A stretch of 64,000 nucleotides of DNA, taken from positions 98,394,001 through 98,458,000 of the forward strand of contig OX597824.1 of the NCBI GenBank assembly GCA_951406725.2, read 5' to 3'. The position numbers were made by a program, and so were the translations under genes. Of this stretch, positions 1 through 64,000 are shown piece after piece (position 1 is the first letter of the stretch; each line of letters begins with the position of its first letter). The stretch is from Octopus vulgaris. Its lineage: Eukaryota. Under the pieces are notes generated by a model. The model searched no databases. It had not been told where the DNA came from and saw nothing but the letters and a program-made list of their open reading frames with translations.

Positions 1-335
1 GCATTTTCACACAGTTGGCTTTCTATGGCAGAGCAGCAAGAAGGAAGCCACTTCCTCAACCAATCAATATAAAGCAGAGAAAAGATTGAGCCAGTGAGAT
101 GGTGGAGAGGTCACTAGTATTTTGGGACACTGTCATATTCTCTGATGAGTCCGGATTTGCTGTATTTCCTGACACTGGTCGAGTGTGGCTTTGGGGATTC
201 TGTGATCAAGAAATTCATGTGAAAAGATTGCAGCCAACAATGAAACACGGCAGTTATTCTGTGATGATCTGGAGAGCAATCTGGAGCGATGGTCGATCAG
301 AGCTGGTGGAGTGTGAGGGAAACACAAAGTTAGAT
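1..335 (+). mobile_element. Tc1-family transposase fragment (degenerate)
   Basis: Translates to GRAARRKPL...WDTVIFSDESGF...GRVWLW...RLQPTMKHG..VMIW.AIWSDGRSELVECEGN, the Tc1 region around the first catalytic D; frameshifted and truncated. Confidence 0.85.
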
Positions 336-610
336 GAAATTTTAATGATAAAAAGAGTGTCTATTTACTTCTGCCATGTCTATGCGTATCAGTATGTATG
401 TATGAATAAGAATAGTATAAAATTTTAATTCAGAGAATCACACACACACATAAATTTCTACACACATACACACGCGTACACACTAACATATATATGTGCG
501 TGTATATATATATATTTATATACACATACACACACACATATATAAATATGTATGTATAAATATATATGTAAATCTATATAGGTATGTATATATATATATA
601 CATATATATA

Positions 611-687
<77 letters not shown>

Positions 688-689
<2 letters not shown>

Positions 690-864
690 AGAGAGTTTAC
701 GAAAAAAAAGAAGACGAAGACAGGTGGTGTACAAAACAAACAGATGTATTAGTATAACGCTCAGGAATAGAAAATGTCTTTTACGTTTCGAGCCTACGCT
801 CTTCAACAGAAAGGGACACAAAAAAGAAACAAGGAGAGAAACAAGGAGAGAAAAAATGTGTGTA

Positions 865-866
<2 letters not shown>
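688..866 (-). mobile_element. Short non-coding element (family A) with hammerhead-like motif, inside (TA)n
   Basis: Close copy at 54181-54352; flanked by TA repeats. Confidence 0.75.
776..817 (-). ncRNA. Minimal hammerhead-like motif, A6U variant
   Basis: Minus strand: guc-cc-uuu CUGUUGA a GAGC guag GCUC GAAA CG UA aaagac; stem III is the ACGU palindrome. Confidence 0.55.
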
Positions 867-916
<50 letters not shown>

Positions 917-1077
917 ATATTGGCAGGGCTGGCCTGCTAGGTAGCCGGCCAGAATGCTAGAAATAGATCATAAACGATCAAACTACAAGGGAAATTCTCT
1001 AGAGGAAGGATTCAGCGAACACCAGAACCAAATTTGGCGGGCAGGACATATGAAAAATTAAATAAAAAACAGACTTA

Positions 1078-1153
1078 AATGCATACCTCGGTTTCGGTCT
1101 TAACAAAAGAATTACTTGCATAATTCAAGTGTCCGTGACTTCTTCAGTACATT
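1078..1153 (-). ncRNA. Type I hammerhead ribozyme motif (inverted copy)
   Basis: Exact reverse complement of 1500-1575. Confidence 0.75.
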
Positions 1154-1499
1154 CGGTCCTCGAGATGCAAACCGCAAGACTAACCCCAATACACATATAT
1201 TTGAATTTTCTCTGACTCCTCAGATTTTTTGAATGCTGGACTACTGGTTTTAAATTGATATTAAAATTAATATTAATTTATCTCCCTCAATTTTTAAATA
1301 TTTAAATAAATACGTTCCCTAGTAGTAAGCTTTACCCGCAGTGAATTATTCACTGCAGCCCTTCGCTTCAGGAGTCTCTTAGCGCGCCAGAACCAAGACA
1401 TTTGAAATTTTATTCCCGATGTAATCAGTAAGACTAAGCACGTGTCTGTCTTGACACAGAGAGCTGGGGTTAGTCTTGCGGTTTGCATCTCGAGGACCG

Positions 1500-1575
1500 A
1501 ATGTACTGAAGAAGTCACGGACACTTGAATTATGCAAGTAATTCTTTTGTTAAGACCGAAACCGAGGTATGCATT
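1500..1575 (+). ncRNA. Type I hammerhead ribozyme motif
   Basis: AAUGUA CUGAAGA aGUC...GACc GAAA CCGAGG UA UGCAUU; 6-bp stem I; predicted GUA cleavage after 1569. Confidence 0.75.
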
Positions 1576-2205
1576 TAAGTCTGTTTTTTATTTAATTTTT
1601 CATATGTCCTGCCCGCCAAATTTGGTTCTGGTGTTCGCTGAATCCTTCCTCTAGAGAATTTCCCTTGTAGTTTGATCGTTTATGATCTATTTCTAGCATT
1701 CTGGCCGGCTACCTAGCAGGCCAGCCCTGCCAATATACACATATATTTGAATTTTCTCTGACTCCTCAGATTTTTTGAATGCTGGACTACTGGTTTTAAA
1801 TTGATATTAAAATTAATATTAATTTATCTCCCTCAATTTTTATATATATATATATATATATATTTGCATATATATTTATAGATACACACACACATATACA
1901 GTGCAACATTCTTGTTTTTATAAGTACCAGTTTACACATACAAACATATCAGTTTATCAACACATAAATATATAGAAATGCTACGCTAGCAGAAATACAA
2001 TTGCATACATCTTTCTCTATAAACAGACACTCGCGCAAACGTAAAGAAATGATCAAATACTGATACACCTCTCACTCTATCCCCTCCTCCCTTATCCTTC
2101 TCTCACTTGTCTCTGTATATATATATATATATATATGTATGTATGGATGGATAAATATGTGTGCCTGTGTGTATATGTGTAACACACATACATACATATA
2201 AGTAT

Positions 2206-2277
<72 letters not shown>

Positions 2278-2283
2278 TATATA

Positions 2284-2320
<37 letters not shown>

Positions 2321-2323
<3 letters not shown>

Positions 2324-2533
2324 CTTCCGGTCATTCAAAATGTAACCGCGTGTGTACCGCTGGCGATTTTTTTCCCTCTGTCTTCCCTTCTCTGGATCTT
2401 TCCTTCTCCTATGTTTCCGACGAAGAGCTCCGCTCGAAATGTTAAACCCTCCTTCTTTCCTTCTTTCCTGAGCGTCCAATAATACTTTATTTGTTCCACG
2501 TCCTTGCGTTGTTGTGTTTTTTTGTGCTTTCTT

Positions 2534-2538
<5 letters not shown>
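2321..2538 (+). mobile_element. Short element family B with hammerhead-like motif (2413-2447), inside (TA)n
   Basis: GUUU CCGACGA a GAGC ucc GCUC GAAAUGUU AAAC; homologous to 59487-59678 and to the internally deleted 3175-3283. Confidence 0.75.
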
Positions 2539-2572
<34 letters not shown>

Positions 2573-2835
2573 AAGACACACATACTATATGCACCCATAA
2601 AACAGTCACGTTTTTAATTAAAGTTCAATGTCCAATGCTGTCTTATACTTTACACTGCATATATACGTACATATTCCACATACTCATGCATGTATATGCA
2701 TTCATACATCTATCGACACACACGCCCCCCCACACATATTTGCATAAATGCAAACATTCATACATATATGCGTATATGCATCCATACACACTTTTATACA
2801 TACACGCAAATATGCATACATACATATGTACATAC

Positions 2836-3150
2836 AAGAATAACTACGCTGAACTACTGAGAAATCTGCAGTTACTCTATCCAGGTTACAAGTTCAGGTT
2901 TATACCTGTAATTATTCGAGCCCTGGGATATGTAACAGACTGCCTAAATACCAATCTTGAGAAATTAAGCTTCTCAAAGCCAGAAAGTAGAAAGCAAATT
3001 CGAACACTACAGATCCAATCCATCAGTGGAACTGTAAAAATCTGTAAAACTTTCTAGAAGTTTATCATTTAAATATATATGAGCATGTCTAGATATGCAA
3101 CTATATGCAGGAGAATACATACATAAAGCAAAACATATAAATCTGTACAT
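2836..3150 (+). mobile_element. R4/Dong-like LINE 3' end (RLE C-terminus plus 3' UTR) in (CATA)n
   Basis: KNNYAELLRNLQLLYPGYKFRFIPVIIRALGYV...SGTVKICKTF matches the K..Y..L...P.VIGALG terminus of RLE LINEs. Confidence 0.75.
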
Positions 3151-3174
3151 ACATACGTACATACATACATACAT

Positions 3175-3279
3175 ACGTGACAGCGTGTGTATCGTTGGCG
3201 ATTTTTTCATCCGTCTTCCCCTCCTTGGATCTTTCCCTCGCGTTGTGTTTTCTCTTTGTGTTTTAATGTTTGGATTAAC

Positions 3280-3283
<4 letters not shown>
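3175..3283 (+). mobile_element. Family B copy with internal deletion removing the ribozyme
   Basis: ggcgatttttt...ggatctttcc is joined directly to ctcgcgttg...ggattaacttt. Confidence 0.65.
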
Positions 3284-3324
<41 letters not shown>

Positions 3325-3329
3325 GGAAG

Positions 3330-3520
3330 GTAGAGTAGGTTTTCGTGGACTTGTAACAGATACGTCACATCTTCCCTAGAAAGTTACGCCTTTGCAATCC
3401 AAGAACAGGAGAAAACTTCTAATTATCTGAAAAAGATGAAAGATGAGGTTTTCTGTGAACTTCCATGTTGTGATAGAAAATGTTGATTGTACCTGCCAAT
3501 ATCACAGCTGGTCTCATTTT
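3330..3520 (+). mobile_element. Degenerate R4/Dong-like fragment (pre-CCHC region)
   Basis: ESYAFAIQEQEKTSNYLKKMKD...CDRKC resembles the E....A.QEQ motif before the CCHC finger. Confidence 0.5.
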
Positions 3521-4504
3521 GACTTACGTTCATTAAGCGAGTAATTCCCTTCAGGTTCGGAATTCTGTTTGGTTAATGGATAAATATAATTTACCATATT
3601 GAAATTTACGGAAATTTCCATTCGAACATTTCAAAAAGGAATTGATAATAAATCTACTTTAAAAAGGTAATATCGGTTCTCGGCAAACGAGACAATTGAT
3701 TTAATAGTTATTGTAGACGATTCGATATTCCTGATTTGCAACGAGACAAGTAAATATTTAAAGATGCCAGGTTTAACTACGGAGATGGCTTCTTATTTTT
3801 TAACTAAACTGACCTAGAGATGCTTCTCTTTAGTTAAACTGTAAGTAAACAACTGTCTATGGTACGGAACAGAAACGACTGCTTGGCTCCCCGAATGTTC
3901 ACAAAATATCTGAAGTATTATTGATAAAATATTCCATTAAGCAATAATTAAGTCAGGTTAATTAGCTTTAGTAATCAAAGATATCTCATTGGCTCTTAGA
4001 TTATTCTTTATAATCTTTGATTATCTACAAACCTTGTGAGGTGTTCTGTTTTATGTCGACAAAATATACCGTAAAACTCAGTTTTATTAACCTTAGGGAT
4101 TACAAATGTAAAAACCAAGATTTACTTGTTAATTGGACGAATGTCGTTCCTATGTGGCCCCTAATGCTTCGTAGCGTAGGTTGTTGTATATTTACAAACG
4201 CAGCAACTTCATCCCTTTCTTCCTCCTTGGACTGCTCAATGTTTCTCTTCCACACCACCGACCCCCAACCCCTCCAACAATGGCTTCTCTAAAAGCGAGA
4301 CGCTGTTGTAACTTTGATCAGATATTTGAACATTCTTTCTCTCTTTGGCTATCACTCCACCATCCAAAGGACAGTCTTCCCATTTTGAGATGCCATTTTC
4401 TAAAAGCTTAATTTATTTTTCATTTCTTCTTGAAAATCTGAGCCTGAGGCAAATTTACCGCTCCCCCCCCCCCTAACATCTGAAATATTATTTATTATTT
4501 ATAT

Positions 4505-5440
4505 TTCAGAGCTGTTCAGAGTTATTATAGAGACATAGGAGGTGCGTTAGGGTGGGTGGTTTGATGTGAAGGTGGGGTTAAGACAAGGTTGTGTGATGGC
4601 TCCGTGACTGTTTAATCTATATATGGATGGTGTGGTGAGAGAGGAGAAGGCTAGAACCCTTGGCAGGGGAGTCCAAATGGTGGGAGAAAATGGGGAGAAA
4701 TGGCAGGTGAGTCAGTTGTTGTCTGCTGATGATAGAGCACCGGGGGCGGATTGATTGGAAAGAGCAACCGAGGGGAGTGGTGGTCGAGTTTGGAAGGGTG
4801 CGTGAGAGGAGGAAACTGAAAGTGAATGTAGGTAAGAGTAAAGTGATGAGATGTTCGAGAGACGGAATGGCTGGTAGGATGGATGTGAGTATAAATGGTG
4901 AGGTGTTGGAGGAGGTGGGTGTCACGGCGGATGGGGATGTTGGCTGATGAGGGAGGGGAGTCAGATATTTGGAGTTGTGAAAGGAATGCTGAGAGATGAA
5001 AGGTTGAGTATGAAAGCGAAAATTGGTGTTTATGAGGGCGAGTGCGCCGACAATGTTATATGGTGCAGAGACGTGGGGGGGGGGCTGAGAGAGGCGGAAA
5101 GAAGGTGACTAGATGTGTTTGAGATGAGATGTTTGATGGCTATGGTTGGTGTGACACGGATGGACAGGATGAGGAATGAGGAGGTGCGAAGGTGAGCAGG
5201 AATGAGAGAAAAACTAACAACCAAAATGGATAGACGAATGTTGAGGTCGTAAGGAGGCTGATGAGGGCAGAAGTGGTAGGCAGCGGAACCAGAGGCAGAC
5301 CTCGGTTTGTATGGATGGATGGAGTGAGGAAAGCTTTGGTGGTCAGAGGTGTTGGAGCGAGAGAGGCAAGAGTGTTTGTAAATGATAGGAAAGCTTGGGA
5401 AGTGTTTGTGGACGGATGAGTGAATTTGATGTTGTCCAAA
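4505..5440 (+). mobile_element. RTE-clade LINE reverse transcriptase 3' fragment
   Basis: GWFDVKVGLRQGCVMAP*LFNLYMD...QLLSADD...LKVNVGKSKVM...LYGAETW; contains stops and frameshifts. Confidence 0.85.
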
Positions 5441-5955
5441 GGGATACGGAACCAGCATGATGTGGCGGGGGTAAACCAGCATATGCTGTCGGGTTGATGG
5501 AATTTCATTACAGATTGGAAGGTGAGAGTAGAGAGGGAAGTTTTGTCTAGTGGATGTTTCAAAAAAAGATGGGTGAATGTAGCAAGGATGGCACGTGTGA
5601 ATGATGGAGCCAGCTTCACATAATCCTATGAACAAAAAATTAAAGGAAAAAAAAGAGTCACTTACTGTAATGTGTTTTTTGCATGACATTATTGCCCGAG
5701 GTTACCGTGGTCTTTTCCGTAGGCTTTTCTTTCCACGGATAAACCTAATCTGTTTCCCCTTTTTATATTATGGCATTTCTGTGATACGCGATCCCTATTG
5801 ATCGGCAATTCTTTTTTTTTTTTTTTAAATATCCCATTTGATCAAATTTCACCACCCCTCTCCCGTTTTTTCCTTCTCTACCTAAAAAGAAAAGCTCTAC
5901 TTTGTATTTTGTCCCCTCTGTGATCAGCCCTGTGTGGCCAATAAAGAAAAATATT

Positions 5956-6080
<125 letters not shown>

Positions 6081-6213
6081 ACCTATCTATCTGTCTGTCT
6101 GTCTGTCTGTCTGCCTTTCAATCTGTCATCCATCCATCCATCCATGCATTTGTCTCTCTCTCTCTCTCTCTTCATACACACACACACATAAATATATATA
6201 TATATCTATGTCC

Positions 6214-6266
<53 letters not shown>

Positions 6267-6505
6267 ATACACCACTCCACGCCACCCTTGGCACAGAACA
6301 TACAAACACAACGACTTCTGCTCGTCTCTTGTCAAGGGTGTGGCTGAGTGTGGCCCAATACATGTGCTGGAGTATACAGGTGTTGTATACATGTGATATA
6401 TACACGTGTACTCCACAATATAAGTGTTAATACATACACATATCGCATAGATGTGCTGGTGTGTACATGAATTAATGTATACATTCCTTGGTCTATGTCT
6501 GTGCA

Positions 6506-6534
<29 letters not shown>

Positions 6535-6536
<2 letters not shown>

Positions 6537-6790
6537 TGCTGTGTCAAGGGAGAGTCATTCTCTTTTAGTGCCTTGTTATTTAACACACTCACAGGTAAAG
6601 TTTCCACTCATTTATTTATTTATTTTTCCTAGGAAAAATAAATAAGGAAATGAGTGGAAATCAAAATAGTGAGTCTGTTAGATTACAAGGCACTAAAAGA
6701 GAATCACCCTCCCCAGAGATAACAATATATGCTTCAACACACGAACTCGCATAAGGAATCTTGCGAGTCAAATGCAAAAACGAAGTATAT
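6535..6790. mobile_element. Fold-back element (family N) with loopless imperfect palindrome 6548-6713
   Basis: Arms pair around CCTAGG (6628-6633); homologous to 63255-63510. Confidence 0.75.
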
Positions 6791-6804
6791 GTGTGTGTAT
6801 GTGT

Positions 6805-6847
<43 letters not shown>

Positions 6848-6852
6848 CGTGT

Positions 6853-6911
<59 letters not shown>

Positions 6912-7238
6912 TACGAAATTAGCCGAAACTGGCCGATCAGTATAGGGAATTTCTCGACTGATGCTTTCTGGCGTTTACAGTCCCCCTCAGTCTATATGGA
7001 TACAATTCTGTCCTTTAACTACGGCGTTGGAGCTTTTTAACTCTTATTTCTAGCAATGTAGGTGTTCTAACACACTAGTCATATTTAGGGACAATTAGTT
7101 TTCCTTTTTGGTAACACATTGCACACAACTATCTATATTAATTTCATATATATAAGTACATATATACATATATATACACACATATATATATGTGTGTGTG
7201 AGTACTTATATGTATATACGAAGGCATATATATATATA

Positions 7239-7274
<36 letters not shown>

Positions 7275-7842
7275 TTCGTATGTACATATGTATGCATAAA
7301 CACATACGTGCATACATATACATACACAGATGTACCCAGATATACTTACGTATATATGTGTGTATGTGGATGCATGTATGTATCTGTGTGTGTGTGTGCG
7401 CGCGTGTGGAGCTCTCTAAGTTTATATATATGTACGTGCGTGTATAACTTTCTATTCTTATACATATACACGTACGAACATAAACGCGCGCGCACTCACA
7501 CACACACTCAGATATATATATATACACATAATCTATGTATGGGTATGTCTGCGTATGTATGCACATACGTACGCATGCATATCAATGCATGCCTATATAA
7601 ATATATATATATATATGTATATATACATAGGAATGCATCTATATGCATACGTCCGTATGTGCATACATACGCAGACATACCCATACATACATATCTACAC
7701 GTAAACATGCATACTATATACGCATGTATTCCTAAATAGAAACACTTGCACACACACACACACTGGAAGACAGATGACACCGGAAGTCGTCATTGAAACA
7801 GGCGTGTGGACGGTGACACACGTGTACTGGTTCGCCATGTTC

Positions 7843-7954
7843 ACTACTACTACTACCACTACTACTACTACTACTACTACAACAGCTACTACTACTACTA
7901 CTACCACCCTACTACTACTACTACAACAGCTACTACTACTACTACTACTACTGG

Positions 7955-7991
<37 letters not shown>
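7843..7991. repeat. (CTA)n microsatellite
   Basis: Visible directly in the sequence. Confidence 0.95.
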
Positions 7992-8314
7992 GTGACAGCG
8001 GTGTCCCCCCGCCGCCGTCGCCGCCACCCCCACCCCCTGCACCAGCGCCACCTGTGGTGCACTTGCAGCTTCAACAATAGACTCGGTACTGTTGCAACTG
8101 CACCGTTCGCGTTGCATCGTTCTCTCCTACCAATTCTGCTGCACTGTTGACGCTGCTCTGCTGCTACCGCTGTTGCGTTCCAAGACGAAGGGTCAGGTTT
8201 ACAGGGTGACGGGTTTTAAAAGGAGATGTTGTGGAGTGCATGCCTCTACTTGCTTATAAACGGTTCGTTACATTCGAAGAATTACATTCGTATTGTACCG
8301 TGGTCTTTTTTTAT

Positions 8315-8407
8315 TATAATGGTAATGATGATGATGATGATGATGATGATAACAAAAACAACAAAACGATTAATAATGATAGTTATAACAATAATAACAA
8401 TAATAAC

Positions 8408-8439
<32 letters not shown>

Positions 8440-8453
8440 TAATAATAATAATA

Positions 8454-8498
<45 letters not shown>

Positions 8499-8655
8499 GT
8501 TGTTGTTGTTGTTGTTACTGATGATTTTGTTGTTGCTGCATCACCATCACCATCATCATCATCATCATCATCATCACCATCATCATCACCACCATCATCA
8601 TCATCATCATTACCACCACCACCACCTTAATCGTTATTATTATTATTATCATTAT
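8315..8655. repeat. Compound trinucleotide microsatellite (ATG/AAT/ATT/GTT/CAT)
   Basis: Visible directly in the sequence. Confidence 0.9.
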
Positions 8656-8999
8656 TTTTATAGCGGCTTCTGACGTTCTGCTTTTAATTCGGCCAATATT
8701 AAATTTGCCCTTCGTTCAGTCTGGGTCGGTCAAATAAAGGGCCATTCGAGCATCGGGGTTGATATAACCGACCTTTCTCTTCCCATCAAACACTGGTTGA
8801 GCCTGAGCCAAAATTCGAATCCATTATCAAACTTGTTTACACGCAAAAGACCATCACAACAGCAACACGCCCCCCACACCCACACACGTTCTTTCTTTCG
8901 TCCTGTCCTGTCCCCTGATGTTTTCCTTAATGTAAACCCTTTGTGGTCAATAAAGAAATCCTTGCTATGATTAAGATGATGATGATGATGATTAAGATG

Positions 9000-9170
9000 A
9001 CGAGCGAGCGGAATGGTGACCGCGCTGGACAAAATTCTTCCCATTCCTTAAGTTCTGAGTTCCAATTCCGCCCGAGGTCAACTTTGCCTCTGATCCTTTC
9101 GCGGGGTCAATGAAATAAAGCACCCTTTGAACGCTGGGGCTGACTGTCATCGAATATAGCCTCCAGCCCC
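9000..9170 (+). mobile_element. Degenerate tRNA-derived SINE
   Basis: Similar to 31928-32158 (gagttc.aattccgcc.gaggtcaactttgcct). Confidence 0.65.
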
Positions 9171-10064
9171 CCAACAGAAATCATAAAAATTATTAACGTC
9201 GGTGCCACCTCGATGCAATACCACCAACGCATTGACGTTCTTGAAAGGCATCAACGCCCTCACCTCCCGTCTCTCCATATTTCAAGACCATTTCAAAGAA
9301 AGAACTAATAACCGCAATTCTTGTTCTAATGTTGCTGGTCGACTAAAGATGTCGTTGCTGCCAGCAGGGATTCAAGCTGGGTTCAATGCCACGGTCAGTG
9401 CTACGACGGCTGCGATGATTGGACGGCAGCTGAAGTGGGCGGGGACTCTCGCACGGTAATTAATTATTCAGCCAGGTAAGTTATCAGGTCTCTGGCATCA
9501 GTCAGCACATCGTTGTCTGCTGTGCAGACGAGTAACATCGCCACCATCACCATGACAACAACCAGCATCAACAACATCACCGCCACCGCCGCTACCCACC
9601 CCCCGCTATCACCTCCACCACCACCATTACTACAAGCACTAAAGAAAACCAGCACGAACAGCACCATCACTACCATCACGATCAATAGTAAAAACATTAG
9701 CAGCATCATCATCATCATCAGTAAACACAATCCACAATCCCACCACCGCCGCCACCACGTCTATCACTGTCGCCATAACCACCAATATCATCATATCACA
9801 ATCACCATCGGCATAACCAACGATAGTTCCACTAAAACCACCACCACCACCATTACTTACACACACACGCACACACACACACGCACATGCATATGCATAT
9901 ATATATGTATATATTTATATATGTATATACATACATACATGCATATATATATGAACCTGGGCATGTACATGTATACGTATATTTATATGTATGTTGTACA
10001 TATGTTTGCAGATATACGTATATATAAATATACATGTATGGATGCGCATGCATGCATGTATATA

Positions 10065-10112
<48 letters not shown>

Positions 10113-10129
10113 ATGTATATTTATATCTG

Positions 10130-10174
<45 letters not shown>

Positions 10175-10196
10175 ATTTATATCTGTATATAAATGC

Positions 10197-10244
<48 letters not shown>

Positions 10245-10885
10245 CGCTTGCAAATGTATACGTATGCATGTAAATTAATGTTTGACACACTAAGCCGTGG
10301 GTTTTCGAGAGTTTACACATACCGTGGAATAAATCTGTCGTAGTAATAAACACTTTAGCAAATATGGTGTGTTTTGTAATTGTATATCGCAGATAAATTG
10401 AAACAAATGTCTTTATAATGTCAATGTGGAGAGAAAAACAATTATTTCGTTAACAGACGTGGATTTCATTTGAGAAACTGATAAGAGATAGCAACCTCAT
10501 CTTATACCTGTAGTCTTTTCATGTAGATGTCGTATGTATAGTCACTACAATTAGGGACTTCACTAAACCGGAAAACCTGATTTGCATAAACGGTAGTAAC
10601 GGACACTGCAGTTTCATTAAGATGTGTAGCAATGGCGGGAAGCACCGCAGTGGTGGGCACGGTAATGACAACAACGAAATCCACAGCAGCAGCAGCAACA
10701 ACAACAACAACGACGACAACAACAACAACAACGAAATCCACAGAAATAGCAGAGTGATATTATCATTACTTTCAACATGGACGTACACGTGTGCGCATAC
10801 GCACACACGCACGGACACACACACACAGACACACAGAGACACACACACACACACAGAGGCACGCACGCATACATACACACACTGT

Positions 10886-10920
<35 letters not shown>

Positions 10921-11200
10921 TACACACACACACAAATAAACATGCTCAATTTAGAGCGGATTTCACTTGATTGCATAACATCGGTCACAGAAATTCCTTT
11001 GAAACTAGTGGACCCTTGTCATCAATAGTGATAGGTTTAAGTGTCTCCCTTACTTTAATATAATAACAAAATATATATAAAAAATTACTTTTCTATTCAA
11101 ATAGAGATCTATTCACTCGCCGCATGAGTTTGCATTGAGCAATCACGAGCAAAACTTCACTTTTCTGGTCAATATTTGCTTTGATATTTCACGAATATCA

Positions 11201-11395
11201 GCGGCGAGCTGGTAGAAGCGTTAGCACGCCGAGTATAATGCTTTGTAGCCTTTCGTCTGTTTGTACGTTCGAGTTCAAATTTCGCCGAGGTCGACTTTGT
11301 CTTTCGGGTTGATATAAATAAGTACCAGTTGAGCACTGGGGTCGATTTAATTGATTTTCACAGAATTTCAGGCCTTGTGCCTAAAGTAGAAAAAA
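11201..11395 (+). mobile_element. tRNA-derived SINE
   Basis: gcggcgagctggtagaagcgttagcacg...gagttcaaatttcgccgaggtcgactttg; same family as 31928-32158. Confidence 0.8.
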
Positions 11396-13824
11396 TTTTA
11401 CTCAAAGGAAAATTCCATCGATTACAGAAAAGTTATCTTTGATAATATTCTACGCTTTCCTGCGTTACTGTTTTCTTTTGCCCGTGTGCTACGCTTACGC
11501 GAAGGGAGATAATAACTCGAATGGAGAACTATATATAGAAAGAGGGAGAAGGGGAGACTAAGAGAGAAAAAGGAAGAAGGGGAAGAGAAAACTGAGAGAG
11601 AGAGAGAGAGAGAGTGAGTCTCTATTATTCTGCATTTGTGTGCTCAAATCGCAGGCACGGTCGAAACAATGTCGAAATGTTGTGAAACAATGTCATGAAG
11701 ATTTATAAATTTAACTACTATAAAAGATATATCGATAGATAGCTAAATTAAAGTGAAATAGCTTTAGTTATCAAACAGCTGTGGATGTTACACTTGCATC
11801 ATTTACATGTTCCAGACCAGAGGCACCGCCATTATTAACTTTTCTGTTATTTGGTTTAAATACTTATGGTATTATGAGAGTAGACAGATACAGAGGGGAA
11901 TGCAGATATGATCGTTAATGAGCTAATTAGCTAAATAGATATGTATCAAGGTACGTCTACAGATATGCAAACAGAGAAATATATTAATAGCTATACAAGT
12001 AGCTATGGAGCTGAACTGACCTGAACTGAACTGAAATGAAAATAATCTCAATTGATAAATAACTTTGACTGATCCTTGGCGGTTGTTGGACAATGAAAAA
12101 TGTATTTTATTTTATATAAGAATAAGTTTTATCATCTTAATTCATCTTTTGTATCCTTAAACTATAAAGCACAACACATTTGTCAACCATATTAAAAGAA
12201 GAAACACAAGCAACATTTTCTAAGCTCATTTCGATTATCTTTAAAAGGACAGTTTTGATTAAAAGGCAGGATTTCAAATGAATTCTTTGAAATTCCTTCT
12301 TCGGGTTTACTATAATGATTTCAAATAAGCTGACTTACATTGTGGAATTTCCGAAGTCCTGTTGGTCAACTTTGAATGTTGAGCAAGCAGAAGAATGGCA
12401 GGTAATATTTAATTTCGTAAATTTGGGGGGGTTTTTTCAGGGCGAAGTTTGAAATTACTTTTATTTTTATTTCCATCCTTTTTACTACTAAATACTACAA
12501 AGAAAAGTAAACTGCGAAAAGACTGGAGAAAATAAGTGTGTTTCAATATGATCCAGACACTGGCTTTGCGAATTGTTAACGGCCATTGCAAGTACAATAT
12601 TAACAAACCGTTAAGGGGAGATCACTGGAGGATAAATGAATAATTATACTCGTTTCCCACAACCTGTCATCAGTTCATAAAAGCGTATAGTAACATTGGA
12701 AATAAATTCAGTAGGGCTTGATTTAACTTCCTTTGTATTACACGAAATATATAAAAGCACACAAGGTATTTATTACACAAATAATATTATAATATATATT
12801 GTTATAAGAATGGTTGAATGGAGCATGATATTGAACATTTTATGTAAACAACATTTACATATGTTCCACTCGGTTCAAAGAAATATATCTTATCGATTAT
12901 CGATATAAGGATCATTTGATATATTTTTAATCGAACACAATTAACGATCAATAGTTGTTAAGTTTCCAACAGATCAATCAATAGCTTACTGTATTTATGA
13001 TGACCAGAGTGGCAGAAGAAGAGGGTCACCAGTTTGTCGAATCTCCATGATGATTATAGCCATCATCAATATCCATTATTGAATGATGCACATCCATGTA
13101 TCCATTCATCCAACAATACACACACACACACATATATATATATGTATATATGTACGTATATATGTACGTATATATATACATATATATATACACACACATA
13201 TATATATATGTACACACACATATGTATATATATATATACAAACACACACATGTGTAGTTTTAATTACTTAAAAGGTAAATCGTTTGTGATGTGCAAAATT
13301 TCTTTTACGCATCAATTGAGTAATTCTGGCGGTAAAACAGAAAAGGGAAACAAATTGGAATTGCGTTTCCTCAAAAATTAATTAAAAACAGAATCCAGTG
13401 AGGAGTGAGTGTAATTATTGATTATGATAAATGTGGAACGTTTCGGTCTTACTTTATCTTGTCACCGGAATATAGTGCAACCGTGGAGAGAGAGAGAGAG
13501 GGAGAGAGAGAGAGAGAGGAGAAAGTAAGAGAAATAGAAGTGATAGAGAAAGAAAGAAAGAGGCGGGAGAGATGACGTATAAGGTTGTTGGAGATGAACG
13601 CTGTAGCAGCTTAACAACGATGAGCCAATGTCACCTGCTGCAGGAAAAACAAACAGTAAAGCTGTCACTGGCAGTTTCAAGGCCGTGAGTCAACAGACTG
13701 GAAGCAATAAGCAGTGAGGATCAAAAGAACAATGCTCACGATCTGTACCCCCGCCCCCCACCACCACCACCCCACTCTTTCCTCACTCTAAATATACTTA
13801 AACATAAATTCACAGACACATGAA

Positions 13825-13907
<83 letters not shown>

Positions 13908-13909
<2 letters not shown>

Positions 13910-14200
13910 AGGCAGTAACTTCGACGCTTAGGTTTACTTTCCGTCATCAGACTGTGATTCAGTTTGGTTTTCAGGATGCCAAGTTTTATATACTCGTGTT
14001 TTGGTAGGGTATTTCTTTGGTGGGTAGAGCAATGTGTATATGAAACTTAAGAATGGTATTAATTTGTAGGTAGAAAGTACAAGTGTTTATGTAAAAGAGG
14101 CGGATGAAAAAGAACAAGAGGAAATACATGTTTGCGGAATGTAGGTAGAAAGGAATAAATGGTTGAGATAGTTTATCTGGTTTGATATATTTTATATATG
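13908..14200 (-). mobile_element. PLE-like terminal fragment with degenerate hammerhead (13913-13954)
   Basis: Minus strand: CAGU CUGAUGA cg...cguc GAAGUU ACUG; stem I intact, GAAAC apparently shortened. Confidence 0.45.
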
Positions 14201-14215
14201 TTATAATGTATATAT

Positions 14216-15207
14216 ATTTCCCTTGGGGGCTGCCCAGATCGGAGCAATCTCAAGATTAATCAGCCAAAATTGCGAGGATGATCCGGTTCTTGACTGATGA
14301 TTGAGGGCTTCGAATGTCCCGTCCGTGTTTTTTGTGTCGTCTTCTAAATGTTTCACGTTCTTGTCCCAGTTTGTATATTTTTTTATTTTTTTACTTTTAC
14401 ATATATACATAGCGGCTACGTACCCCTTTTTGACCCTATACGTAAGTATATACTCTTTAACATTGGTACGACTCTACTACACTGTCTCTTCCCCTCTCCT
14501 ACATTTCTCTGCCTTCACCCTTTGCACTCCCCTTGATCTTTCTCTCTTTCTCTCTCTTTCTTCTCCTCCCTTGTTCCCCTTCTTTCTTTCTCTCTTAATC
14601 TGTCCCCCCTCTCCTACATTTCTCTGCCTCTCACACCTTACACTCCACTTGATCTCTCTCTTTCCCTCTCTTTCTTCTCCTCCCTTGTTCCTTGTTCCCC
14701 TTCTTTCTCTCTTCATCTGTCCCTTTCTCCTCTCTTTTGTCCTCGTGTGACCAGCCACCGACTACTGCCTTTTCGCATCCAGCAGTCATTGTGGCAAGAC
14801 ACACTTGTTTGTTCTCTGTGGCCTTAAGGTACTCTTCTATAGCCAGCTCAAAAACTTAACTCGTCCTGTCGAAAAGACGCTTGTCCTGACGTCCTTGGTT
14901 TTGTTGTTATTATTACCATTATTGTTTTTACGTATTTTTGTATTTCTATTCGTGTACATCGTCCGTTTACCGTCTGTGTTGTATACATTCGAGGCTTTCT
15001 TCCAAGGAATCTAATGCGCTTGGCTTAGATTTCCCTTGGGGGCTGCCCAGATCGGAGCAATCTCAAGATTAATCAGCCGAAATTGAGAGGATGATCCGGT
15101 TCTTGACTGATGATTGTGAGCTTCGAATGTCGCATCCGTGTTTTTTGTGTCATCTAAATGTTTCACGTTCTTGTCCCAGTTTGTATATTTTTTAATTTTT
15201 TTACTTT

Positions 15208-15217
<10 letters not shown>
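14216..15217 (+). mobile_element. Partial-tandem element: about 190-bp direct terminal repeats, about 813-bp unit
   Basis: 14216-14407 is similar to 15029-15217 (a few substitutions and a 3-nt indel); non-coding CT-rich interior; TA-rich flanks. Confidence 0.75.
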
Positions 15218-15262
<45 letters not shown>

Positions 15263-15300
15263 TGATTGATAGGTAGATAGATCGATAGATAGATAGGATA

Positions 15301-15462
15301 AGCGTTGGCGTGGCTGTGTCGTAAGGAGCTTACTTCGCAACCACATGGTTCGGGGTTCAGTCCCACTGTGTAGCACCTTGGGAAAGTGTCTTCTGCTATA
15401 GCCTCGGGCCGACCAAAGTCTTGTGAGTGGATTTGGTGGACGGAAACTGAAGGAAGCCCGTC

Positions 15463-15540
<78 letters not shown>

Positions 15541-15760
15541 ACATTTGTGTGTTTGTGTCTGTATTTGTTCCACCACCAGCGCTTGACAACCGATGTTGGT
15601 GTGTTTACATCCTCATGACCTAGCGGTTCCGTAAAAGAGACCGATAGAATAAGTACTAGGCTTACAAAGAATAAGTCCTGGGGTCGATTTGTTCGACTAA
15701 AGGCGATGCTCCAGCATGGCCACAGTCAAATGGCCGAAACAAATAAAAGAATAAAATAAA
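15301..15760 (+). mobile_element. tRNA-derived SINE with internal microsatellite
   Basis: A-box-like TGGCTGTGTCG and B-box-like GGTTCAGTCCC; its 3' part is shared with 57350-57565; A-rich tail. Confidence 0.85.
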
Positions 15761-15789
15761 GATTGTGTGTGTTTGTGCAGGTGCATGTG

Positions 15790-15898
<109 letters not shown>

Positions 15899-15920
15899 AT
15901 GTGTGTGTGTGTGTGTGCGT

Positions 15921-16200
15921 ATAAATCAAAGGTAGAACAGAAAGAAGGCCAGACGCGGGAAAATAGACGATAGCACGATAAACGTCAAACGAGACATAAA
16001 CAAGATACACGGATCATTCGCAGCCGATTTGCTCATCAGTCGCAGTCTGGACTGATGAGGAAAGGACAAGGACGTCCCGGAGTGATGAGCAAATCGGCTG
16101 CGAATGATCCGTGTATCTTGTTTATGTCCTGTCTGCCGTTTATCGTGCTATCGTCTATTTTCCCGCTTGTTGTCTTCTTTCTGTTATACCTTTGATTTAT
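15921..16200. mobile_element. Fold-back element, 118-bp arms and 44-bp loop
   Basis: 15921-16038 pairs with 16083-16200 (imperfect). Confidence 0.85.
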
Positions 16201-16247
16201 TCATGCGGCGCTCCGTGCAGCCTGCTCTTTACTATATATGTATATAT

Positions 16248-16487
16248 AAATTGATTGATAGGTAGATAGATCGATAGATAGATAGGATAAGCGTAGGCGT
16301 GGCTGTGTCGTAAGGAGCTTACTTCGCAACCACATGGTTCGGGGTTCAGTCCCACTGTGTAGCACCTTGGGAAAGTGTCTTCTGCTATAGCCTCGGGCCG
16401 ACCAAAGCCTTGTGAGTGGATTTGGTGGACGGAAACTGAAGGAAGCCCGTCGTATATATATATGTGTGTGTACATTTGTGTATTTGT
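16248..16487 (+). repeat. Local duplicate of 15259-15556 (flank plus SINE head)
   Basis: Only 2 mismatches seen over about 205 bp, including the non-SINE flank. Confidence 0.85.
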
Positions 16488-16493
16488 GTAATT

Positions 16494-16546
<53 letters not shown>

Positions 16547-17109
16547 TATCCAAAGGAATGTATATATGTGATACATCTTTTCGGAGATGTATGCGACTCT
16601 AAGCATATATAAATTCACTTACACGTTGGTAATGAGGCTGGTAATAGTGATCGTGTTATAGGGATAATGCTGGCGGTAGAAGTGATGACGACATCATAGG
16701 CAATTGGCTTCCTCCATATTGTCATTTGTCACACACACACAAACACACACATTTATTCAGTATATGTGTGTAGAGACAGTATATATATACGTGTGTACGT
16801 ATGTATGTGTGTATGTATATTTAGAAAATATGTATTTGTGTATCGCCATTTATGTCCTGCCGCCTCTGACACAACCATCGAGGAACGCGGCTGAGATAGA
16901 GCCACACCGCAACCACTCAACTCTATACTACCACGCTACTAAACTACCACTGGTTTTACACTACCACCACACTACCGCCACACTGCCACAGCACTAACAC
17001 ACCACCATACTCTACTAATACATCACCACGCAACTGGATTGCCGCACAAACAGCACGATCATACTACAACATCACCGCTACTGGAATACGTGCGGTGTAT
17101 TCCGATTTC

Positions 17110-17184
<75 letters not shown>

Positions 17185-17384
17185 ACTTGACTGACCCGCG
17201 TCATGTATCAACAGTCATGTCCTTTCATTGTCTGACGTCTGTAATTGATCTCACCTTTTCTCTTAGTTACAATTGATGGCAGTGAGAAGACGGAGAGAGA
17301 GAGAGAGAGAGAGCGGTCACCGCTGCTGAACATTGATTTTGCATAGTTTTCGTAGGCAGGCAATTGTAACATCTAAAATAACTA

Positions 17385-17695
17385 AATCAAATTATCCATC
17401 TTCTCGAGCGGTCGATGGTGCCGTGAGGAGCTGCAACTGTCCGATGCACACAGGATATGAGGCTTCACTTTCAACATCAAGAAAATAATCTCCATATTAC
17501 ACAGGGCGAATGTTAAGCAATATTGCATGTCATTTCCAAATTTCTGACAAAGTGAATTGCGTCCTGCTGTTGTTTTTCTCACAGACGGTGCCTAACTGAC
17601 CCTACTATACTGTGTAGTGGACAAAATCAAAAACAATGTGCATGCGCGAAATTAAAAATATAAAATGGCGACAATTTACCCATCGCGCCCTGCAT
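17385..17695 (-). mobile_element. Tc1/mariner 5' end remnant
   Basis: TIR-like end (tatgcagggcgcgatgggtaaattgtcgccatttt on minus) followed by decayed N-terminal transposase-like sequence. Confidence 0.5.
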
Positions 17696-17714
17696 ATATT
17701 CTTTTATATGGTCA

Positions 17715-18355
17715 GATATGTGTATATATGTGCCTATACATATTAATATATAGACATATATTTATACATATATACGGTCGAAATCTTTTCCCATGAAAGA
17801 ACCAAAATTTGCCATGTTCGTGAATGTCTTTAAGTTTGTTAAATAAATATTTGGCCCGTTTAACACAACTTTCTTGACTTTCCAGACACGAATTGGCCAC
17901 TTCTAGTTACGTAAGACGTGTATCGAATGTCTTCGTACACCTTGTTTCTGATAGTCCACTCCAACACCAAATACTTTTTTGGCGAAGACCCTCATTGATT
18001 TTCCGGGATCAATCATCGATAATATTTTCAGCCCTTTCGATGATTCGCAGAGTCATTATAATATCCGAACGTTGAGAAAGTCTTTTCTGTCTTCGATATA
18101 CTTAAAGCATTTCCGATAGAGGTCACCAGTTCCATCCGGATTTTCTGTACAATAGATCTTGTAACATTTAGAAAGTTGGTCATTTCTAAATCGCTGGGTT
18201 CCGTACATAGGGCAGCAATAAGGACTGCATCGCTTTCCATTTCTTGTGTTTGCATTTTATCTGCCATGGCGGATCTGAGAAGAAATAAAATCCTTTCAAT
18301 TACTTTGAAGAGAGCAATATATTGAAAATTAGATAACTATCGCAGCCATATCCTG
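17715..18355 (-). mobile_element. Tc1/mariner (maT-like) transposase N-terminal remnant
   Basis: ..SDLEMTNFLNVTRSIVQKIRMEL.. HTH-like segment and downstream FWFF.(D)EK.F-like remnant. Confidence 0.55.
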
Positions 18356-18373
18356 TATGTATATATGTATGTA

Positions 18374-18450
<77 letters not shown>

Positions 18451-18463
18451 GTCTATCTATCTA

Positions 18464-18500
<37 letters not shown>

Positions 18501-19066
18501 GTTATGTATGTATGCACGCGCGTATGTGTGTGTGTGTGTTTATACACACACACATATACATCACCAGCGACCAATTACAATTATATAGCGTTCATCCTGC
18601 TTGTTTTCTCGATTCAAGCAACCAGTGAAAAACGTCATTAGTTTCCCCCACCAGATGGCGGTTGTTGTGCTGGTTGAAGATATGGTTGTTTGTAGACAGG
18701 AAGTGTTTTCCCTGGCACTGTTTCGAATCATCCGTTATTACGTGACTGGAATATTCCTGAAAGACTTCCAGTCGCATTACTGTCAATGCTATTGATATGG
18801 CGGTATTGTTTCTACCATTCCTCACAATTGACTGCCAAACCAATAATTGCTCATTGACTGATGACTAATGACTCAAAATAACATAATCAATACACCGCCA
18901 TCAGTCACACCCATACACAGCCATTGTACACAAACACGCACACACACACCTATATGTATTGTATATATGTGTGTGTGTAAGTGTTTGTGTGTGTATGTAT
19001 ATGCAAATATGTATCTATGCATGCAATTTTATACAACCATACATACGCGCATATACGCATACAAAT

Positions 19067-19105
<39 letters not shown>

Positions 19106-20140
19106 TCCATCTATACACCATACTTAGTGTAAATACATCGTTGAAAGGCAAAGTTACTGTGTTATTTGCCCAGAGATACTATCTCCCTATAGAGTATAAC
19201 TGCTCATAGCCTCAGAATCTTCAGGCATCCTCAGGAACAAGATGTCCATGCATGATTCCACTCGACCTCATATTTTAACAGGTCACCTTCACGCTTACAA
19301 GGTCTCCGCAACCTTGATTACAGGTGTTCGAACGCTGTTTCAAAGGTGACTATGAGCCAAAGGATTCGTCGGCGTCAATGGTTCGCAACTCGAACCTTGT
19401 ACTTTTCTTGCTACCGTCCTGGGGCTACCTGTATAACACGCAAGCTGTACCTGTTTTCTCGTATATTCTTCTTTACTAGTTTCAGCTCGAGAGCTTCGGC
19501 AATGCTGGAGCACCACCGTATCATCATTCTGAATTTTTAAAAATATTAAGAAAATGTTTCCATATACTCTACTGTCGTACGTAAATATATGATGCATTAC
19601 ATCGGTAAGGACTATTCCTCCCCCTTTTCCGAAGGCACAGAGAAACCCCACTCCGTCTTTTTCAAAAACTGAAGTACATCGCTCCTTGTTGCACTTTCTT
19701 AGGTAAGTTCTCCTGAAGCACTCACTTCAGAGACATTCCACTTCTGCGGTCGTTCTTCTGATCACAGCTGATCCATATCCAATGTCTTTTTATGGAGAGC
19801 AAAAAAACAACGGTTGTGCTTTTGTAATCGTAATTTCAATTTGCGTTTTTCCCCCTCATTTTTCTTTATTCTTCTCAAATTGGATTGTGCTTGTAGTTGT
19901 TGTTGTTTTCTTTGAATTGTCATTATTTTCTGATTTTTCCCATTCAATCTGTCACCGTCTTTACAAAGATTCTTTGAGACATATTCACTGCTACCACAGT
20001 TGTGCATAGCACAATTTCTCTCACTACTTCAGAATTGATCATGACGAATCACTAATAATAAAAACAAAAGAGGAGTTTGTAAAAATACAAGTTGGCAAGG
20101 AAATGTGTGTGTGTGTGTGTGTGTGTGTGTATAGATAGAT

Positions 20141-20975
20141 ATGAGGTGCGACCAAAAAGTATCTGAGTTTATTTTTACTTTCAAAACTAATGTCGTGTGG
20201 TCAAAATCCTTTGGGTGGGAGGTGACGTTTTACTGCGCATGCGTGAAAACTTACGCGTCGGTAGGTCGCTTCAGTTCCCGGCTGATACGACTAGAGTACA
20301 GGCGTTTAGAGCGCGCTCGTCAGATTTTTGGTTTCACGCAACATGACCGAACACATCGAGCCCCAGTCTCATCACCAGTGATGGCGGCCTTCATGAAGCC
20401 TGGGTCGTGGTTTGCACAGTACAGCATGTTCTGAGCGATTTCCATGTGGTATCGTTTCTGCCTCTCCACCAGCACCATGGGGTCGAATTTAGCAGGGAAA
20501 CACACTGCATACACAAATCCTTCGTTAAAATGGAATGAACGAATCCTGTGATTATCATCACTTCGTGAGCAATTTCTTGGATTGTTACACGACGGTCCTC
20601 TATGACTACTCGCAGAACCTTCTGAGGAGGTTCCTCATTTTGACGTGTGCGTGACCAATCGCAGCGTGCCTCTCCACTGTGTTTTTGCCATGGTATCATC
20701 ACCAAAGCCCTGCTGAATCTTTTGGACGGTTTGATCTTGAGTTCCACCAAGCTTTTGGGAAAATTTGATGCAATATCTCTGTTCGATGCGTCCAGTGAAA
20801 ACGAAAATCCGACGAGCGCCCACTACAGGTCTGTACTCTAGGCGTAACATCCGGGATCTAACGCAACCTAACGGTGCGAAAAGCTTAACGCATGCGCAGA
20901 AAGAGTGGATTCATCTCCCACCTAAAGGATTTTCCCCACGCAGCATTAGTTTGGCGGGAAAAAATAAAGCCGTAT
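20141..20975. mobile_element. Mariner-derived element made of two inverted 5' ends
   Basis: Minus strand: IEQRYCIKFSQKLG..EDRRVTIQEIA..AKFDP..FMKAAITGDETG; the left part is a + strand 5' end up to MTEHIE; about 200-bp imperfect inverted ends. Confidence 0.8.
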
Positions 20976-20985
20976 GTATATATGT

Positions 20986-21043
<58 letters not shown>

Positions 21044-21120
21044 TCACTCGTGAATTTCATCACACACAACATGGACAAAATTTCTTTATAAGAAAAAATA
21101 CATATTCAAATAAATAAAAC

Positions 21121-21161
21121 ATAATATCATGAATAGCGATAGCGAAACCGGTCGATATTGT
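21121..21161 (+). ncRNA. Minimal hammerhead motif with A3-U8 core
   Basis: AUAAUAUC AUGAAUA GC gaua GC GAAA CCGG UC GAUAUUGU; 8-bp stem I; ACCGGU palindrome; GUC site after 21153; within a TA-flanked insert at about 21044-21215. Confidence 0.65.
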
Positions 21162-21213
21162 AAAAGTTATATTAAAACTATGTAAGTATGCGTATTTTCC
21201 TTTTTTAATTTCT

Positions 21214-21246
<33 letters not shown>

Positions 21247-22213
21247 ATGTATATGTATATCTATGTGTGTATATATGTATGTACACACACACGTATACAC
21301 TCACATACATATATGTATATCTACATGCGTGCGTCTGCATGTGTTATTGTTGTATTTTTAGCCAGAGGACAGAGTCCTAATTCAGTAAATCTAAACTGAA
21401 TCGTGTTTAGTGTTTGAACGCAGATTTGCTTAAACACCATTTTATATTTGCACAAATCAAGGTTTCAACCATAACCATCTCGTGTGTGTTCTTTTTTCGT
21501 TGTTTCGAGGCAAATGTATCTGGGAGTACATTATCCAATATGCAAATAATTGCGGTGTTCTTGCACAGCCTGCTGATTTAGCCGGAAGCAGTTCGACGTT
21601 GTTGACGTATTCATTTGTGATTTCTTCCCTTGTTTCGTGTTCTTAACAATCCGTGTTTTGTTTGTCACAAGTTATTTAATTACAATGTGTTGTGAGGAAC
21701 ACACTGCAAATATCTACAATTCGGAATTGCAATTCAAACAATGTCGATTCTTATTTCTCTCTCTCTCTTTCTCTTTCTATCTCTTTCCCTCAGTCTCTCT
21801 CTCTCTCTCTTTCTCTCTCTTGTCTTCATCCATATTGCTACAGATTACCTCTTAAATGTACGTCTCTCACTCCAGAAGCGAATGTAAATGTCTGACTAAT
21901 CAAGTGGCCTTGCCTTAACTATTGCCGCCGCTGCTGCCACCTAGTAGCAGAAACACAAATGACAACAATATTAACTCAAAACTAGACAACTAAAAATACA
22001 GTTAGCTCCATAATTACACACTTACTCCCCATTTTGCACATGCGCACTGAAAACATGAACAAAATACTCAGTAGGGCAGTCGCGACGTGATTGCTCCATC
22101 TAGTAGAAATAGCAGCTAAATCACCAACAAACCATACCTTCCCATCATAGAAGAGCACACTCCAGATTTTGATGGATATTCCGGGTATAATTCGACACGT
22201 ACGCACTTGTATG

Positions 22214-22325
<112 letters not shown>

Positions 22326-22452
22326 AGAGTATGTGCGTGTATTTATGTATGCATGTGTGTGTGTGTGTGTGTGTGCTTTTTCATTGGCAATGGTTTTCTG
22401 TGTATATACATAATTGTAAATGTTTTCCCAAATAGATTGCATTTCATGTTTG

Positions 22453-22532
22453 GGCTCTGATGAAGTTTATAGGGAGATACTCATGCACTCAACTGAGTTC
22501 ATTGCATCTTATAGCAGAAACAACTGTAAGCT
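22453..22532 (+). ncRNA. Type I hammerhead motif with branched stem II
   Basis: GGCU CUGAUGA a GUUUAUAGG...CUUAUAGC a GAAA CAACUG UA AGCU; GUA site after 22528. Confidence 0.7.
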
Positions 22533-23288
22533 AATGGAGTGCGTTTCTGTGTCATTTTAATTTCTTATATACACATGCACATACATACACGCACACACAG
22601 ACACATCCATATTTATATGTATAATGTACGTATATATTTGTATATGTATGCATTGGGACGTAGAAATACGTTTGGCTTGGTGTCCGATTACTGAGGAATA
22701 TTAACCTCGTCCATTTGACCAACGACAGAGGAGCTACGCCATTGCCACGCTCTCTTTCTCCCTCCAAAGATAAATCAATCAACAGATAATCTGTATCCCA
22801 TCAACCTCTTCGTTTGTGTTCCTCTCGTTGACTGTTGATTATAATATATCAGTGAGTAACCATGCGGTAAAATATTTATGGCATAAATGTCTGTGGACGA
22901 TAACGAATAGTTTGATAGACCGGACGCTCCAGATATATCGCCCTTGAACTATTCTTTCTTAAGATCTGCTAATATCGGATATCATGTTGATATTATTAGT
23001 TATCCCACAGCTCGGATATCCCTGGTGATGATATTATAATAATGTCGTCGAGATATTGTATTCCTTCACGCCACACACGTACGCACGCACACACACACAC
23101 ATTGGTTCATTCACATATCATCACATATACATATACACTGATATACGCATGCGTTTATGTATATACAACGAAGCCGTAACAAAATATACTCCCATCTGTA
23201 TGTTTGTGTGTATGCGCGCACATGTGTGGACAGGCATAATACATGCGCATCTATTCTCAACCCTTGAATCAGTTCTGCACTTTGACAA

Positions 23289-23333
<45 letters not shown>

Positions 23334-23380
23334 GCATAATACATACATGCATAATACATACATACATATATGTGCGTGTG

Positions 23381-23436
<56 letters not shown>

Positions 23437-23455
23437 GATAGAGAGAGAGAGAGAG

Positions 23456-23513
<58 letters not shown>

Positions 23514-23661
23514 GTAGATGAAGCTAGGATTGAAGTTTTCCTTAGAGTTTTAACCCACCGAGAAAATTGGTTCTATTCTTATCGCTTGTATTTTGAGAAA
23601 CCCCGAACCATATTCATTCGACAATAAAACATAGATCGAGGAAGAAATCTTTTTGCTCGAC

Positions 23662-23781
<120 letters not shown>

Positions 23782-25384
23782 GTACAGATATTTATACATA
23801 TCAATATCTACATGTACAACTCGTACCCACATGTATATGTACACATGCACATCCATATATACGTGTATCTGTATGTATTATCGCCTCTGTACACGCATAC
23901 ATACATTCACACATATATACATACTCACACATACATATACACGCACATATGCATGCACTCATATACACACGAATATAATTAGATGGTTGTGATATTCGAG
24001 TATGAGTGAGATCAGGAGTTAAAATGTGGATTTATACGGTTATTGGGATTACCTAAGGGGTATTGTGGAAAAATCGTGGTAGAGGCCATATCTAGAAACT
24101 GAGGTCGGGTGTAAGCATATTCCCCGAGGAAAATCCAGCTCCAAAAAAGCCTCATGATAGCAAAGGAGAATGGGTACCAGCCAGTCCAAAAGCTGGGGTG
24201 GGCTGCACCTGCTTACCTTTGTTGCTATGGCATTGAGGTATATCTGGCCACCCCCATTAACGGGGACAAAACCCGGATTTAAAACACTGGATGAAGATAA
24301 TGAGTTACATGACATATTATTCCGTTGGTTTACATTTATATTGTTTTAATTATGTTTCCATATTTGAACTCTGTCAATATTTTCGTTACGGTTTGGGCGT
24401 TTCGGTCAATTTTATATCCTTTCCTATTATTTAAATTTTTAGGTGAAATATTTGTTTAAATTTATTTTCAGCAGTTAAAGTTTATATTCAATATATATCG
24501 ATCTCTACTGGTTTATTCCCATGTCGCGTTGTTTTAAAACGATTGAAGCCTGTTTAGTGAAAGCGATCTATTATTCCTGTAGTTCACGTTCGGTTTGTTT
24601 TAATTATGATTTTGTGTTTGAAATATATTTTATAGATTATGAAGTCACAATATCCACTGATCTATGTTCTTTAGTTAATCTATGTTTGAAGTTCTAGGTT
24701 TGTCACTTCTTACATTATTATTATTATTATTCGTTTTCTGTATTGATAACGTTTACTTTCGATTGGGTTCACTAATTTTGGTGTAATACGCTTAATTCTC
24801 TCGTTCGTTTTATCTTCTATAATTCTAGCAATCTCCGGTTTGAGGATATTTGTATGTTTTATTCGTAGTTTTTATTCCAAATTTCCGAGTATCAAAGCTA
24901 TAGCGATGAAACAATTTATGTCTGAGATTTAATCTTTGCATTTGTAACAATAAGCAGGTGAAGACGTATTGGACATTCTGTGTCAACACTTCGGCCCCTG
25001 TTTCTTTTCTATTGATCCCCGGGCAGTGTTTATGTTTTTAATACTATTTACTCCGTCCGATTGAATGATACTGCCCCAGGTATCGAAACCACGATGGCAT
25101 TCGTTTCGCAGTCGATGGTGGAAGTATGTTTGACGTCCTCTTTGTCAGTTAGTCTTTTATGTCTCGTGTTCTCATTGTTTTAAATTGACCTTCATTCTCG
25201 TCGGGGTGAAACCGTTAAGGGGTTTCTCGTTTCTTCTTTATGGTATATTATATTATGGTATATCATATATTAATATTGTGTGATCTTCTTTCTTGGAGGT
25301 TATAATTCTGGTAAGGGTAATATTTGTTTAAAGGTGCCTGGCTTAGGAATATTTTGTTGCTTTTTATGTATGTATATACATATA

Positions 25385-25770
25385 TGCAGGTCTGCCAAGT
25401 TTGCGTCAAAGCTGCTTTCAGTTGACCAAAAGGACACTCGGGTCTCAGTTGCACAAGATCTCATTGATTGTGTCGAGAACGATGAGAACTTTTTGAAAAC
25501 TTTGCATAGGCCTCTGAGCGGGTATCGCCAGGCTTCTGGCAAAATTTTGTACAGATTCTCTGCCCAACTTTATCTGTCAATGCGAAGGTCACACGTTACA
25601 CACCTTCCTTCCAGGCACTGTTGTAAACGGAGGAAGCGAGCTACAACGTTAAAACTTAGTGAGCCTGCACAACAGAATTTAAGGTCAACCTGTGCTAAGC
25701 GGCTTTACTCTACGTGCTTCAGCTTCGTTACTATCGCAACAGTCCGGATACTTACTGATCAGACCGCGTA
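25385..25770. mobile_element. Mariner remnant: internal fragment fused to an inverted 5' end
   Basis: + strand AKFASKLLSVDQKDTRVSVAQDLIDCVENDENFLKT; minus strand TIR-like end and DKVGQRICTKFCQKPGDT. Confidence 0.8.
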
Positions 25771-25780
25771 TATAGATATT

Positions 25781-25811
<31 letters not shown>

Positions 25812-25823
25812 ACGTATGTATGT

Positions 25824-25881
<58 letters not shown>

Positions 25882-25889
25882 TATATATA

Positions 25890-26053
25890 GAAATGGAGCA
25901 AAAACGCAATAGAGGCCAATAAAACATTCGGCTAGATAGACTATACAAAGGTGGACAAGAGAAACAACAATTAGAAGAACAGGAAAAAAAGACGTGTCAT
26001 TCGTGGCCTTCTTTCCTCAGTCAAGTACCATAAGTCACGACCGTTTCGGGCAA
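25890..26053 (-). mobile_element. Short TA-flanked element related to the 14216/15029 terminal repeat
   Basis: Minus strand: GAAACGGUC half-motif, then ttgactgagga...cgaatgacacgtc...cttctaa.tgtt...tcttgtcc...tttgtata. Confidence 0.55.
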
Positions 26054-26215
26054 TATATATATATATATATATATTTGTGTTTTAATATTTCAGTTAGTCA
26101 TTGCGAGGCTAATAACTAGGCTCTCTACTATGAGTCCTCTGCATCTTATGTCAGAAACAGCTGTAAAGTAATAAAGTTCATAATCATTTATTCTTTCGTC
26201 TTCTCTCTTTCTCAT

Positions 26216-26316
<101 letters not shown>

Positions 26317-28212
26317 TATATACTCATAACAAAACTAGCACCAGTCACTGTATTCGCTTCTTTATTGAGCATCGTCAGCCGTCGTCTGCTCGCTCCTTGA
26401 TGGTGCTTTCAACTCAAGTTAATCCTCAGTTATTCCGATTCAAATGGAATATTCTCATTGATTTGCTTCTTTCTACTGTTTCAAATTCTTGCCATTTTCC
26501 AACACACTTGTTCTGGACTAATCCGTATGGAGGATTGTAATAATGGAAGACAGAACGGTTTACCTTCTTCAACGGGGAATTCCGGATCATCCTCCTGTTC
26601 CGGTTTACTATTTCAATTTCCATCTTCCTTTTTATGTTTCCGATCATTTGATGACGTCATCTTCAGTCACACACTTTCAACAAACACTGTTTCGTAAAAC
26701 TTGCATTCGAAATCTATCAGTTATTTCACCCCTACCATCGCCACCAACCACCACCACCACCACCACCACCACCACCACCATCATTATCAAGACCTTCACT
26801 ACCAAAGCACCTGTCCACCATCATCATCATCATCATCACAACCAACACAAATAACGCGATCGCCGCCATAAATACAGCATCACTTATCCCCACAAATATT
26901 ACCTTCACCACCACCACCACAATTACCAAATCCACCGCCACCACCACCACTACTGTTATCCCTATCATCACCACCACTACCATCATGACCAGCGGCAGCA
27001 GCAGCAGCAGCCTCGCAAATATTTTATAATTTCCGATGTTTGTTAGTTTTCAAAATTATTTTATAGTTTATTTATTTCAATGTTAGAAATATTTAAAAGA
27101 TAGGGGACGAGGATACAACACGAACGCCATCTGCTGGGGGAAAAATTGATTGTTATGGGCGAGCACAAACAGGCTCCCTTGTTGTTGTTATTTGCTCCAG
27201 GTCAGCCCAAATCAGACAAACCTAGAATAAAAGGGATTCTGGCCGTGAACATCGCATCTGTTTAAAGTATTGTGGGAAACAACACCACATTGTCTAATGT
27301 CGTCTTTCCAAAGTGTGATTTGGCTGCTGTTTCTAGCAGAGCAAGAGCTTCTCTCCCATCTTTAACTGGTACACCCTCCTCTCTGGGTATTTGTAGTTAG
27401 CAAACAAGATTAAAAGAACATGTAGAAAACCGGGTTATTTCTGGTGAATTACACCCAGGAAAATGTATAACAAAACCTGTTAAATAATTCTTTACGATTT
27501 AAAGCTTGCAGCAGTTTTAATAAAACAAAAAAGCAAGCGATTTACGAATATATTTTTTAAAAGTAAATATGGAAGCAGAAGAATGAAACTTTAAATGTTA
27601 AGTTTGATACAATTGTAAATCCTGGCAGCAGATTTAGCAGAACTCACTGAATTACAAAATTCTTTTTCTTTTCTTCCCTTTCTTTGGTTAAAATGTCCAA
27701 GTACATATCGTCAGTTCGCTGACCTTTTTCTCAAGGCCATGATCACTAGAAATAGCTTAAGTCTTGCTGCTGCCCACCAATCTTACCTTCAGCGATCAAG
27801 AACAAAACTTAATTTAGTCAAAACATTAAAATTAGTATTTAAATTCTTCGGTTAATCGTTGCGAAATGAAGAAAAGAATATTCAAGGCCTGTGCAAAGAG
27901 TGTTAATAATTAAGTTTGGTCGGCTGGAAGCAAAACTTGGTGAAACTACTAATTTCATCAAAAACACGTTCGAATGCTTTCTTTCGTTGATCATTTCAGT
28001 TCCTAAATAATTATTTTATAGTGAGAACCCAGAAACATTAAAATTTCATGGGCTTCTCTCACTTCGTAACAAGTTTGAAATATTTTCTTGGCTTTTCTTT
28101 GTGTTAGATGTGATCAAAAAAGGAAGAGCTCAGCCAACGCATTTTCACGCCCCCGAGCAATGGATGCTGAAGACCTGCGTGTTATTCGCGAGTAGCAGTT
28201 TGGCCATCGCTG

Positions 28213-28293
<81 letters not shown>

Positions 28294-28429
28294 TGTATGT
28301 ATGTATGTATATATATGTATATATGTGTGTATGTATGTATGTATGTATGTATGTATGTATGTATGTATGTATATGTGTATATATAAAAATGCACTTGTAA
28401 CTTACTCTAAAATGTCTCAAACTGATTCG

Positions 28430-29350
28430 GGAAATGACCAAAAAGGCTTGGGAACGTCAGGGAAACAGGTCTGACTTGGCGGGTGTCCCAGTGTACCGCA
28501 ATATTCCCCTGATATAGTTGCCCCCCTCTGAAACTTGTCTCTTTGGTGAGGGTCAAATAAATGAACCTACTTATGGTTACACTATCTTTTGGAGAGGCCT
28601 ATCTAAGGGTCAGCGTAGAGAATCTGGTGTTGGGTTTGCTCTCAAGAATACATTAGTATCCTTCATTACAGAATTTCCAAGTGGTATATCTGAACGAACC
28701 ATTTCATGCCGTACAAAACTGACAGAAGGTAGGTTTCTTTCCGTTGTCAGTATTTATGCATCAACAATATCCTATGCTAATGAAAATTGTAGGACAGTTT
28801 TATGATGATCTAGCACAATTATTGAGGAAAGTACCAATTTCAGACAAGCAGGTCATATTAGGAGATTTCAATGCAAGAGTTGGAAAGGACTGCATTTCAT
28901 GGCCTGTTTTAGGTTGACATGGGATTGGAAAACATAATAAAAATGGAGTAGCCCTTTTGATGTTTTGTACTGAGAATAATCTGGTTGTCACCAACACTCT
29001 GTTTAAGCAGAAAATTAAATATAAAACCATCTAGATGCACCCAAGATCTGAGCACTGGCATCTCATAGACTATATTTTGATCAGAAACGGTGATATGAAA
29101 GACGTTTCTAGCATTTGGGCCATGAGAGGAGCAGAGAGCTGGACTGACCATCGTCTAGTGCATGGAAAAATAGATTTTTTGATAATGCTTAAAAGTCAAC
29201 AGTCTGGTCCTAAGGTACCCAAAAAGTTAAATGTTGCAAACTTTAGATTATCAAGCAACTTGCAAAGATTCCACGAAGCTATAGAAAGTATCAGTCTTGA
29301 CCCAAACAATGTATGGGAAGATTTCATAACAAAAGTATTTCAGGATCAGT
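28430..29350 (+). mobile_element. RTE/BovB-like LINE APE endonuclease fragment
   Basis: SET..GEGQ..E..GYTIFWRG..RESGVGFA..SIYA..ILGDFNARVG..NTLF..HPRSEHWHLIDYILIR..TDHRLV; contains stops. Confidence 0.9.
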
Positions 29351-29629
29351 TCAAATATTGTTATTGTTGTTGCTGTGTAACCCCGAGTCACCCGCAAACA
29401 AGCAGATTATGAGCAAAGGCGCTCTATTTAAGACCACCTCGTCACTAATTCAAAGTCTAGGTGAGGAGTGCATGGCTCAGTTGCGTCAGTTGAGGGATGG
29501 AGGCCTACATCACGGTTTTTCAGAGGACTCAATGCTTGGTAGGAATTTACTTTCAAACAGGAGACCTGAATACTTGCATCGAAGGCGTTCCATTAAAGAC
29601 ACGTGATTAACTTTACCAACCAAGCCAGG

Positions 29630-29800
29630 GGAAGGTCTCACAGACTGTCTTCCAAAAATGTTCTTCACCAAATTACAAAAGGCTTTGGTAGTGGTTATAG
29701 GAGGAGGTAGAAGACATTTGCTCCAAGCTGCCGTGCAGTGGGATTGACCCTGAAACCATGTAGAAGCGAAGTGAATTTCTTAATCACACAAACATGTCTG
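29630..29800 (-). mobile_element. Degenerate SINE head
   Basis: Reverse complement similar to 15301-15465. Confidence 0.55.
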
Positions 29801-30949
29801 CGTCTATTGGCTGTTTGATTCAATTAATCATTAGTTCATCTGATAGAAATAAGTCACCATTCCTATTGAAGAACATTAGAATTATAGGTGGTGATAGTGA
29901 TGATGATGATGATGATGGTGGAGGTGGTGGTGGTGGTGGTGGTGGTGGTGGCGGCGTCGGTGGTAGTGGAATGATAACCGAGATAAGTAAGAGAGGCAAG
30001 ATGGCCACCGTCTTTGCTATAACTACCACGCTAGCCTTGCATGCCCACACACTATATCAAGTAATTTGACATTTAAAAAATAACATAAAAGTCACACATA
30101 ACAGAAAATATTTAAAAGATTTCTAACTTGTTCAACTCCAATGAAGTTATATCTGATAGCTGTGAGTCATGGAAGGAAATCGGATTTCTGGAAGGAAGCC
30201 GTCTTAAATTTCGACTAAATTCAATTCCAAGTTGTTAGTTTAAAGACTTGCTTCGATTCAATTGCTAAGTTATTCTGAAGAACACTCCACTAAAGCGGTA
30301 TATCTACTAGAAACTTTAGCATTGTCACAGTTTGGCACTAAGAGAATTCTAGATGATCTCCTCTGGGGAAACAAGAAGGTTGTTTTTTTTTGAACTGCCT
30401 GCAAGATCTTCTAGTTGTTGTTAGTGATGCTATTGTTGTTGTTTTTGTTGTTGTTGTTTATTTCCAAGCCAACTCTAATCCGGTAGACCAGATGCCGCCA
30501 TGACATTTGTAGATATGTCTCACATCACATTATCTAACGAATCCTTCTATTTTTAAGAGAATAATTTGTGACTGCAGAAAATATCCGCTTCTTGTTCTCG
30601 CAGTTTCAGTGATTACTTTGACTTAAGATCTGACGAGGAAGACTTTTATACAATAATCCCCCACAAAACAACGAATTGGTCACCGATGATCTGCCTTTTT
30701 ATTTCTGGTGCTACATTGCGCCGAAAGCGACAAACATTTCTGAAGTTGTAAGAAAACATGAAGTCAACATGGGAGCCCCTCCACGGGATGTCTCCATCTG
30801 CTAGAAATAACAGCCTTCTATCTATCAAGTTACATTTTTCCATCTTAAAAAAGGAATCTATCTTAAAAAGGAATAACAAATTGGATAATGTAATCCAAGA
30901 CAGACAGTGTCATAAAGACAAACATATCGAGAAGAATAAGGTTGAAATG

Positions 30950-31560
30950 GCTTGAATCATAGATTAAACAGTCAGTGATTGAATGGCGACAGCTGATACA
31001 GCTTTGATCGGACGTACTGGTGGATAAGGGTTAACCTAGGGTTTAACAACAATATACTTAAAGTAGACTGTCAAATACATTCACTGTTTCACGCAAACTG
31101 TAACCCAGGGCACAAATGTTTCGCGGGAGAAATTGGTCTACTCTGATCTAAGGCTGAGGATGAGACTAGCTTTTCTTTTCTTTCTTCCGACTGAATACAT
31201 GAACTCAATAAGCAATGGAAACAGTCGTTAAATATGTAGCGTTCCCTCTGCTTACATAGGTAAGTCGTAAGTACGTCACTGAACGCCTCTGTGAAACTGT
31301 ACTTAACCATGGAACCTACATATTGTGAGTCAGACTGAGGTAATTGAAAGCCATTTCGGCTACAGACCATTGCACGAACTAGAACAGTTGTGGGAATCTT
31401 TTCAGAGTCAGATCTACGGCTAGAAATAGCTCACAAATTCCCCATCAATGAGATAAGGGTTGAATGTTTTAGCAACAATACGACAAGATTTTGTAGGCAG
31501 TTTTTATTAAAAAAATCAGCCTCGTTGTGTCTCCGGAGGAGACTGTCTCGAATCCTCTTA
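30950..31560 (-). mobile_element. Possible very old PLE C-terminal remnant
   Basis: Weak similarity only (SMVKYSFT.. / RP..FV terminus); not secure. Confidence 0.25.
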
Positions 31561-31927
31561 GTGCTAAGTTGTGACAATTTGTCATCTTTTACTTGTTTCA
31601 GTCATTAGACTGCGGCCATGCAGGGGCAATGCTAAAGATTCTAGTAGATACACCGCTGTAGTGGAATGTTCTTCAGAATAACTGTGTAATTGAATAAATC
31701 CAAATCTTTAAACTTTGGAATTAAATTTAGTCGAAATTTAAGTAATATTGATTGGAGCGAATGAGGGAAGTAGTAGGCAGCTGGTGAGATGGGAGGAGCA
31801 GGGAGAGTCGTAGTAGTGGAAGATGAGGTGAGACTGAGAGAGGAAACATGTCTTTCACTGCACAGATTCTAATGAATGACCGTCTTTTGGTCAAGTTTTA
31901 TGATGCTTATATCTTTAACAGCCGCAA

Positions 31928-32158
31928 GGCGGCGAGCTGGCAGAACCGTTAACACGCCGGACGAAATGCGTAGCCGTATTTCGTCTGCTGCTACGTTCTG
32001 AGTTCAAATTCCGCCGAGGTCGACTTTGCCTTTCATCCTTTCGGGGTCGATAAATTAAGTACCAGTTACGCACTGGGGTCGATATAATCGGCTTAATCTG
32101 TTTGTCTGTCCTTGTTTGTCCCCTCTGTGTTTAGCCCCTTGTGGGTAGTAAAGAAACA
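31928..32158 (+). mobile_element. Full-length tRNA-derived SINE with 20-bp TSD
   Basis: TATATCTTTAACAGCCGCAA at 31908-31927 and 32159-32178; GAGTTCAAATTCC B box. Confidence 0.92.
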
Positions 32159-32769
32159 TATATCTTTAACAGCCGCAACAGCAGCAGCCGTTCAAGAATT
32201 TGGACCTGAAGATCTCCATTTCCAGCGACTTCGAGGGCCACCTCCCAGTGGTGTCAGGCGTCAATGAAGAGCCCTCGACTACAAGACGACGAAAGTTTTT
32301 TTCTTTCCCCAAGGTCTGGGGTCTCCCGCCCCTAAGCCCTAGACCATCACCTAATCACCCTTACTCGTCTTGTTGCTTAACAACAACATCAGCAGTTATC
32401 GTGACACCCGATGTGAAGGCAGTACTTTATTGCTGGTGTTTGCAGGGAAGTCCGCAATGGAGGACAGGGTAGCTTTTTCCATCTCCTCCCACCAAAAAAA
32501 CTAAAGAAACCTATTCTTTCCTGTCGGGCCTGGGTTCTTAACAGGTTTACAGAAATAGTAAGCTTTAAATGAGGGTTTTATATGAGATTTGTTGGAATGA
32601 TTGACAGCCATGTTGGAGAAGCACCGAAAACCAACAGAAAAATATAAAGTATTCCAGCGAACATTGTTCTGTGTATTGTGGCAGAAACAGGAAACTGAAC
32701 GGCTTTAATTGGAACATTAGTCAAAAACAGAGCAATATAATGGAAACAACAACGACAACAATAATGCTT

Positions 32770-32990
32770 CTAATAATAATAATAATAATAATGACGATGA
32801 TGGTGATGGTGATGATGATGATGATGATGATGATGATGGTGATGGTGATGGTGATGATGATAATGATAATGATGGTGATGGTAATGGTGATGATGATAAT
32901 GATGGTGATGGTGATGGTGATGATGATAATGATGGTAATGGTGATGATGATAATGATGGTGATGGTAATGGTGATGATGATAATGATGAC
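32770..32990. repeat. Imperfect (AAT)/(ATG)n microsatellite
   Basis: Visible directly in the sequence. Confidence 0.9.
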
Positions 32991-33745
32991 AACTCATCAC
33001 GGCAAATTATTGTTTACTTCATCGAAAAACCCCGTTTTAGTGTCATTTTGGCGCCAATATCGATGAATTAGTTGACAGAATATTATTGAATTTTATTGAA
33101 GCTTGCTTGTCTGCACAGACTTTTTAATTAGTTTAAAAAAAAACAATAACAAAACACATCAGCAATAAAAACAATGATTACAATAATGATAGAAATCCTA
33201 TCAATGATATAAAAGTAAGAAAAATAGGATAATTTCATAAAATAACACCAATAATAACGATGATAACGTTTCTCTGTTGAGCTCAAGGCCCTCCACATGG
33301 ATTACGAACTGTGCTAAACAAATATGGGAGCTGCACATCAAGATAACAAGAGACAAACACTCAATAACATATTATAGTTTAATATTTGGTAGGCATTGCA
33401 AATGGAAATAATTATTTCAGATTTTGGTGAGCAATTTTAGTAGGGAAGGAGTTGTCAATTTCGTTAGGATGCCGGACAAAATCCTTGGCAGTATTTCGTC
33501 CGTCTTTATGTCCTAAGTTCAAATTCCACCGAGGTCAACTTTGACTTTTGTTCTTTCAAGCTCCGATAATCTAAACAGCAGACAAACATTGACACAGGTT
33601 TGAAAGAGTGTAGGGAGTTCACTTGGAAACCACCTGGTTCTGAGTTCGATCCTGTCTCGCACATACTTCAACGACAAGTGCCATTTCCCACAGGCATTGC
33701 ATTGACCACTTCCTTGTGACGGAAATTTGCTCTTATATCTATATA

Positions 33746-33790
33746 CTAGCTGAATAGCCCGTCGTTGCCGGGCAATTTTTACAATAGAGA
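33746..33790 (-). mobile_element. Helitron 3' terminus
   Basis: Minus strand: hairpin GCCCG-gcaacga-CGGGC, then 11 nt ending CTAG|T; near-identical end at 63532. Confidence 0.7.
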
Positions 33791-34329
33791 TGCACTTTAA
33801 CTGTAATCGAATCACGGCAATGAACTCCCGAAATGGCCATAGGTGTGTTCGACTTGATTTTGTGGAACTCTTTTTGCTCCTAGAATCTAACCTACCAGGG
33901 GTTTTATGAATTGAACGTTTTTGACGCACTCTTTTGTTTGAGGGAAGTAAGAAAATTTTATAAGCCGATTGATATTTAAAAAAAATTTATTTACATTTTA
34001 ATAGCTTGACACACTTTAGAATTTGTAGTTGTTTGTATTTACCTTTTTGATGGGCCGTCCTATATATCTGTATTTTAATTCGCATATATATTTTTACCTT
34101 CTGTATTTTTTGTATATGTATACTTGTTATATGTTTAAGAACCATGGTAATATTTATATACGATCAAATGTTTGGGAGGTATGGTGTTAAAGTCGTTGAC
34201 TCGAATTTGATGTTTGTTCTATGATCAATGTTTCTTTATCTCTGTCTCAATTACATTTGAGCAATTCTTTTTTGTAGTCTTATAAACCGTTCTTCTTCCA
34301 TAAAAAGAGACAAAAATTATTTCTTGTCG

Positions 34330-34374
<45 letters not shown>

Positions 34375-35167
34375 TTAATGTACAGATGTTCCATAAAACC
34401 CGCAAACATCAATTACGTGGGTATAAAACTCATTTCCGTTGAATTGATGCTGCTGGTTCCAGTCATCAGTTCTAGCATATCTTGAGACAAGAATCGAATG
34501 TGGAACCAATCTACCGAGTAATACCTTTCGGCGTACATTTTGAATTGTGTGTATGTATGTATACATTTATGTAAGTATGCATGTGTATAGTTTGTATTGT
34601 AGAGACAGATGTTCTCTCTATTTATAGAAACACTTTGAAGTGCTCAAGGGATTAGAACTTGAGCTGTTAGGTAAGTAAAGCAACGACAAGCAAACGAGGT
34701 TCGTCTAATTACATAAAAAGACACATTTAATCGAAAAGAAAGACATAAATGTGAATGGATATTAAGAATACATTTAGGCGAAAAGAAAAACCTAGCTTTG
34801 TATGTATGTATGTATGTATGTATGTATGTATGTATGTATGCATGCGTGTATGTGTTTATGTATGTATGTATGTATGTATGTATGTATGTGTGTATGTATG
34901 TGTGTATGTATGTATATATCTATGTACGTACGTAAGTATGTATGTATGTATGTATGTATGTATGTATGTATGTATGTACGTACGTAAGTATGTATGTATG
35001 TATGTATGTATGTATGCATGTGTGCATGTGCTTATGTATGTATGTATGTATGCATGCATGTATGTGTGTATGTATCTATGTATGTATGTATGTATCTATT
35101 TATGTATTATGTATGTATGTATTATTATTATTAAAGCTACAAAACATCACAAAAATATCACAAAAAA

Positions 35168-35205
35168 TTGCTACTCAGACTTTCACGTTCCCGTTCGTCG
35201 GACAG
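35168..35205 (-). ncRNA. Degenerate hammerhead-like motif
   Basis: Minus strand: CUGU CCGACGA ACG ggaa CGU GAAA GUCUGAG UA GCAA. Confidence 0.45.
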
Positions 35206-35723
35206 TTTCGATTGAGAATGGAACAAAATAAAGTTTGTATGTATAAAATATACAATCTACATCGACAGATACCTATTTGAAATTGGTTTCTTTTCATTGG
35301 TCCTTTCGACTAACGATTTTTTTCTAATCAAAGATGAGATATTTAAAATCGTATTATGTGAGATCGAAGAAATCCTTAAATCGAAAATCAAAATTTCAAA
35401 AAAGATTGTATTTAGAAAGAAAAAAATGTACCCAGAATAAATTAATTGGTGATAAAATAAGTTTAAAGAAAAATAAATAAATGTAGGTTTGAATTATAAT
35501 GATATTTACTTAGAAACTGAAACGATCTAAAAATAAACACACGGTTCTTATACATATATACACTAAAAATCATAAACGTATATACGCACACTAAATATAC
35601 AAACGCTAATATATGCGTACATCTCTACAAACATGCACAGGCAAAATATAAATATGAATATATATATATATATATTCTAATGTATATATATAAGTAACTA
35701 CACAAACACACATATATATATAT

Positions 35724-35906
35724 GAATTTTTGCGTAATGAGAAAAAAAACCCAAGGCTGTATAGATATTAGAGCATTTATAGATAGAAGGTCTTACAGCT
35801 GTTTCTAGGATATTAATCAACAATTTCCCTTCATCGGAGACGGTGTGAGAGGAAAGTTAAGTCATAGTTAGTTTCGATGTGATACAAATAGAGAGTGAGG
35901 TGGTGT
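35724..35906 (-). mobile_element. Short element family H with hammerhead (35790-35841)
   Basis: GUCU CCGAUGA a GGGA...UCCU a GAAA CAGCUG UA AGAC; ACAGCUGU palindrome; second copy at 48525-48840. Confidence 0.75.
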
Positions 35907-36233
35907 ATATATATATATACACACACATTATACATCTTCGAGCATATGTAGTGAAGCTGCAATTCCATTGCTACACGTTAGAAAGAATGAGAATAAGAAT
36001 AAGAATGAGAATAAGAATAAGAATAAGAATAAGAATAAGAATAAGAATAAGAATAAGAGGTGGTGGTTTGAAGAAAAAGAAGTGGCAGAATAGAGGGAAA
36101 AGAAAGAGAGAGAGAGAAAAAATAAAGATTGAAAAGATAGGAAAAAGAGAGAGGATATAACTGCGTTTAGTAAAAGTATCTTATAATATGGTAAAAAGAG
36201 GATGAAAAGAAAAGGAACAAATAGTATGTATGT

Positions 36234-36295
<62 letters not shown>

Positions 36296-36709
36296 GTCCA
36301 AGGATCGAGGTGTAGGAAGAAAGTTAGCTTCAAACAATCCGTAGTAAGGAGTAAAGATTATTTGCCAACATAACATGCCAGTCCTGGTTTAGGACGAATG
36401 TTGCTGTAATCTAGTCCCAGAAGACATCGTCTCCAGCTGGCGATACGACACGATTTTCGAACAAGGGAAATAATTTTTACTCCAAAGTACTGTTGCTGAA
36501 TATCTCACGTTGTGAGATTTACAAATAGTAATTTTCTAATCCGTAATAAATGTTAAAAAAGAACAACTTTCAGGGACAAAGGTGGTTTATTGAGAAGGAA
36601 GGTTGCGAATTTTTTCGTATCCAAGTACAATAAATTGAAAAAAAAAAGTTCTTTTTATAATTCACGTAGGCAACCAAGGTTGGTAGGTGTGCGAATATGA
36701 ATAAAAGAG

Positions 36710-37029
36710 TTAAGGAATGGCGTTGACAAGATCCGGGCTACGTATGTTTCATAGCGAGCGGAACTACGGAAGCGGTAAATATCCAAGCCAGGTGTGTACC
36801 GAAGGTTACTCTTCAGGTAAAGGATGTCTTGATTAGATTTAAGGTTACATTGTCGCAAGATTCAATCAGAATGTACCTCCTGGCGACAATGTAAACTTTC
36901 ATCTAATCAAGATACCCTTTACCTGAAGAGTAACCTGCGGTACACACCTGGCTTGGATATTTACCAATTCCAAGATTCCGCTCGCTATGAAACATATGTA
37001 GCCCGGATCTTATCTACTCCATTCCTTAA
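36710..37029. mobile_element. Fold-back element (147-bp arms) with a hammerhead-like motif in each arm
   Basis: 36710-36856 pairs with 36883-37029; + arm CUGAAGA (36923-36929)...GAAA CAUAUG UA (site after 37000). Confidence 0.8.
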
Positions 37030-37123
37030 ACCTTGTATGTATATATAAAACCTTGGGCTACAATTGTGCTTCTACAAAATAGTTGTACGAGTTAGAAAAT
37101 ACGAACAGAATCTTCTTCAGCCG

Positions 37124-39565
37124 GAAACAAATAAGAAACAAATAAGAAACAAATAAGAAACAAATAAGAAACAAATAAGAAACAAATAAGAAACAAATAA
37201 GAAACAAATAAGAAACAAATAAGAAACAAATAAGAAACAAATAAGAAACAAATAAGAAAGAAATAAGAAAGAAATAAGAAACAAATAAGAAACAAATAAG
37301 AAACAAATAAGAAACAAATAAGAAACAAATAAGAAACAAATAAGAAACAAATAAGAAAGAAATAAGAAACAAATAAGAAACAAATAAGAAACAAATAAGA
37401 AACAAATAAGAAACAAATAAGAAACAAATAAGAAACAAATAAGAAACAAATAAGAAACAAATAAGAAAGAAATAAGAAACAAATAAGAAACAAATAAGAA
37501 ACAAATAAGAAACAAATAAGAAACAAATAAGAAACAAATAAGAAACAAATAAGAAACAAATAAGAAAGAAATAAGAAACAAATAAGAAAGAAATAAGAAA
37601 CAAATAAGAAACAAATAAGAAACAAATAAGAAAGAAATAAGAAAGAAATAAGAAACAAATAAGAAACAAATAAGAAACAAATAAGAAACAAATAAGAAAC
37701 AAATAAGAAACAAATAAGAAAGAAATAAGAAACAAATAAGAAACAAATAAGAAACAAATAAGAAACAAATAAGAAACAAATAAGAAAGAAATAAGAAACA
37801 AATAAGAAACAAATAAGAAACAAATAAGAAACAAATAAGAAACAAATAAGAAACAAATAAGAAACAAATAAGAAACAAATAAGAAACAAATAAGAAACAA
37901 ATAAGAAAGAAATAAGAAACAAATAAGAAACAAATAAGAAACAAATAAGAAACAAATAAGAAACAAATAAGAAACAAATAAGAAACAAATAAGAAAGAAA
38001 TAAGAAACAAATAAGAAACAAATAAGAAAGAAATAAGAAACAAATAAGAAACAAATAAGAAACAAATAAGAAACAAATAAGAAACAAATAAGAAACAAAT
38101 AAGAAACAAATAAGAAACAAATAAGAAACAAATAAGAAACAAATAAGAAACAAATAAGAAAGAAATAAGAAACAAATAAGAAAGAAATAAGAAACAATTA
38201 AGAAACAAATAAGAAACAAATAAGAAACAAATAAGAAACAAATAAGAAACAAATAAGAAACAAATAAGAAAGAAATAAGAAACAAATAAGAAACAAATAA
38301 GAAACAAATAAGAAACAAATAAGAAACAAATAAGAAACAAATAAGAAACAAATAAGAAAGAAATAAGAAACAAATAAGAAACAAATAAGAAACAAATAAG
38401 AAACAAATAAGAAACAAATAAGAAACAAATAAGAAAGAAATAAGAAAGAAATAAGAAACAAATAAGAAACAAATAAGAAACAAATAAGAAACAAATAAGA
38501 AACAAATAAGAAACAAATAAGAAACAAATAAGAAACAAATAAGAAACAAATAAGAAAGAAATAAGAAACAAATAAGAAACAAATAAGAAACAAATAAGAA
38601 ACAAATAAGAAAGAAATAAGAAACAAATAAGAAACAAATAAGAAACAAATAAGAAACAAATAAGAAACAAATAAGAAACAAATAAGAAACAAATAAGAAA
38701 GAAATAAGAAACAAATAAGAAACAAATAAGAAACAAATAAGAAACAAATAAGAAACAAATAAGAAACAAATAAGAAACAAATAAGAAAGAAATAAGAAAC
38801 AAATAAGAAACAAATAAGAAACAAATAAGAAACAAATAAGAAACAAATAAGAAACAAATAAGAAACAAATAAGAAACAAATAAGAAAGAAATAAGAAACA
38901 AATAAGAAACAAATAAGAAACAAATAAGAAACAAATAAGAAACAAATAAGAAACAAATAAGAAAGAAATAAGAAACAAATAAGAAACAAATAAGAAACAA
39001 ATAAGAAACAAATAAGAAACAAATAAGAAACAAATAAGAAACAAATAAGAAACAAATAAGAAAGAAATAAGAAACAAATAAGAAACAAATAAGAAACAAA
39101 TAAGAAACAAATAAGAAACAAATAAGAAACAAATAAGAAACAAATAAGAAACAAATAAGAAACAAATAAGAAACAAATAAGAAACAAATAAGAAAGAAAT
39201 AAGAAAGAAATAAGAAACAAATAAGAAACAAATAAGAAAGAAATAAGAAAGAAATAAGAAACAAATAAGAAACAAATAAGAAACAAATAAGAAACAAATA
39301 AGAAACAAATAAGAAACAAATAAGAAACAAATAAGAAACAAATAAGAAAGAAATAAGAAACAAATAAGAAAGAAATAAGAAACAAATAAGAAACAAATAA
39401 GAAACAAATAAGAAACAAATAAGAAACAAATAAGAAACAAATAAGAAACAAATAAGAAACAAATAAGAAACAAATAAGAAACAAATAAGAAACAAATAAG
39501 AAACAAATAAGAAACAAATAAGAAACAAATAAGAAACAAATAAGAAACAAATAAGAAACAAATAA
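37124..39565 (+). repeat. 11-bp satellite (GAAACAAATAA)n, about 222 units
   Basis: 2442 bp = 222 x 11; recurrent GAAAGAAATAA variant; one GAAACAATTAA unit near 38191. Confidence 0.97.
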
Positions 39566-39684
39566 GAACATGCTGAAACTCGAGGTGTAAATAATAAAGT
39601 GAAATACCTTGGAACTGAAATCTACCTATCAATCTGTCTGTCTGTGTTTGTCTGCTTGTCTATCAACCCACCTGCTTACGTACG

Positions 39685-40245
<561 letters not shown>

Positions 40246-41404
40246 TCCCTCACCCAGTCTTCTCTCGGTACAAAAGCCTATATTCACCTAATTAAATCTT
40301 TCCATCACATTGAAAAGTTAAGAAACTTATAAAAAACAATAACAAAACCTAAAATAAAATCTCTTCCAGTAATTCAGTGTTTTTCTTTATTTTTTTTCGG
40401 ACTTATATAATTCTTACTCGTCTTTACTCTCGATATTAATCTTGTTATTGCTGCTGCTGTTGTTGTGGTTGTTGTTGTTGATTTTGTTTGTGTTGAAACT
40501 GTTTTTGTTACTTCTGTTGTTGCTATTCCTCCCCTGCTTGTTGCTTAATCCATCTCTTTCTTTCTTTTTTTATCTCCCCCATCCTCTTCCATTCAATATG
40601 AAAACTGCTTGTTTCACGTCGGCTTCAATATTTCTTAGAATTTGGTATTTGATGATTCTTTTCCATTTCATTGAGGCTGACTGGCCACCTGCCTTATTGG
40701 CCCATGCAACAGCAATTGGACAACAGCAACAAGAAGAACGACGGCGACGATGATAATTAGGATGATGATGATGATGATGAGAAGACGAAGAAGAAGAAGA
40801 AGAAGAAGAAGAAGAAGAAGAAGAAGAAGAAGAAGAAGAAGAAGAAGAAGAAGAAGAAGAAATCAGCCTAGAACAGCAGCAGCAGCAGCAACAACAACAA
40901 CAACACCATGACCTTCGACATGATAGATGAGCCATGATAGAAGCGCCTGTAGGTGATTGCACCATCCGCATGAAATAGCAGTAACTCTGACAAATCACAT
41001 CTTGCTATCTTAAAGAACTGAAGAACACTTTGTGGCCCTAGATGTACTTTGTCGATATAACCGACGGGATCGCCATGGCTTGAGTGTCTATGATGATAAG
41101 TCTGCTAGATTTGTGATGATCTGAGATTAAGCAACAGCAACATTATTAAGAACAATAAAAACTGTAAAACCAATTGAATAAAGCCAGAAGAAAATACAAT
41201 GGAGTAAGTAAACGATTTAGACTGGCTTTATCAAGGGTGAGTGGCCGGGTTGGATTGGCGAAGTCCTTACTCAATCATTGGTGAATAGAAGGAGCAGCGC
41301 AACGCTTACAAAAGTTCCATTATGAAGCCGAGTCAAGTCAATAGCAGGGAAGATCTGTGTCGTAGAAACCTTCAGAGACCGGAAAGAATCAGAATTTCAT
41401 GCCA

Positions 41405-41471
41405 CAGAATTATCAATCAGTCATCAATCAGAATTATCAATCAGTCATCAATCAGAATGATCAATCAGTCA
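41405..41471 (+). repeat. 24-bp tandem repeat x2.8
   Basis: Unit CAGAATTATCAATCAGTCATCAAT. Confidence 0.9.
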
Positions 41472-41634
41472 ATGTTATCTTGTGGAACACTATCAATTGC
41501 TCATGCAAGTAAACCTCCTCTCTCCCTGCAACTTATATTTAACCAAGGGGGAGATCACCGAAATAGGTCGATGTAATTCGGTGCCAGAGTCATCTCGGTT
41601 CTTTCTGCCACGACGGAAGGAATCAAGACAAATA

Positions 41635-41764
<130 letters not shown>

Positions 41765-41908
41765 GAGTGAAAGAGAGGGTAAGAGAGAGTGAGAGAGGGG
41801 AGAGCAAAAGAGAGAGAAAGCGAGACAGGGAACTCCATCAGCACAGGCTGGGACGATGCGATTCAAAAGGTAATTGGTGTGTGCGTGTGTGTGTGTGTAT
41901 GTATGTGC

Positions 41909-41953
<45 letters not shown>

Positions 41954-42328
41954 GGTTGGTTAGATCGGAGACGACAGATGTTCGAGATGAGGAAAAAGAA
42001 TTGGTTTTAAATGTTGACACTGAGCGAAGTGCAGAGTGCTTTGGTCTGAGAAGACGGAAGTCGGCTTTGAATGCATGAACAAACTCCACTGAAAATTCTC
42101 GTGATTCAAGAGATGGTGTGAAATGGCCACCATCAAAGAAAAAAAAGGAAGATTATTTTCGTACAATTGTATGGTTCTCCTCAGCATTCAAATGTTAGAA
42201 GTCTTTTTAAACGTGTTGCAAAATGTATTCTTATGTTTGGCAGATAAAAACAAAATCCTTGACATGATATTAATTCGGTTCCTGGGAATATTAAACATTG
42301 ATGTCCTTTCATTAAACCACAAGAAATA

Positions 42329-42461
<133 letters not shown>

Positions 42462-42479
42462 GTGGGTTCCGTACAATAT

Positions 42480-43048
42480 TTAAACCAAATAAGATTACCG
42501 CTGTGACTCACATTAAACATTCAACATCACTGAATTAAGAAGATTTGGGGTTTTACAAAATTTAAGTCGATATTTCGTATCACGCATTTAGCCACAAAGA
42601 CAAGATTACACGGAAATTGACAGAGAAGAAGGTTTCAGTGTTGGTTTGAGTATGGAGTGTACACAAAGGCAAACACTACACAACATCACGTACACTATTA
42701 TTGAACTTTGACATTAAACGGAAAGCCTCGATGTCAAAGCCAATCCTGTTGAACTGGCCGCCATATTGGTCTAATATGACACTGAAAGTAGGCGTAACGT
42801 GCTTCCTATGTATGAAAATCACTTTGAAATATCGAACAGCGGTATTATGAAACTGAAACGGAAGACCTTGTAGTGGAATGGATTGGAAGGATTGGCGAAA
42901 GATCCTACGCATGCCTAGATAGGATATTACTCAGACTCTTCAGTGTCCATTAGCCATTATTAAATAATATTTATTTAGATAAAAGAGAACTTTTATGCTA
43001 AAGCTATTCAGCTGCCTGCTTACGTCCGAAGATTATAAAATACAGATA

Positions 43049-43050
<2 letters not shown>
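42480..43050 (+). mobile_element. Ty3/gypsy RT-RNase H remnant
   Basis: ELRRF..RKLTEK..; ASYV*KSL*NIEQRYYETETEDLVVEW..SVH*PL resembles AYASRSL..EQRYS.TEKE.LAVVW..TDHKPL. Confidence 0.55.
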
Positions 43051-43102
<52 letters not shown>

Positions 43103-43157
43103 GAAGGAATGGAGTCGAACGACGATTTAACAAAATTCCTTTATTTTCAACTACTTA

Positions 43158-43218
<61 letters not shown>

Positions 43219-43427
43219 AAAAAGGGGTTTGTATGATTGTGTATAGAGGGATATAAATTATTCAAAGGAATTCCAATTCTGTCTGTTTTTTATGTTTTAT
43301 TTATATTCTTTATAATATTAATGTAGAATATAGAATAAATAGTATAAATAATATATATATAGAGTAAAATGAAAGGAAGTGTTGATTGTCTTATTGAATA
43401 GATGAAATGTTGAATATCAACTATTAA

Positions 43428-43471
43428 GGGACTAGTATACTTTCTTGCATTTAAGCAGTCTTCAAGGTCCC
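43428..43471 (-). ncRNA. Hammerhead-like motif in a TA-flanked insert (about 43219-43500)
   Basis: GGGAC c UUGAAGA c UGC uuaaau GCA a GAAA GUAUAC UA GUCCC; AGUAUACU palindrome. Confidence 0.6.
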
Positions 43472-43499
43472 AGGTTGTGACAGGAGTGTTTCAACTGTG

Positions 43500-43579
<80 letters not shown>

Positions 43580-43901
43580 AAGTTGAAACACTGTATATAT
43601 ATATACACACACTTTGATACTTTGGTAGGTAAGTATTGGCCCAGGTCATGTCTGGCTTAATATCACTGACTTTATCAGGTTGTTAGCATGCACTCAATCG
43701 GTGAAGGTTATTAATAAATTCATAAATATATATTCGGGGCAAGCGAGAACATATACAAGCCGCCAACACGTTAGAAGACGCCAAATATCTCTAAACTACC
43801 TAAAGATATCACAATGAACTATAAACAAGCTGTTTCGTTTATTTGCCCGAGGACAGCGTGTGGTTATAGTTTATATATATATATATATATATATACATAC
43901 A

Positions 43902-43933
<32 letters not shown>

Positions 43934-44464
43934 CATAAAAAGATAGATATACAGACAGACAGACAAACAGAGACAGAGAGGACAAAAATAAGCAAGTTGT
44001 TAGAGATATATAGACATTTTGATAAATTGAAAAATTGAGTTAAAACATAGATATACAAATAGAGTGTGTATGCGTGTGTGTATACACACACACACACGCA
44101 TATATATAATGTATATATATATATATACATGTATATATATATGTATGTATATATATATGTATATATTTGTATATATATGTATGTATATATATATATGTAT
44201 ATATTTGTATATATATATGTATATATGTATATATATGTATGCATGTATGTATGTATCTATGTATGCATATATATATGCATGTAAATGTATATTTGTGTAT
44301 TATATGTATCTATGTATGCATATATATATATGTGTAAATGTATATTTGTGTATTATATGTATCTAATGTATATATGTATATATGTATCTATGTATGTATG
44401 TATGTATGTATGTATGTATGTATGTATGTATGTATGTATGTATGTATGTATGTATGCATGTTTG

Positions 44465-44511
<47 letters not shown>

Positions 44512-46136
44512 GAGTGTGTGTGTATCAGAAATAAAATTGGAAAAATCCCTGGTGTAGCAGAGTATATTTGGAAGAAAAAAAAGAATTAAGAATGATTTTT
44601 CTGATAATTATTTCCCACTTTAATGATGAAATCTTTACAAAACGTATCCCGACTGTTTTTTTTTCTTTTCAGAGTTTTTATTTATATTTTGTTTTCAGGT
44701 TTCTGATTTGGGATCGAGTCGCTTGCTTAAAAGCAATTTTCAAATAGTTTTTTTTAAATTTATTCTTGGTCTTTAACTGGGTGTTTGCGGGAACGTTACA
44801 AACACGCACACTTTACACAGCAGATATACAAAGCATTGAATAGAAGTTGAGACAAGTCAAAAATAAGTAAATAGAATAAAGATAAGAAAAAGAAGGAAAA
44901 ATATGAAAGAAATAGAGGGACTGTGTCTTATTTCATGGAGTGGACTTTGCATTTAGGCAAAAGTAGATCCTGAATAAAATATCGGTTTCAAATTTTGGCA
45001 CAAGGCCAGGAATTTTTTAATGGCGGGGAAGCAATGATTTGTGTTGATTCTGAGGAGGATACATTTTATTCACTTTTGCGAAAGAATGTTTGATGGGTGG
45101 GGTGAATTTCTGGGTATCAAGTGTCGAAGAGTGTTGGAATTCCAAACCTGAGGGTTATAGATTCCGACCCTTTTGTTTATGTCGTAGTAGTGCTGTAACA
45201 GAACGTCTCTGGATGCACCATTTGTTGGCGATTCCCCACTCCTGGCGGATGACACCTCTGCGCCACTCAGGCGACAACCTTCCAATCCATGGGTCTGTTT
45301 TGGGCAGTCGTTGCTTTACGCAGTTGGAGTGCAAATCCGAACTCGACGTCTTTTAGTCGTCCTATTTTTCGACACACACGGGAAACGTTGGGTCCATTCT
45401 TAGACATGCTGGTCCCCACATGACCACAGTGTGGGGACCAGCAAGTCTGTAGCACAATCTATACAGGGAATAAATTTTCAATTTTTAGCGGATGAAGGTA
45501 GATCACTCTAAAACCATCGCATCATTCGTCAGGTAAAACAAAAATAAAACAACAATCGGATGGCCATTCATACCAGGACTACCTTTGACCATAGTTCTGA
45601 TGGATCAGGGCTGACTTAAGCCTGATCTAAAACAACAACAGAAACAACAACAACAACAAGGAAGGACATTCAATAACGTTGTTCTACAAGCACAATGTGT
45701 TGTCATGTACACCGAATCAGCGAGCAACAACAATAACAACAACAATAATAATAACACCAACAAATGTATGTAGACAACCATGTTTATATATTCTTTATGT
45801 CTCTCGGATGAAGACGAATGCCAGAGATAGATGCCGACTGGTACCGGCGAGATATTTTACTGTCTGAGAAAGACAAACCGTTTTAATAGATGGCATTTCT
45901 CACCATTTCCTCCATTGCATCCATCATTTAAAGAACCTGATGAACGAAACTAAATTCCAGAACGGAAAACAAGAAACACACAAAGAAAAAATACACAAAA
46001 GGAGAAAGTAATTTAAGAAAAACATGCGAAAGGAAAACACTCAACTTTTTTTTCTCTCAATTAATTATTTTCCATTGTTCCGCCATTTTAGAAATGGTGG
46101 TTTTTCTCCTCAACACCTCCAGCTGCTTCCATTTCA

Positions 46137-46230
<94 letters not shown>

Positions 46231-46275
46231 CTTCTTCTTCTTCTTCTTCTTCTTCTTCTTCTTCTTCTTCTTCGC
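46137..46275. repeat. (CTA)n(CTT)n compound microsatellite
   Basis: Visible directly in the sequence. Confidence 0.95.
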
Positions 46276-46330
46276 CTTCTTCTTCCACTGCTCCTGCTGC
46301 TGCTACTGTGTGTGAGCATTGTAACTCATA

Positions 46331-46377
<47 letters not shown>

Positions 46378-46467
46378 GACTTTCTTGTACCAGATTTCTC
46401 TCTCTCATTCTCCCACTCTTTTTATCTATGTATTTATCTATCTCCTAATTTCTCTCTGTACATAACA

Positions 46468-46504
<37 letters not shown>

Positions 46505-46617
46505 TATATATCTGAATGATAAATAAAAGTGAGTAACTGATAGGCACATATAGAACTTAGACAAATACTCCTCTCTTGAGAGGACACAAATTTGTATGTA
46601 TAGCTACTGATATATAA

Positions 46618-46668
<51 letters not shown>

Positions 46669-46935
46669 CATGCATGCATATATATACATATATATTTATA
46701 CGAATATACATATACATACATATCATGTACATACACCATATATATATGTATATTGTGTATATCTACATACAGACACACACATATATATATTTATAATGTG
46801 TATATCTACAGACACAGACATAGATACACACGCACACACACACATATGTATATTGCGTATATCTACATAAAAATACACACACACACATATATATGTATGT
46901 ATATTGTGTATATTCACATACAAAGACATACACAC

Positions 46936-47019
<84 letters not shown>

Positions 47020-47484
47020 TGTATATATATGTATATCTAAATATATATATATCTACATACAACGACACACACACACACACACATATGTATATTGTGTATA
47101 GCTATATACAAAGACACACGCACACATATTCTTTCAAACTTTATGTCGTAGACATTAAATTTGCAGAGGGTTTCCAAATGTTATTCAATTTTATTGTTTC
47201 AAACTCAACATAAAGAATTGGTCAGGAAATAAGTCATTGAAAAAACAACTCGAAATAAACATAACATAACGCATTATAATAGTACAATATCATAAAACGT
47301 AGTATAATATAAAATGAGTTAATAACGTAATATAATATAATAGATATTTATAACATAATATCAAATACAGAATAATGCAAATCAATGTAATATAATACAG
47401 GTATTCGCTTTTCTAATCCCGTGTGAAAGAATGCGGCAGCTGTTCAAGGGTAGCTTCTACCTTTTTTATGCACAGAACGTATTC

Positions 47485-47548
<64 letters not shown>

Positions 47549-47552
<4 letters not shown>

Positions 47553-48500
47553 TTCCACTCGTCTATCCTTCTATTGAAATATAAAAGGCATTGGTAACTT
47601 TCGAATGTTACTACTTCCTCTAGAACTGCTCCAATATTTCCCAGACTATCTCGCCTTGATTTCAAAAATGATAGAAAGTTCGGCGAACTTCTAATAAGAA
47701 GCTCCACAACGCACACCCACCCACCCACCAAAACCTGGCACTTTTAAATGTGCTCACCGGCGATGCAACACCTACCACTGCATCAACAACACCGCAGCCA
47801 TCACTAGGCTTAAGTCACACATTTCTCAGAACTTCTGTTGCACATCATCCAGTCTCATATATTTTATCGTCTGTGAACTTGGTGGTGCTCTTGACATTGG
47901 CGTTGCTGACTGGCTTCGGAAGCGCTTTAAAAAGTATATTACTCCGAATGCCAGGTCAAACTATCACCACTCACTTCAACAGATTGTCCATTCCGTTATT
48001 CAAATATCAGTGAAACAGTGTCTGTGCACACCATGGATCCAAATGCTCAATGAAGCAGAGGGAACAACATGTTATAATCACCGACAGGTTTAAATAAACA
48101 CTTTTCCTTCTCTTCCTAAACCTCCTCCTTTTAGTTCAGCCCTTTTTTAATCCTTCAAATTTCCTCTCTCCTCATCTTTTCCTTTCTCTTCACTCTCACC
48201 TTCACCCACCCCTCTTCTTCATTCCATTCCTCTTCCTTCCATTTTTCTCAGACACACTCTGTCTTCTACAACTTCCTGTAGACGCACGAAACGCTCTTGG
48301 TCTTGCATTCATTATTAATTGCAGCCATTTCTTTAAACTAAGAGATTGTAATACTCTGCCATCTTCCCTTAATTTTAAACCTGTCAAATTTTCCCTGAAT
48401 GAGGAATCTATCCGAAACGTTTGATCCTTTCACTCCCCGCAGCAGGGTCACTGTACTCTTTTAGCCGATTTTACTCTATCTTTGTGTACAAACTATATAA
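47549..48500 (+). mobile_element. Neptune-type Penelope-like element 3' remnant (Cys linker, GIY-YIG, 3' UTR with hammerhead-like motif)
   Basis: IFP..FKNDRKFGELLIRS..KPGTFKCAHRRCNT..QNFCCTSSSLIYFIVC...ALDIG...LRKRF..THFN..PTGLN; CUGAAUGA GGA aucua UCC GAAACGUU at 48395-48421. Confidence 0.8.
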
Positions 48501-48524
48501 TTACACACACACACATATCTTTAA

Positions 48525-48840
48525 GAATTTTTTGCGTAATGAGATAAAAAAAACCAAGGCTGTGTAGATATTAGAGCATTTATAGATAGAAGGTCTTACA
48601 GCTGTTTCTAGGATATTTATTAATTATATCCCTTCATCGGAGACGGTGTGAGAGGATGGTTAAGTCATAGTTAATTTAGATAGGATACAAAATAGAGAGT
48701 GAGGGGGAGGAAAAATGGATGTGATATATTTAGGGATATTGAATTTGTAGATCCATTTTTTAAATAAAGCATATTACTCTACCTCTGGTATTTGGGTAAT
48801 CTTTTTTCCACCTTGTTTCACATTTATGTGCTTACTCCGG
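48525..48840 (-). mobile_element. Family H copy with hammerhead (48593-48644)
   Basis: GUCU CCGAUGA a GGGAUAU..AUAUCCU a GAAACAGCUGUA AGAC. Confidence 0.75.
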
Positions 48841-48841
48841 T

Positions 48842-48898
<57 letters not shown>

Positions 48899-49746
48899 CA
48901 AATATACACATACATATATGTATATACATTTTGATCTTCCGTATAGAGTATGTAATTGCGTGGGTTGCATATATTTATACACACACAGACACACAAACAC
49001 ACTCACACATACACTCACGCACACATACACACACAACCCACGCAATCTTAAATTTTCACTTGCTCATTTATTTCAGTCATCAAACTATGGTCATGCTGTG
49101 TCTGTGTATGTGTGTGTCTATACACACATACATGCGTATATATATACATACACTCATACAAACCCGCATATAATACACACACACACACACACACACACGC
49201 ACATACGTATATATATATATATATACGTATATTTGTATGTGGTTGCATATATATGTATAGACATATATATATATATCTATATACGTATATATGTCTACAT
49301 ATATATATATTGTATGTGAGTGTGTGTGTAATACGTATATCATTTCTCAACAGACACACCGGACACACGTACACACATACCCACACATGCAGAGTCATAG
49401 AATCTAAATTATCGGATTCCAGCACTTTCCTCCAATACAGCAAATTGCATACACGCATACATACATACATACATACATACACGCATACACACACACATAT
49501 GTGCATATATACATATACGTGCGTACACACACACACACACACACACGAATAGCTATATACATACACTTACAATCACACGCGCTTTCACAGAACGGTCCTA
49601 GTATTTGATTGGAGTTTCTCTTTATCGGCCCGGAGGACTTGGAACGCGACAATGATGATGATGATGATGATGAGGGTGGTGGTGGTGGTGGTGGTGGTGG
49701 TGGTGGTGGTGGTGGTGGTGGTGGTGGTGGTGGTGGTGGCGATGGC

Positions 49747-49783
<37 letters not shown>

Positions 49784-49944
49784 ACGTCAACCGCAGCAAC
49801 AATAAGAACAAGAACAGTAATTATAATAATGCTTTCAAATGGGATGGGCTACTGGACCTGAAGACGATTCTAACTGGGTCCCTTCTGCAAAATCAAGTGA
49901 TGTTTATCTTGATAGGATATAAAAAAAAAAGACACTCATAAAAT

Positions 49945-50850
49945 TTAGGGTTTTACATATGATGGAATAATAAAAGACAGACAATAAATGCGAGGGTTTA
50001 CACATAATAGGGAAAACAAGGTGTTAACAGGCATCATCACGGGGAAAATATATACACGTTCTTTGCATCAAATAATTTGCTTCCAGTAGAACAAAAGGGA
50101 TGCCAAAAGAATCGAAGGGCACCAAGGACCACCTTGTAATGAAGAACTGCAAACGGTACCAAATAAAATTGTGCATGGCCTGGATAGGTTTTAAAAAGGC
50201 TTACGACATGTTGCCGCATTCGTGGATTCTGGAAACACTCGACAGTTGAGAAGGTGTCTGCCCTGATTAAGAACAGCATGCTTCGTTGGAAAACGTCTTT
50301 TGTGTAACAACCAGCATTTAGCCGAAGTAACAATGAACAGAAGTATCTTCCAGGGAGATTCTTGTTCACCTTTGTTGTTTGTTATTTGTTCTACGCAAAC
50401 TCAACGCGCACACAATGATCTGAGAAGTAAAGGACCTCGTCTCAACCACATTCTCTTCACGGATGATTTAAAATTGTTCGCAAAAAATGGAAGGCTGAAA
50501 TGGAGAGGCTGGTTTGGTTGAGAGTGTGTAGATGTGCAGCAAGGATATAGGGACGGAATTCGGTATCGCAAAGTGTGTGGTGTTCACTTTGAAACGGGGG
50601 AAAAGAGCAGATTGTAGGGGCATAGAATTGCCGAATGGAGAGAGGATAGAGGACCCGGATGATGATGATGATGATGATGATGGCACCTTGGGATCTTGGA
50701 GCTGGACAACATCTTGCACAGGGAAATGAAAGACAAAATCATCACTGCATTTTCCAAGCGCCTGAAACTTCTCTTGAAATCAAACCTCAACTCATAGAAA
50801 CTCGTGACAGCCATCAACATATGGTCTTGTCAGTTGCTTGACCGTAGCCA
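49945..50850 (+). mobile_element. R4/Dong-like LINE reverse transcriptase fragment
   Basis: EQKGC..MAWIGFKKAYDMLPHSWI..IFQGDSCSPLLF..LNHILFTDDLKLFA..DIGTEFGIAKC. Confidence 0.88.
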
Positions 50851-50989
50851 GTTGAGTAGCTGACGCTATGTGCATCTCTGATCACGAGCAGAAGTAGTGG
50901 GCGAGCATCATAGCCATTTGTATAGAGAGGGATTCTTTGCGGTTTGAATAATTCACCTTTGGAAACATAGGTGTTTCGTTCATCATCCT

Positions 50990-51230
50990 TAAACAACCGT
51001 TATTCAGGGACCTTTTGGGATGGGTTACTCGACCTGAAGAAAATTCTAACTGGACCCCCCCACCTGCAAGGTCATGTACCGTTTATCTTGATATGCGATC
51101 ACCGTGTCGTATACATATGGATGCATATGCCTGGTGTACCCTGATCAGAGGGGTAGTCATGATGGTGTCTACTGGGCTTCGTATATTTGTATCCCCGTGT
51201 CACTTTGATGGCGTACATTGCACTCTCATC
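50990..51230 (+). repeat. Interspersed repeat ending in an (AAC)/(AAT)n tail
   Basis: Partial copies at 49830-49915 and 56628-56680. Confidence 0.55.
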
Positions 51231-51249
51231 AACATCAACAACAACAACC

Positions 51250-51293
<44 letters not shown>

Positions 51294-51294
51294 A

Positions 51295-51326
<32 letters not shown>

Positions 51327-51965
51327 GGTTTCAAGTTTTTGAACGAGGCCAGTAATTTCAGGGACGGAGTTAAGTCGATTACATCCACCTCATTGCTTTC
51401 ATTCCACTTAAGAATTATTTATCCAAATCTGTAACAAATTGCCAAGCCAGATAATACAATTAACTTTTCTTACACTAATTACCTAAATATTTCATCAACC
51501 ATTCAAAGTTCCTTACTCGGATACCCTCCACTGCCTGGCTGGCTGGCTGTCTATTTTTCTACTTCCCTGTCTATCTTCGAGCTCGTCTCTCTGTCATCGT
51601 GCCTGCATCTTTGTCTTCCTCTGTTTTTCTGTATTCTTCCCTGGGCGTCGATGCCTCTTTCTGTTTTAGCAATAGAAGAAATAGTTCCATGGACTCTAAT
51701 ACCATCCTGCTACAAGATCATCGTGTTTACTCGAAATAAGCGAAACCATCCAATTCGTAACTGGATTTCATCGTTCGTTCGGTTGTAACTAAATGGCTGT
51801 GGGTCGCTCATGATCCAATACGTATTATATAATCGACAAGACATTGTTGCCATCGATGTCTTCATGCATGGCATTTCATTTGCCCCGCACACGATATGGA
51901 AGCGAATGTAAAGCAGAGCATAAATCTAATACCATAAATCTAATAAATTTTATATATATATATAT

Positions 51966-52281
51966 AAATTTAGATTCAGATGAATATGGTACTTAAGTTG
52001 AGGCACCAGAATTTAGTACGGTATTATCCATACAATTTCAAAATAAGGTGATTAAAATCAAAATAAGCAACAAGGGTATCCAGAGGTAATGCAGTACAAT
52101 CGTTTCAAGCAACTCTATCTAATTGAACAATGCAATCATTACATCAATTTAAATGCAGAGCAATCCTCAGTTGCATGAAGATATAGAATTTAATTAGATT
52201 AAAACAGATGGACACATTAGTATACTAATGTGTCCATTAGTACTACGTTACCTCTGGATATCCTTGTTGCTTATTTTGATT
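51966..52281 (-). mobile_element. PLE-type element with hammerhead (52089-52176), 42-bp inverted arm and 30-bp palindrome
   Basis: AUGCAa CUGAGGA..GCUCU...AGAGU..GAAA CGAUUG UA cUGCAU; 52056-52097 pairs with 52240-52281; perfect palindrome at 52208-52237. Confidence 0.75.
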
Positions 52282-53061
52282 ATATATATATATATATGTG
52301 TGTGTCAGGTCACTTTCGAGTGCTACTGGTAACATGTAACCCAGTACAACCTGTTGCATGGTCGGGTCGTCGGCGGCTAAACCGGCAACGCCACCAAGCT
52401 TGCTTGGTGAGGAGGGTGTTCATTGGACACCCTGCGGGATGAAAAACAAAACCCGTCAAACGGCGGAGGAACTCTTGAGAGTCAACGGCCATCCAATAAA
52501 TGTCTTAAGGCTGTATCAAGCGCGGGGACATAGAAATAATCGGACTGAATACCCGATCGCGCGCTTAAACCATTAGGAGTGAAGGACTCCTAGCCTTTGT
52601 TACAGTAACTCAGGTAACTCAGGTAACTGGGATAACTCCGATATAAAATCTGCAGCTCAGTGGTTACCGATGATGTTGACTTGTTCTTCTTTTCGGATTA
52701 TGGCTGCTGTTGCTTAGTGAGTGGGATTGACTCAGTGCACAGCCTTTCCTCACTTTAAAAAAATCTTCTTGCAAAGGCATTGCACGATAACAACATTGAT
52801 TAAGCTTCGTGCAATGGCCATACACGATAACGAGGGGGCAATCACCATATATATATATATACATACATATAGATTTATATATAATGCATGTATATATATA
52901 TGTATATATGTATGTATTTATGTATTTATGTATGTATGTATGTAAGTATGTATGTATATATGCATATATATAAATGTTTATATAATTTATATATAATGTA
53001 TATATATATATATATATATATACATATATACAGATGCATATATATAATGTGGGTATGTATA

Positions 53062-53119
<58 letters not shown>

Positions 53120-53296
53120 TGTATGTATGTATGCGCATGCACACACATAGGAAGTAAGTAAAAAAACATCAGAGATATTTTGCCTCAAGCAGGAAGTACA
53201 AGAGCTACAACGTCACACGTACATATTTAGGTATTCATATAAGAAGGATTATATACATAAACACGCAATGCGTGTACACAATTGTGTAATATATAT

Positions 53297-53378
<82 letters not shown>

Positions 53379-53419
53379 ACATGCCTATATATAATACTAG
53401 ACATGCATCTTCAATATGG

Positions 53420-53830
53420 AAGCAAAGCTTTTGATATTTATGCAAAGGCTTCGATAAAATGCATAACAGAAGAGTCAACAATCTGTGATCGGCAACAGGG
53501 ACTTTGTCGAGTGGTTGAAACCAGTTGCCCGCAGTTAATAAAATAATGCTGAAGATTGGAGAAAGAGAAAATATCAGTGACTAACAGATGAGAAATTTGA
53601 AGTTATTCCATCTAGCTCAAGATTTCTACCAATAATTATCGGAGTACTTGGCTACGTGGCTAGCAGCCTAGCTACTAATATTGAGAATCTTGGTTACACA
53701 AAACCAAAAGAACACATTGAATCAAGAGTTTACGGCCACCACGCATCAGAGGCACCGACAAAATCTGTAAAACATTCAGAAATTTTAGCTTGCAATAAGT
53801 TCATTTATTATACATCTATGGATTTGCAAA
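53420..53830 (+). mobile_element. R4/Dong-like RLE 3' remnant
   Basis: ICDRQQGLCRVVETSCP..SLATNIENLGYTKP..KICKT; related to 2836-3150. Confidence 0.6.
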
Positions 53831-53945
53831 AACCGATTTGTTTTCCGACGTATGCTTTGATGTATTTTTTTCCCGTTACGCGAAAGTTAAAATAGATTCC
53901 TAGAAGCAATGACATTCATACCCGTACCATTGTATGTATGTGCGC

Positions 53946-54036
<91 letters not shown>

Positions 54037-54115
54037 TATATACGTATATGGGTACAAGCAAATATCATACATGCATAGGTATATGTGTGTGTGAGTATGT
54101 GAATACACACACATG

Positions 54116-54156
<41 letters not shown>

Positions 54157-54180
54157 ATATATATATATATATATAAATAT

Positions 54181-54352
54181 AGGGGGAGAGTTCACGAAAA
54201 AAAACAAAAGACGAAGACAGGTGGTGTACAAAACAAACAGATGTATTAGTAATAGAAAAAGTCTTTAACGTTTCGAGCCTACGCTCTTCTACAGAAAGGG
54301 ACACAGAAAAAAATAAGGAGAGAAAAAAATGTGTTTAGTGGCTACCGATCTA
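54181..54352 (-). mobile_element. Family A copy with hammerhead-like motif (54261-54302)
   Basis: CUGUAGA a GAGC guag GCUC GAAACGUU AAAGAC. Confidence 0.7.
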
Positions 54353-54727
54353 TAAATACACACACACATACACACAGAGAGATATATGTATATACAAGGT
54401 TATCCGCTCGATATTGTGTAAATGTTTTATTTCCAGTGCAAAACCCTTGTTTCTAGGCTAGAAACCAGCGCTCTCTCAATTGGTGAGACATTTGAAAATA
54501 AAACATTCGTGCATACATACGCATATGCACACACACACACGCGCGCACGAGCGCGCGCGGGTGTTTACGAATAGTGTTCACGTGGGCGAGTATGAATGGC
54601 GTCCCTATGATTGAACGAAAAAATAACTGATTTATTTTGGTGTTTCATATTCCATATCGTATTTCTCTTATATATTCATATATTGGCATCCATTCTCTCT
54701 CTCTCTCACTCTCTTTCCCTCTCCCTT

Positions 54728-54759
<32 letters not shown>

Positions 54760-55070
54760 GTATAGTCATACATCTCACTGTCTTTCTTTTCATATATATA
54801 TATGTGTGTGTGTGTGTATCGTAAGATGGAGAGACGGTGAGAGAGAAAGGGACTGAAAGAGAGAAGGAGAGAGAGAAAGGATGTGTGCGTGTGTGTGTGT
54901 GTATGCATGTATATAATGTATGTATGTTTATTCATTAGTTAGTGAAAAAGTGTGTAGGCCGTAGCCATGAACTTCCGAGGCCCCCTCAGATTGTCGAGTT
55001 CGATGCTCTTTTGACTGGAATCCGACTCATTCTTTTACGCCATTCCTGCGCTCCCTCTCTCCCACACACA

Positions 55071-55106
<36 letters not shown>

Positions 55107-55430
55107 TTCTTTTTCTTTCGTATGCTTACACACTCTTTCTTTTTGTCCCTATCATCCACCCACGCACACACACACACACACACACAAACACACATACGCA
55201 CACACACACACACACACAAATACGCTCACATGCGAAACGCATTTCTATAAAAAGATTTTAGTATTCCCCACATGAAAAAAAATCTATTACAGAATTAAAT
55301 TGAATCAAATTCAGCATATATGCATACATACAAACATATATAGATTCACGCATACATATATACATGTGTGTGTATATATATACACAAATATATGTATATA
55401 TATATGTGTAAATATATATGTATATATATG

Positions 55431-55462
<32 letters not shown>

Positions 55463-55689
55463 TATATGTATGTATGTATGCATACATATATACAGATACT
55501 TACATACACATACACTGACAAGCACAAGCGCACACACGCACACACACTAACCCTAATGTTTGACTTGTACTTCAATTTACTGACCCCAGAGGCGATGGAA
55601 TGCAAGAATGAATGGTGATGAGATGATGATGATGATGATGATGATGATAACATCTATCTCAAAGTAAGGAAACCTTGCTAGTGTCATCT

Positions 55690-56480
55690 AGAAATGAGGG
55701 GGGTGTTGAAAGCCGAGAAAAAAGGAAACACAAAGCAAGAAGTACAAAAAATTACATGAAGAAACTTTGCGCCACAAGGGACCGCCTAATCACTTGCATG
55801 TGGCCACCACTGAAGTTGCTGGAACAAAAATTGGTGGGATTCGCTAATGAAGGAACCCTAAAAAAAGAAACTGAGAGCACTATACTGGCAGTGCAAGACC
55901 AAGCTTTGACCACAAATTGGAGGGTCAGACTTAGGAATGAGCAAGTGTTTCCACTGTGCCGCAATGGACGAAACCATTGCCTATACTGCAAACGAACGCC
56001 CAAGACTTGCCCCAAACAATTTGTGGCGATACGATGATGTAGGGAAGGGGCCACATTGGAAACTGTGCGAAAAGTGGGGTCTAGAGAGAGCAAGGCGTGG
56101 TGTAGCACAGACTGTAGAGAATGGCGGAGTCGGAAATCTGTAAAATCCTCTGGGATTTCCTAATCCGAAGAAATCAGGAAGGCGAAAAAGTAAATATATA
56201 CAACCCTCTTAAATACGAAATAGCCCTGCAATGGAAAATGAAGAAAGTGAAGATAGTGCCAATTATTGTTAGGTCCTTGAAGACAGTATCAGAAGGCATG
56301 AAGAGGAATAGAAAGGAAATTGGAATAGAGTGCCCAGTAGAACTGTTACAAAAGTTTGCCCCCTTGGCATGGCCAGAATAATCAAGAAAGTATTAGATAG
56401 CTGAAGGGAATGGGTAGCATGGTACCATAGTCTGCAGGTATTGCAACAAGACTCCAGGAATATTACAACAAAACCTGATA
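55690..56480 (+). mobile_element. R4/Dong-like LINE 3' fragment followed by (TAA)n
   Basis: LKKETESTILAVQDQALTT..ETI..HWKLC..KILWDF..LKYEIALQWKMKKVKIVPIIV. Confidence 0.85.
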
Positions 56481-56508
56481 ATAATAATAATAATAATAAT
56501 GATAATAA

Positions 56509-56628
<120 letters not shown>

Positions 56629-56680
56629 CCCAGTGTCATTTTGATAGCATGCATTGCTCTCTCACTCAATAATAATAATA

Positions 56681-57285
56681 ATGGCTCAAATATTCTGAAC
56701 TAAAAGCCGAAACGGAACGTCTGACTCTCGCTGCACAAGACCAATGCCTGACTACAAACAATTATGAAAAAAAAATAATGAAAACTGGTCTCAACACCAA
56801 ATGCAGAATATGCAACCAGTGCAATGAGACAGTTGACCACATCCCTGGGGCTGCTCAGTTCTTGCCAAGTCTAAATTACTATACAGACACGACAAAGGAA
56901 GCAGATATATCCACTGGACAATATGCCAACAGGAGGTGTCATATAAGTATGAGCCAAACAAGGTACAAAACAACGACCAGGTCACAATCATCTGGGATAT
57001 GCTGGTTCAAACCGACAAAGAAATAAAAGCTAATCGGCCAGACATAATAATCAAGGATTGAAGAAAAAACACCTGCTTACTGATAGACATTGCAGTTCCT
57101 TCTGAGCAAAATATTGTCAAGAAAGAATTGGAGAAATTGTCCAAGTACAAAGACCTCGAAATCGAAATATTTAAAGTGTGAGGCATGAAGGTAAAAACAA
57201 TATCAATAATGATTGGAGCATTGGGCATGATAAAAAATCATTTGAACAAAAATGTAGAAGCTATACCTAGATCCTCAACACTATA
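56681..57285 (+). mobile_element. R4/Dong-like LINE 3' fragment (CCHC plus RLE)
   Basis: LKAETE..AAQDQ..KCRICNQCNETVDHI..IWDM..ANRPDIII..LIDIAVP..KELEKLSKYKDL..IGALG. Confidence 0.9.
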
Positions 57286-57349
57286 TATGCCGCATATATA
57301 TGTGTGTGCATGTGTGTGTGTGTGTGTTGTGTGTGTGTGTGTGTGTGTG

Positions 57350-57565
57350 TGTTTGTATCTGTGTTTGTCCTCCATTACAGCTTGACAACCGGCGTTGGTA
57401 TGTTTCCGTCCTTATAACTTGAGGGTTCGGTAAAAGAGATTGATAGAGTAAGTACCAGGATTAAAAATAAGTTCTGGGGTCGATTTCATTCGACTAAAAA
57501 TTCTTCAAGACGGTGCCCCAGCATGGCCGCAGTCTAATGACTGGAACAAGTAAAAGATAAAAAAA
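57350..57565 (+). mobile_element. SINE 3' part
   Basis: Homologous to 15545-15760. Confidence 0.75.
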
Positions 57566-57866
57566 AATATACACACATACACGCACACTCACACCCACAA
57601 TATTATAGGAAGAAAAAAAACAACCCCCACCACGACTACCACCACCACCACCACTAACAACAACAACAACAACAATCAAACAAACAATAAAACAATAAAA
57701 GTTAAATAAACAATTGTGAAAGAAGAGCGAAACGAATGAAGAGGGAATGTGAAAATAGAAGAAAAACACTCGCGGATCGGCCATTTTAATGTAAATATTG
57801 GTTTAGAAGAAGTAATCCACGGCTGAGTATTGCGATTCACTGTCGAATATTATTGGCAGTCGTCTA

Positions 57867-57914
<48 letters not shown>

Positions 57915-58134
57915 TACACAAGCGTACATACATACATATTTATCAATTTATGCAGTTATTTATATATCTATATATTTATTTATACTTTTATTGATGTATA
58001 CACACACAAGCACATACATATATATATGTGTGTATATGTATGCATGTATGTACGTGTGTATGTATACGTACATTTATAAATAGATTTTTCTATACATACA
58101 AACTGAAATAAATCTTAATGTTACAAAACTTTAA

Positions 58135-58270
58135 GATGGCGAGGAGCTGGAAGAATTGTTAGCAAGCCGGACAAAGTGCTTAGCGGCATTTCGTCCGTCT
58201 TTACGTTCTGATTTCAAATTCCGCCGAGGTCGACTTTGCCTTTCATCCTTTTGGGTTCGATATTTCGGGG
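58135..58270 (+). mobile_element. tRNA-derived SINE (5' part)
   Basis: Homologous to 31928-32050. Confidence 0.75.
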
Positions 58271-59409
58271 TCCACATCCCGAAATTACCGACAAACTCAC
58301 TCTTCAAACAGATACCGCTATTTTGTTACTCAGACATGCAATCACACAACACACACACGAACACAGTTCCACCCCCCCAAAAAAAAAAACACACATACAC
58401 ACTCACACACGAACACTCACTCACACAGACCCACACGCACGAACACACATACACACTCAGTCACCTACTCACATACACAGACACAAACACTCGCATACAC
58501 ACGCACATTTACATGAAAGCATAGAACTTTTATGCCGAAAATATTGCGTATCCAAGAGAGAGCCCCCCGCTGAAAAGTATTCTATATTTATCCTGGAACC
58601 GATGCGTTTCATTCGAAACGATGTTTAAACCTACAAGATTTTTTCGGTTTTCTCCATAAACTAGCAGCGTAAATTTATGGATTCACTGCTAAACACTAAC
58701 ATCTTATTTAAATTTATATCTCAGCACGTAATCAACAGACGAGTATACATTCTATATTGAAATTACAAGGATCACCTCTTCAAAATATATTATTTCCTGA
58801 GTCCATTTTTTATTCTTTAAGTTATTACAGAGTCGAGGTTGGAAAATTAAATACACCAAATTCAATTAAAAAATCGGATAACAGTTCCGACTACCCTAAA
58901 TTATATTTTTCTTTTAAAACTAATTCGTTTCGACATTAAGCGTTCTTGAAGTAATATAGAACCAGAATTCCTTGAGTTTTATTCTGATCTGAATATACAA
59001 GTCACGTGATTTTGCAAGTAAAAGAGATTCCATAAATCAAATGTGTTGTACGAGAAAAAGAAGGGCAGATATTTGAAATTTTCAAAATATTGCAAACACG
59101 GCCGCGAAAAGTCATTAAAATCTAAAGAAAACGGCCAAGATTTATGGTGGAATTGAAATTCTATGAATCAAAATAGAAAATTGTTGTTCATCTCACACAC
59201 ACACATATAAATATATATGTGTGTGTGTAGATGTAGATGTATATATGTGTGTGTGTATACATGCTTGCGCATATATATACACTCTGTGTCTATGTGTGTG
59301 TGTGTTTACACACATGCCCACATACTTAATGTATACATCTACACGTTTAGAGTTAAGCATAAATATATAGATATGCACATGTAGTTTACCAGAAACTTAT
59401 GTCAGTCCT

Positions 59410-59847
<438 letters not shown>

Positions 59848-60288
59848 CGTATGTATTATGCATGCACGTGCGAGCGAGCGTCTGTGTGTGTGTGTATTTG
59901 AATTCGTTCTGTGCAACAAAAGCAGCATTCGATCAAATTATCAATCAGTGTGATGCAAATACATCGCACAAAAGTCCAGCGCTCGTCCGGCGATGTTATC
60001 TGTTATGGACGTGCTGTGCTGCATCAAACAGAGATACATCAGTAGCAGACGAAAATCGTCGAGTAGCGTCGGCAGGAATGCTAGATGTGTGTTTCTGATT
60101 TTTGGGCGATGGATTATGTCTCGGCATGCGGTTATCAATGGAAGCATGCTGCTGGCGAAGGCCGAAAAGAAATGCGTATCTGCCACTCCCGCCGCCGCCG
60201 CCGCTGCAGGACGATTGCTACTGATGTACTTTTCTGTTTTTAAACAGTCCATTAACTATGATACAGAGATTGCTAATGTATGTATGCG

Positions 60289-60422
<134 letters not shown>

Positions 60423-60634
60423 TAAAAAATATTTTTTTTAAAGTTTTTTATTTTTTAATTTTTTTTTTTTAATTTTTTTTTTATTTATTTATTTTTTATT
60501 TTTATGTATTAGACATTCACTAGTACAACACCCCCCCAAATATATGGCACAGAACTTCCAACCTGTTGTCTCTTGAGGTCTCTGGGTGAGACTTGGAGCC
60601 AACTTGTACAGACATAAAGCAAAAGTCAAACATA

Positions 60635-60690
<56 letters not shown>

Positions 60691-61581
60691 GGAAAACGAA
60701 TGTTAGTGTGTTAGTGTGTCACACTTTTTTAACTTTACTACTCCGACCCTCTCTTCCACTATTCAATGGCACTTCTACTATTCCTCATGCTTTACCCCTC
60801 TCTCACTATTCAAAGACTTCTATTCTATCCAAACATTTAAAAACACTATTTCTCTAAATATTAAAACTGTATCAAGTAATTTAACCATAACGTTCGGAAC
60901 TGAAATACGTATTGAACTCCCTCTCTCATACAATATTATCTCTCACAACTCTCTACCATAAAAATGTTGGAAACTTAGTATTTTTCAGATATTAATAAAA
61001 TTTGTCGGACCTATTTTCATGCCGTCAACCGCCGGAGCTATGGACACTTAGCGCACTCTGACTGCATCAAAAATAAATTCGACTAATTTTATTATTACCC
61101 TAAAAAATACTAAAAAGTACCAAATTTCAAACATCGTTAAGGTCAAATAGAACAATTCCATACCATAAAAATCGCACTTTAAAATACTGTTTAGCGACAA
61201 TGGTGTAATTTTCCTTCAAACTACGAACTGGAGTTTAGGTACGTACCAGCTACTAAAAATAATCGTTTGTACGAAAAGTGAGGCCCTACGGACATCGAAT
61301 TGTCTTTAAATTAAGTGGCGGCAGAAGATTTATCGTTGAACTTTTAAAAGGTAAGTTTATTGTTGCCTACGGCCAGTTCTATGCTGGTTGTTGAAGGGTA
61401 GGGAATGGAAACAAGCTATTTGTACTGACCCTCGAACAGGAAGACAAATTATATCATTGTTTTGAGGAAAATTGATCAGTGCTTGAAAAATATTGATCAA
61501 GTTAAATAAACTTTAATATGTACTCAATTCATGAAGTGCCATTGTTGGGCCCAAAGCCTAATGAAGAGCCCTCCACAGGAG

Positions 61582-61620
61582 CTAGCTTAAAAGCAGCCCA
61601 ATCGCGAGGCTTTTAAGCTA

Positions 61621-61621
<1 letters not shown>
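61582..61621 (+). other. Perfect 13-bp terminal hairpin ending CTAG|T (possible Helitron 3' end)
   Basis: CTAGCTTAAAAGC-N14-GCTTTTAAGCTAG followed by (TA)n. Confidence 0.45.
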
Positions 61622-61654
<33 letters not shown>

Positions 61655-61793
61655 GCACTCACACACACACACACACACACACACTCTCTATCTCTCTGTC
61701 ACACGCACACACACACATATATATATAATAATAGTAGGGAATATAATTCCAAAATTAACAATTTTAACAATTTTAAATCAAATTTCACAATAT

Positions 61794-62043
61794 ATATGTA
61801 TATAATTTAGAGAAAAACCTCTATTAAACAATTCAATAAAGAAAGATGCTATTCACACCAAATAGAAAACATATACTATAAAAAAAACTTATTTTAAAAA
61901 TCAGCAAAGTACAATAAATAGTAAATATTACTACTTACTACTATTTACTATTTTTTTTATGGTATATGTTTTCTATATACTGTGAATAATATATTTCTTT
62001 ATTGAATTGTTTAATGGAGGTTTTTCTCTAAATTATATACATA
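61794..62043. repeat. AT-rich fold-back with about 93-bp arms
   Basis: 61794-61887 pairs imperfectly with 61951-62043. Confidence 0.75.
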
Positions 62044-62078
62044 ACATACATACATACATACATACATACATACATACA

Positions 62079-62125
<47 letters not shown>

Positions 62126-62224
62126 GGCAACCGAATAATTGTCACATATTACATTTACAGATAAATTCCTCTATTTACATAATATCGAGGTCTCTTTCAT
62201 TCTCTTGTTGTCTTACCATTACTA

Positions 62225-62294
<70 letters not shown>

Positions 62295-62326
62295 TGTATG
62301 TATGTTTACACACAAACACACACATA

Positions 62327-62758
62327 TCTTAATATAGATTTGAGTGATGTCTCTCTGTCCGTTACGCTTTTATGTTCGTTAACTCCTCCTAGACCGTGTG
62401 CACAATGACAACGAGACTCAAACCAGCAACTCTCCTAATCCCAGAGAATGTCCTAAGGTGGAGGTCTGTATTTTTAAAGGCCGCCTAATTGGGGCTCCGC
62501 CATTTTTACTGCATTTGAAACTAAATACATGGCATTGAGGAGCAAAATGAATTTCATGCCATGAACTCCCGGGGAGTATCGTATGGAGGTTCAATTTCTG
62601 AAGAGCCGCTTAAATGGGGCCCCACTCACTATTTTTACTGCATTTACATCGCTCCCACGCTTATTGATTAAACTATGATCAGCATCGATGGTTCACACTT
62701 TTGCAGAAATAAGTTTCATTACACAAGGGCAGCGGGCCGCGAATCGGGCCGATTGTAG
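62327..62758 (+). mobile_element. Possible non-autonomous Helitron-like element
   Basis: A|TC start, GC-rich subterminal segment, ..GTAG|T end, internal direct repeat of about 45 bp. Confidence 0.35.
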
Positions 62759-63061
62759 TACTGAATGCGTTAAAGGTGCCCTCCGCATGATCCAACGGGA
62801 ACGCTGCTCGAAGGCTGGCTTCAAGGCTAATATGGATATATGACGTGACTGTGTGGCAAGAAATTGGCTTCCTAAGCACACGGTTACGGATTCAGTCACA
62901 CTACGTAGCATCTTCTACTATTGCCTCGAGCCAACCAAAGCCTTGTGAGTGGATTTTGTTGACGGAAACCGAATGAAGCTCGTCGTATATAGGATGTATG
63001 TATGTATATGTATCCATACATACATACATATATATATATATTGCAAACCAAATCCCAAAAC

Positions 63062-63196
<135 letters not shown>

Positions 63197-63254
63197 GATA
63201 GATATATATATACATGTATACATACATACGCACACACACACATATATATATATA

Positions 63255-63510
63255 TTTCGTTTTGGGATTTGGTTTGCAAGATTTTTTATGTGAGTTCGTG
63301 TGTTGAAGCATTTTCTGTTGTGTTTGGGGAGGGTCATTCTCTTTTAGTGTCTTATTATTTAACACACTCACCGGTAACATTTCCACTCATTTATTTATTT
63401 TTTTTCCTAAAATTTTCGTTGCTTCTTGCAACCTTTTCAATAGTTTTATTTTTAAAATAAATAAATAAATGAGTGGAAATTGAAGAGAATGACTCTCCAG
63501 ACACAATGGT
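63255..63510 (-). mobile_element. Family N copy with U3-A8 hammerhead-like motif (63407-63443)
   Basis: CUA UUGAAAA g GUUGC aagaa GCAAC GAAA AU UU UAG; partial fold-back. Confidence 0.7.
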
Positions 63511-63531
63511 ATATATATTCCTATATATATA

Positions 63532-63570
63532 CTAGCTGAATAGCCCGTCGTTGCTGGGTAATTTTTACGT
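63532..63570 (-). mobile_element. Helitron 3' terminus
   Basis: Near-identical to 33746-33790; hairpin plus TATTCAGCTAG|T. Confidence 0.65.
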
Positions 63571-64000
63571 TAGAATGTCTTATATAAATAGGTCTCTTGA
63601 TCGGGACAGATTGGTGCAATTTTTCGCAAAATACTTCGTTGAAGATTATTTCCCTTTTAAAAATATTTACGTCTGTTCGACTCTTTCACGTGACTTTATT
63701 CATTAAAATCTTCAGAAGTTCCCACAACTTTGGTTGTCGTAAATCTTTGGTTTCGTTTGTTTAATAAAAATTCTTCTTCCTAATGATTTTATTTTCATTT
63801 TGTGATAGACAGCTATCATACAGAAAATGCCAGCTTCCAAATCCTGTTCTCTGATTAGGTAAAATTAATTAAACTTCAAACCTCAGTGACATTTTTCAGC
63901 AATTTTTCTGGAACGAATAAATGACAAAATCCAATTTAACGTGGAAAATAATTTCCATATACCAAACTTGACGTAATTTTAAAATTTCACAATGTGACAG

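Follow-up and report, generated by a model that had tools for sequence, protein, structure and literature searches.

Insertions of Penelope-like elements (PLEs) follow a recognizable layout, in which partial tandems are often accompanied by an inverted 5'-truncated copy, a one-sided tail of 30-40 bp is present, and the targets are (TA)n (PMC8557442). The same layout is described in PMC3846280, which attributes head-to-head inversions to an antisense template on which self-priming takes place. Inversion is thus standard among PLEs. For example, in Penelope-13_HM the 5' copy is inverted, both strands have a hammerhead, and the target is (TA)n, and the octopus element Hydra-1_Obim has a hammerhead similar in layout to the one described here and different in sequence (PMC8557442 supplement). 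The hammerheads of PLEs are marked by a residue located between positions 9 and 10.1, a G10.1-C11.1 pair, and a palindromic stem/loop III (PMC4209133). In Octopus vulgaris, 31 recently active PLE families have been reported, in a paper whose main text contains the word "ribozyme" 0 times (PMC13282606). How PLEs form their tandem and inverted ends, and whether the ribozyme is involved, are stated to be open questions (PMC8557442; PMC3846280; PMC11167929).

ORF-less tandem units with type I hammerheads have been described as non-LTR retrozymes (PMC7229834). Retrozyme families range from 51 to 972 bp and are argued to derive from the pLTRs of PLEs; for animals, this link rests on co-occurrence and pLTR similarity (bioRxiv 10.64898/2026.07.22.740005). 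We found no report of an octopus or cephalopod retrozyme family in a literature collection without Repbase and most subscription papers; within that scope, the family described here would be the first from a cephalopod.

Here, we analyzed a stretch of O. vulgaris DNA of 64 kb (64,000 nucleotides of contig OX597824.1), referred to as the window, which contains an insertion at 912-1842. We are fairly confident that this insertion is young and that it belongs to a high-copy 546-nt repeat family that lacks an ORF and carries the motif of a type I hammerhead. The copy is likely a non-autonomous PLE (non-LTR retrozyme) that a PLE enzyme acting in trans placed in a TA microsatellite. Elements of this kind are already known, and we favour reading the window copy as a non-autonomous derivative of PLEs that belongs to the non-LTR retrozyme type. 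Its value is mechanistic, in that an ORF-less hammerhead unit itself bears the insertion signature of PLEs.

Layout and Boundaries of the Insertion

When the unit is numbered from position 1189, the insertion consists of the reverse complement of unit positions 277-553, followed by unit positions 1-546 and 1-108. One complete 546-nt ORF-less unit with a GC content of 39% occupies 1189-1734 on the plus strand. Its first 108 nt (1189-1296, plus strand), which are equivalent to the tail, recur at 1735-1842 on the same strand at an offset of 546, and the two copies are identical at 108/108 positions. The pLTR-like segment (1465-1741, plus strand) has its exact reverse complement, the inverted pLTR-like arm, at 912-1188 on the minus strand, with 277/277 positions complementary. 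Neither repeat could be extended. Both the identical 277-bp inverted repeat and the identical 108-bp direct repeat at offset 546 had been claimed in the initial annotation, and both are borne out.

The left target flank (866-920) consists of (TA)19.5 followed by (TG)n-TATAT. Bases 912-920 are compatible with both the flank and the element, a microhomology of 9 nt over which the left boundary is ambiguous. At the inversion junction (1186-1191), the minus-strand run ends at the equivalent of 1465 and the forward copy begins at the equivalent of 1735; a 3-nt CCA microhomology with a 2-nt slip fits this junction. On the right, a one-sided tail of 101 nt (1742-1842) extends past the boundary of the inverted repeat and is followed by a (TA)n target flank (1841-1862), the boundary being ambiguous by 1-2 nt. 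Both flanks are TA/TG microsatellite, and no target-site duplication could be resolved at either of them. An AT-rich or (TA)n target is present on both sides, a point weakened by the very common occurrence of microsatellites in the window. The signs of a PLE insertion are present, namely a partial tandem, an inverted 5' copy, and a one-sided tail, which at 101 nt is longer than the usual 30-40. The layout equals that published for PLEs, microsatellite bias included.

A MITE or another DNA transposon was also considered and rejected: past the right arm the element continues for 101 nt, the arm itself consists of sequence from inside the unit, and no target-site duplication is resolvable. A self-search of the 64-kb window detected no further copy of the unit. 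Other repeats in the window include an 11-bp satellite at 37124-39568 (222 copies, 97% match), followed by about 140 copies of TATC (whole region, 37124-40245), and dispersed SINE-like repeats with 71-93% identity, located at 15244-15516, 16233-16519, and 62841-63041; at 2361-2570 and 59490-59711; and at 14213-14411 and 15026-15221.

Hammerhead Motif and Predicted Folding

A descriptor search located a type I hammerhead at 1499-1576 on the plus strand, with a predicted cut at 1569/1570. Stem I (1500-1505/1570-1575) has 6 bp including one U.G, and a seventh pair, G.U, is possible. The core is formed by CUGAAGA (1506-1512) and GAAA (1558-1561), a CGAG loop closes the 2-bp stem III, and the long helix II is interrupted and has a GCAA-capped hairpin. 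An extra A1513 lies between A9 and G10.1, a G1514-C1557 pair is possible, and stem III with its loop is self-complementary. The motif has three traits given for the hammerheads of PLEs (PMC4209133), although the G1514-C1557 register requires a bulge and is unfavoured in the predicted fold. None of 2000 dinucleotide shuffles of the unit matched the descriptor, and the intact hammerhead with a 6-bp stem I that had been claimed for this site (descriptor match at +1506) is upheld.

The only other match of the type I descriptor in the window is at -1147. It belongs to the inverted copy of the same hammerhead (1077-1154, minus strand, core from 1147), which is no separate ribozyme, and no type I hammerhead was detected by the descriptor on the minus strand of the circular unit. 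The initial proposal of a hammerhead on each strand thus stands for the insertion as it lies in the window, but the minus-strand motif is an inverted copy, and the descriptor finds no antisense ribozyme in the unit. A viroid- or deltavirus-like circle with ambisense ribozymes was rejected on the lack of a minus-strand type I hammerhead in the unit, other ribozyme types having been checked by Rfam only. Rfam gave 0 matches at the gathering threshold and no hammerhead among 17 matches at E<=10, probably because 45 nt separate the two halves of the core.

The predicted fold of the unit is rod-like and better than that of 100/100 shuffles (z -4.7). It includes a long-range stem around the hammerhead domain (1379-1641, plus strand), in which 1379-1412 pairs with 1593-1641. 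In folding predictions, the active stem III is populated at about 1% in the monomer and about 33% in the isolated dimer, and in a 924-nt model of the template neither the active stem III nor the double hammerhead exceeds 1%. Weak activity is predicted for the monomeric ribozyme, and it likely does not define the ends of this insertion. The best fold of the isolated dimer is a double hammerhead; regulation by a double hammerhead was rejected, the gain of the dimer equalling the shuffle median (100/200) and not going beyond it.

Comparison With Described Elements

The insertion resembles the EN+ PLEs (Penelope/Poseidon, Neptune, and Hydra clades; Penelope-13_HM, Pen2a_Av, and Hydra-1_Obim) in its partial tandem, in the inverted 5' copy that produces flanking inverted repeats, in the one-sided tail and (TA)n target, and in a hammerhead within the terminal repeat that has an extra nucleotide after A9. 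It differs from them in that the unit has no RT/GIY-YIG ORF, the tail is 101 nt rather than 30-40 nt, and the inverted arm replaces the upstream direct pLTR and is not head-to-head with it. With the published consensus sequences of octopus Naiad and Hydra elements, no exact motif was found in common. Like the non-autonomous Chlamys elements (such as MRC1, PMC8557442), the unit is an ORF-less PLE derivative with pLTRs and head-to-tail insertions; in contrast, the Chlamys elements are green-algal and tied to a clade in which canonical hammerheads are said to be missing. L1 5' inversions formed by twin priming (PMC2246262) differ from the present case, in which there is no poly(A) tail, no L1 sequence, and no resolvable target-site duplication, and both primings would be internal.

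In common with non-LTR retrozymes, the unit is ORF-less, has a GC content of <45%, and contains one type I hammerhead with a 2-bp helix III and a tetraloop; it has a head-to-tail period of 546, within the range of 51-972 bp, a highly self-paired fold, and, probably, thousands of copies. Judged by such features, the 546-nt unit has the sequence properties of a retrozyme unit. In contrast to described retrozymes, it carries a PLE-type inverted arm and tail (the main text of PMC7229834 has 0 occurrences of the word "inverted"), its 546 nt exceed the 170-400 nt of the reported circles, and its helix II is long and interrupted. Under the rule for "active" loci in the preprint (two consecutive direct units with complete hammerheads; bioRxiv 10.64898/2026.07.22.740005), the locus does not count as active, since it has one direct hammerhead and one inverted hammerhead.

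Copies of the Unit in Public Sequencing Runs

The 546-nt unit was present in 20 of the 24 public runs listed (10 studies, 4 organism labels), in all cases as contigs and in none that is recorded as RNA. The contigs of four runs (X1, X2, X4, and X15) were aligned to window positions 1297-2110, with 1794-1901 left out, and X1, tentatively an RNA run, served only for questions of structure. Across 17 bins of the unit, the summed depth was 963-15,939x that of the unique flank in X4 (median, 5,564) and 952-8,444x in X2 (median, 2,770). This ratio is not a copy number and is inflated by overlapping contigs, so we read it as being of the order of a thousand or more; the window insertion is probably one of thousands of copies. 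Of the 865 pieces aligned in X4, 304 were >=99% alike and 247 were <95% alike, and young and older copies therefore coexist. X15 has only 1.4 million letters of contigs, yet most of the unit is present in it.

The 546-nt period also recurs in these runs. In X1, record 5 extends to 1814 and record 1 begins at 1239 (=1785-546), giving an overlap of 30, and overlaps of 30 nt were found at 4/4 of the cycle steps checked. In X15, record 10 extends as far as 1835, and the start of record 8 lies at 1260 (=1806-546), which is a tail-to-body step with the same overlap of 30. Assembly with 31-letter words leaves overlaps of k-1, i.e., 30. The closed cycle follows from the arithmetic of contig overlaps, not from the letters of the overhangs, in two studies; the overlaps in X1 and X15 close the same 546-nt cycle, and the period is therefore not an artefact of the present assembly. 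The short period in these two runs also argues against a unit that is always joined to a long PLE ORF.

One of the joints listed connects 1465 to 1694 on opposite strands, with a depth of 32.6 in X4 and 192 in X2. The zero shared letters at this joint favour the same polarity as at the window's own 1465/1735 junction, which is not among the 2 joints listed across the four aligned runs. Three X4 contigs exit the unit at 1746 into (AT)n, adjoining the outer end of the inverted arm. At 1699, 11-15 contigs per DNA run in X2 and X4 depart with similar but altered sequence as loose ends. A diverged sister subfamily is represented by these loose ends and, in X1, by record 3, a 481-nt contig that has 1384-1413 in common with the unit and departs at 1413. 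In X15, the depth over 1708-1835 is 119, about 2.5x that of the remaining unit (43-50), and this segment is therefore common to short copies or to other families, possibly including the autonomous partner.

Alleles and Age of the Copy

The window copy has C1644, where all of the aligned contig depth has T, and T1681, where >=95% of the depth in X2 and X4 has G; both alleles occur in both arms. Contigs drop rare variants, and the absence of C1644 and T1681 from contigs does not imply their absence from individuals. The description of the insertion as pristine is therefore accurate for the comparison between the arms, but not for the comparison with the contig majority, from which it differs at 1644 and 1681. 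The 0 differences found in 385 nt set an upper bound of about 0.8% on the divergence between the copies. At the rate implied by a distance of 0.09 corresponding to 25 My (PMC13282606), this bounds the age of the copy to about 1 My or less. The very recent origin that had been read from zero divergence is compatible with this result, but the 0/385 differences go no further than this bound.

Proposed Mechanism of Insertion and Alternative Explanations

In the mechanism we propose, a source locus in partial tandem would yield an uncleaved RNA of at least 924 nt starting at 1465 of the upstream repeat, so that the template RNA would comprise 1465-1734 followed by 1189-1842 (924 nt). A PLE reverse transcriptase-endonuclease, supplied in trans, would insert the unit into (TA)n, and both DNA ends at the nicked site would prime reverse transcription. 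The first priming, in the distal tail (1842), would copy 654 nt. The second, near 1732-1741 of the upstream repeat and aided by the 9 nt of TG/TA microhomology, would give a cDNA that runs 277 nt to the 5' end of the RNA (1465), with the inverted arm 912-1188 as its predicted product. The two cDNAs would meet where the second began and be joined, which would leave the upstream repeat flipped. We infer the RNA intermediate, the PLE enzyme, the linear template, and the RNA 5' end at 1465; the repeats, the motif, the target context, and the abundance in other runs are observed.

Within the class assigned above, we lean slightly towards such a linear, uncleaved template. On the unit, the start of the forward copy (1735) abuts the outer end of the arm that is inverted (1732-1741), as twin priming on one RNA would produce (PMC2246262). 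We also count for a linear template the second junction with the 1465 breakpoint (1465/1694 in X2 and X4), the position of both 3' ends of the insertion away from the ribozyme site 1569/1570, and the low predicted population of the active stem III, about 1% for the monomer and 0-1% for the 924-nt model. A PLE protein studied in vitro nicks AT-rich DNA and elongates both strands; its two start sites, which define the tail, are internal to the RNA, and it prefers unprocessed RNA with or without a working hammerhead (PMC11167929). The initial annotation had proposed reverse transcription of a circular or multimeric RNA, about 1.2 passes around the unit, followed by an inversion. A more-than-unit RNA with an inversion agrees with the 546-nt join implied in other runs and with the published PLE layout, whereas for the circle the geometry leans to an uncleaved linear multimer; the 1.2 passes hold for the direct units, but with the inverted arm the template amounts to about 1.7 units (924 nt). 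More tentatively, 1465, which lies some 105 nt upstream of the ribozyme site, may be a fixed RNA 5' end of the whole family, and one uncleaved 924-nt transcript may produce both the partial tandems and the twin-primed inverted 5' copies. If this is true, the family would be a natural data set for separating a circle, antisense self-priming, and twin priming; a short, young, high-copy family permits breakpoint counts that distinguish insertion models.

For an element of the same class, the template could instead have been a 546-nt circular RNA that arose by hammerhead cleavage and ligation. Copying would then have gone around it 1.2 times, and the inverted arm would stem from a second priming; we regard this as possible but doubtful. 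It is the simpler explanation for the rare alleles C1644 and T1681, both of which lie 3' of the cut site and are common to both arms; the linear model requires a homogenizing step or a source whose repeats were already identical, and the length of the tail also counts against it. Furthermore, mussel retrozymes are expressed as circles (PMC7229834), a circle has been proposed as the template of PLE tandems (PMC4209133), and the rod-like fold, the double hammerhead as the best fold of the isolated dimer, and the hammerhead core, which has no variant at >=5% in the four runs (one contig end has a change of the stem I U.G to C-G), are consistent with circularization. However, a circle has no end that would account for the recurrent stop at 1465, and a forward cDNA would run through the second priming site on lap one but end there on lap two. 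The dimer gain that equals the shuffle median and the unpopulated double hammerhead in the 924-nt model argue in the same direction, as do the size of 546 nt, which exceeds the 170-400 nt of reported circles (PMC7229834), and the Xenopus dimers, 8/9 of which did not cleave (bioRxiv 10.64898/2026.07.22.740005).

The 1465 breakpoint recurs in a single other junction, and that junction may be inherited. It is unlikely, though, that the inverted layout as a whole came from a master copy with the 1465/1694 junction from which 41 nt were since lost, in which case 1465 would mark one old event and not an RNA end. At this joint the depth in X2 is 192, about 6x that of the flank (33), which points to several copies of a single junction, and the CCA microhomology at the window junction fits this history. 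Against it, the arms are identical down to the two rare alleles, and both the microhomology of the left outer end with the target and the exit of other copies into (AT)n at 1746 are as for a fresh priming site. Lower X4 depth over 1297-1380 than downstream, contigs that break near 1380, and the roughly 2.5x deeper tail than body in X15, where other sequences may join the pLTR or the tail, could indicate that the unit is a mere terminal remnant of an autonomous PLE of 2.5-4 kb, rearranged at one locus. We consider this very unlikely in view of the tail-to-body join implied in X1 and X15, the depth of 1297-1380 itself (about 1,000-2,000x that of the flank), and the ORF-less unit. Still less probable is an artefact of assembly or a fold-back chimera in microsatellite-rich DNA: the arms are perfectly identical and the junctions of the window locus are absent from the joints listed in the four aligned runs (1794-1901 left out), yet the left flank differs from the right flank, unlike in a simple fold-back, the layout has an exact published precedent (PMC8557442; PMC3846280), and the related inversion joint (1465/1694) occurs in two runs.

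Coding Capacity and Candidate Partners

When the unit was read as a circle in six frames, the longest stop-to-stop stretch was 97 codons, and none of its open stretches had a Pfam match, which agrees with the earlier description of the unit as ORF-less. An autonomous PLE was rejected for the insertion, as no RT plus GIY-YIG ORF lies between the pLTRs (six-frame reading, Pfam). No autonomous partner was found among the peptides of the window and the published consensus sequences of octopus Naiads and Hydra-1_Obim, which counts against a PLE-mobilized copy; the Naiads and Hydra-1_Obim found no support as partners, there being no by-eye likeness to the unit in the Naiad consensus ends or in the Hydra-1_Obim hammerhead. 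Of six exact motifs compared with the PMC8557442 supplement, which covers Naiad, Chlamys, and Hydra only, five were absent, and one 11-mer occurred only in GC-rich non-octopus sequences. Exact motifs of the unit had 0 matches in metagenome contigs, 0 in prokaryote genomes, and none in phages. The one match in viral contigs (L001:914-934), 21 nt identical to the region of the hammerhead core, had no further likeness and was taken as chance.

Among the 100 longest of the 169 higher-complexity frames of the window, Pfam detected no PLE domain; there were two sub-cutoff matches, neither of them near the element. The peptides at 90-350 and 20320-20822, presumably remnants of Tc1/mariner transposases by their resemblance, had no Pfam match at E 0.01. 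At 50267-50518, distant from the element, a reverse-transcriptase fragment matches RVT_1 below the cutoff (E 1.3e-4). Two similar peptide remnants lie at 55651-57023, of which 56682-57023 matches zf-RVT below the cutoff (E 5.8e-4), and they are likely C-terminal pieces of a restriction-like-endonuclease LINE.

Follow-up and report, generated by a model that had tools for sequence, protein, structure and literature searches.

A loopless fold-back centred on a predicted hammerhead cut site, with arms very probably copied from two templates, in a likely Penelope-like repeat family of Octopus vulgaris

When a fold-back repeat has no loop, and its centre sits where a ribozyme of the same repeat family is predicted to cut, does the join record cleavage of the family's RNA in the cell, or was the structure put together in some other way? 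The locus that raises this question lies in a 64,000-nt stretch of Octopus vulgaris DNA (the window), a microsatellite-rich animal sequence in which 15,848 of 64,000 bases were masked. A repeat search of the window identified an inverted repeat (copy A) with arms at 6531-6630 and 6631-6730, each 100 nt long and 81% complementary, with a spacer of 0 nt and the fold-back centre between 6630 and 6631. Its zero-spacer ungapped score was 24, whereas 300 dinucleotide shuffles of 6537-6785 reached 9 at most; the loopless fold-back that a first-pass annotation had placed at 6548..6713 is real, and the span given there is the inner part of 6531-6730. The two arms have in common the TA at 6630-6631 (a 2-nt overlap), a perfect palindrome surrounds the centre, and the right arm extends past the end of the left arm by a tail (Table 1). 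Besides copy A, the family is represented in the 64-kb window by one further copy (copy B) and by small pieces beside it; a 24-nt inverted piece of the copy B tail is located at 63038-63061, about 190 nt off across a TA run.

Table 1. Coordinates of the features of copies A and B in the window (strand as read for each feature).
Feature	Position	Strand	Remarks
Copy A, left end	6509..6536	.	(AT)14 run, likely insertion target
Copy A, left arm	6537..6631	-	inverted, tail-less, 5′-truncated family piece; mostly majority alleles
Copy A, central palindrome	6616..6645	.	perfect, 30 nt
Copy A, right arm	6630..6724	+	first base is the base past the predicted cut; run of minor family alleles
Copy A, 3′ tail	6725..6785	+	one-sided, 55-61 nt, also in copy B
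Copy A, right end	6786..6911	.	TA, TG and GATA microsatellites
Copy B, body and tail	63255..63409	-	body 63409-63316; tail 63315-63255, ending in TA run
Copy B, predicted minimal type I hammerhead	63407..63443	-	features compared with PMC4209133
Predicted hammerhead, helix I	63443-63441 with 63409-63407	-	3 bp
Predicted hammerhead, core	63440-63434	-	UUGAAAA (U3-A8)
Predicted hammerhead, extra G	63433	-	followed by helix II of 5 bp
Predicted hammerhead, GAAA and AUUU	63417-63414 and 63413-63410	-	predicted cut between 63410 and 63409
Copy B, inverted arm	63454..63509	+	tail-less, 33-nt internal gap

The predicted ribozyme is found in copy B, whose minus strand reads CUA, UUGAAAA, G, a 5-bp helix, GAAA, AUUU and then UAG; the sequence quoted around the cut by the annotation, GAAAAUUU^UAGG, maps to 63417-63406 of this strand. 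The core is the U3-A8 covariant and not the canonical CUGANGA, with GAAA and NUH (UUU) present; the U3-A8 variant occurs in Penelope-like elements (PLEs) of Schistosoma (Cercyon), according to the part of PMC4209133 used here. The same source lists three hallmarks of PLE hammerheads of the minimal kind: a base inserted after position 9, G10.1-C11.1, and palindromic positions 15.2-16.2. In copy B, the extra base between 9 and 10.1 (the G at 63433), G10.1-C11.1 and the 5-bp helix II are all present in the minimum-energy fold; positions 15.2-16.2 read AAUU inside an 8-nt palindrome, through which a dimer is possible (self-duplex -3.6 kcal/mol); and, as in the minimal type I hammerheads of metazoan PLEs, there is no helix III of its own. 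Copy B is unlike those hammerheads in its helix I of 3 bp, below their usual 4-5 bp, and in its helix II of 5 bp; a helix I of 2 bp is described in D. virilis (PMC4209133). A minimal-hammerhead descriptor matched copy B and nothing else in the window (mean of 0.017 in 60 shuffles), and with one core mismatch allowed it also recovered two other families of this layout, in three copies. The Rfam hammerhead models gave no match in copy B, which is uninformative because the window's other minimal hammerheads likewise went unmatched at the gathering score. The ribozyme call of the annotation is plausible, with a matching U3-A8 core and matching published PLE marks, against a helix I of no more than 3 bp; the motif plausibly fits a minimal hammerhead of the Penelope type.

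Both arms of copy A align to copy B from 63409, the first base past the predicted cut, and the segment corresponding to 63410-63443 is missing from copy A. The coincidence of fold-back centre and predicted cleavage site that the annotation had claimed is exact, and the ribozyme is indeed absent from this copy. Copy B also has an inverted arm, linked to the ribozyme via 10 A/T bases (63444-63453), and in this copy the ribozyme is kept.

According to the account of PMC8557442 that we cite, PLEs as a rule have (TA)n targets, a tail on one side and inverted 5′-truncated copies, and palindromes at inverted PLE junctions were described in PMC3846280, where they were read as products of self-priming. 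In copies A and B alike, an inverted 5′-truncated copy is adjacent at the 5′ end, the tail is one-sided, and the outer ends, all four of them, adjoin TA runs, i.e., a microsatellite (TA)n target. From these traits of the DNA, the family is likely a Penelope-like element with inverted pLTR-type insertion; copy A is a head-to-head pair of short pieces from one high-copy family, likely a non-autonomous PLE. Like the endonuclease-bearing PLEs of these two papers (in the parts cited), copy A combines a head-to-head 5′ join, a junction palindrome, a one-sided tail and a TA-repeat target; unlike them, it has no coding sequence that we found, a tail of 55-61 nt (also the length in copy B) where theirs usually have 30-40, and a junction exactly at the predicted cut. 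An open frame of 40 codons in the right arm had no relative found and was treated as chance, not as a gene, and no RT or GIY-YIG parent frame was linked to the repeat in the window. Two other assignments were rejected: a MITE or DNA transposon with terminal inverted repeats, for the one-sided tail and the variable inversion points, and a non-LTR retrozyme, for the lack of tandem hammerhead units in either window copy. Non-LTR retrozymes (in the part cited of bioRxiv 10.64898/2026.07.22.740005) are, as here, short non-coding hammerhead repeats from pLTRs, but they are built of tandem units, whereas copies A and B are inverted pairs. Four short family motifs were absent from one supplementary file of PMC8557442.

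The first-pass annotation explained copy A as a single cDNA that had snapped back, which predicts that the arms are sisters. The arms are diverged, as the annotation had itself cautioned (they differ at 19 of 95 positions), and the left arm matches copy B better (84/95 identical) than it matches its own partner (76/95). At 9 of the 19 differences (counted by eye), both letters are the copy B letter or a listed family allele, which has a binomial P of 5e-5 at the expected rate of 29/282; a conservative count of 6/15, with CpG and two A/T-run sites dropped, gives P 0.003, or P 0.06 at a generous rate of 0.2. The right arm has minor alleles (each below 19% in the two tabulated runs) at copy B positions 63315, 63372, 63373, 63374, 63376, 63378, and 63393; the left arm stops short of 63315 and has none of the other six. 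Single-template snap-back is unlikely in view of this closer match of the left arm to copy B, and because the arms differ at alleles that segregate in the family; to judge by the sequence, the arms of copy A very probably come from two templates. Against two lineages, the family allele table consists of single sites and not haplotypes, the P at the generous rate is 0.06, and a rare letter at 63354 is common to both arms; the difference in rate between the arms (12 vs 5) is not significant (P 0.14). Two templates, which the annotation had offered as its own alternative, are a better fit to the allele differences, the one-sided tail and the TA-repeat target, and arms that seem to be of different lineages are not predicted by the self-priming proposal for PLEs. 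Two-lineage arms are a firmer result than the cleavage footprint, which rests on one copy. A hairpin moving as a unit was also considered and had no support, the shared letter of both inverted arms (63332) being the family majority allele.

The weights that we give to the readings of the origin are a matter of judgement, not of computation. Snap-back could be rescued if a cDNA ran off a cut RNA and primed itself, and one of the arms was subsequently overwritten or decayed more quickly. The loopless symmetry around the cut, the perfect 30-nt centre and the rare 63354 allele in both arms would agree with this; self-priming has been proposed for Penelope palindromes (PMC3846280), and cDNA snap-back after full-length synthesis has been seen with R2 proteins (PMC11371274, both in the parts cited). 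We regard it as very improbable all the same: the arms are not sisters, and a hairpin loop should need a few bases, of which a 2-base self-complementary end offers none. The simple product of single-template snap-back was rejected on the sister-arm comparison. It is harder still to credit that a template switch during replication rewrote the centre of a near-palindrome, or that copy A is an assembly artefact. All 19 mismatches lie at least 16 nt from the centre, and there are several other inverted structures in the window, one with 100% identical arms; but assembly fold-backs give identical arms, which those of copy A are not, and the central bases match copy B too, so that their identity needs no rewriting.

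There remains the position of the join. Copy B contains 31 self-complementary centres (of at least 2 nt) among 186 positions; the strongest is an 8-nt palindrome, 4 nt upstream of the join, which the predicted cut would split, and the copy A join skips it and uses a 2-nt palindrome directly past the cut. We tentatively favour, with somewhat less than even confidence, an origin in which two family RNAs were cut by the predicted hammerhead, copied to their cut ends and joined in one insertion. The templates of this insertion would have been two distinct RNAs of the family, each probably cut beforehand; the element's enzyme would have nicked both target strands and primed one cDNA from each, one beginning at a far start site (with the tail) and the other at a near one (without the tail). 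Each cDNA would have run off the cut RNA end, so that the 3′ ends finished in TA and could pair together, and repair would have sealed a loopless palindrome, which may owe its persistence to arms that were mismatched at the outset. For most copies, the templates would apparently have been uncut and the ribozyme retained. In this reading the copy A junction may record, in one copy, that the ribozyme cut RNA in the cell. Several observations stand against cut-template joining: it is a single copy, most copies keep the ribozyme, and the listed strand-switch joints lie away from the cut (see below); helix I is of 3 bp, and metazoan minimal hammerheads are weak in vitro in the data cited from PMC4209133; and the anole element mainly used uncut RNA, with no RNA reads beginning or ending at the cut in the part of PMC11167929 considered here.

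The same geometry would result if two templates had been joined in an insertion from uncut RNAs, and the ribozyme loop was deleted afterwards, a close rival to which we give only slightly less weight, again below even. A B-like hairpin could have lost the spacer between two TA dinucleotides, or a join at the 8-nt palindrome could have lost its central 8 bases; since the 3′ strand of helix I invariably adjoins the cut of a type I hammerhead, the centre left by loop removal coincides with the cut even if no cleavage took place. Copy B carries an inverted arm together with the ribozyme, 4 of the 11 listed strand-switch joints give B-like hairpins, the ribozyme is present in most copies, gaps inside copies occur often (33 nt in the inverted arm of copy B; a copy of another family at 3177-3281 without the ribozyme stretch), and palindromes at inverted junctions have been described for PLEs (in the part cited of PMC3846280). 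Later loss, however, requires a second event, exactly symmetric and of zero depth into both arms; run-off from cut RNAs needs one event, as against an uncut precursor plus this symmetric loss. Palindromes tend toward revision by asymmetric central deletion, which creates a spacer and does not remove one, and this also counts against later loss.

A chance meeting at TA of two prematurely ended cDNAs, or a stall of the RT at the folded, uncut ribozyme, is in our judgement improbable. Chance has room to act, since 31/186 positions are self-complementary over 2 nt or more and would permit symmetric joining, there are tens of thousands of family copies by a rough depth ratio, and the locus was picked because of the coincidence; but both cDNAs would have to end within the same two bases, the sense-arm ends seen among the listed joints cluster elsewhere, and a 3-bp helix is a weak block.

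We surveyed the family in contigs drawn from four of the 24 runs listed, those of organisms A, B, C, and E, aligned to 63248-63453 at 80% likeness; between 6,521 and 13,255 contigs aligned per run. The ratio of peak depth to the median depth of long pieces was 34,000-80,000 in the four runs; this ratio is not a copy number, but the family is very abundant, with tens of thousands of copies as a rough figure. The hammerhead motif belongs to the family as such rather than being a decayed version, since only one of the 40 listed variant rows (there are 11 further rows) falls in 63407-63443; and most family copies keep the ribozyme, since its mean depth is 0.86-0.99 of that of the body in the four runs. 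Among the 15 of 89 joints listed, 11 are strand-switch joints; each of these has one end at the ribozyme's 5′ edge (63437-63448), and none has an end at 63407-63412; in 4 of them, the B-like hairpins mentioned above, the other end is at 63392-63406. No stop at 63407-63413 was found in the 15 upstream-continuing pieces (among 32 of 38,686 pieces listed), no loose-end rows were found at the cut among the 24 of 1,063 listed, and the junction of copy A itself was absent among the joint rows listed. In a further joint table, 5 of the 12 listed rows (of 16) have an end at 63407-63413, with no orientation given; two of these five look like tandem go-backs, and one, should it be a strand switch, would put the beginning of an arm at the cut. 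Arms that start at the cut are under-detected, because they must align through 63388-63406, where copy B differs from the family and the depth is about tenfold lower. The comparison of breakpoints with the predicted site that the annotation had proposed covers these listed rows: the strand-switch joints cluster at 63437-63448 and none is at the cut, which argues that the usual fold-back point of the family is not the cut, while the sample is biased by the under-detection of cut-site joins. When checked by eye for microhomology, the coordinates of the listed joints gave no clean fit.

The joints at 63437-63448, seen in the four runs, may show where the family's RNA usually has its 5′ end; detection favours this zone, and the family also runs on upstream in many contigs. 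A motif of the family's upstream part was absent in the window at up to 3 mismatches, and neither two family patterns in metagenome contigs nor one pattern in viral contigs had a match.

The anole Poseidon element is like our proposal in several respects. In the part of PMC11167929 cited here, its PAc protein, for which a dimer is predicted, cleaves and extends both target strands and initiates at two sites bounding the tail; the hammerhead needs the protein, uncut RNA is the main substrate (no reads ended at the cut), and cleavage is dispensable in vitro. Two start sites bounding the tail, the extension of both strands and a hammerhead upstream of the start sites are common ground; head-to-head joining of two cDNAs, as in copy A, is not reported for PAc in that part of the paper. 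R2 elements share a ribozyme cut that sets the template's 5′ end, and inverted junctions at the cDNA end; they differ from copy A in having an HDV-like ribozyme, a single template and membership of another element class. No literature tying a PLE inversion junction to a hammerhead cut was found in the sources consulted, mostly open-access and without the supplementary figures of PMC11167929 and PMC4209133. Copy A is real and of a generally known kind of structure; for two of its features no precedent was found in the compared literature: arms of different lineages and a join at the predicted cut.

What the hammerhead does in Penelope elements with an endonuclease is described as unclear in the cited part of PMC8557442. 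Copy A is a testable lead on this role, resting on a single copy, and the family also bears on how inverted pLTRs form; since the family is of high copy number and has distinguishable alleles, it can be counted whether ends pile up at the cut and whether arms come from different templates. A broader proposal, which we consider rather unlikely, is that PLE hammerheads pair two RNAs through the palindromic helix III and cut both in trans, that both are then copied by a dimeric enzyme starting from the two nicked strands of the target, and that loopless cut-site joins record it. If this were true, the ribozyme would be a device that brings two templates together, and inverted pLTRs would be explained without self-priming.

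The window also contains other repeats. At 47698-48430, we observed a CxxxxCxxC motif and a weak GIY-YIG match (47698-48090; Pfam E 0.039, below the cut-off), followed near 48397 by a hammerhead-like motif (found by eye); the region looks, from its sequence, like the 3′ end of a Neptune-type PLE of another family than copies A and B. Two more short families, at 809(-), 54294(-), 2417(+), and 59546(+), have minimal hammerhead layouts between TA runs, and the ribozyme is kept in 4/4 of these copies; in a further copy of the 2417/59546 family, at 3177-3281, about 95 nt including the ribozyme are missing, with breakpoints that are not at the predicted cut. The fold-back at 15921-16230 (arms 111/121 identical, 38-nt spacer, one-sided tail of about 30 nt) has CTGATGA near its centre, with the centre 5′ of the core, and probably represents a further inverted insertion of PLE type. 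Inverted pairs with spacers from 20 to 1,302 nt are also present at 36695-37044, 61795-62043, 20168-20968, 30203-31742, and 52053-52284. The inverted arms at 912-1188 and 1465-1741 are identical at 277/277 positions and come with a 61-nt direct repeat (1189-1249 and 1735-1795), i.e., a very recent template switch or an assembly artefact. Adjoining copy B, a repeat ending in GCTAGT (63522-63574, also at 33736-33788) resembles a Helitron 3′ end, and a 2.5-kb array with a 13-nt unit occupies 37092-39621.
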